From: Macrostomum lignano
Taxonomy: Eukaryota
Length of the DNA stretch: 45,560 nt
Direction: 5' to 3'
NCBI GenBank assembly: GCA_002269645.1
Contig: NIVC01002190.1
Coordinates: forward strand, 149,327 to 194,886
Shown here: piece after piece, positions 1-45,560 of the stretch
How the letters are laid out: each line of letters opens with the position of its first letter
Position numbering within the stretch: position 1 is the stretch's first letter
Notes under the pieces: generated by a model
What the model saw: only the letters and a program-made list of their open reading frames with translations
What the model was told of the DNA's origin: nothing
Databases searched by the model: none
Program-made: the position numbers and the translations under genes

Positions 1-180
1 GACAAGAGATGAGATAAGAGAGATGAAAGAGAAGAGAGATGAGGGAAGATACGAGAGAAGAGGGGAAAAGGAGAGAGGAGAGAGGAGAGACGAGGGACGA
101 GAGAGATGAGAGGAAACAAAGAGACGATAGAAATTTTAAAGGATCCAAGGGACGTAGGAGAGTCAGGGAGAGACCAGAGT
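1..180. repeat. GA-rich low-complexity (polypurine) tract, truncated by the window edge
   Basis: Almost exclusively G/A with GAGA runs; same composition as 31290-31790. The 39..314 ORF is a by-product. Confidence 0.7.
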
Positions 181-302
181 TTAGCAATATATGTTTTAGA
201 GTCAGACAGACATTGCCTGACATTCTGCGCAGTACCCAGCCAACAATGTCTCAAACCCTAATTTTACACGAATGTGCTCCATTTAATGTCTACCTCTATC
301 CT

Positions 303-417
303 ACTAACTATTAACAAGTTTTTGTTTGTGTATGGCCTTAGACTTCAGAATACATGCAAAAGTAGTTCCGGGTATTGGAATTCCCCGGGTTCAAAATCCG
401 CGGGTTTCAACAGCTTG
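303..417 (+). repeat. Dispersed repeat, second copy at 31843-31956
   Basis: ctaactattaacaagtttttgttt...atgcaaaagtagttccggg...cagcttg aligns by eye with ctaactgttaacaagtttttgttt...atgcaaaaatagttccggg...cagcttg; both copies follow a GA-rich tract. Confidence 0.7.
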
Positions 418-795
418 TAATTTTTATAAATTATAGACTTTTCATTGGCTTAGATCTAGAACGGTAAGAGTCAGAGAGAGAGATCTGAAATTTAAGTGTT
501 ATGAAAGTTTTGTTGAGGCATTTTTCTGAAATCAATCACATGCCTACCTAGATACCGCCGAATCATTTTTAGTATGGTATATGTGGATGGATTGATTGTG
601 TAGCCTAGGCCTATTATAGTCAGGCCTAGTCCCCCTATATGCCTACGTGCCTTCGTTTTTGTTTGCTTAATATATCAAATGATATTTATATAAACTTCTA
701 AGTTCTAGGCTTATTTTTCTAGAGCTAGAGGGCCAAATGTAGATGTAGATATAGGCCTAGTCTATAATATAATCCAAAAAGTATGATTAATCTCT

Positions 796-1205
796 TAATA
801 TTATTGAAGAGCTTGCGTGCATGGCAGCCGTTCACGTAAGCTCAGAATTGCGTGCACGGCGGCTATCTACCTAGTGCTTTATTTGCATGTATGCAGCCGT
901 ACACCTAGTGTTGTAATTGCATGCACGGCAGCCGGCAATTGGCCGGGACTGGGCCCTTAAATCCACGCATTGGCATTGGCAAACCTGATTAAAAAATATT
1001 TTTACTATATTGTTTTATAATGTTTTATCCCCCGTACACCATGGACTGCAAATGTAATCTTAATTCATTGTTTTTTTGTTAACTTGAATATTAATTCGAA
1101 TAGTATATGACTTACTGTATAAGCCTATAAGATATAGCTCTGCCGTGCACGCAATTCTGAGCTTACGTGAATGGCGGCCGTGCACGCAAGCTCTTCGTAA
1201 TATTA
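796..1205. mobile_element. Foldback MITE with ~65-bp terminal inverted repeats
   Basis: 796-860 is the reverse complement of 1142-1205 with about 4 differences. The outermost TA may be a TA target duplication. Confidence 0.65.
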
Positions 1206-1284
1206 TTTAAGCCTAAATTATTAGTCTACATTTAACATTTAATATACATAATGATATTTTGCAATTTTTAGCATAGCTTAGCAT

Positions 1285-1578
1285 CCCTATTGCAGCCAAT
1301 GGCCATTTTTGTGGACGGCATCCGGCGCGGATTTTGGCCTGGCAGCGGCGTGGCGCGCGGCGGTGGCGGTGGCACGCGGTGGCATGGCGTGTGGCGGCGC
1401 GCGGCAGCGTGGCGCGGGGGCATGGGAGAGGGGTGCGGGGCACACGTGAGGAGGGGCATAGAGGGTTATATTGAAGCAAATCACTGATCCTGGGGACTGG
1501 CCCTGGCGCGGTACGAGTAGATGTCTGGCGCGGGAAAGGGGGGCGTCCGGCGTGGTTCAGACCTTGGCTGCAATAGGG
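1285..1578. mobile_element. 294-bp GC-rich non-autonomous TIR element with 8-bp TSD
   Basis: Perfect 15-bp TIRs CCCTATTGCAGCCAA (1285-1299) / TTGGCTGCAATAGGG (1564-1578), flanked by CTTAGCAT at 1277-1284 and 1579-1586. Confidence 0.8.
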
Positions 1579-2703
1579 CTTAGCATTATTATATTATTAT
1601 AAATTAGACCTATAGTATTAGGCCCTATTACACATAGATATACATTATGATCTTGATAGGCTATTTAAATCTTTAGATCTTAGTTTCCTAATAAAAAATC
1701 CTAATTGTAATATAATTTTATTACAAAATTACAAAAATTAATCACAAATTTTGTCCTTTTTTACCTTTTTGAATTTTTTTAAATATCAAATATCAAACCT
1801 ATTTAGAAGTAGAACTAGATTAGATGGATTGAAATAACTCATTTATAGTATAGGCTAAAGCTAAGCCTAGGGCCTAGATATTTGCAACCTAAATCTTACC
1901 TAGTCTGCTAGTCAATTTGATAGTCTATTAATATGCTATATATCTATACCATGTGGCTAGGCTAGGCCTATATGTAAAAAACCTTATTGCAACATTGTTC
2001 TACTTTTTCTAAAGTATAGTTATATAAAAAAAGCCTTTTTATAATATTTAAAATTTATTTTATATATAATTTAAATATTCTTTTTCTTTTTATAATTTAT
2101 TCTATAAAAGTTTTTTCTTTCTTTTATTTTTCTCTTAGGCCTATTTATAAAATTCTCTATCTTTTTACCTTGTATATTCTAGATTAGCCAAGATGACTAG
2201 ATATTATATATATTATAAATTAAATCTCTATCTATGTACTAAGATAGGGATCTCAATCTAATCTAATCTCAATTTAATTTTAATTAAAATCTATTATTCT
2301 AATCTTCTCTTACCTTTAGACCTACAAAGAAATTTTAGAATATATATATTTTTGAAACCAAAGGATATTATTAATAGATAACAACCTAGCACAAATTAAA
2401 ATTTGATTAATATAAATTCATTTTTTATAGGCATTGGCAAATATCTATATATTGACTAGCAAAGAAAGAAAAGGTTATTGGTTTTGCCTAGTGCAACTTC
2501 TACATTTATTTGGTATATTTGAAGAATCATCTGGCACAATTCAACCCTTGGCTACAATAGGAGGTATGCAAACTAATTTAATTTAAGTTTAATTTGACAT
2601 TTTTCTTTTTTATCTTAAAAGAAAAAAGATAAAAAACAATCCTTAGTAAAATTAAAAGTTTTGTATCCTTAGTAAAATGAGACAGTTACAAAATTTCTGA
2701 TAA

Positions 2704-3117
<414 letters not shown>

Positions 3118-3213
3118 TCAATTGAGAAGCTGTCTGATAGACTCTGTGCTTGAATAGTTGACAGTGCAAGATTTTAGCAGCTGCCTGCAGCTGATTGGGC
3201 TTATTGAATCAAA

Positions 3214-3219
3214 AATAAA
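3214..3219 (+). terminator. Candidate polyadenylation signal AATAAA of UBA52
   Basis: AATAAA about 97 nt after the stop codon. Confidence 0.5.
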
Positions 3220-3499
3220 GATCACTGGATGTGTAGAAAATGATATTGCAGAAATCGCCTTCTATTGTTTGTTTATTTTTATACATGTACTACTTGACTA
3301 AGTATACAGTAGCGTAGCGTCGCCTGGATCGGCTTAAGACTCGTCTTAATTGTGCAACCTGCAGCTTGAATTGAATTCAGTAAGATCTGGCGCGTATAGG
3401 ATAAGATAATCATCAACCCGAATCGGATGTGGTCCCTATGGATATGAATATTATGTGGTCTACTGTAACTTTTGCTCCGTATCATATATTAGAGCCATA

Positions 3500-3945
3500 C
3501 CTACCCATGCCCCATCCCATACCCATGCCCCATCCCATACCCATGCTCCATACCCATGTCCCATCCCATACCCAACACATACCCATGCCCTATCCCATAC
3601 CCATGCCCCATCCCATACCCAACACATACCCATGCCCTATCCCATACCCAACACATACCCATGCCCTATCCCATACCCATGCCCTATCCCATACCCAACA
3701 CATACCCATGCCCTATCCCTTACCCATCCCATAACCATGCCCCATCCCATACCCATGCCCCATCCCATACCCATGCCCCATCCCATAACCATGCCCCATC
3801 CCATACCCATGCCCCATCCCATACCCATGCCCCATCCCATACCCATGCCCCATCCCATACCCATGCCCCATCCCATACCCATGCCCCATCCCATAACCAT
3901 GCTCCATACCCATGTCCCATCCCATATTCATAACCCATTCCCCAT
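3500..3945. repeat. 18-bp minisatellite (CCCATCCCATACCCATGC)n
   Basis: About 24 near-identical units; the PMPHPI/APSHTH ORFs are its translations. Confidence 0.95.
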
Positions 3946-4774
3946 ACCGTATTCTTAATCCAATGCTCAAAGTTCATAACCTTATATGCAAGCTTAATGC
4001 CATCACATGACCTGTCAATCCTGCATCCGATGCCGAGTTGTTATCCAGTTTTTTGCAACACTTATCGCAATACGTGATGAATATTAGTGAACTGAATCAT
4101 TTTGATGATTTGAATTTTACATACAGAAGGGTGGGCCAGGAAACACGAGATAAGTTGCAACGTAGCATCGTAAGTTGCAACTTGAAGCAGGCATGGCTCA
4201 ATACATGTAGGGCTGTGCCAATTTGGCTACAACTGTTACTGGCCTTGATTTAGAGCCATACGCTTCGATTTGGAATGGAGCTGCTCAACCATGGATGCTG
4301 TGGCTTGAACCTTAATGCCGTGTGAATGCTGGTCAGATGGTCAAATAAGAGTCTTGTTGCAAAAGTTTCCGGATTGTGTTCACTGTGAACGACTGGAATG
4401 TTCGAATTAGCCCAAGCTGTTTTGCAAATCTGCTCTTATATTGAGTGGTAAAGCTGCGCCAAAACGACTTGAAATGCTGAGCAAAACTTATACCAATTTT
4501 AAACGTGCTAGCATGGGTTTTACAAAACCATTTGGAAATTGAAATTGTCACCTATTATAAGTTTGTCATGTTCAGCATGTCAAAACGTTTTGTAGTTTTA
4601 CCATACTCGTCTATTGGCCAACCTTTTGTTGTCTTGCACTCTTGAGGTTGAACAAGAGGCGGGGATTTTCAAATTTTACTTAAATGCCTTAACATGCATG
4701 TACATCTATGATAACATTGAGATTGGCTGTATAAAATCAATTATCTTTTTAAAACCCGCGGTTGCGGGCGCCCC

Positions 4775-4875
4775 GGGGTCGCACAGCAGCAGGCAGATCA
4801 CGCTATTGACGGGTTCGCATTTTGCCCCTGTCTAAGTGGCCCTGCAAGATGAGTAGCAAAGCTTCCTGTACGAGC
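4775..4875 (-). mobile_element. Old fragment of an RTE-like LINE (end of the RT ORF)
   Basis: Minus strand reads VQEALLLILQGHLDRGKMRTR, matching VQDVLLLTLQGPFRRGQARTR of the LINE at ~17390-17460. Shared DNA words include ttgcagggcc, cgaacccgtc and ctgcctgc. Confidence 0.55.
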
Positions 4876-5356
4876 GTAACTGCAGTTCAGCCCGGATCCC
4901 ATGAAAACTGACAGGGAAGCAAAGACTTTGCAAAGATCCGCTCCATTAGTTTTTAAGGCAGCACAACATTGCTGGTGTGATGTATTGTTATTGTAATTAA
5001 CAATATATTTACGGACAGGAGATGAGCGTATAATTTAATCTGTTTATTAAATGTAACTCTGGGAAATTAAATGTAAACTGGGAAAATTTGTCTGCAGATG
5101 GACAAAAAAGTACAATTAGTTCTGAAAACATTTGCGATAAGGTTGGGTGCTGTGTGGTGCATCCGACAACACATATTGGACACAAATTAAGTGAATATTA
5201 AGCGAAAGCTCAGAAATTTGAAGCTTAAGCTGCTATATTTTATCTATGGCATGGGGTATTGAAGCAAAAGTCTGACTTAAAACTTTACTAAAAAGTTTAC
5301 TAAAGATGCTGATGTGTCTGCAAAAACTAACTCTTCCTAAATACTAACTTCGATCA

Positions 5357-5803
5357 CTCCCTAAATCCTAAGCCCCACTCTCCCTGAATCCCAAGCTCCC
5401 TCAATACCAAGCCTCACTCTCCCTGAATCCCAAGTCCCACTCTCCCTGAATCCCAAGCCCCTGCACTCTCTCTGAATCCCAAGCCCCTGCACTCTCCCTG
5501 AATCCCAAGCCCCACTCTCCCTGAATCCCAAGCCCCTGCACTCTCCCTGAATCCCAAGCCCCTGCACTCTCCCTGAATCCCAAGCCCCTGCACTCTCCCT
5601 GAATCCCAAGTCCCACTCTCCCTGAATCCCAAGCCCCTGCACTCTCTCTGAATCCCAAGTCCCACTCTCCCTGAATCCCAAGCCCCTGCACTCTCTCTGA
5701 ATCCCAAGCCCCACTCTCCCTGAATCCCAAGCCCCACTCTCCCTGAATCCCAAGCCCCACTCTCCCTGAATCCCAAGCCCCACTCTCCCTGAATCCCAAG
5801 CCC
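5357..5803. repeat. 23/25-bp minisatellite (CCCCACTCTCCCTGAATCCCAAG)n
   Basis: About 18 units with CCCCTGCACTC variants; abuts the ankyrin gene stop codon. Confidence 0.95.
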
Positions 5804-6349
5804 TAGTTCGATCTGCCGCTTCTCGCCCGCCCGTTCTCCTCTCCTGAGCTCCTGAAGTCGTCGTCCCGGCCGACGCTGCCAACCCGCGTGGTCAGGGTGG
5901 AGCTCCTGGAAGCCCGCACCTCGCCGAGGGCCTCCCGCTCGGTCGGGCCGGACGAAGCCGATGATCCGCTATCGTCGTCGTCATCGTCGTCCACTTCGCT
6001 GCAGCTGCCGCTGGCGTCGAGCGGCAGGGGTTCGCCCCGGCCTCGCCTGGCCGCCGTCTGCCTGTCGGCGCTGAACGGCGCCACCTCCGGCGTGGTGCAG
6101 CCCTGCGCCCGGGCCCATTGCTCGGGGTTGCGCCCGAACTCGGGTCAGCCCGGGTCACCGAGGCGCGGCCCTCGCTGGCCAGCAGGCCGGCGCATTCGAG
6201 GAACCCGCCGCGGGCGGCGATGAGCAGAGCGGTGCAGCCAGCCCTGTTGCACCTGTCCGGGTCGAGGCCCAGCCGGCGGAAGCACTTCAGCAGCACCACA
6301 ATGCCGGAGTCGTTTCCGACGCGGGCGCAGTGCATCAGCGGAGTGTTGC
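5803..6349 (-). CDS. ANKRD63: ANKRD63-like ankyrin-repeat protein, exon 3 (one-base frameshift at ~6142)
   Basis: Phase-1 acceptor ccgcag|GC gives DKDG-NTPLMHCARVG...KCFRRLGLDPDRCNRAGCTALLIAARGG; the FRRLGL..D..NRAG.TAL motif is recalled from ANKRD63. Adding one base at 6141-6144 gives ADPEFGRNPEQWARAQG...GRSN* (TAG 5803-5805). Confidence 0.75.
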
Positions 6350-6473
6350 CTGCGGCCGGGTCGATAATGGCACCAATCCAAATGAAATTGCGGGTTCATT
6401 TTACTGCAGCCTCTTAAGTAACAGGCCTGCAGTAAAAGCAGACCCACAGAGGCCAGACGGAGGGACATCGCTA

Positions 6474-6815
6474 GAAATCTACCGACACAGACAGAAATCT
6501 GCGGACACAGGCAGAAATCTACCGACAGACAGAAATCTAAGGACACAGACAGAAAGCTACCGACACAGACAGAAATCTAAGGACACAGACAGAAATCTAA
6601 GGACACAGACAGAAATCTAAGGACACAGACAGAAATCTAAGGACACAGACAGAAATCTACGGACACAGACAGAAATCTAAGGACACAGACAGAAATCTAA
6701 GGACACAGACAGAAATCTACGGACACAGACAGAAATCTAAGGACACAGACAGAAATCTAAGGACACAGACAGAAATCTAAGGACACAGACAGAAATCTAA
6801 GGACACAGACAGATA
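6474..6815. repeat. 20-bp intronic minisatellite (GGACACAGACAGAAATCTAA)n
   Basis: About 16 units inside ankyrin intron 2. Confidence 0.95.
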
Positions 6816-7769
6816 CAGAGGCATACCGATCGTATTTACAGAGAGCGTACAGAGAGTTGATGTGCACCTGTCCAGAATCGTAAACAGATAAATTTAGTCC
6901 CAGCTAATTTTCTTGATTACGAAAAAAGACGGCCTCAAAGAGGGCAGCGAAAATGAATAGGGAAGATCAGACAGAGCACCTTCCCCACTTTTCTTTTTTC
7001 CTCCAAAGAAAAGAGCGGAGCAGAAACTGGTGCCCGGAGAAAGATCGGCTCTACTCAAGAGCCGCGGAGTGCCATCAGCCATGGGAGCTCGGGCTGCTAA
7101 TTGCGGCAAAGTGACTTCCTGCAGCTGGCCCTGTGCGTGACGGAGCCACAGCCTCTGCTTCTAGGAGCAGTAAGGTAAGAAAGCTGATCGGGAGTCGGAG
7201 AAGCAAAAGGAAGCCAGGGGAGTTGCCATGGAGACCGAAGAGAGGAGACTCAGCTCGCAGACCCGGCGTAGAGTCCAGGCAGCAGGCTGCAGCCGGCCTC
7301 GGGGATCTCCCCCTCCCCCACCTGAGAAGGAAGTTGCTGCAGGCCAGGGCGGGAGAGGCGAGTGCTCAAGTTTGCTGTTTCCCGGGAGAGGAGCTCAGAG
7401 AGACCGAGCCGGGCTGCCGCCATCCTTAATCCGGCCGAACTCGAAGTTCTTCCCAAGAAACTGCTTGTTTCGCACCACCGCCTCCCCCTCATCGGAGCTC
7501 TTCTGCCCAGGGGAGCAGCCGGTAGCTGCTTGCCCGGCTCTGCAGCAATGCGGCAGAAAATTAGAGAGGAGAGGAAAAGCTCTAGTAAAATTCGGAACTG
7601 GAAGAGGGCGAATTGCAATTGCAACAGGAGAGCCAAGGAGACCAGTGGAAGGTAAAGAGTTTCGGAGGCGATGACAGGTGACAGGACGAGAGCAGCAAAC
7701 AAAAACGTCGCAAAAATGAATAATTCCAGTTGCTAAGTGGTTGCCATAAAGCATCCCAAAGCATCCCAC

Positions 7770-7944
7770 CGTCTTTGTCGGGCAGCTCCGGGTCCACGTT
7801 GTGCTTGACCAGCATCCGGACCACGTCGTTGCGCCGCAGCTCGCAGGCGTAGCTCAGAGCCGTCCTGCCCGAGTCGTCCTGCGAGTTCGGGTCGGCGCCA
7901 TGGCGCAGCAGCATCTCCATGATCCTCTGCCGGCACTTCTCTTC
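7770..7944 (-). CDS. ANKRD63: ANKRD63-like protein, exon 2
   Basis: cccacag|GAA (phase 0) to GAC G|GTGGGA (phase 1); EEKCRQRIMEMLLRHGADPNSQDDSGRTALSYACELRRNDVVRMLVKHNVDPELPDKD contains ankyrin consensus. Confidence 0.85.
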
Positions 7945-8009
7945 CTGTGGGTGCACCGGCTCTGCGTGCATTGGTCTGGAAACTGTTCCTGGGGCTTAGC
8001 CCCTACCAG

Positions 8010-8251
8010 AGCCCTACACTAATCCTACCAGAGCCCTACCCTAACCCTATCACAGATCTACACTAACCCTATCACATCCCTACACTAACCCTATCACAGA
8101 CCTACATTAACCCTATCACATCCCTACATTAACCCTATCACATCCCTACACTAACCCTATCACATCCCTACACTAACCCTATCACATCCCTACACTAACC
8201 CTATCACATCCCTACATTAACCCTATCACATCCCAACATTAACCCTATCAC
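8010..8251. repeat. 22-bp intronic minisatellite (TAACCCTATCACATCCCTACAC)n
   Basis: About 10 units next to the exon 2 acceptor in ankyrin intron 1. Confidence 0.9.
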
Positions 8252-8476
8252 AGTCAGCGGAATGGGCTGAATTGCCTCAGCGCTGTTGTGGGACAATGCA
8301 TCAAAAGGTGCTTCACACCCTTTTACAAAAAAATTTTTTTGACAATTAAAGGCATGTTAACAACGCCATCAACTGAGGCCAAGTTTAGTAAACACACGGC
8401 TTGTACGTCACCTGTACATTGCTGTTTCATTCTATGTCAATGCGAACGAGCCTCTGACTACAGTATTCAGTATTGA

Positions 8477-8978
8477 CTATAGCCTTGACTATACAGCCTT
8501 GATTAAAGCCTTGATTACAGCCTTGATTACAGCCTTGGCTACAGCCTTGACTATACAACCTTGATTACAGCCTTGGCTACAGCCTTGACTATACAACCTT
8601 GATTACAGCCTTGGCTACAGCCTTGACTATACAGCCTTGATTACAGACTTGGCTACAGCCTTGACTATACAGCCTTGGCTACAATACAGCCTTGATTACA
8701 GCCTTGGCTACAGCCTTGACTATACAGCCTTGATTACAGCCTTGACTATACAGCCTTGATTACAGCCTTGGCTACAGCCTTGACTATACAGCCTTGATTA
8801 CAGCCTTGGCTACAGCCTTGATTACAGCCTTGACTATACAGCCTTGATTACAGCCTTGGCTACAGCCTTGACAATACAGCCTTGGCTATACAGCCTTGAC
8901 AATACAGCCTTGACAATACAGCCTTGACAATACAGCCTTGACTATACAGCCTTGACTATAACCTTTACTACAGCCTTG
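8477..8978. repeat. 12/14-bp intronic minisatellite built on CAGCCTTG(ATTA|GCTA|ACTATA)
   Basis: Interleaved variants of a common CAGCCTTG core in ankyrin intron 1. Confidence 0.95.
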
Positions 8979-9376
8979 TCTAGAGCCCTTATAAAAACCC
9001 TGAAGCGAAACGCAAATCCTAGTCCTGCAGTAATTACAGCCGATTAAGGGCCTAGCCAGCCTCCCACACAAATTTCAGTGCTAATCAAAGCCTTAATTCC
9101 ACGCCTTAATCCCAACGCTACACTATCCCTATCAGCATTCTCGCCTTGGAAATTTCAGAATCCCGAATTCCCAGTCTGATTAAAAAATTCCATCCCTAGT
9201 TCGCGAGGTAAGCACCGCTGCTAAACCGCGAACACGGGCACGGTGTGGCAGCCCACTCTGTCTCCCTGCGCAGTCTGGGTGGTCCGGGCGGAGCCGACGG
9301 CCGTGACAGTAATTAATTAGCTAAAAAGCTCTCTGAGCCGCAGAAAAAAATGAGGGAAGCAAGGCCGGGCGCTTAC

Positions 9377-9652
9377 GGTGATGTACACGGCCCTGATGAG
9401 CGGCGTTTTGCCTTTGAAGTCGCGAAAGTTCGTGGCCACTTCTACTTCTTTTTCGCAGGCCTCCAGCAGAAACTTTACCAGATGGCTTTTGCCCCGGGTC
9501 ACCGCGTCCAGCAGGGCGTCGGCCGCGGACTCCATGCCCGGCACGTCGCGGGCGCAGCGCTCCTGCTGCTGCTGCTGGAGCAAGGGCGGCTGTAGCAGCG
9601 GCTTTGGAGTTGACTGCTGCTGCATCTGGCTTGGCTGCTGCTTACTGTTCAT
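9377..9652 (-). CDS. ANKRD63: ANKRD63-like protein, exon 1 (92 codons)
   Basis: ATG at 9652, Q-rich N-terminus, then ALLDAVTRGKSHLVKFLLE...GKTPLIRAVYIT and a phase-0 donor ACC|GTAAGC. Confidence 0.85.
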
Positions 9653-10116
9653 GGGGCTGCGCTGAGCTGTAGTTCCACCCGCCGGAGAGGTGAAGTGCAG
9701 TCTGTGTCACAGTCCGCTTCTGCCCCGCTGGCTACAGCATTTGAGAGATCGGGGAGCCCCACCCCCTCCAGCATCCCATTCGATCGTGCCTCATCTCCCC
9801 CAGTTAGCAATCAGCTGCCGGCCTCGCCTCCCCGCGCGCTCCCTTCGCAGGTGGGAGTGCGGAGGCCGGAGATGGCCAGGCGAATGCAGGGGACTCAAAT
9901 TCGACTGCAATTTGAGCAGCAGGTCACGCGGAAACTGGCGGCATACTCGCGCCAGCTCTCAATCGGCACGCGTCATTTCCGTTTCCATGGCAGCAAAACA
10001 CAGACCCCCGATTTTTTAGGCATATCGGCGCAAAAACTCGATGGGAATGAAGCAGACTGAGCCGGGCTCAAGCCACCCATCCCTCTCGAGCTGCCGTCAG
10101 GCTCTGCGATTTTTAA

Positions 10117-10247
10117 TCAGATTCTGCCCGGGATTGGCCGTTTTGCGCAGACAGGGGATTCTAATCTACAGACTGATTTGATATCTACAGGTGAACAGCC
10201 GTACTTCGTCATGTACTCTAAGTGATGAGGCATGAAGAACCATTCTC
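10117..10247 (-). CDS. Candidate 84-aa protein of unknown function, exon 4
   Basis: ccacag|GA GAA TGG TTC... reads (G)EWFFMPHHLEYMTKYGCSPVDIKSVCRLESPVCAKRPIPGRI*; in frame with exon 3 when the array is removed. Confidence 0.5.
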
Positions 10248-11455
10248 CTGTGGATGGAAGGGCGATTCTCCTGTGGATGGAAGGGCGATTCTCCTGTGGA
10301 TTGAAGGGCGATTCTCCTGTGGATGGAAGGCGATTCTCCTGTGAATGGAAGGGCGATTCTCCTGTGGATGGAAGGGCGATTCTCCTGTGGATGGAAGGGC
10401 GATTCTCCTGTGGATGGAAGGGCGATTCTCCTGGTGGATGGAAGGCGATTCTCCCGTGGATGGAAGGGCGATTCTCCTGGTGGATGGAAGGGCGATTCTC
10501 CTGTGGATGGAAGGCGATTCTCCTGTGAATGGAAGGGCGATTCTCCTGTGGATGGAAGGGCGATTCTCCTGTGGATGGAAGGGCGATTCTCCTGTGGATG
10601 GAAGGGCAAATCTCCTGGTGGATGGAAGGCGATTCTCCGTGGATGGAAGGGCGATTCTCCTGGTGGATGGAAGGGCGATTCTCCTGTGGATGGAAGGGCG
10701 ATTCTCCTGTGGATGGAAGGGCGATTCTCCTGTGGATGGAAGGGCGATTCTCCTGTGGATGGAAGGGCGATTCTCCTGTGGATGGAAGGGCGATTCTCCT
10801 GTGGATGGAAGGGCGATTCTCCTGTGGATGGAAGGGCGATTCTCCTGGTGGATGGAAGGGCGATTCTCCTGGTGGATGGAAGGGCGATTCTCCTGTGGAT
10901 GGAAGGGCGATTCTCCTGTGGATGGAAGGGCGATTCTCCTGTGGATGGAAGGCGATTCTCCTGTGGATGGAAGGGCGATTCTCCTGGTGGATGGAAGGGC
11001 GATTCTCCTGGTGGATGGAAGGGCGATTCTCCTGTGGATGGAAGGGCGATTCTCCTGGTGGATGGAAGGGCGATTCTCCTGGTGGATGGAAGGGCGATTC
11101 TCCTGTGGATGGAAGGGCGATTCTCCTGTGGATGGAAGGGCGATTCTCCTGTTGGATGGAAGGGCGATTCTCCTGTGGATGGAAGGGCGATTCTCCTGGT
11201 GGATGGAAGGGCGATTCTCCTGTGGATGGAAGGGCGATTCTCCTGGTGGATGGAAGGGCGATTCTCCTGGTGGATGGAAGGCGATTCTCCTGTGGATGGA
11301 AGGGCGATTCTCCTGTGGATGGAAGGGCGATTCTCCTGTGGATGGAAGGGCGATTCTCCTGTGGATGGAAGGGCGATTCTCCTGGTGGATGGAAGGGCGA
11401 TTCTCCTGTGGATGGAAGGGCGATTCTCCTGGTGGATGGAAGGGCGATTCTCCTG
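10243..11455. repeat. 23-bp minisatellite (GGATGGAAGGGCGATTCTCCTGT)n with 22- and 24-bp variants
   Basis: About 52 units; the 300-440 aa ORFs on both strands are repeat translations. Confidence 0.97.
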
Positions 11456-11518
11456 GTGTGTTGAATTCATCAAGATCGAATCCAACTTTCGAGTAGTCCG
11501 CAGGTTTTCTCAACGAGA
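11453..11518 (-). CDS. Candidate 84-aa protein, exon 3
   Basis: Acceptor cacttaatctcctcag| with a branch-like CTTAAT; reads ISLRKPADYSKVGFDLDEFNTP(G); the 3' boundary CCAG|GA is non-canonical. Confidence 0.55.
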
Positions 11519-11601
11519 CTGAGGAGATTAAGTGACGCATGAATATTTCAGTTTAGCAAGCGCAGGTAAAAATCAAAAGGCACTCAGAAAACAAGCCTTA
11601 C

Positions 11602-11649
11602 TCGATTTGCTTTTTGTTCCAAGCCGCCGCTCTAAGCAATTGTCCAACA
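11602..11649 (-). CDS. Candidate 84-aa protein, exon 2
   Basis: gatttcag|TG (phase 1) to A|GTAAGG (phase 1); reads (V)LDNCLERRLGTKSKS; followed by an 83-nt intron. Confidence 0.55.
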
Positions 11650-11715
11650 CTGAAATCACAGCTGCCAGCCCGTGAAGCAGTCAGTCTGCAGAGCAGCTGT
11701 CGGCTCTCTACTAAC

Positions 11716-11725
11716 CCAGCGGCAT
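11716..11725 (-). CDS. Candidate 84-aa protein, exon 1 (ATG CCG CTG G)
   Basis: ATG at 11725, donor G|GTTAGT, and a 66-nt intron with branch-like CTGAC 30 nt before the AG; phase matches exon 2. Confidence 0.5.
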
Positions 11726-11940
11726 ATGATTGCAAATATATTTATGAATTCGTTATAGCAACAATTTAACCATCAATACAAATAGCTATAGAAAAACTGA
11801 GTGGGGGGAAGCCTGGGCAAGCGGGCCGGGGAGCTCTGGGTGAAGGACGGGTCCCAGTGTCGAGTATGAACGAGTTCGCATGCAATGCCGCAGTCCGGTG
11901 CATCACGGACAGCTCAGCTGCGGGCAGCCAGTTAAGCTGG

Positions 11941-11970
11941 TCACGCCTCCGACTCTCCCTGCGCTGCTCC
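11941..11970 (-). CDS. YBX1: Y-box protein, exon 4 (GAAQGESEA*)
   Basis: Acceptor cccaacccgcag|, phase 0, TGA at 11941-11943; resembles typical Y-box acidic C-termini. Confidence 0.7.
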   Translation of the reverse strand, partial: GAAQGESEA

Positions 11971-12000
11971 CTGCGGGTTGGGAATAAACGGCTGCTGCTT

Positions 12001-12103
12001 AGGGAGCAGAGGGCGAATATTCGGGGAGCAGAGGGCGATTATTCAGGGAGCAGAGGGCGATTATTCGGGGAGCAGAGGGCGATTATTCAGGGAACAGAGG
12101 GCG
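12001..12103. repeat. 22-bp short intronic array (GGGAGCAGAGGGCGATTATTCR) x4.5
   Basis: Fills most of Y-box intron 3. Confidence 0.85.
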
Positions 12104-12115
12104 GTTCACTCTCAC

Positions 12116-12544
12116 CTCTCCACCCCGCAGTGGATAGCGACCACTACCGCGTCTCCGTGAGCCGCCGCCTCTGCTCCACTGGCCGCCGCGGCCGCTATAG
12201 CCGCGGTAGCCTCCACGGCCGCCGCCGTAGCCGCCACGGCCGCCGCCGTAGCCACCACGGCCGCCGCCGTAGCCGCCACGATCGCTGAATTCCTCTGGCG
12301 GAGGCCTCGGCTGGAAGGGGGGCCCGCCACCACCGCGGCCGCCGCCGTAGCCACCACGACCGCCGCTATAGCCGCCACGATCGCTGAATTCCTCTGGCGG
12401 AGGCCTCGGCTGGAAGGGGGGCCCGCCACCACCGCGGCCGCCGCCAGCAGCAGCAGGCGGCCCCATCGTGTAGGGCCGGCGGCGGGGCGCCACGCCGCCT
12501 CTACTGGGAGGCGGGGGCGGCGCATCTGGCAGGCCCTGCTTCAT
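12116..12544 (-). CDS. YBX1: Y-box protein, exon 3 (RGG/RGGY-rich C-terminal domain)
   Basis: cccatttcag|ATG (phase 0) to GAG|GTGAG; contains RGG repeats and a 99-nt internal duplication (PPFQPRPPPEEFSDRGGY x2). Confidence 0.85.
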
Positions 12545-12619
12545 CTGAAATGGGAGAGTGGGGCGGCTGACTGGGGATCTGGAAGAGTTTGAGGGAGCGG
12601 CAAGGTTAGGGGATTCGGG

Positions 12620-13870
12620 TAACTGGGGTTTGGGAACTGGGTTAGGGAACCGGGGTTAGGGAACTGGGGTTAGGGATGGGGGGTTGGGGAACTGGGGTTA
12701 GGGATGGGGGTTGGGGAACTGGGGTTACGGATGGGGGGTTGGGGAACCGGGGTTAGGGGACTGGGGTTGGGGAACTGGGGTTGGGGAACTGGGGTTGGGG
12801 AACTGGGGTTAGGGATGGGGGGTTGGGGAACTGGGGTTGGGGAACTGGGGTTGGGGAACTGGAATTGGGGAACTGGGGTTGGGGAACTGGGGTTAGGGAT
12901 GGGGGGTTGGGGAACTGGGGTTAGGTATGGGGGTTGGGGAACTGGGGTTAGGGATGGGGGGTTGGGGAACCGGGGTTAGGGAACTGGGGTTGGGGAACTG
13001 GGGTTGGGGAACTGGGGTTGGGGAACTGGGGTTGGGGAACTGGAATTGGGGAACCGGGGTTGGGGAACTGGGGTTGGAGAACTGGAATTGGGGAACCGGG
13101 GTTGGGGAACTGGGGTTGGAGAACTGGAATTGGGGAACTGGGGTTGGGGAACTGGGGTAGGGGAACTGGGGTTGGGGAACTGGAATTGGGGAACCGGGGT
13201 TGGGGAACTGGGGTTGGGGAACTGGGGTTGGGGAACTGGAATTGGGGAACCGGGGTTGGGGAACTGGGGTTGGGGAACTGGGGTTGGGGAACTGGAATTG
13301 GGGAACCGGGGTTGGGGAACTGGGGTTGGAGAACTGAAATTGGTGAACCGGGGTTGGGGAACTGGGGTTGGAGAACTGAAATTGGTGAACCGGGGTTGGG
13401 GAACTGGGGTTGGGGAACTGGGGTAGGGGAACTGGGGTTGGGGAACTGGAATTGGGGAACCGGGGTTGGGGAACCGGGGTTGGGGAACTGGGGTAGGGGA
13501 ACTGGGGTTGGGGAACTGGAATTGGGGAACCGGGGTTGGGGAACTGGGGTTGGGGAACTGGGGTTGGGGAACTGGGGTTGGGGAACTGGAATTGGGGAAC
13601 CGGGGTTGGGGAACTGGGGTTGGAGAACTGGAATTGGGGAACCGGGGTTGGGGAACTGGGGTTGGAGAACTGGAATTGGGGAACCGGGGTTGGGGAACTG
13701 GGGTTGGAGAACTGGAATTGGGGAACCGGGGTTGGGGAACTGGGGTTGGGGAACTGGGGTTGGGGAACTGGAATTGGGGAACCGGGGTTGGGGAACTGGG
13801 GTTGGAGAACTGGAATTGGGGAACCGGGGTTGGGGAACTGGGGTTGGAGAACTGGAATTGGGGAACTGGG
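12620..13870. repeat. G-rich 7/14-bp minisatellite (GGGGAACTGGGGTT / GGGGAACTGGAATT)n
   Basis: Fills Y-box intron 2; units at the left end contain TTAGGG. Confidence 0.97.
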
Positions 13871-13891
13871 CAGGCACCAAAGAGCTCTAAC

Positions 13892-14226
13892 CGGCGGTCC
13901 GTCTCCGCCCCGACCGCCGTAGGGCCGTCTACGGCTGCGGCCGCCTCTGAACCGCCGTCCGCCGCGCCTCTCGGACGCGTACTCGCTGCCCTGGACGGCG
14001 GCCCCGTCCGGCCCGGTCACATTGGTGGCTTCCTCGCCTTTGGGCCCTTGTACAACGTCGAATTCGACTCGTTCGTTTTCGCCGACGCTGCGCTTCCACT
14101 TAGCCGGGTTGTTCTTGGCAATGGCGGACTGGTGCACAAACACGTCCTGCTTGGTGTCGTCCCTGTTGATGAAGCCGTAGCCATTCTTCACGTTGAACCA
14201 CTTGACTGTGCCGGACACGCTTGTTG
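13892..14226 (-). CDS. YBX1: Y-box protein, exon 2 (cold-shock domain)
   Basis: Poly-C tract plus tag|CA acceptor (phase 1, the position recalled for vertebrate YBX1); [15 protein letters not shown] (RNP1), VFVHQSAI (RNP2), VEFDVVQG...VTGPDG; donor CCG|GTTAGA. Confidence 0.95.
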
Positions 14227-14339
14227 CTAGGGGGGGGGAGGGGGCAGCGGCAGACACTAGAGATTTTGATATAGTACTATGAGTAGTCTATTGGAACTGA
14301 GACAGACACATTTCAAAAGCTCTGAATTTCACAAATTGT

Positions 14340-14722
14340 GAAGCTTTGAGCAAGTGGAAGCAGCTTTGAGCAAGTGGAAGCAGCTTTGAGCAAGTGGAAG
14401 CAGCTTTGAGCGAATGGAAGCAGCTTTGAGCGAATGGAAGCAGCTTTGAGCAAGTGGAAGCAGCTTTGAGCGAATGGAAGCAGCTTTGAGCAAATGGAAG
14501 CAGCTTTGAGCAAATGGAAGCAGCCTTGAGCGAATGGAAGCAGCTTTGAGCGAATGGAAGCAGCTTTGAGCAAATGGAAGCAGCTTTGAGCAAATGGAAG
14601 CAGCTTTGAGCGAATGGAAGCAGCTTTGAGCAAATGGAAGCAGCTTTGAGCGAATGGAAGCAGCCTTGAGCAAATGGAAGCAGTTATTGAGCAAATGGAA
14701 GCAGTTATTGAGCAAGTGGAAG
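14340..14722. repeat. 20-bp intronic minisatellite (GCAGCTTTGAGCAAATGGAA)n
   Basis: About 19 units in Y-box intron 1. Confidence 0.95.
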
Positions 14723-14779
14723 CATAATTAAACCTTACTTTTTTAAGTCATAGCACAACATACTGAAATATAAAATATT

Positions 14780-14913
14780 TCTAGGGGTCGCAGCACTAAG
14801 AAATGTGTGAGTATATCATACTTAATAATACATTATATTGATTATAAAAGGGGTCGCGAACATTAAATTTATGTAAATAAATTAAGGTTGCCTAAAAAGG
14901 TTGAGAACTGCTG
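14780..14913. mobile_element. Right end of a hAT-like MITE (fragment)
   Basis: AGGTTGAGAACTGCTG (14898-14913) resembles the reverse complement of CAGTGGTTCTCAACCT-type hAT termini, with GGGGTCGC subterminal words; no left end seen. Confidence 0.4.
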
Positions 14914-15120
14914 ATATAAGTCATACCATGCCATGCCATAATATACCATACCACACTGCACTACTCATAGTTTGGAAGGCAACATATATACTGGGATTTC
15001 CTAGCATACAATAAAGTATTTGCCATTTTTTAGCATACATCAGCATATATCCTAGTGTACATAAACACAGTAGAAAATTTCTGGCTTATTTCTGTGGCAT
15101 AATTACATACATGTTAGGAT

Positions 15121-15527
15121 CCATTTTGTGGATGGTGGGGTGTACGCCAGAAAATTCCGGCATACACTTGATTTCCGTGGTGTACATCAGCATACATTTC
15201 TTGGCTGTGTACAGTGTGGCGTACAGTGTGGTATATGGCAACTGGCATAGAAATTAATATAAAGAATTTTTTGTGCTTTTTCTATGTTAAGTTATTTCAA
15301 AAACATTTTTTTGCTACTATTTTCTCATTTACCAATCATTTTAATTACTGGAATTGTCACGACAATCGTCATATGGTTATCAATTTTTTGTAGTTAAATT
15401 TGAAATTTAAATATTTGATGATTTTTTACCGTTTTTTAAGTTGGTGTACATTTAAAATATGTTGGCGTACAATTGAAAATTCAATAAAAATGTGTCCGGC
15501 ATACACAGAAAACCTTCCGCAATATGG
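15121..15527. mobile_element. 407-bp TIR element with 8(-9)-bp TSD
   Basis: TIRs CCATTTTGTGGATGGT / ACCTTCCGCAATATGG (13/16 match); GTTAGGAT at 15113-15120 and 15528-15535. Confidence 0.7.
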
Positions 15528-15857
15528 GTTAGGATCAAATAAAGTGACTACATAAAATATACTATATACAACACTATCAATATTTCAAAATGGAACAAGG
15601 AATAGGCCTAATAAAAAAACATTTTAAACTTTATGCCTTAAAAACTTCTTTTTCTCTATTTTAGCAAATAAAAAATATTTACAGTAGGCCTTACTTCTTT
15701 TACATTTGTCCTTTCTCTGTGTACATTGCAAAAGTGCATGATTTTTTACTTTATAGGCCTATTTTGCATAATAAATTCAAAAATAAAAGTGTAAAACTTT
15801 GGCATACATAGTTGAAAACATTTTTATAGTCCTAGCATACAAATGTGGTCCTACATC

Positions 15858-16440
15858 CCATAGTCTGGATCATGTCGTTTACGCCAGAGATCTCCGGCGT
15901 AAATCTGGTTTGGGATCAGAGGCTGGCATAAGTGCTTGGCGTAAGTATAGGCCAAAATGTGCTTTGGCGTAAGTGCTTGGCGTAAGTACATGGCATAAAT
16001 CAAGTGGCATAAATGTTGGCACAAATGAGATCATTCACGATCAAATGTATCACTATAGAACATTACACATTTGCATTAATTATGATGTTAAAGAGCAGCA
16101 TTAAAACAAAGTTCATTAAAATATTGCAGTTCGTATGAATGAGATAGCAGAATATCTATTGTAGGATAGCAAAAGTTTTTTTAGCTTCAAGATGCTTACT
16201 TTGATTCTTGATTCAGAATTTGCAACTTGTGAGATTTTTAAACAGTTGCAACTTCTGAATTTAATTAATCACCGATTCATTGTAAATAATCTATTCTATT
16301 CTATTCACAAGAATTGTGAGGGACCTTTTTTGGGTGGCATAAGTCAGAGGGACCTTTTTTGGTTGGTGTAAGTCTGGCATAAGTGCCAAAAAATGTTGGA
16401 TTTTTCCTCCGGTGTAAGTCCAGCATGATCCGGACTATGG
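15858..16440. mobile_element. 583-bp TIR element with 8(-9)-bp TSD and GGCRTAAGT subterminal repeats
   Basis: TIRs CCATAGTCTGGATCATG / CATGATCCGGACTATGG (16/17 match); CCTACATC at 15850-15857 and 16441-16448. Confidence 0.8.
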
Positions 16441-16803
16441 CCTACATCCTATACTTTTTACCCCATTTGACCCAGTGTACACTAATAACAATTCAAACTA
16501 TGGTGTATTACCACTATTCTGATCGCACTAGGGATTCTGTAGTAGACATTCTATCAAAATCTTTATGCATTGCAATTGGGCTTCAATTTATTATGGTCAT
16601 TAATGCAATGGCATTAATAAACCAAAGGATTCAGACAAATTGAGATAATATTTTCTTGACTCTTCCTATGATTTTTTCAGACTCTGAAAACCTATTTAAA
16701 TAATAAATAAAAATACAGATTCATTTTTTTAATTCTAGTATGATGTACACACAAAGTATCAATAAGTATCATATAAAACTCTAAGATAATATGCGCTGCT
16801 TAC

Positions 16804-16876
16804 CAATTACTTTCTTCTCCAACTTTTCTGAACCTGGCTTTTCTTCATAGGAGTCACCAGACTCATTTTTGTCCAT
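16804..16876 (-). CDS. YBX1: Y-box protein, exon 1 (not in the ORF track)
   Basis: ATG at 16876 gives MDKNESGDSYEEKPGSEKLEKKVI plus G|GTAAGC; joins exon 2 as [15 protein letters not shown]. Full CDS is 867 nt (288 aa). Confidence 0.85.
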
Positions 16877-17235
16877 TCTGATGTTATTCGAGATGAACAG
16901 CGAATCTATAAAATTTATTACAAAATTTTTGCACTTTAACGATGTCTTAAACCGATTGCAGCCTAATTTTATTATTCAAACAAGTAAGTAAGCAGATACA
17001 GATTTCTTTCGCGACTTATTTGTACAGTCAAGTCGCTTTTCCTAGAAAGTTTTCACGCTCAAATGTAGGATTAAAACAATTTATTCACAAATAGTGTAAT
17101 GTTGGCGAGTAGTGGTTTAAAATTTGTCTTGTTAATAAAAAATAGGCGAAAACTTTACCATTTAGCATTCACTGTTAAGCGGCTAGACTTGTTTGTGATC
17201 TTTTACACAAAATACTACATACTTTATCCATACAT

Positions 17236-20200
17236 TACAACAAACAAAAACAAAATACGCTACTCCGCACGCAAAGTCACATTTAGAGTAGGGCGCGTCA
17301 GATGGCGCGCCGCAGAGTCTGGGAGCGAATGAAGTCCGCTTCGTTGGCAGTGTCGTGCGCCCCAGCGTCGCACGGCAGGCAGTCCGCGTATCGACGGGTT
17401 CGGGCCTGACCCCGCCTGAAGGGGCCCTGCAAGGTGAGCAATAAGACGTCCTGAACAGGTTAGGGGCAGTAGCCCTCGGCCCGGATCACGTGGCCCGCCA
17501 GTTGTAGTCGCCGCCGGCGCAGGATGGTGGACGGGCGCTGCAGCTTGGCCCGATCGTACAGGGTCTCGGTCCCGATGCTCTCGTCAGCTCGAAGCACGGA
17601 ACAGCCCTGAGTGCGCCGAGTCCAGCTACCGCTCTAGCGTAGCTGTCAGCGTCCACGTCTCGGTGTTGTATAGCAGCAGGACGGTTTCGACTACCGCCTG
17701 CCACAGCCGAGCCCTCTGGTGGTCGCGGGCAGCGCTTCGGATTGGACGACGGCCCGGATCGAGCGGAAGGCCGCCCAGGCAAGTCCTCTGCGCCGCCGGA
17801 GGTCTTCCTCCACGTGAGGCACCAGACCACCGAGGTAGGTGAACCGCTGGCAGCGTGCGAGCTTGGTCGTCTGCCCGTTTGCGCCGCGGCACGTCAGGTC
17901 CGCTGGGATGTCGGCCGGCACAGTCAGCACCTCGGTCTTCAGCGTGTTGACAACCAGACCGATGCTCGATGCCACCTGGACCAGCCTGTCGATCTGGCGC
18001 TGGGCTCCTTCAACGGACGAAGACGCCGTGGCTTTTCGCCGTGGCGGCGACTGATGCGTCTGCGCAGCAGGAAGCCGTCGTAAGCCGAGGGGAGAGCGGT
18101 CCGAAGCACTCAGTCCAGCAGCAGCACGAAGAGGAACGGCGCCAGCGTGTCGCCCAGCAGAACTCCTGATGAAGTGTCGAACAGGTCAGACAGGCCGTCC
18201 GCCGTCGCCTCAGCAGCTCGAGTGTCGCAATACAGCGCCATGACAGCATCGACTAGCTGCTGGGGTACCCGATAGGCTCGAAGGACAAAGGGAAGCGCGG
18301 CTCTCAACACCAAGTCAAATGCCTTTCGAAAGTCAACGAAGACAATGATCAGCGTAGACTGGCGGATGCGCGCCTCCTCGATGACAAGGCGGAGTGCGAG
18401 GATCCGTGTCACTGACCACGCTGCGGCCGGAATACGTTCTGCTCATACCGCAGGTACGGATCCAGCACCGACTGGAGACGATCGAGCAGCAGCCGGTTGA
18501 AGAGCTTCGCGGTGCAGGACTTCAGCGAGATCCGCGGTGGTCTGCTTTCCGCGTTGTCCCTGCCTTCTTCGGGATCGGCACGATGTGCGCGACGGTAAAC
18601 TCGGTGGGCGCGGGGGCGCCGGCGAGCACGCGATTCATGACGCCTGTGACCTGGAAGGCCACATAGCGGAGCCGCAGCGCCTCGACCGGGACTTCGTCGG
18701 GACGAGTGCCTTGCCGCCTGATGTTTTCCGAGCGAACAGCACAACGTCCTCTGTGGTGACTGGGCTGGTGCAGAAGTCCTCCTCAGCTGGGAGCGGCGTG
18801 TCCAGTGGAAGCGCAAAGCTGACGGGCAGCGGCAACGCGGGCGCGTTCACGATGCCGACGAAGAAGTCGCGCAATTCGTTCCTGCGCTCCTCCAAGGTGT
18901 CACCGGCCAGATTCAGCGCCACGCGCTTTTTGCGCCCGTCATAGACCGGACGGCCGTCCACACTGCGCGGCTCTTCACGTCTGGGCCGGCTGCAGTGATG
19001 GACCTAACGGCGTCGTCGACAGCGGCCTGCTGCCGCTCGTCTAGAAGGCGCTCAAATGCGTCTTCAGCGTCGCCCGTGGGCCGCCGGTTTCTGCGGAGTC
19101 GCTCGATGTTGAGCCGCGCTTGCCTGATGGTCGGGTCGCTCTGCCAGACAGGCAGCGATTTTTGCGCTGGCCGCATCAGCGGGACCGTCTGCTCCGCAGC
19201 GGCTCTAACGGCGGTGCTGATGTCGGAATACTCCGTCTCACGCTGGTCTCCAAGCGCGCCAACGAAGGCACCCTCGAATTGACGCTTGACGCGGGTGTCC
19301 AACAGAGCGCGATAGTAGCGCCGTGGCCGCTGCTTTGGCGGTCGGTAGAGATGGTCGCGGAGCCGCAAGTCGCAGAGCAGAAGTCGATGGTCTGACCGGA
19401 GAGCCAGTGGAGCCATGGTGTCGCAGTTGGTGACGCGGCGGCGCTCGCGAGTGCGAACCAGCGCATGATAGAGTTTCGCCAGTCTCCTCGCATGGCGTTT
19501 CGCCCGCGTGCGTTTCGCCGCCTTCTCTTGCAGCCCGCAAAGGTAACCAGGCGGGCAGTGGGCTTGCAGAACTAGGTGTTCGCGGACACCAGGTCCAGCC
19601 GGTCAAGCAGGTCCTCCAGTGCATCGGTGTTGGCGTTCTCGCGTCCCGCGACAAAGGGCAAGCGCTCGGACCTCTGCAGGACTGCGTTCAGGTCTCCAAG
19701 CACTGCCAGTGTGTCGCGGTTTGGCACCTCTTCCAGCTGCCCAGCTAGGAAGTCGAAGAAGGCACGAGCCTCACCGAGCAGCCGAATGCAGCGGGCGCGC
19801 AGTCGCAGGTAGACCCGCATCAGTCGCGGGGACAGCGAGATGCAGTGTACGCTCTGCTGGAGGCGCGGTCCGATCAGTACGCTGACACCGCCCCGGCCGC
19901 GGTCGTCTGTCGACGTGTACAGGAGGCTCCAGCCGGCTCCAAGGTCCTCAGAGTGGAGCCCCCGCTCAGCCACGATAGAGACCTCCTGCAGCGAGAGGAG
20001 GTCCAGCTGTAGGTCGTGGGCCAGCTGGACAAGGATGGTGCGACGCCAGGGGGCCTTCAGAGTTCGGCATGCCGTGCCGAGCCTGAGGCGGCCACCTGGT
20101 ACAGCTGGGGCCAGATGGAGGTTGGCCTCGTGGTCCCCGGTGCCACCCGGCGGATCCATAGTTCAAGTTGCAGGGACTGGGGGCGACAGGCGCCTGGCCG

Positions 20201-20330
20201 CGCCACGGAGTCGCCCTCGCCGGTTGCGCTCGCGCCACCGCTCAGTCCGACGTTGCACTGCGCCGACCTCTGCGAGTCCCTGCTGTACTGAACTTTGCTG
20301 CCGCAGCCGAAGCGCGGCCGTCCGAGCCAA
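17236..20330 (-). mobile_element. Degenerate RTE-type non-LTR retrotransposon (APE endonuclease + reverse transcriptase), multiply frameshifted
   Basis: APE motifs (LRLGT..RTL, LQEV, VLGDLNA) at 19572-20159; RT motifs (ISLKSCTAKLFNRLLLDRL, EQNVFRPQR, VFVDFRKAFD, GVLLGDTLAPFLF, GLVVNTLKTEV, FTYLG) at 17690-18500; TTTGT-like tail near 17240. Ends are approximate. Confidence 0.92.
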
Positions 20331-20859
20331 CCGAGGTCATCCCCGGCATGATGATCTGGCCGCGATGCCAAGAGATGTCAGCACTATTGCACGGGTGTGC
20401 AAATATAATGTCTCGGGCACATTATGGTACATTATGTATACATGATACATTATGCTGATTATAGCATTCGTCACGTCGCAGAATCGGTCCATATCGGTCC
20501 ATAACCCTTTGGCCATTGAAGCCACGATCGAAAGAGTAATTAGCTACATACTACAAGTAGTATAACCGTATATGCTCGGTATTTTTCACCAACGATACAA
20601 AAGAAAAACTTATAGGATTTTGCCCAGCTATCCAATATCTTCAAAAAGAGACGACACAACTAGCTGAAGGGTAAATCTAAGGATAATGATTGTTAGCACT
20701 TGGAGCAGGGTAAAGTAATTAAATATTTATTTAAAATTATGCCCGATCCGCATTGATGCTCCCGGTTGGCCGAAAAACGACTGGTCGAGTTTTTGCGATA
20801 ATACGCGTCACTGCACTGGCTGCATCCAGTACAGCAAGTAGCGCAACCAGAAATTTGTT

Positions 20860-21372
20860 GAGGGGGCGGATTCTGGAGGGTAAAAACCCACAGGGTTGGG
20901 GGCGGATTCTGGAGGGTAAAAACCCACAGGGTTGGGGGCGGATTCTGGAGGGTAAAACCCCACAGGGTTGGGGCGGATTCTGGAGGGTAAAACCCCACAG
21001 GGTTGGGGGCGGATTCTGGAGGGTAAAACCCCACAGGGTTGGGGGCGGATTCTGGAGGGTAAAACCCCACAGGGTTGGGGGCGGATTCTGGAGGGTAAAA
21101 CCCCACAGGGTTGGGGGCGGATTCTGGAGGGTAAAACCCCACAGGGTTGGGGCGGATTCTGGAGGGTAAAACCCCACAGGGTTGGGGGCGGATTCTGGAG
21201 GGTAAAACCCCACAGGGTTGGGGGCGGATTCTGGAGGGTAAAACCCCACAGGGTTGGGGGCGGATTCTGGAGGGTAAAACCCCACAGGGTTGGGGGCGGA
21301 TTCTGGAGGGTAAAACCCCACAGGGTTGGGGGCGGATTCTGGAGGGTAAAACCCCACAGGGTTAGGGGCGGA
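20860..21372. repeat. 36-bp minisatellite (GGGGGCGGATTCTGGAGGGTAAAACCCCACAGGGTT)n
   Basis: About 14 units differing mostly in homopolymer length. Confidence 0.95.
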
Positions 21373-22022
21373 AAGAGTGGCTCTGAATTTTGACGAAAAT
21401 TCATAAAGCTCTTTGTTAATAAAATTAGGATTTTATGTTAATCCTAAATTCTACGTGCATGTCCTCTGACCTCTCCTAAAAATCATAAAAATGTCAACAA
21501 CTCGACTTTGGTTTTATGAATCTATTTTATCATTCGGCTACACATTCTGGTGCACAGTAATTAAGCTAGAAATGATAAAAACACATCTAAATAGATTTTG
21601 CGTTAGCTATAACACGAATTTTTGACACAGCTAAAGACTTATCCTTGTGAATTTACATTTAGATATCGAAAAACAAATCAGGCAAAAAATTATCAACATG
21701 CGGTAGAACTTAATAAAGAATTTCCTTGATTCATTCTTAATCAAATCTTGAGCCCTTCCTTGACTTTTAATAAAATTGTGTCCAAGCATTATGGTTGCAA
21801 CGTTGGTATAAAACAATTGTTATAAGACTTCTTATTTAACACATTCGCGCGTATGAAAGCAAACAGAGTTATAAAGAGTAAAAGGCAAAGCAAGAAACAA
21901 AGGCAAATAGCTACACAGAAGAGTGCAAAGGCAAATTCTGATTGAATTCGAGCTTGCTGATCTGCACGATCCGCGCCAACAGTTTCTGGTGGGAAAATAG
22001 CAAAGATCTGCATGTTCATCAG

Positions 22023-23516
22023 CTAAGCTTTGGCATCGAGCTGCTTGGCTTCTCGTTCAGCGACCGTCCGCCTCAGGGCGCGAACAAACGCCGTCTCTTT
22101 GCGCACGTAGAAGTCGATCTTCAGCGCAGCGCTTCGTCTCTGATGAAGCTGCAGGCACTGCAGCAGGTTGACGTCCTTGTAGAAGAAGTGCGGCAGATTG
22201 CCTGAGCGCATGTGGTCGCGCACGCAGGACAGGATGTCGCTGGTGTAGTGCGCCAGGTTGGCCCGCTGCCAGCGGATGCCTACTAGATCAATCTCCGTCT
22301 CGGCCAGGTGGAACATCACGTGCTTCAACATGTCACGGCTGACGCATCGCAGCTCTGGCTGCTCGCGACAGAACTCTGTCAGGCCTCTCCACACACGCAG
22401 CCGGAGGCCTCGATCCGCTCGTGATAACGACTGCATCAGCAGAGCCTCCTCCATTGAATACTGCACTGTCCACAAGTCTTGGCCCAGCGAACCCTTGCTG
22501 CCAAAGGAGTAGGGCCGGGGCGTGAGGTACGCGTGCTCATCACTTGGATACCTGATGACTGGCATGAACCTCAGGTGCAGAACACGGGTAGTCACCTCCG
22601 GGACTTTGCCTCGCCTGCGTCTATTCGAAATGTACACCACGGTTGCCGGGATACCAGGCTCTAGAATGTCGGGCACGGCGTCATCCTCTGCAGCCTCATC
22701 TTCTTCCACATTCTCCTCCTCTTGAGGGTCTTCTTCAGCCTCAGGTACAGCGTCCTCCACATGAATGGCAAAGGAAACAGGATCCTGCTCATCGTCAGCA
22801 CCCGAGGCGTCTGACTTTCCTGGAGGCGGTGCCGCCAGTTGAGTGTCGAGATACCTGGACGTCACGGTCAGTGTGACATCAATTGAGCCGGCTTCCCTAT
22901 TTATCTCCACCTGCTGGACGGTGAGATCGCTTTCGTAACGCGCAGAAATTTGCTGCATGGCATTGTTCACCAACTTCCAAGTGGACTTCAGAGTGACAGA
23001 TGAAGACACGTAGCGCTTGGACGACTTCAGAAAGTCAAGCGGATCTTTTTCGAAAGTAGGCGGCTTCTGTCTGACTGCTGGGATTTTTATCCCAATTAGG
23101 CCCGGGCCGCCTTCCGGTTGGATTCGCAGCGTATTGCCCTGGGGCAGGCGGAGTGGCAGTAGGATTTCGAGGCGCTCGTCCTCACCCCAAACCAGATCCT
23201 CGGGGGTGGACGCCACCACAGGTGTCTCGTAATTGATTCTATAGTTATTAACGTGCAGCTTGTAGTACATCTCCTGACAGATGCGGTCGAGGTAACGTCG
23301 GGTCTCCTGGAAGCTGGCCTCCGCATCGGTGGAAACGAACGTCGGACATAACCGTTCCAGGGCTTCCGCTGCTGGCGATGGTTCCTCAATGATGGTCTTC
23401 TCACTGGTTAGGCCATTGAAGAGCACTCGGCCGGGGTCTCTGGCTGCGTCTCCAGAACTGCTAGCTGGGATCTGGTGACCGTACGACCGGTTTTTCGCGT
23501 TTGACTTTGTCTTCAT
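22023..23516 (-). CDS. Mab-21/cGAS-like nucleotidyltransferase-fold protein (MiD49/51-like, probably catalytically inactive), 497 aa, intronless
   Basis: C-terminal Mab-21 helical lobe (LWTVQYSMEE..L..LSRADRGLR...LKHVMFHL...W...L...GNLPHFF...VNLL) and N-terminal NTase-like segment (STPEDL...RLEILLPLRL); fully open 1494-nt ORF. Confidence 0.8.
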   Translation of the reverse strand: MKTKSNAKNRSYGHQIPASSSGDAARDPGRVLFNGLTSEKTIIEEPSPAAEALERLCPTFVSTDAEASFQETRRYLDRICQEMYYKLHVNNYRINYETPVVASTPEDLVWGEDERLEILLPLRLPQGNTLRIQPEGGPGLIGIKIPAVRQKPPTFEKDPLDFLKSSKRYVSSSVTLKSTWKLVNNAMQQISARYESDLTVQQVEINREAGSIDVTLTVTSRYLDTQLAAPPPGKSDASGADDEQDPVSFAIHVEDAVPEAEEDPQEEENVEEDEAAEDDAVPDILEPGIPATVVYISNRRRRGKVPEVTTRVLHLRFMPVIRYPSDEHAYLTPRPYSFGSKGSLGQDLWTVQYSMEEALLMQSLSRADRGLRLRVWRGLTEFCREQPELRCVSRDMLKHVMFHLAETEIDLVGIRWQRANLAHYTSDILSCVRDHMRSGNLPHFFYKDVNLLQCLQLHQRRSAALKIDFYVRKETAFVRALRRTVAEREAKQLDAKA

Positions 23517-26500
23517 GCCTCTTTTCGGCTGCCTTTCTGGGTAGAGTTTCTGATTCTCCCCCGTTTTGGCACCTCAACTCTCAGAGTAGACAGCAGGCCC
23601 CACTTCCAACCGCACGAACAAACGCAGTGTTGCCAAGGCAAAGTAGACGCGGTTGGGTTGGCAAGTTTTAATAAGAGCCGGTGAGAGAAATACTGGAGAA
23701 GAAGTTATTCTCAAGACTGGCCCTTGCATCAGGTGCACAAGGTAAGACTTCTAATTCAGTTTTAAAGCGCTTGCTGCTAGCCGGTCTTCTCTCCTCTGTC
23801 TTCCACAGTTGGCCAAGAACAATGAGGCGGTGTAGGAAGGAAAGCTCCAGCTGGGAGGCTGTAGCGGAGCAGATTAGTTTAGGGCCTGACAGAGCGCAGG
23901 GCATCAGAGTAGCTACAGTAGAGTGCACGGTTAGCGATGGCTAAGAAAGATTTTCGCTAATAAGGACTTAAGAGCGCGTTGAACCAGTGTAAGATAATCG
24001 AGCAAGTTTCTTCTCTGCAGGCTGTTGAGTACAGTTGAGCATTGCTCTTTTACCTGCTAATGATAGTGTCCGACGGCTGGTTGCAACGTGAGGGATTCAA
24101 TTGCCATAAAATGGTTGCGACTGGGGCGAGAGTTTGAACAAAATGGGGCGGATATGGGCCCAGTTTAAGGACTTGCCTCAGGACTGGCGTTAAAAGAGAG
24201 AATTTTCCTTCATCCTCCCCGGGGGGACAGAGTCTCAATTGTTTGCCTACCTTTTGGACTGCACTTTCCATCAGCCTAGATGCAGCAAGCAACTAACGGC
24301 TCCCATGCAGCATCATGGCCTATAAAAAAACTTCCCACGCTCTTTCAGTGGATTACGGAATTTCTTTTGCTAAACTAGGAATTGAAGTGGCATCGGAAAG
24401 GGAGAGAAGGCCCACGCTCTTATAGAAATCCATAAGTTAACTTTAAAAAATAAAATTGTAAAGTACAACACTCAAAAAGGGAATTAAAATTATGGTAGCA
24501 CAACAAATTATGGAGCTAAAAAGACAGTCTATAAAAGCAGGATGAGGCTCTTGCAGCAGGGCAGTACTAAATCTAAAAAATCTATAGAAGCTCTGTGGAT
24601 TATATAATCATCAGTTCAATATAATCATTCAATAATAATCAATCACGTACATTTGCGCATGTCTTGTGCCTAAAAAACATTAAAATAGCGCAGCTCGGCT
24701 CTTATGGTTTTATGAGTTTATTTTATCATTCTTAGCTGACTGTGTAACAATTAAATATGCGTAGCACAAATGATAAAATGGATTCATGAAACCAATGATT
24801 TGGAGCTGTGCGATGCATTTTTATTACTTTTAGGTACAGGAAATGTACTTAGAATAAAAAATTAACATAGAATCCTAATTTTCTGAACGAAAAGATTTAT
24901 GAACATCGATTGAGCAATAAGAAAGGCACAACATATCAAAATATGAACACTGGACTCTGCCTCCTATAAAAACAAGAACAATTTTTGCGCTGAAAAAATG
25001 AAAACTTCCTATCTCCGTAGTGCATTTTTTGAAAAAACCTGCCTACTACATTTTTTTAAGAAACGAGGTTTTGGCCCGTCCTAAGTCGTCCTTGGTATCT
25101 GGGTATCTGTATGGCCAAATGATTGTTTAGTCAGCCCAATCCGGCAATCTGGTTTTTTAAATCTTCTCACTCCTAACTGATTTTTTTGATAAAGAAAAAG
25201 AATGATAAAATGCATAGAAATATATATTTCTTAATTTAAATAATACCTAGTGCCTTAGTCTAAGGAACTGTGTTTTACTATTAAATTGCAGACTTTTGAA
25301 TTCACGAAACAACACATCGTAATGCATGCGGGTCGTTCGCAAATTCTAGGAGGAGCAAAAATTTTAACAATTTTCCGAACATTTACTATTGTTACTGCCA
25401 TATTGAAAATAATAGGACACTTTTATCTGTGAATAAAGATAATTTTTGGGTTAAACTTTATCATGCAAAAGTGTTTTTTAATCATCTGGCGGTATTAAGC
25501 GATAATTAGCGATGAAAAAATTCAAATTCAATCATTTCACCGATGTTAATTTTTGGTACTACAAGATGTCTGTAGCTAAAAAAAAGTTGTTGTTGTGTTG
25601 AAACCTTGCTATATTACATTTAAAATTAAAGCTTATATAAATTTAATTTAAGATTTTTTTAAAGCTCAATAAACTGCACTATAAATGATTTTATAGACGC
25701 TTAACTGTACGCCTAGCATTTCCGGTGGGATAGCCTCTTTGCGTCTCACAAAATGTATTTTTTCAGCTGACGTCTAGAATGTGCGCTTAAAATGATACAT
25801 TTTGATGCAGATAATTAGAAAAACATGTCTTTTTATCTTTTTGTAAAAAATTGTTATGAAATAGAGCACTATTGTTGATAAAAATAATTAAAAGCAACCA
25901 TGCATCGCAATAAACTCCTACTTTGAAGCACAAAATAAATATCCTGTAACCACACTAGCATTCTCCATGGAGCACCTTTTGAGCTGAAATTTTAAACAGA
26001 TATTCAGTAAAGTAAACTGAGCAAATGATTTTTTTTGTTTTTGAAAATACTTCAATTTGGCTATGTATCAGTTAGTACATTGGACATATTTATTATATTT
26101 TTATTAAAATCCTTGTAACCAAGCTACAGAGAAACATGTGCAAAACTGGACCTTGAAATTTGACCTGAATGATCAGCAAATGTGTATCTCGAAATGATTT
26201 TTTTTGTTTTCATCAAGTCATTCTATGCTAATTTTTTCTGAAGGTAAAGATACCATATATTTAGAGTCAATAGGGGAAGCATTTAGACTTATTCAATAGT
26301 CATTAAAATTGCAACTATATTATTATAATATAGTAATAATATTATACATGTATTATATAGTAATATTAACTTCTAAGATGCCCTTATAAATTTAAGTAAA
26401 GACAACAGGCCTTAATTAATTAATCAGCATTTTGAAGAAACTGACCTTATACAGATGGGCCCCAAGCTAAGAAATGAATGTAGAGCTTATTTCGTGTAAG

Positions 26501-29361
26501 GTATAAAAATCAATTTATTAAAATATTAAATACTTCTAATAAATTGGTTAAATTAGTTATTTACCTTGAATTAATTTAATTTTAATAATTAAATATATAA
26601 ATTTGTTTCACTTCTTACTGCATTTAAATAGAGTACCTCTCTACTATACTATAGAAGTATAGTAAAAGTACATGGTAAAAAAGTATAGTAAAAAATTTTC
26701 TTTGGTTTAATCCCAGCTTGCCTCAGTTTTTTAGTCTTAATACGAGCTAGATAGTAAGTGTTGATTAATTTGCTCCATCACCTTTTGCCACGGAAACAGC
26801 ACATGTCGGACATGCAACACTCTTCCTGATCCCTGGATTCAAGATGACTGCTTCTGCTTCTTCAATGCTTGAAAACTGAGCTCATGGAGCTTTAGGTTAT
26901 GCTGTCAGAGTGCTGCTGCCGGTGCTGTGTGTGTATGTGTGTGTCTTCTGCGGGTAGGTTCCATGTCCCTCAGTTTAGCCACTGTTGTGGGCTAACTGGA
27001 GGAATTGCCGTTGTCGGTGCTGCAGGTGGCACTGCATGGTAGTATTGACGCTGTCAGTGATGCTGGCAAAGGCTTGGACGAAGCTAGGTGCCGTCATTGT
27101 CAGAAGGACATGCGTGTGCTGCTTAGACCAGTGCGCACATTCGACTGGACTCGTATCTGGTGCAGTCTGGTGTATTCACTGAGATTGTGTGGATCTGCCT
27201 CCTCGCATCACCTCAACCAGGCTCAATTTCTTTTGTAGAATTTTCGTGCGCTGCTTAACTGCATCTTGTGCCTGCTGAGTGATGCCAAGAATTGTGCCAC
27301 ACAATAATTTGGCCCATAAACTACTCGTATATTATACATATGTATGCACAGCACACACACACGCAGTTCATTCATATTAAATGTACTAGTTAATGGAATT
27401 CTCATCTCATGAGCTCTAGTCTATGGACAAACCTGAAATTACTAGAATATCTAGATAGATCTAAACTTCTTTGAGCAGCGCGTTGCGCTGCGAGCAAAAT
27501 ACATGTAGATTCCTTAGCGCAACTAATTAATAGTGTAGTACAGTCTACAGCCTGAAGTAGCCTGTGTAAGATGCGGAGGGATGATTTTTGCATAGGAAGC
27601 CACTACGGTAAGGTTGATGGAACTATGGGGAGGTGAGAGATTCAAAGCGAGGGACGGAAGCCATGCATAGTTCGATCATAAGTTTGATTATTCCATGAGT
27701 CTGGGGATGCATTAACGAGAGGCGGACGAGAGCATAGAAATAAAGCGGGCTAAATATATTAATACACAAAATTACATGTACTAGCTAGTAATTTCAGAAT
27801 GGTCAGCGACTCCTCCGATTTGTATCCGCGACCGCGTGCCCACAAATCCCCCGGCAGACCCTGTCGCAGTTGGTGGTTGTGCACAGAATACAATGTTAAT
27901 TTTCGAGCTTCTCTGCAAAAAATGCGTGATGCACTCAAGATGCGTGCTATAGTCTACTTCTTTGATTGATGGCTGGGTTTTGCCTTTTCGCTTGTGATCA
28001 TCAAAAGCTTGGGCGTCATTGCTACTGGTGTTTCAGTGTGCGCATTATGTCTGGTTATCATATTATGTGCATGTGCAGTGTCTTTTACCTACATTTTTGT
28101 TTGTCTCTGTTTCCTGCATGCTCTTTCGCATTTTTACACCTCGCACACCCTCATTTTTCTCAATTAACAAGTGAAATCTTTTTTTAAAGACTAACTGCTA
28201 TTTTAGTTAAGCTAGTAGGTTTTTGGTAATTAAATAATTCAATTTTGTCTATTTTCCAAAAAGTTTCAAAAAATGAATTGATTAAATAAATTTGAATTAT
28301 TTTAAGTTAATTGGAGTAAAATGTCTAATAAGTAACTATAATTTTTTATTTTAAGTACATGCAGCTTTGGTATAAGTATTAATGTAATAAGTACTTAAAG
28401 TAAAATCAAGCAAGTTATAGTTTTCAGAAATTATGCTACAAATAATCAAATATATACTAGAATCCGAATTCCTTTATTAAGGAACATGCAGTTGATATTA
28501 AATCCACAATGTGCTTTTTGGTGTTCAAGGATAGTTCCCTGACTTTTTCTATTATTAGTTAGATTTTATTATATTTAATGTAAAAATGAACAATTCTATT
28601 CACCGTAAAAATGAACATTCTTTATTTGTCGAATCATCTTGACTTTGAAAAGATACATAGTGAAAACTTGATTTTTAATTCAACTTTTCAAGACTTATTT
28701 AGACTTCTTAATTCAGTGATTAGTTAAACTGATCGAAGTCCTTTCGAGTGCATGCTATAATAATTTCGCACTTTTTCGCACACGATAATTTTAAATGTCT
28801 GGGATTTAGAGCAGAGTAACAAAATGCTGTGCTCAAAAACATTTCCTTTGTCAATTTCTTGTTCTTTTATTTTTGCAAAAGAAATTTAACTGCATATTTA
28901 AAATAAAAATAGAAGAAAATCTCTTTAATATTTTTGTCGTTTATTTTCCGCAACAAAGAATAACAAATAGCCTTGATTTCTTCTCAATTTCAAGTTTTCT
29001 TGTGGTTTTAGTAGCAGCTTCTTACAGAAATTGTCGAAATAATTTTTTTTGTACGATTATTGGTCGATGTATAAACTTTTTTTGCAATAACAAAAAGTTG
29101 TGACCTAGCTTTGAGAACGACCCATGCACCATGTAAACTAGACTCTGCACGTTTCTTATCTAATTTTTGCTATTTTTAATTTTTTTATACTGTTTATATC
29201 TGAACTAGTTAATTATCCACTACTTTAAAAAATAACCATAGGCCCAGGCCTATTCGATTCACGAAATTAGAAAAATCTGTGACTTATGATTATAAATAAC
29301 TGAATATAGCCACTAGTTCCACTACTTGACTTAGCTATCTTATTATTGTTCTTTCTATTTG

Positions 29362-29563
29362 ATGTTTGTTGCTGGAAGAATTTATCAGGTATCTGTTTCA
29401 AGTATCCTGAGATTTAGTAAATTGATACACCTTGAATCTTCTGGCCATCATTGTCAATATAGAAACTTTCAAACAAGTTCTTTAAAAGGAGCCAAGATGA
29501 TTATCCAACACTTTAATGCATGGAGTGACAATTATGTATGTCATCCATGATGAAGATAGTAAG
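29362..29563 (+). CDS. HAGH: Glyoxalase II (hydroxyacylglutathione hydrolase), exon 1 with putative mitochondrial presequence; 2-nt frameshift at ~29534
   Basis: ATG 29362 is in frame with ATG 29497 (MIIQHFNAWSDNY). The shifted frame continues MYVIHDEDSK to the donor AAG|GTAAGG (29564), phase 0 with exon 2, restoring the DNYMY motif. Confidence 0.75.
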
Positions 29564-30139
29564 GTAAGGCAAAATAAATTCTCTATTTATATAAAATATA
29601 TTATCTATTCTCATTCAATTTTGGCTCTTCATTAAATACTATTTTATTCTTTATTTTAAACAATATTTACTAATTCTATATTGTAAAGATATAAATATAT
29701 TTAGACCTAAAAGATAAGACTAGGCCCTAGTATTAGGATTATTTATTTGTATATAACATATAAGTATAAGTCATTTCAATGACAAATTGTTTTAGTGATA
29801 GATATTTCAATAACAAATACTCATTTTGTTGCTTCAACAAGTTGCTTCTATGACAGATACATTTCACATTTGGTAAAAATGAAAGATTTGATAAGTTTGT
29901 TATTTTACAATAATAGAAAATATAGTATTCTTTCAGTTTACAATCATATTAAACAATGACAATCACCATTTAAAATAGTTATAAAACATAAAAACTGACA
30001 ATGGTTTCAAATGAAAAGAAATCACAAGTTAGCAAACTAACTTTGTTTATTTCAAAGGATGATAAGATTGTTGTAACGGCATACATGCGCAACTGCTGGC
30101 TGACCTGGCCGATCCAGCCACCGTAAATCGTGGCTGACT

Positions 30140-30845
30140 AGGGGTAAGTCGCAAAATTGAGTCAACCAAAAACAGAAAAACACAAGAATTAAGAAAGGCA
30201 AGAGGAAAGCGAAAGAAAGTGCAGTTCAGGGAAAATGGTGATGCAAAAGAAAAACAATTCGCAAAAGAAGCAAACTAAGTTATAAAAATAATCAGGTAAG
30301 TCGCAAAAAGGATCAGGTAAGTCGCAAAAGAAGCAAACTAAGTCACAAAAAGGATCAGGTAAGTCGCAAAAAGGATTAGGTAAGTCGCGAAAAGGATTAG
30401 GTAAGTCGCAAAAAGGATTAGGTAAGTTGCAAAAGGGTTAGGTAAGTTGCAAAAAGGATCAGGTAAGTCGCAACAAGAATCAGGTAAGTTGCAAAAGGAT
30501 CAGCTAAGTTGCAAAAGGATTAGGTAAGTTGCAAAAAGGATTAGGTAAGTCGCAAAAAGGATTAGGTAAGTCGCAAAAAGAATCAGGTAAGTCGCAAAAG
30601 GATCAGCTAAGTCGCAAAAGGATTAGGTAAGTCGCAAAAGGGTTAGGTAAGTCGCAAAAGGATTAGGTAAGTCGCAAAAGGGTTAGGTAAGTCACAAAAA
30701 GGATTAGGTAAGTCGCAAAAAGGATTAAGTAAGTCGCAAAAAGGATTAGGTAAGTTGCAAAAAGGATTAAGTAAGTTGCAAAAAGGATTAGGTAAGTCGC
30801 AAAAAGGATTAGGTAAGTCGCAAAAAGAAGCAACTAAGTCGCAAT
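30140..30845 (+). repeat. 20/21-bp minisatellite (AGGTAAGTCGCAAAAAGGATT)n carrying the 5' splice-site consensus
   Basis: About 21 copies of AGGTAAGT counted on the HAGH sense strand, plus one more at ~32299. Confidence 0.95.
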
Positions 30846-31002
30846 AAGAGGGAAGTAAGTCACAATCAGAGGCAATCAGGGGGTAGTAGGTGCAAGTGTG
30901 GCAGGAGAGCAAAAACAGAATAGAAGCCTTCAACAACAGACAAGATCTTTAAAATCAGAAGCCTGCATCAACAGTTTCCCATTGATTTCTTAAACTCTGG
31001 AG

Positions 31003-31035
31003 CAGGGGTTGGCAAACTCCGGCTCGCGAAGCCCC
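31003..31035 (+). mobile_element. hAT-like left terminus (CAGGGGTTGGCAAACTCCGGCTCGCG) nested in the 2.3-kb element
   Basis: Matches CAGGGGTNGGCAAAC-type hAT termini from recall; partner end not seen. Confidence 0.4.
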
Positions 31036-31099
31036 TCTATCTGGCCCTCACCCCTCGGGTTCTTTGAAACTTCCTAACCAGCAAGGTTGGTGTCTCTTC

Positions 31100-31790
31100 A
31101 ACTCTCATCTCTCTCTTCTTCTCTACCTTGCCTCCCCTCTTCTCTCTCTCCCCCTTTTCCCTCTTCTCTCTCCTCTCATTTTTACTCTCCTCTCTTCTCC
31201 CCCTTTCTCTCTACCCTTTCTCCTCAATGCCCTCTTCTCTCCTCTTATCTTCAGCAAAAATATGTGCATATTTTCTTACTTCAAAGTAGAGGGAATAGAA
31301 GATTAGAGATAAGCAAACAGAGGGAGGCGAGCGATGCGATGGGAGAAAAGATAGAAGAGGAGAGAAAAGCTGAGGGAGGAAAAAGAGATGAGAGAGAAGA
31401 GGAGATTAGAGGAAAGAGGAAAGAAAAGATGATGGATGAGATCAGAGGAGAGGAAAGAGGAAAGAGGAGAGAGTAGATGAGAGAAGAGAGGATAAAGAGG
31501 AGATGAGAGGAGAGTGAAGAGAGGAGAGATGAGAGAGTAGAAAAGAGAGATAAGATGAGAGAGTAGAGTGGAGAGAGACGAGAGGGAAGATAAGATGAGA
31601 GAGTAGAGTGGAATGGAGAGACGAGAGGAGAGATAAGAATGTAGAGAGAAGACAGAAGAGATAGGAGAGGAGAGGAAAGAGAGGAGAGAGGAGAGGAAAG
31701 AGAGGAGAGAGGAGAGGAAAGAGAGAAGGGATAAGGGATGAGAGAGAAAAGAAAAAGAGGATGAGAAGATTGAGGAATGGAGAGAATTTG
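31100..31790. repeat. Adjacent CT-rich (31100-31250) and GA-rich (31290-31790) low-complexity tracts
   Basis: Base composition; the SSLLSSPL and EERKAEGG ORFs are artefacts. Confidence 0.85.
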
Positions 31791-33657
31791 CAAAGGCCTC
31801 AAATCTTAGTTTAACATGCATTACTCCCATCTTTGCCTTTTTCCTAACTGTTAACAAGTTTTTGTTTAAGCATGACTTCAAATTTAGAATCTATGCAAAA
31901 ATAGTTCCGGGAATTAGAATTCAGTGGTTTAAAAATCTGTGGGTTTTCACAGCTTGGATCTCTACTGGATTCGTATTCTGCATCTGATGAGCCATCTGAA
32001 TCAGGGCTCTCATCTTCCATGCCAAATCGTCTAGCAAATCATTCTTGAGCTATAGGTCACACTGTATTCACTTCACTTACTTCTGGACATTCATGAATCA
32101 TAACTTTTGTAGTATGCTCACTACACTGTACTGACAATTTACTAATTGCTTCATGCTGCCACTAGATGACACTGATTAGCTGTTATAAAAATGCGGAATC
32201 TGCATGCAGCACTAACTAGCTGGTGAGGCATTTAGCTTTAAAAATATGGTCATGGTTACTCCTGCCGTTTACCTAAAGTTTTTGCTTGGCTCTTTTATAG
32301 GTAAGTCGCATTTTTTATCGAAAACTAAGTTGCACAGCCAGCGTAATTTCAGAAGTTGCGCATGTATGTGTAACGGTATCCACGCTTTTCGGTGTCTATG
32401 CTTTTCAGTGCCTGGCATTTCGGTGCCCCAGCTTGCTTTTCAGTGTCCAAATTATACATTGGAATTGGACACAAGAATATAGAAATTGAGCCCTTATAAG
32501 ATTAGATCTTATAGATTATGGTCCAATCGTTTCAGCTCATCAAATAATACAGACTTCATTTCCTAGGCAGTTTTATGAAACAAAACATGATTGTCGCGTG
32601 TAATTTAAAAAATCAATACTAACTAAAATACATGTAGACTTGTCACATTTCAAAATTTCGATCAAAACTACATGTAGCATTGTTAATGGATTTCAACTTT
32701 ACCTAACTAAGTCTTCATAGCACTGGCACGCTTGCTGAGTGCTGCCAGATTGTATTGTATATTACATGATTACGTACTGTACAGCAAATGCATGTGTGAT
32801 AGTGTGATTCGTAGAAGCATGTATCGTATTTCTTTATTTTCATATGCATACCGTAATACTACTGTATTCTTTCATTTATTTTAACAATATTCGTACGTAT
32901 TATTATCGCACTATTTTTACTGTTAATTGCTTTGTTTTTGTAGCCTCGTATGTATTTATTCTATTATTTGTATTTCATTTATATCGTTATTATTTCTCAT
33001 AAAGTAGTTCTACCTATGTACATATACTGACGCAATGTTATTCTTGCACGATATATATATTATTGATCAATTTGTACATGTACATTGCGCACAGCATGGG
33101 GGGTTGTTTGTCTTGGTTTTGGATTAAGGGTGTTGTTGTTATCTGTTACCTTTAAATATATGCTTACACTGCAGTCAGCAGCCGCTCTTGCCCTTCCCCT
33201 TGCTTCGTTTCTTGACCTAGGCTCGCTAACCCTTAGCTGTGACGCTGTCTGGCCTCCTTACACCAACTCTTCCGCTGTCTACCTTGGCATACCAATTAGT
33301 TAATTAACTGATCTAGCAATTTTAAGTAGCACTAGCAAAAGTCTAAGGGGTGAAGCGGCTTGCCGATCTGCTAACTAATTGTGAACTATCTAAATTAACT
33401 GCTACACAAATCCGTCTTATTTGCCTTATTCGTCACACATGCAATTAAATTGACTGGATTTTTCTAAATTTAAGAAGCGTGCCAGCTTAACAAAATGAAC
33501 ACTGCTTTTATTAGGAATATTGAACGTTTTGTAAAGTATTTATTATATTTGTTATAGGTATTCTTTTTTATTATCATCATTTCAGCGTCATAAATTGAGG
33601 CACTGAAAAGCAATCTGGGGCACCAAAATGCATGGAAACCATTGTAACCTATATTTC

Positions 33658-33880
33658 ACCTTTGGTTTATAATTACCCAAATGTATATTTCCTATTAAAA
33701 TGATTGTGAACCAAAGTTGGCTATAAGAAAGGATATCAAATAGTCCCATATGTCAAGTAGCAAGTCTGATCTAGTACTAATAGCTTACATATTACCTTTG
33801 GTTTAAAATTATCTAAATGTATGTTTCTCATTAAAATGATTGTGAACCAAAGCTAGCTATAAGAAAGCATGTCAAATATA
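33658..33880. repeat. Diverged ~85-bp direct repeat, period 136 bp
   Basis: acctttggttt..attaaaatgattgtgaaccaaag..ctataagaaag at 33658 and at 33794. Confidence 0.75.
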
Positions 33881-34080
33881 ACAAATAGTCATATAAAACT
33901 GATGCTCATTCTAGATCAAGGGTATCAAAATCTCCCTCTCACCTTAGCACCCCTTCACCTGAAGTTTACAATCACTTTCATATATGCACTTTGCTGAAAT
34001 GATTACAAAATAAAGCTAGAAATATTACCTTTACCTAAAGTATACAGTTAATTTTAACCCAGCTTCAGTTCCATGCTTGG

Positions 34081-34237
34081 GCGCAACCTAGGGATTCACC
34101 TGGCCGTTTCTAATAGGCAACACACACATGTAAGTCGCTATTGGACAGAATAGTAGTCACGTGACTGCTCTCAGCCAATAGCGACTTACATGTGTGTGTT
34201 GCCAATAGAAACGGCCGAGTGATTCCCAAGGTTGCGC
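34081..34237. repeat. 157-bp near-perfect palindrome centred on GTCACGTGAC
   Basis: Arms match with few mismatches, including 29 bp perfect (GGCAACACACACATGTAAGTCGCTATTGG); centre at 34160/34161. Confidence 0.9.
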
Positions 34238-36446
34238 ATGACTGTTCAGTTCACATGTACATGTACATGTACAAGGGGTGTCCCAAAAGTTCCTGGAGTG
34301 TCTAACGTAGCTCTTCAACAGAGCCATGAAATTTCACGCCCATGGTGTCAAATGAAAGGAAATTTTGTCACAAAGAATACAAAGTTAAAATCATGTTGAT
34401 ATCTTTTTTTATTCAAGAGCTACAGCAAGAAACGTGCGCAAAGGTCAGGGGTAGTGTTACACAACCTCAACAATCTATGGCAATAATTTTTTCGTCTCCA
34501 TTTTTGGAGTTTTTCATTTTGAATTCGTGCTACTGACGTGTCAGAAAGACGTGGTAGTGTCTATGGAAAAAAGCAGAAATGCTCATAAAGCTAATCTGAG
34601 CTTTTGCGCGAGTGCAGATAATTCGTACCAAGCGCTTGCTTTCAACTTGAAAATTTCTTTGCGAAAATAAGTTCTCAACTTTCAACTTTGTATATTTTTG
34701 TTTGCCAGTTTTGAACACCATTTTCACATTGCAATGAACAAAATATAAGGTGATCATAAACCAAAACTGGCAAAATATAATGCAATATAAACCAAAGGAT
34801 TGCCAAATATGCTTTATAATATCAGTTTTTAGGTCTTTTATTAAATGTATATTTCATATATTTGTAACAGGCCTTTTAGCTCTCTCTAGAAATCCTACTA
34901 ATGCCACCAAAGTTGACGTAGGGCTTGCTTCTCTCCTTATAAATAATCCCACTGGTTAGCCACCAAAGTTGTCCTTCTATTTAATTAATGTACCTTTGCA
35001 TGAAAATTTGTACTCTTATTATTGGTAGCATATCTGTTTTTCTATCTAATTCTACTGGTAGCATCTACTTATCTTATTGGTAGCATCTATATATGTACTG
35101 TATTGTTTGGCCTGAGCGGTCTAATAGCACTGTCTGCTCTATTTACTCCTAAGTTTTCTCTTAGTCCTGGGCATTCCCTGGATCAGAGGGTCACAGCCTT
35201 AGCAATTTCCCTGCACTGAGATGATTTATCCTGCCCTGAGGCATTTATACAATTTATAAGATTACTGCCCTGAGGCAATTCTCACTTTTCAGTGGTCTTC
35301 TAATAATACTCCCAATTTGGGGCTTTATACTCTAAGAAAGAAATAAGTCTTCAAAAGTTTTGCAAATAAGATTTTTATAGAACTAGATTGGCTATTATTC
35401 TCGCAATTTGCAGTGAACGAGGAAGATCCAAGTTAGCTTCTCCTGGCCCATTCTGGGCTCCTATTTATACTACTTATATGTTATATTTAAAAAAAGTTAT
35501 TTTGCAAAATATTATTTAATTTCACAACATTTAAACAAACACAAAAATAATTTCTTTTTTGTGTAAATTCAATTTTGGTAATTCCTAGGAAATGTTTACT
35601 ACTTAAACTATACAAACGTGTTTACTACTTGTACTGGAAGGCCTTATACTATAAACAAAGCACGCTGCATCATATTTTAATTGAAAAATCTATCTAAAGT
35701 CAAAGATAAATGTAAGTATATCTAAGAAAATATCTAAGTATCATTTTTATATATATTGGTTTCAATTTGTCTTGGAATATTCAGATATAAACATAGAATA
35801 TCTTTATCTTTATAGTAAACCTCTGAAATTTTAGGTTTTATATAACTTATGATTGCTAAAATATTTTTTGTTTAAAATCACAATGGCTATTATCCAAAGG
35901 ATCTTTTTTCACTGAAATGGCTTTTGCTTATTACCAAAATATCTTTGTCACCAAAACAACCATAATCCCTAGTATATACTAGAACAAAATTTGACTTCAC
36001 TAGCTTTTATATATCAATAAATTTTAAAACTTAAGCTTTTTGTTATATAGATTACAGGTGCATAAAAATATTGATGTACAGTTGAGCTTTTTATTCTTTA
36101 TCTATGGTAAATTTATGGTTAATAAATCAACTTTTGAAATGGTTCTTTTAGTATATAGCTATAATAATATATATTTCAAAAATCCATATATTATATCTAC
36201 TAATTAATTTTTCAATAACAATAACTCCCATATTGGTAACTAGAGGGACATTTAGGTGAAATCCTATAATATGAATAATATATATAATTTTGTTTTTTAG
36301 AAGCATATGAGTAATAAAATATAATTCAAAAATAGTCATGTGTATCTCCTGAAACCTAATTTCAAATTGAATAAAATTCATTAAAATAGAAACAAAATCA
36401 GACTATTTAAATAAGTTTAGTCATTATGAAATTATAGATAAACATT

Positions 36447-37134
36447 TTAAGGCACATTGAGCCAATTGCTAGATTTAGTAGCTGCAAAGCCATCTTGCTT
36501 ACTTGATAGTATTGCTTCCATAGCTTTTAAAAATTGCCTTTTCCTAAAAGCTAGTCTTTTTGCTAGCATTTCCAATTTTTTCTCTGTGTTAGAAGTCTTA
36601 AATTGATGATCACCAAATTGCTTTCTTGGAACAACAAATTTATCAAGAGGTAGCACTATAATCTATTATGTTGTGTATGCTGATTAAGATGCCAAATACC
36701 AGTCTATAGTCATATGTATAATATACCTATAGGCACTAAGTTCATTGATAGTCCAAACTGAACTTGATAGCCAAGTAGCATAGTAATTAATTAGATGTTA
36801 ATAGGTATAGAATTTTAATTTGGATTATAAATATAATTATCAATCATCATTATATATGATTTATGTACTTGACACAAAAACCAGATCATGTTTAGTGATA
36901 AATGAGCTTAATACTAGGAAGGCATTGCAAATTTCCTCATTAGGTAAGAATGACAGTGTCATAAGCTTATAACAAAAATGCTTGGTTCCTTCATTCTTGG
37001 ACATACTCAATGGCCTTACAATTGATTTTTTGTCATATTGATTGCACAAATTGAAAAAATGGAGCCATAGATAGTTTGTTTTATCTAAAAATAGCCTTGA
37101 TAGCTTGCCAAATTGCTGCTTCAAAGTTGACAAT
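36447..37134 (-). pseudogene. Mutator-like (MULE) transposase relic
   Basis: Minus frames give IVNFEAAIWQAIKAIF...FFQFVQSI*QKI (decayed DFE and CxxH region) and KLMTLSFLPNEEICNAF, typical of animal MULE DDE domains; stops and frameshifts throughout. Confidence 0.65.
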
Positions 37135-37919
37135 GGCTCATTCCATATAAGATGGACATATTTGGAAAATAGAAAAAAGTCAATATTTTTGCTTGCCATT
37201 GCCTAATTAGCCTATTTTTTTACCAAATGTTTATATTGTGCAATATATACAATCTAAGAATAAAGGAATGGTAAAATGTTGGATTAGTATGTTATCAATT
37301 GGCAAAAAGTCATTTTTGTAAAAATTGGACATTTTTCAAAGCAAAAGACATCATTAAGATTTTGTACCTTTTAAAAACAAATAGAAAGCTTTTGAAGGTT
37401 GAAACAAACTATAGATAAAAGTATAGTACTTGCATCATCAGATAAAAGCATTGGTGACCAAATAATCTATTATATTTTTAATGTATTAGTACCTCAAAGT
37501 TACTGAATTGACAGAAAAAAATATGTTACGACCATAATGTTACGACCATAAGGCTGCCTTTTCTTTTGTATCTTTGTTGCCTTTTGAGTTTATATATTCT
37601 AATAAAAGAGTATGATTTCTAAAGATGTTCTTAGTCAAATTTTAAAAATGTATTGCAAAATATCAAAAATGAAAAATGTTATAAGACTTTTACCTTTTAG
37701 TTTCTATATGTCAAAAATCCTGTCGTTACAACCATAAGTGTCATTTAAGGTTTAATAGCATCTATACTAATGATGATATCTATATGAAACTCTATAAATA
37801 TATTCTAGACAAAATAATCTTTCATTTAAAATATTGGTTTAGTATATTCTATTATTAGATTTCATTTTATAAGTAAAAATAACCTGTCATGTTATGACCA
37901 TGCTTATATGGAATGAGCC
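37135..37919. mobile_element. 785-bp TIR element with apparent 4-bp TSD, inserted in the MULE relic
   Basis: Perfect 17-bp TIRs GGCTCATTCCATATAAG / CTTATATGGAATGAGCC; CAAT at 37131-37134 and 37920-37923; internal GTTAYGACCAT repeats. Confidence 0.8.
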
Positions 37920-38460
37920 CAATGCTGCATGGTTTGGTAAAGGTAGAAGTAAATGTAGAGGTAAAAGAGGTTAATGGGGAATAGGGGGCATTTCGCTACT
38001 TTGCTATGCTTCTCTTTACTATGTCATGTCATAACATGCTACCAAGCTGATCTGCACTAGATACTATCTGCCAAAATGCTTATGCACTGCAATTCAGACT
38101 TTCAGACATTAATTACATTAGTATACCCAAGCAAAGATTCCAATTTATTTTCAAAATTAATGTGATTACACTAAGAATGGGGCCTGGGTTGCTGGCATAT
38201 GGATGCTATTGACTTACTTATAATATTAGATTCATTAATATGTATATTGTTGAGTCATTATGTAAGTCAAGCAAGAATCATCATTAGCTAAAATAAAATT
38301 TTAATTATTCTTTTTTTTATATAAATTGATATTTTAAACTAAAGGGCCTTATAAGACACTTAAAATCTTTGATGGTTATAAAGTAAAAATTAAAAAACTT
38401 TGTATGCAAATTTTTGTATACCTTTTTTAACTGTTTAAAAATGATGTATCATATTATGAT

Positions 38461-38570
38461 GCAGTGTTGAGTGTCTTGCCTAAGGACACAAATTGTTCCA
38501 AGTGGGTCGAGAATCGAACCCCCGACCCTTCATTCGTGAATCTGACGTTCTAGCCACTAGGCTGGAACCC
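38461..38570 (-). mobile_element. tRNA-derived SINE head
   Basis: A-box-like CAGCCTAGTGG (38554-38564), B-box GGTTCGATTC (38511-38520), followed by TGTGTCCTTAGGCAAGACACT, a word common in tRNA-SINE bodies; no acceptor stem. Confidence 0.65.
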
Positions 38571-38622
38571 CATTGCATAGGTTTATTGTTAAGCGCACTG
38601 CACCTCTGACGCTCCCTCACAG

Positions 38623-39333
38623 GAGTCAGCCGTAGTGGATCCAGTCGAGCCGAAAAAAATTCTTCCCTACCTGCGCGAGCGCGGCCTGTCGCTAAAGTAC
38701 ATCCTGACCACGCACAGCCACGCTGACCACGCCGGCGGCAACTCGCTTCTGCTCCAGCTGCTGCAGGCCGACGGCGCCCCCAAGCCGCAGGTGTGCGGCG
38801 GCGGCAGCAAAGTGCAATCGGTCAGCCGGCTGGTGTCGCACAACGAGTCGCTGGAGCCGCTGGGCTCGGCCATCAGCATCCGGTGCCTGCACACGCCCTG
38901 CCACACCCAGGACCACATCTGCTACCTGGTCGAGCGCCCCGGCCACAGCCCGGCCGTGTTCACCGGCGACACGCTCTTCATTGCCGGCTGCGGCCGCTTC
39001 TTCGAGGGCTCGCCGGAGCAGATGTGTGCCAACCTGCTGGACACGCTGGGCCGCCTGGCCCCGGACACCCGGGTGTACTGCGGGCACGAGTACACGCGCA
39101 AGAATCTGCAGTTCGCCGCCAGCGTTGAGCCCGACAATGCGGACGTGCGCGCCAAGCTGGAGCGCTGCTTGGCCAGCCCGGACTCGCCGACCATCCCCAG
39201 CACCATCGGCGAGGAGCTGCTCACCAATCCGTTCATGCGGGTTGGCGAGTCGGCCGCTCTGCAGCGATGCGCCGGCAGCAGCGACCCCGTGAAGGTGATG
39301 GCCGCGCTGCGCAAGCAGAAAGACAGTTTCTGA
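38623..39333 (+). CDS. HAGH: Glyoxalase II, exon 2 (metallo-beta-lactamase domain and C-terminal domain)
   Basis: ctccctcacag|GAG; AVVDPVEP, THSHADHAGGN, HTPCHT, FTGDTLFIAGCGRFFEG, VYCGHEYT, PSTIGEELLTNPFMR, RKQKDSF*. Confidence 0.95.
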   Translation, partial: ESAVVDPVEPKKILPYLRERGLSLKYILTTHSHADHAGGNSLLLQLLQADGAPKPQVCGGGSKVQSVSRLVSHNESLEPLGSAISIRCLHTPCHTQDHICYLVERPGHSPAVFTGDTLFIAGCGRFFEGSPEQMCANLLDTLGRLAPDTRVYCGHEYTRKNLQFAASVEPDNADVRAKLERCLASPDSPTIPSTIGEELLTNPFMRVGESAALQRCAGSSDPVKVMAALRKQKDSF

Positions 39334-39502
39334 ATCACCCGTCATATTCGTGTGAACCTGGTTTTGATTGATTGCCTTGGCTACGCTTTATTATTAGCCT
39401 CTACTATTTTTGCAATTTTTATTTAATATAAATTTCGCAGGAACCTTCAGCAAATAATGAATGCTGTTGGCTCTCCATATTTCTTATTTTTGCTTATAAA
39501 AA

Positions 39503-39508
39503 AATAAA
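39503..39508 (+). terminator. Candidate AATAAA polyadenylation signal of HAGH
   Basis: 170 nt after the stop codon, in AT-rich sequence. Confidence 0.4.
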
Positions 39509-39609
39509 CAAATTGTTGAAAACAAAATTACCAATAATTCACTGTGTTAGGCAGTTAGCTCTGTAATTGAGTGTCTGCAAATGTGTTTCTTTGGGAATCC
39601 AGATTTGAA

Positions 39610-41060
39610 GGATTTGAGGCTACAGTGATATCCCAGTGTTGATTTGAGGCTACAGGGATATCCCAGTGAGGAGTTGAGGCTACAGTGATATCCCAGTGTT
39701 GATTTGAGGCTACAGGGATATCCCAGTGAAGAGTTGAGGCTACAGTGATATCCCAGTGTTGATTTGAGGCTACAGTAATATCCCAGTGTTGATTTGAGGC
39801 TACAGTGATATCCCAGTAGGGATTTGAGGCTACAGGGATATCCCAGTGAGGAGTTGAGGCTACAGTGATATCCCAGTGTTGATTTGAGGCTACAGGATAT
39901 CCCAGTAGGGATTTGAGGCTACAGGATATCCCAGTAGGGATTTGAGGCTACAGTAATATCCCAGTAGGGATTTGAGGCTACAGTGATATCCCAGTGGGAT
40001 TTGAGCTACAGTGATATCCCAGTAGGGATTTGAGGCTACAGGGATATCCCAGTAGGGATTTGAGGCTACAGGGATATCCCAGTAGGGATTTGAGGCTACA
40101 GTAATATCCCAGTGTTGATTTGAGGCTACAGTAATATCCCAGTGGATTTGAGGCTACAGTAATATCCCAGTGGGATTTGAGGCTACAGTGATATCCCAGT
40201 GGGATTTGAGCTACAGTGATATCCCAGTAGGGATTTGAGGCTACAGATATCCCAGTAGGGATTTAGGCTACAGTAATATCCCAGTGTTGATTTGAGGCTA
40301 CAGTAATATCCCAGTAGGGATTTGAGGCTACAGGATATCCCAGTAGGGATTTAAGGCTACAGTGATATCCCAGTGTTGATTTGAGGCTACAGGGATATCC
40401 CAGTAGGGATTTGAGGCTACAGGGATATCCCAGTAGGGATTTGAGGCTACAGTGATATCCCAGTGGGATTTGAGCTACAGTAATATCCCAGTGGGATTTG
40501 AGGCTACAGTGATATCCCAGTGTTGATTTGAGGCTACAGTAATATCCCAGTGTTGATTTGAGGCTACAGTAATATCCCAGTAGGGATTTGAGGCTACAGG
40601 GATATCCCAGTAGGGATTTGAGGCTACAGTGATATCCCAGTGGGGATTTGAGGCTACAGTGATATCCCAGTGTTGATTTGAGGCTACAGTGATATCCCAG
40701 TGTTGATTTGAGGCTACAGTAATATCCCAGTAGGGATTTGAGGCTACAGTAATATCCCAGTAGGGATTTGAGGCTACAGGGATATCCCAGTAGGGATTTA
40801 AGGCTACAGTGATATCCCAGTGTTGATTTGAGGCTACAAGGATATCCTAGTGTTGATTTGAGGCTACAGTGATATCCCAGTGTTGATTTGAGGCTACAGT
40901 GATATCCCAGTGTTGATTTGAGGCTACAGTGATATCCCAGTGGGGATTTGAGGCTACAGGGATATCCCAGTAGGGATTTGAGGCTACAGGGATATCCCAG
41001 CGGGGATTTGAGGCTACAGGGATATCCCAGTGGGGATTTGAGGCTACAGGGTAACACCCA
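39610..41060. repeat. 30-bp minisatellite (GATTTGAGGCTACAGTGATATCCCAGTAGG)n
   Basis: About 48 units varying at two short sites; degenerate edges; ends ~180 bp before the NAF1 ATG. Confidence 0.97.
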
Positions 41061-41235
41061 GTGGGAATTAAATACTGCAGTGACATCCCATAGGGGATTT
41101 AAGTCTACCGTGATCCTACTTTGGAATTCAGACTATTGTGATTAATTGTGGGTACTGTGGCTATTTCTGGGGCATTGGTGATTATTCCTGGCTAACCACT
41201 GCCTGCTTTGAAATTCCGCTGCTAGCACCGTAGCC

Positions 41236-41763
41236 ATGGCAACAGACAAGCAGCCAGACGCCGAGGTGGCCCAGCTGCTCAGCAGCCTGCTGGACCAGGT
41301 TGAGTTCGAAGCCGACGGTTGCCTCGTCACCGGGCTGGAGTTTCACCTGCACCGCCGGCGCGCGGACTCTGACGATTCCTCCAGCAGCAGCAGTAGCGGC
41401 GGCCTTGGCGCCGGCTGCAGCGACGACAGCGCGCATGGCGCCACCGACGAAGAGGAAGGTGACGAGGAGGAGATCGCCAGTCAGCAGCCGGCTGGCCTCG
41501 GGCGAGGTCGAGGCCGGAAGCGTCCGCAGGCCGACGGCTCGGAGCATCGGCCGCCGCGGCGGAATCCGCTGGGCGACCTGGAGGGGGTCATCGGGCCGGT
41601 GGAGCGGCTGACTCTGTCTGTGCCGGCCGAGGTGGCCATGCGGCAGTGCGCCACGGTCAGCAGTGTGCTGGGCGCTCTGGTTGTGGCCCAGTCCGAGCCG
41701 GACCTGAACCCGCTGGACATCAACTCCGTGCTGTTTCTGTCCGATAGGCAGCCTCTGGGACAG
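41236..41763 (+). CDS. NAF1: H/ACA RNP assembly factor NAF1, exon 1
   Basis: Acidic/Ser-rich N-terminus, then Gar1/Naf1 domain start (VERLTLSVP...VSSVLGALVVAQS...LDINSVLFLSDRQPLGQ); donor CAG|GTGCTT, phase 0. Confidence 0.88.
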
Positions 41764-41769
41764 GTGCTT

Positions 41770-42575
41770 ATGAGATCATGTGTATTACTATTAGATATCA
41801 TGCGCATTTGGGATCATGTTCATTTGGGATCATGTGTGTATTTGGCATCAAGTGCATTTGGGATCATGTGTGTATTTGGCATCAAGTGCATTTGGGATCA
41901 TGTGTGTATTTGGGATCAAGTGCATTTAGGATCATGTGCATTTAGGATCGTGTGCATTTAGGATCATGTGTGCATTTGGGATCATGTGATTAGGAATCAT
42001 GCGCATTTGGGATCCTGTGCATTTAGGATCATGTGCATTTGGGATCATGCGCATTTGGGATCATGCGCATTTGGGATCCTGTGCATTTGGGATCATGCGC
42101 ATTTGGGATCATGTGCATTTGGGATCATGTCCATTTGGGATCATGCGCATTTGGGATCATGTGATTAGGAATCATGTGCTTTTGGGATCATGTGCATTTA
42201 GGATCATGCGCATTTAGGATCATGCGCATTTGGGATCATGTCCATTTGGGATCATGCGCATTTGGGATCATGCGCATTTGGGATCCTGTGCATTTGGGAT
42301 CATGCGCATTTGGGATCATGTGCATTTGGTTGGGATCATGCGCATTTGGGATCATGTGCATTTGGGATCATGTGCATTTAGGATCATGTGCATTTGGGAT
42401 CATGCGCATTTGGGATCCTGTGCATTTGGGATCATGCGCATTTGGGATCATGTGCATTTGGGATCATGTCCATTTGGGATCATGTGCATTTGGGATCATG
42501 TGCATTTGGGATCATGTGCATTTGGGATCATGTGCATTTGGGATCATGCGCATTTGGGATCATGCCCATTTGGGG
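41770..42575. repeat. 16-bp intronic minisatellite (GGATCATGYGCATTTG)n
   Basis: About 48 units filling the NAF1 intron. Confidence 0.96.
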
Positions 42576-42786
42576 TCACCTAACGTCGCCCTTTTCCTAT
42601 TCAAAATCGTCTTTATGAATCGCCCTTCTCGCCTTTCTAAATCGCCGTCCTTATCTTCGGCATAAGGGCCCATAGCAATCGCCTTTTAGAATAGCCCTTA
42701 GAAACCGATGTCACTCATCTTTTAGTATCAACATTTCAAGATGAGAGAATCCCATTCAATCCCGCATTGCATTCTCCGCCCGCCAG

Positions 42787-43996
42787 GTGCTCGACGTGTT
42801 CGGGCCGGTCTCTCGCCCATTTTACTCCGTCCTGCTGCCCTCGCCGGAGGTCGTCGCCGAGCTTGGCGTTGCAGTCGGCCAGCCGTTGCTGTTCGCCGAC
42901 GAGGACAGCCTGCGGCATTTCATCCTGCCAGCCCGGCTGGCCGCCACGCAGCCCCGGCCGAGCGACGCTTCCTGGCTGGGCGACCAGGAGCCGCCTGCCG
43001 AGTGCCTCGACTACTCTGACGATGAGGCCGAGCGGCTGGCTAAGCGGCAGGCCAAGCGGCGCGGGCCCGACGGCGAAACTGCCGGCGAGGAGCTTGAAGC
43101 GGCCAGCGTCGCAGCTCCGACAGCGTCTGCTGCGCAAGGTCAGCAGCAGCGCCGGAAGCCAAACTGGAAGAAGCAACAGTTGCAGTCGCCAGCCGCTGCA
43201 GCTCAAGCTCAGCAGCGGCAGCCGCCTCATCATCAGCCATACCGGTTCCCGCCACAGCAGCAGCTGCCTCATCAGCATCAGCCTCCGCGCCGCTTCCTTC
43301 CACCCAACCCGTCTCAGCTTCGCTATCCGCCCCAGCACCATCCGTCCTTCCAGCATCCGTCCCAACAGCATCCGCCCTATCAGCAGTCGCCCCAACAGCA
43401 TCCGTCCCAGCACCACCCGCCCTTCCAGCATCCGCCCTTCCAGCGTCCGCCCCAGCAGCATCCGCCCTACCAGCAGTCGCCCCAGCAGCATCCGCCCTAC
43501 CAGCAGTCGCCCCAGCAGCATCCGCCCTACCAGCAGTCGCCCCAGCAGCATCCGCCCTACCAGCAGTCCCCAGCAGCATCCGCCCTACCAGCAGTCGCCC
43601 CAGCAGCATCCGCCCTACCAGCAGTCGCCCCAGCAGCATCCGCCCTACCAGCAGCCTCCCTACCAGCATCCGCACCAGCACCACCCGCCCCAACAGCATC
43701 AGCCCTACCAGTATCCGCCCCAACAGCATCCGCCCCAGCAACCATACTCGTATCAGCCGGCTCATCCCCATCAGCGGCAGCAGCAGTTCTCTGCTCATCA
43801 GGAAGTGAGGGGCGGATTCCCGCCTCGCCCGTTCCCCGGTATGTCCGCTACGGGCGATGGCGGAGGCGCCGGTGGTCAGTGTGACGTCACCAATGACGGC
43901 GGCATCATCAACGAGCGAGCAACCGCTGGAAACGCAGACAGGTCTGCTGGATCCACGTCGTGGCCTCCGCCTGTGCATCAGCGCCGGGCTCTTTGA
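42787..43996 (+). CDS. NAF1: NAF1, exon 2 (2-nt frameshift at ~43568 in the Q/H/P/Y-rich tail)
   Basis: ccgccag|GTG gives VLDVFGPVSRPFYSV and SDASWLGDQEPPAECLDYSDDEAE (Naf1 signature). One 30-nt QQSPQQHPPY unit lacks 2 nt; the tail continues in the 42767..43996 frame to TGA. Confidence 0.88.
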
Positions 43997-44096
43997 AGTT
44001 GAAGCGAACAGTCTGTAGTTTTTATGATCTAATTGGACTTCCTGAGTCCCGGTTAATGCATTTCATTATCGGACTTTGCTAATGAACCTTGATTTC

Positions 44097-44102
44097 ATTA
44101 AA
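44097..44102 (+). terminator. Candidate ATTAAA polyadenylation signal of NAF1
   Basis: About 100 nt after the corrected stop codon, followed by T-rich sequence. Confidence 0.35.
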
Positions 44103-44337
44103 TATAGCATTTGAAGTTTATTTTTAGTTTGCTGAGGCAAAGTTCATCTTGTTGCATTATTACGCCTGCAGCCTTTGTTCAGTGAGAGCTTTCGTCGCTT
44201 CTTGAGTTCTTTTAAAATGTGCATATCATTTACTGCTAGTAGTATGCCGTAAAATAGCGCTTTTCCGTATCTAAAAAACATTTCAGTTTTACATGACTAT
44301 TGACGCTAAAACCCCATCCTTCATGCTAGCAGCCTAA

Positions 44338-45188
44338 ATGGACTCTGGAGGCGGTTCACGCGGTCGCGGCGGATTCCGCGGCGGATTCGGAGGTCGCGGT
44401 GGCGACGCTGGAGGCGGCGAGCGTGGCGGACGCGGCGGCCGAGGCGGCCGAGGTCGCGGACGCGGTGGCCGGGGTCGCGGCCGCGGTGGCCGAGGCGGCG
44501 ACAAAGGCAAGGAGGAGTGGCAGCCGGTCACCAAGCTGGGACGGCTGGTCAAGGACGGCAAGATCAAGTCCCTGGAAGAGGTGTACATGTTCGCCCTGCC
44601 GATCAAGGAGAGCGAGATCATCGACCAGTTCCTGGGCAGCCGGCTGAAGGACGAGGTGCTGAAGATCATGCCGGTGCAGAAGCAGACCCGCGCCGGTCAG
44701 CGCACCCGCTTCAAGGCGATCGTCGCCATCGGTGACTACGACAGGCACGTGGGTCTGGGAGTGAAGTGCTCCAAGGAGGTGGCCACCGCCATCCGCGTGC
44801 CATCATCCTGGCCAAGCTGTCGGTCATCCCGGTTCGCCTGGGCTACTGGGGCAACAAGATCGGCAAGCCCCACACGGTGCCGTGCAAGCTGACTGGAAAG
44901 TGCGGCTCCGTGGTGGTGCGACTGATCCCCGCTCCCAGGGGCACGGGCATTGTCGGGGCTCCCGTTCCGAAGAAGCTGCTGACGATGGCTGGCATCGAGG
45001 ACGTGTACACCTGCTCTCGAGGCCAGACCGCCACTCTGGGCAACTTTGCCAAGGCCACGTACCAGGCTATCCGGGGCACGTTCGAGTACCTGAGCCCCGA
45101 CCTGTGGCCCGAGGCCAACGCCGCCAACCACCCGTATGCTGAGCACTCGGACTTTTTGATGAAGGCTGCTCAGCCTCACCGTCACTGA
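44338..45188 (+). CDS. RPS2: 40S ribosomal protein S2 (uS5), single coding exon with a one-base frameshift at ~44797
   Basis: RGG N-terminus, [44 protein letters not shown]; adding one G gives GAIILAKLS...[16 protein letters not shown]...TLGNFAKAT. Confidence 0.97.
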
Positions 45189-45484
45189 AGATCTGCTTCG
45201 AGTGGTGTGATGGACCGGTGTGGTAGCAGTAGTGGGGTCCGGGATGTTTAGGAGAAGCCACTTTGACAGTTAAGACTGATGAACTGACGCGGACGTCACC
45301 GCTGTACCATCGCCCAGATTCGTTTTGTGTCTCGCCTAGCATAGAAGCGATATGTTTAACTCTAAAGAACTGTTCTTTGGTTGTTTTATTGGTTCAGTTT
45401 CTCCGTCAGGAGGAGTGTGTGTAGGTTCGTTGTCTGCTCGAGCTTGTGTCTGCGCCACCGCAGTCTGGAAGAAGTGTTTGGAGA

Positions 45485-45490
45485 AATAAA
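45485..45490 (+). terminator. Candidate AATAAA polyadenylation signal downstream of RPS2
   Basis: About 300 nt after the stop codon. Confidence 0.35.
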
Positions 45491-45560
45491 TTTAATCGAA
45501 TGCCTTTGTGAATGAAAAGAACGAACACCTTTGTTCACTTGGATAACTGCTGTTCTCATC

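Follow-up and report, generated by a model that had tools for sequence, protein, structure and literature searches.

The locus analyzed here raises the question of what a protein with a cGAS/Mab-21 fold might do when its catalytic residues have gone. We examined a 45,560-nucleotide stretch of Macrostomum lignano DNA (the window), in which an earlier note, made from the letters alone, had recognized a pseudo-enzyme of this fold that resembled MiD49 and MiD51 and had no membrane anchor. That note suggested a soluble sensing adaptor, a dominant-negative cGAS-like receptor (cGLR) or an invertebrate MiD-like fission factor. Our results are most consistent with a soluble, catalytically dead Mab-21/cGAS-fold protein that serves as a non-catalytic binder or scaffold and is a very divergent flatworm member of an uncharacterised spiralian family. 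We put the probability of this reading at roughly 60%.

A single-exon gene

The complete coding sequence lies at 22023..23516 on the minus strand, as a single exon of 497 codons with Met1 at 23514-23516 and a TAG stop at 22023-22025. Its product is 99% identical to the M. lignano protein NCBI BOX15_Mlig005510g1, which is annotated with the same single exon and the same start and is labelled Mab-21-like by UniProt auto-annotation. The 497-residue frame and the residues on which the earlier description was built (A102-S103, R115-L116-E117 and R316) were all where they had been placed, and the segments it quoted are present: RICQEM (78-83), EDL (106-108), LEILLPLRL (116-124), LSRADRGLR (364-372), FCREQPEL (382-389) and VMFHLAETE (400-408). 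A tblastn search of the whole window found neither a second gene copy nor an extra exon. The identifier Mlig005510, looked up for experimental or expression data, was not found in the searchable literature.

A predicted bilobed Mab-21 fold

We found that the proposed cGAS/Mab-21 fold is borne out by domain and structure comparisons. Pfam Mab-21_C (PF20266) matched residues 383-467 with 36.1 bits (cutoff 24.1; E 7.6e-9), and Pfam Mab-21 (PF03281) scored 14.5 bits on the N-lobe, under its cutoff of 24.1. When phmmer was run against the PDB, the best sequence match was Sp-cGLR1 (E 2.4e-4), with MiD51 at 2.3e-3. Two AF2 models were made, the second being a control in which MiD rows had been taken out of the MSA. 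Both gave a confident bilobed Mab-21 fold (pTM 0.76 and 0.73; 232-240 residues at pLDDT of at least 90). With either model, Foldseek returned a probability of 1.00 to MiD51, MiD49, cGAS and cGLRs, and the alignments to MiD51 and cGAS covered about 440-480 columns. Nothing matched in a viral structure library (best E 0.49).

The C-terminal helical lobe (aa 344-497; 22026..22487, minus strand) was modelled at pLDDT 90-98 and includes the Pfam Mab-21_C region (22116-22370). The family-invariant residues W349, E357, D368, R372 and W416 are all kept, and W349, E357, R372, W416 and an LPHFF motif are common to the query and cGAS/cGLRs. The N-lobe, comprising the NTase core and spine helix (aa 46-235; 22812..23381, minus strand), was modelled in blocks mostly at pLDDT 75-95, with helices at 63-88 and 172-193 and strands at 116-122, 131-134, 140-144, 198-206 and 211-220. 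This lobe was not detected in the full database search, in which 49/49 matches from exhaustive phmmer aligned to residues about 290-495. A BLASTP comparison with the relative P0011 aligned 103 aa of the N-lobe at 30% identity. As judged from the predicted structures, the protein is a member of the Mab-21/cGAS-like NTase-fold superfamily, the superfamily and bilobed fold to which Sp-cGLR1 (PDB 8gjy) and cGAS also belong.

Loss of the catalytic residues

The description of a degenerate catalytic set was confirmed by an L-INS-i alignment of the query with mouse MiD51 and the active coral Sp-cGLR1, in which R-E-R stands in place of E/D-D-D and the GS glycine is gone. R115 aligned with MiD51 H201 and the cGLR catalytic Glu, E117 with MiD51 Q203 and the cGLR catalytic Asp, and R316 with MiD51 D311 and the catalytic Asp of Sp-cGLR1. 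A separate BLASTP alignment to P0011 gave an identical register for R115 and E117. The degenerate [DE]h[DE] strand (aa 115-117, R-L-E; 23166..23174, minus strand) lies within predicted strand 116-122, and Arg316, at the third catalytic-acid position (22569..22571, minus strand), within predicted strand 309-322. The third catalytic-acid column of the family contains N (14), H (6), E (5), K (2) and R (1).

What is left of the G-[GS] nucleotide-binding loop reads A-S-T (aa 102-104; 23205..23213, minus strand). In the family these columns hold G in 22/33 and S in 18/33 sequences; the corresponding residues are G188-S189 in MiD51 and G-S in Sp-cGLR1. The register is ambiguous by 1 residue, as MAFFT placed S103-T104 on G-S and the constant 12-residue spacing to the acid strand favours A102-S103, and the glycine is absent from the query under both. 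MiD51, the cGLR and 18/33 relatives have a phosphate-binding lysine at the position of MiD51 K368, where the query has a threonine (T380). Thus, at the level of aligned sequence, the features of an active cGAS or cGLR (carboxylate triad, G-[GS] loop and phosphate lysine) have all been lost.

It is highly improbable that the protein is nevertheless an active cGAS-like receptor whose catalytic site is built in a non-canonical way, for instance from E114/E117 together with another acid. E117 is indeed kept, and E112, D113 and E114 precede the acid strand. However, E114 sits at the position of MiD51 D200, a residue that leaves MiD51 inactive (Richter 2014, PMC3926961), triad positions 1 and 3 are both arginine, and the GS glycine and the K414/K368-type lysine are lost. 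Moreover, most platyhelminths reportedly have no predicted cGLRs apart from Mab21-like proteins (PMC9980059). The suggestion of a dominant-negative cGLR did not fare well either, as no partner for such a role is known.

Our results are better explained by a catalytically dead binder or scaffold. Two of the three metal-binding carboxylates have been replaced by arginine (R115 and R316), along with the loss of the GS glycine and of the phosphate-binding lysine (T380). Two-metal nucleotidyl transfer should then not occur, and we infer that the protein would therefore act by binding rather than by catalysis.

A putative arginine-lined cleft next to an acidic insert

The former active-site cleft is probably lined by R115, R316, R377 and R384, the last two at the positions of the MiD51 cleft residues K365 and K372. 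MiD51 uses His, Arg and Lys to hold ADP or GDP in the absence of Mg2+, and by analogy this arginine-lined cleft would be the place where an anionic ligand, bound independently of metal, or a partner protein is most likely to sit. In MiD51 the ADP/GDP phosphates are contacted by H201, R342, K368 and K372, binding does not require a metal, and recruitment of Drp1 is independent of the nucleotide (Richter 2014, PMC3926961). Two of these four contacts remain basic in the query (H201 to R115 and K372 to R384), and the other two are lost, S354 and T380 standing in for R342 and K368. Because of these two losses, nucleotide binding may be gone altogether.

These residues bear on a more specific possibility, that the protein is a metal-independent sensor of a nucleotide or other phospho-ligand, with the ligand in the arginine-lined cleft controlling the binding of a partner. 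We regard this as a tentative idea with a modest chance of being correct. The retained basic contacts R115 and R384, the exchange of K365 for R377 and the extra positive charge of R316 are what such a sensor might have, and MAB21L1 offers a precedent, as it binds NTPs with sub-micromolar affinity and without detectable catalysis (PMC4897736). On the other hand, the best-conserved phosphate lysine (MiD51 K368) has become threonine and R342 serine, and the glycine of the GS loop is lost. The loss of this lysine also weakens the note's suggestion that the protein senses nucleotides or nucleic acids.

Other proteins of this fold also work by binding. The shrimp Mab21 proteins LvMab21-1/2/3 act by binding IKK-epsilon and do not synthesize cyclic dinucleotides (PMC12928593). 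For these and for MAB21L1/2, all with the Mab-21 fold, no nucleic-acid-induced cyclic dinucleotide synthesis has been found, and protein or ligand binding has been reported (PMC12928593, PMC4897736). We saw no affinity of the query to these proteins at the level of sequence. MAB21L1 matched our family profiles only at E 9e-19 to 3e-27 and was not within the top 50 Foldseek matches.

Between strands 211-220 and 309-322, in a hairpin adjoining the third catalytic position, the query carries an acidic insert of 66 residues (aa 236-301; 22614..22811, minus strand). The insert contains 23 acidic and 3 basic residues, ends in RRRRGK (299-304) and was predicted to be disordered (pLDDT <50 in both AF2 models). 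It appears to be lineage-specific, as the alignment shows no counterpart in MiD51, the cGLR or the other relatives. The idea of an unspliced in-frame intron found no support: the GC content is the same as in the rest of the coding sequence, and we saw neither donor- nor acceptor-like signals. A shared origin with the inserts of nemertean proteins was rejected, since those precede the first of three strands and that of the query lies in the hairpin of the second and third. Speculatively, the acidic stretch and RRRRGK may mask or regulate the basic cleft, or may recruit basic partners.

MiD-like in predicted shape, without the features that define MiD51

The proposed resemblance to MiD49/51 held for shape and was not supported for family membership. 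MiD51 and MiD49 are the solved folds nearest to the query and made up the top 23-24 Foldseek matches for both models (E 6e-14 to 1e-10, top about 1e-13; TM on target 0.68-0.78). They lead cGAS (E about 1e-10) by some 3 orders of magnitude in E-value and by roughly 0.1 in TM; TM values to cGAS and cGLRs were 0.54-0.68. The ranking persisted in the model built without MiD sequences. All of the segments quoted as recalling MiD51 fell in register with their partners (5/5 pairs, L-INS-i). Like the query, MiD51 has a non-acidic first triad position (H201, as R115) and no long insertion of the Zn-thumb type, which in cGAS and Sp-cGLR1 lies between the third strand and W349. Identity in the structural alignments to MiDs was only 13-15%.

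Several features that mark a MiD are missing from the query. Pfam MID51-like_C (PF21297) gave no match to it at E<=10, a search in which HMMER filters may hide very weak matches, whereas a genuine MiD, the shark MIEF1-like protein P0034, scored 269 bits (E 3e-80). Two of the four ADP contacts have gone, and MiD51 retains Asp311 at the third triad position, where the query has arginine. Conversely, MiDs have neither the 66-residue acidic insert nor the N-terminal E-K-T element of the query. The Drp1-recruitment loop of the MiDs (PEYFP/LEFCP) and the associated R235-D249 salt bridge are not recognisably kept; in the L-INS-i alignment DPLDF lies under PEYFP, F155 under R235 and K164 under D249.

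MiDs also carry an N-terminal outer-membrane anchor, and we found no transmembrane segment in the query, in agreement with the earlier note. The highest 19-residue Kyte-Doolittle mean was 0.81, compared with 2.11 (at residue 29) for P0034. The N-terminal family element (aa 30-41, RVLFNGLTSEKT; 23394..23429, minus strand) aligned with "FPGLINExT" in nemerteans and with "SPR[RK][IV]x[FY]EKT" or "YLPxLHRQxT" in annelids and molluscs. By this alignment, the N-terminus of the query is homologous to those of its relatives, which likewise have no transmembrane anchor. An upstream exon encoding an anchor, which the note had advised looking for, is probably not missing: the relatives' homologous N-termini are anchor-less, an in-frame stop lies 27 codons upstream of Met1, and the NCBI model has a single exon. 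A reading of the N-terminal element as an RVxF/PP1-docking motif was set aside; the motif is enriched over shuffles, yet its last position is too variable.

Overall, the protein is MiD51-like in predicted shape and lacks what defines MiD51.

Relatives of the query

The database relatives that scored best (E 7e-14 to 1e-6) are uncharacterised Mab-21-like proteins of annelids, molluscs and nemerteans. They include proteins of Lineus longissimus (XP_064620936.1), Tubulanus polymorphus (XP_074650445.1), Owenia fusiformis (CAH1797558.1), Lamellibrachia satsuma (KAI0220627.1) and Capitella teleta (ELU07615.1), and a Haliotis protein labelled "cGAS-like". Weaker relatives came from starfish and amphioxus. 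Word-indexed homology searches were near-empty (2 matches with the query alone, 3 with the family profile and 8 with the relative P0006); exhaustive phmmer was informative.

We found that the spiralian relatives are soluble like the query and share with it an "...E-[KQA]-T" element and the invariant core residues. Their third triad position is also non-acidic; it is arginine in the Lineus protein too and lysine in P0011 and P0026. Defining the spiralian Mab-21-like family by "...E-[KQA]-T" together with W349, E357, D368, R372 and W416, the query is a member on sequence grounds. It is a divergent one: overall identity to the spiralian relatives is only 17-23%, and G-S, [DE]-x-D and the phosphate lysine are retained by most of them, whereas the query has lost all three.

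A family profile built without MiD or cGLR rows was equally near cGLR, MiD51 and cGAS; the best PDB match was Sp-cGLR1 (4e-32), with MiD51 at 1.6e-30 and MiD49 at 2e-10. Another profile, which contained a real MiD49 row (A1) and reached MiD51 at 1e-51, was set aside as biased. In a neighbor-joining tree with 200 bootstraps the MiD pair was recovered at 100% and the cGLR rows at 91%, and the query was placed with only 32-38%. This weak placement is due to the long branch of the query, and the tree was therefore left out of the classification.

These comparisons make it improbable that the protein is a soluble MiD49/51-like adaptor, that is, an invertebrate counterpart that uses the loop following strand 140-144 to bind Drp1 and is not itself anchored in the outer membrane. 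Such an adaptor would fit the lead of MiD51 and MiD49 in Foldseek with both models and the missing thumb insertion. It would also fit the rank of P0034 (E 3.3e-6), which came above cGLR-like rows in the exhaustive search, and the label MIEF1 given by one source to the amphioxus protein P0043. The putative loop region is of similar length, with 44 residues from the acid strand to the "YxSS" helix in the query and 45 in MiD51. Read without gaps, R149-x-x-P152-x-x-F155 pairs with MiD51 R235-x-x-P238-x-x-F241. However, that pairing depends on the register and disagrees with L-INS-i, in which the salt bridge is not kept. The missing anchor, the missing MID51-like_C match, the MiD-free profile (as near to Sp-cGLR1 as to MiD51) and a tree without a supported MiD grouping all argue against a MiD adaptor, as does the description of MIEF1 as vertebrate-specific (PMC3160255).

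A broader proposal, which we consider doubtful, joins the query, the spiralian proteins and those of starfish and amphioxus in one old bilaterian clade of Mab-21 pseudo-enzymes that are soluble and shaped like MiD. Vertebrate MiD49/51 would then be derived by gain of an anchor. Members might hold a phospho-ligand independently of metal, might use a MiD51-type loop and the conserved N-terminal E-K-T (RVxF-like) element to recruit a partner, of the dynamin family or another, or might do both. The starfish and amphioxus proteins are variously auto-labelled "cGAS-like" or "MIEF1".

We also considered that the gene could be a lineage-specific duplicate that is decaying or drifting neutrally and serves no conserved function, its active-site losses and low-complexity insert being products of relaxed selection. 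The M. lignano genome is rich in duplicated genes, which would favor such an origin. The branch is very long, the N-lobe escaped the full search, and the closest non-self match was a 199-aa M. lignano paralogue fragment with 34% identity; the exhaustive search found no orthologue of >34% identity outside M. lignano. The long branch and lack of a close orthologue also fit relaxed constraint. The window ORF and the NCBI copy are near-identical and differ by 4 non-synonymous and 2 synonymous changes, giving a dN/dS of 0.63, a value without power given only 6 changes. Against decay, both copies have an unbroken frame of 497 codons, the invariant core is kept and the models give the fold at high confidence. 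In addition, the changes cluster at functional pocket positions and are not spread across the core. We therefore think decay unlikely.

Significance

A dead, soluble binder or scaffold would be an unsurprising addition to a large, fast-evolving superfamily, and as the protein is already auto-annotated as Mab-21-like, we consider the finding to be of moderate value. Inactive proteins of the cGAS/Mab-21 fold are known to be re-used as adaptors, in mitochondrial fission (MiD49/51) and in kinase activation (shrimp Mab21), and cGLR signalling is reported to be largely gone from flatworms. A soluble Mab-21 protein with a putative arginine-lined cleft, in the tractable M. lignano, provides a route to the function of an uncharacterised spiralian branch, and it could help tell whether the MiD-like shape predates vertebrates.

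The gene and its locus

We found that the query protein is encoded by an intact gene, one continuous 497-codon ORF (22023-23516, minus strand) with an in-frame stop 27 codons upstream of Met1. Its full-length sequence shares 99% identity with the NCBI entry 'hypothetical protein BOX15_Mlig005510g1 [Macrostomum lignano]' (UniRef name, 'Mab-21-like HhH/H2TH-like domain-containing protein'), which identifies the window as nuclear DNA of a flatworm. The NCBI copy of the locus (L002) matches the window at ~99% identity, flanks included, and has the gene as one annotated exon between glyoxalase II-like and cold-shock-domain genes. The neighbors in the window agree with those gene calls: a cold-shock-domain protein (12893-14257, minus strand; CSD, E = 1.9e-25) and an exon of a hydroxyacylglutathione hydrolase/glyoxalase II-like gene (38635-39333, plus strand; HAGH_C, 1.3e-25; Lactamase_B, 3.6e-12). 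A tblastn search of the window for additional copies or exons of the query gene found none.

Approximately 3.8 kb of the window (25330-29122) is missing from the otherwise ~99% identical L002 (junction at L002 8181-8185). This extra DNA probably reflects the insertion of a transposable element or an indel between haplotypes. A 36-bp tandem array (20862-21372; 14.2 copies, 98% identity) lies ~650 bp downstream of the query stop codon and occurs in the NCBI copy too; because it is open in several frames, it produces spurious repetitive ORFs. A GC-rich block (63-65%; 19572-20159, minus strand, and neighboring ORFs, 18913-20445) looks like a fragment of a LINE-type retrotransposon. An ORF in it had a weak match to the endonuclease model Exo_endo_phos (21.3 bits, below cutoff). 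The stretch at ~30243-30865 is internally repetitive, giving numerous blastn matches between window and L002 that are staggered and 84-90% identical; it falls within the annotated extent of the glyoxalase II-like gene, in a region with strong GC and AT skew.

Fold and structural neighbors

The earlier note had proposed a Mab-21 fold, to be checked with AlphaFold and Foldseek, and both supported it. The Pfam model Mab-21_C matched at 36.1 bits, above its gathering score of 24.1; the model of the N-terminal Mab-21 NTase region gave 14.5 bits, below its cutoff. AlphaFold2, given an alignment of 41 rows, returned a confident model (pTM 0.76; 240 residues at pLDDT ≥ 90) with disorder only in residues 1-20 and 236-301. 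When this model was compared with the PDB using Foldseek, the membrane-anchored Drp1 receptors MiD51 and MiD49 took places 1-23 (E, 6e-14 to 1.5e-10; TM on target, 0.68-0.78), followed by cGAS and cGAS-like receptors (cGLRs; E, ~1e-10 to 1e-9; TM, 0.54-0.67). A search of a viral structure library gave no match.

Because the first alignment included one true MiD, we repeated the prediction as a control from 34 rows, all MiD and cGLR-like sequences having been left out. The pTM was 0.73 and the Foldseek order was the same, indicating that the resemblance of the predicted structure to MiD51 is real and robust. Part of the likeness arises because both proteins lack the long thumb insertion that cGAS and the active coral receptor Sp-cGLR1 have after the third core strand, ahead of the conserved Trp.

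Catalytic positions

The catalytic set is degenerate, as the earlier note had said. We aligned the query with mouse MiD51, Sp-cGLR1 and 40 relatives (L-INS-i). The MiD51 sequence was taken from a PDB alignment and numbered as chain index + 128, anchored on PEYFP (238-242). The residues and segments quoted in the note were all found at their positions, and its five query/MiD51 segment pairs were all in register. Three residues fell on the triad positions: R115 (MiD51 H201; first catalytic Glu of Sp-cGLR1), E117 (Q203; catalytic Asp) and R316 (D311; third catalytic Asp). A separate BLASTP alignment with a relative from the homology search, P0011, gave the identical register for R115 and E117. 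The glycine of the GS motif is lost whether the motif is placed at A102-S103 or S103-T104 (a one-residue uncertainty), and T380 replaces the phosphate-binding Lys (MiD51 K368). Catalytic and nucleotide-loop residues are both gone. With Arg in place of two of the three carboxylates and with the Gly and Lys lost, the protein, judged from its residues, is not an active cGLR. Set beside these losses, an active enzyme of a non-canonical kind is highly improbable. The dominant-negative cGLR suggested in the note would lack an obvious partner in light of Li et al.

Relatives and conservation

When 1.84 billion representatives were searched exhaustively with phmmer, only 49 matches reached E ≤ 1e-3, and all of them lay toward the C-terminus of the query (about residues 290-495). 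The top non-self match was an M. lignano paralogue fragment (199 aa, 34% identity). Other relatives came from annelids (Lamellibrachia, Owenia, Capitella), molluscs (unionid bivalves, Haliotis, Pomacea) and nemerteans (Lineus, Tubulanus), with weaker ones from a starfish and amphioxus. Many relatives retain G-S, [DE]-x-D and the phosphate-binding Lys, and their third position is occupied by Asn or His (of 33 rows: G 22, S 18, first acid 22, second acid 22, N/H 20, K 18). The query departs from the family residues at all of these positions and keeps all the invariant core residues (W349, E357, D368, R372 and W416). A drifting duplicate could account for the departures; the kept core and the uninterrupted ORF speak against it, and we consider it unlikely.

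The ambiguity sensed in the earlier note is general, since a single amphioxus cluster (P0043, Branchiostoma) is called 'MIEF1', 'positive regulation of mitochondrial fission', 'cGAS-like' or 'uncharacterized', depending on the source. Neither a TM segment nor a MID51-like_C match was found in this cluster. Public annotation was inconsistent across the part of the Mab-21 superfamily that holds P0043, P0020 (Asterias) and the P0021 cluster (Haliotis).

N-terminus and membrane anchor

The architecture is soluble. We found no TM segment in the query, in agreement with the note: its top hydropathy was 0.81, and that of P0034, a shark MIEF1-like protein from this set and a real MiD, peaked at 2.11 at residue 29. 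Throughout the family, a conserved element ('SPR[RK][IV]x[FY]EKT', 'YLPxLHRQxT' or 'FPGLINExT') precedes the spine helix. The query form, RVLFNGLTSEKT, occupies residues 30-41 (23394-23429, minus strand) in the alignment with relatives P0002-P0048. This shared element indicates that the query N-terminus is homologous to anchor-less N-termini. Given this homology, the upstream stop and the NCBI gene model, a missing upstream exon adding a TM segment is unlikely.

In the spiralian family, the element is often preceded, at a distance of 20-40 residues, by a basic K-V-R-[FLM] motif. RVxF-type (PP1-docking-like) patterns occurred in 9 of 34 N-termini (2.6 expected by shuffling); the form in the query is R30-V-L-F33.

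Comparison with the MiD proteins

Most of the features that define a MiD [Richter et al. 2014, PMC3926961] are lacking in the query. MiDs have a membrane anchor, whereas the query has none. Pfam MID51-like_C did not match the query, compared with 3e-80 for P0034. Of the four MiD51 contacts to the ADP/GDP phosphates, two stay basic in the query (R115 for H201, R384 for K372) and two are lost (S354 for R342, T380 for K368). The Drp1-recruitment loop is similar in length to that of MiD51, but PEYFP and the R235-D249 salt bridge have no recognizable conservation, and two plausible registers of the loop alignment disagree. In a search with a family profile built without MiD rows, Sp-cGLR1 (4e-32), MiD51 (1.6e-30) and cGAS (1e-27) were roughly level, and MiD49 reached only 2e-10. 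A neighbor-joining bootstrap tree left the long-branched query without placement. Based on these results we do not file the query as a MiD. A soluble Drp1 adaptor would draw on the MiD51-like shape and loop length; given the missing anchor and the absence of a MID51-like_C match, we think this quite improbable. The query does resemble MiD51 in shape and as a dead enzyme with a predicted basic cleft.

A putative binding function

We infer that the query acts by binding, without catalysis. By analogy with MiD51 and from the aligned residues, an anionic ligand that needs no metal, or a partner, might bind in the cleft that R115, R316, R377 and R384 are predicted to line. A sensor of a phospho-ligand is one possible form of this, favored by the arginines at two MiD51 phosphate contacts and disfavored by S354 and T380 at the others; we regard it as rather unlikely. 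A lineage-specific, acidic disordered insert (residues 236-301; 23 acidic and 3 basic residues, ending in RRRRGK) lies in the hairpin adjoining the third catalytic position and, speculatively, might regulate the Arg-lined cleft.

There are precedents for non-catalytic Mab-21 proteins: MiD51 [Richter et al. 2014, PMC3926961], shrimp Mab21 proteins, which activate IKK-epsilon [PMC12928593], and MAB21L1, which binds NTPs and has no detectable activity [PMC4897736]. The specific functions that the earlier note had proposed found no support. Its core reading, a Mab-21-fold pseudo-enzyme of MiD51-like shape without an anchor, was borne out, and the protein is a very divergent addition to the already known Mab-21-fold proteins.
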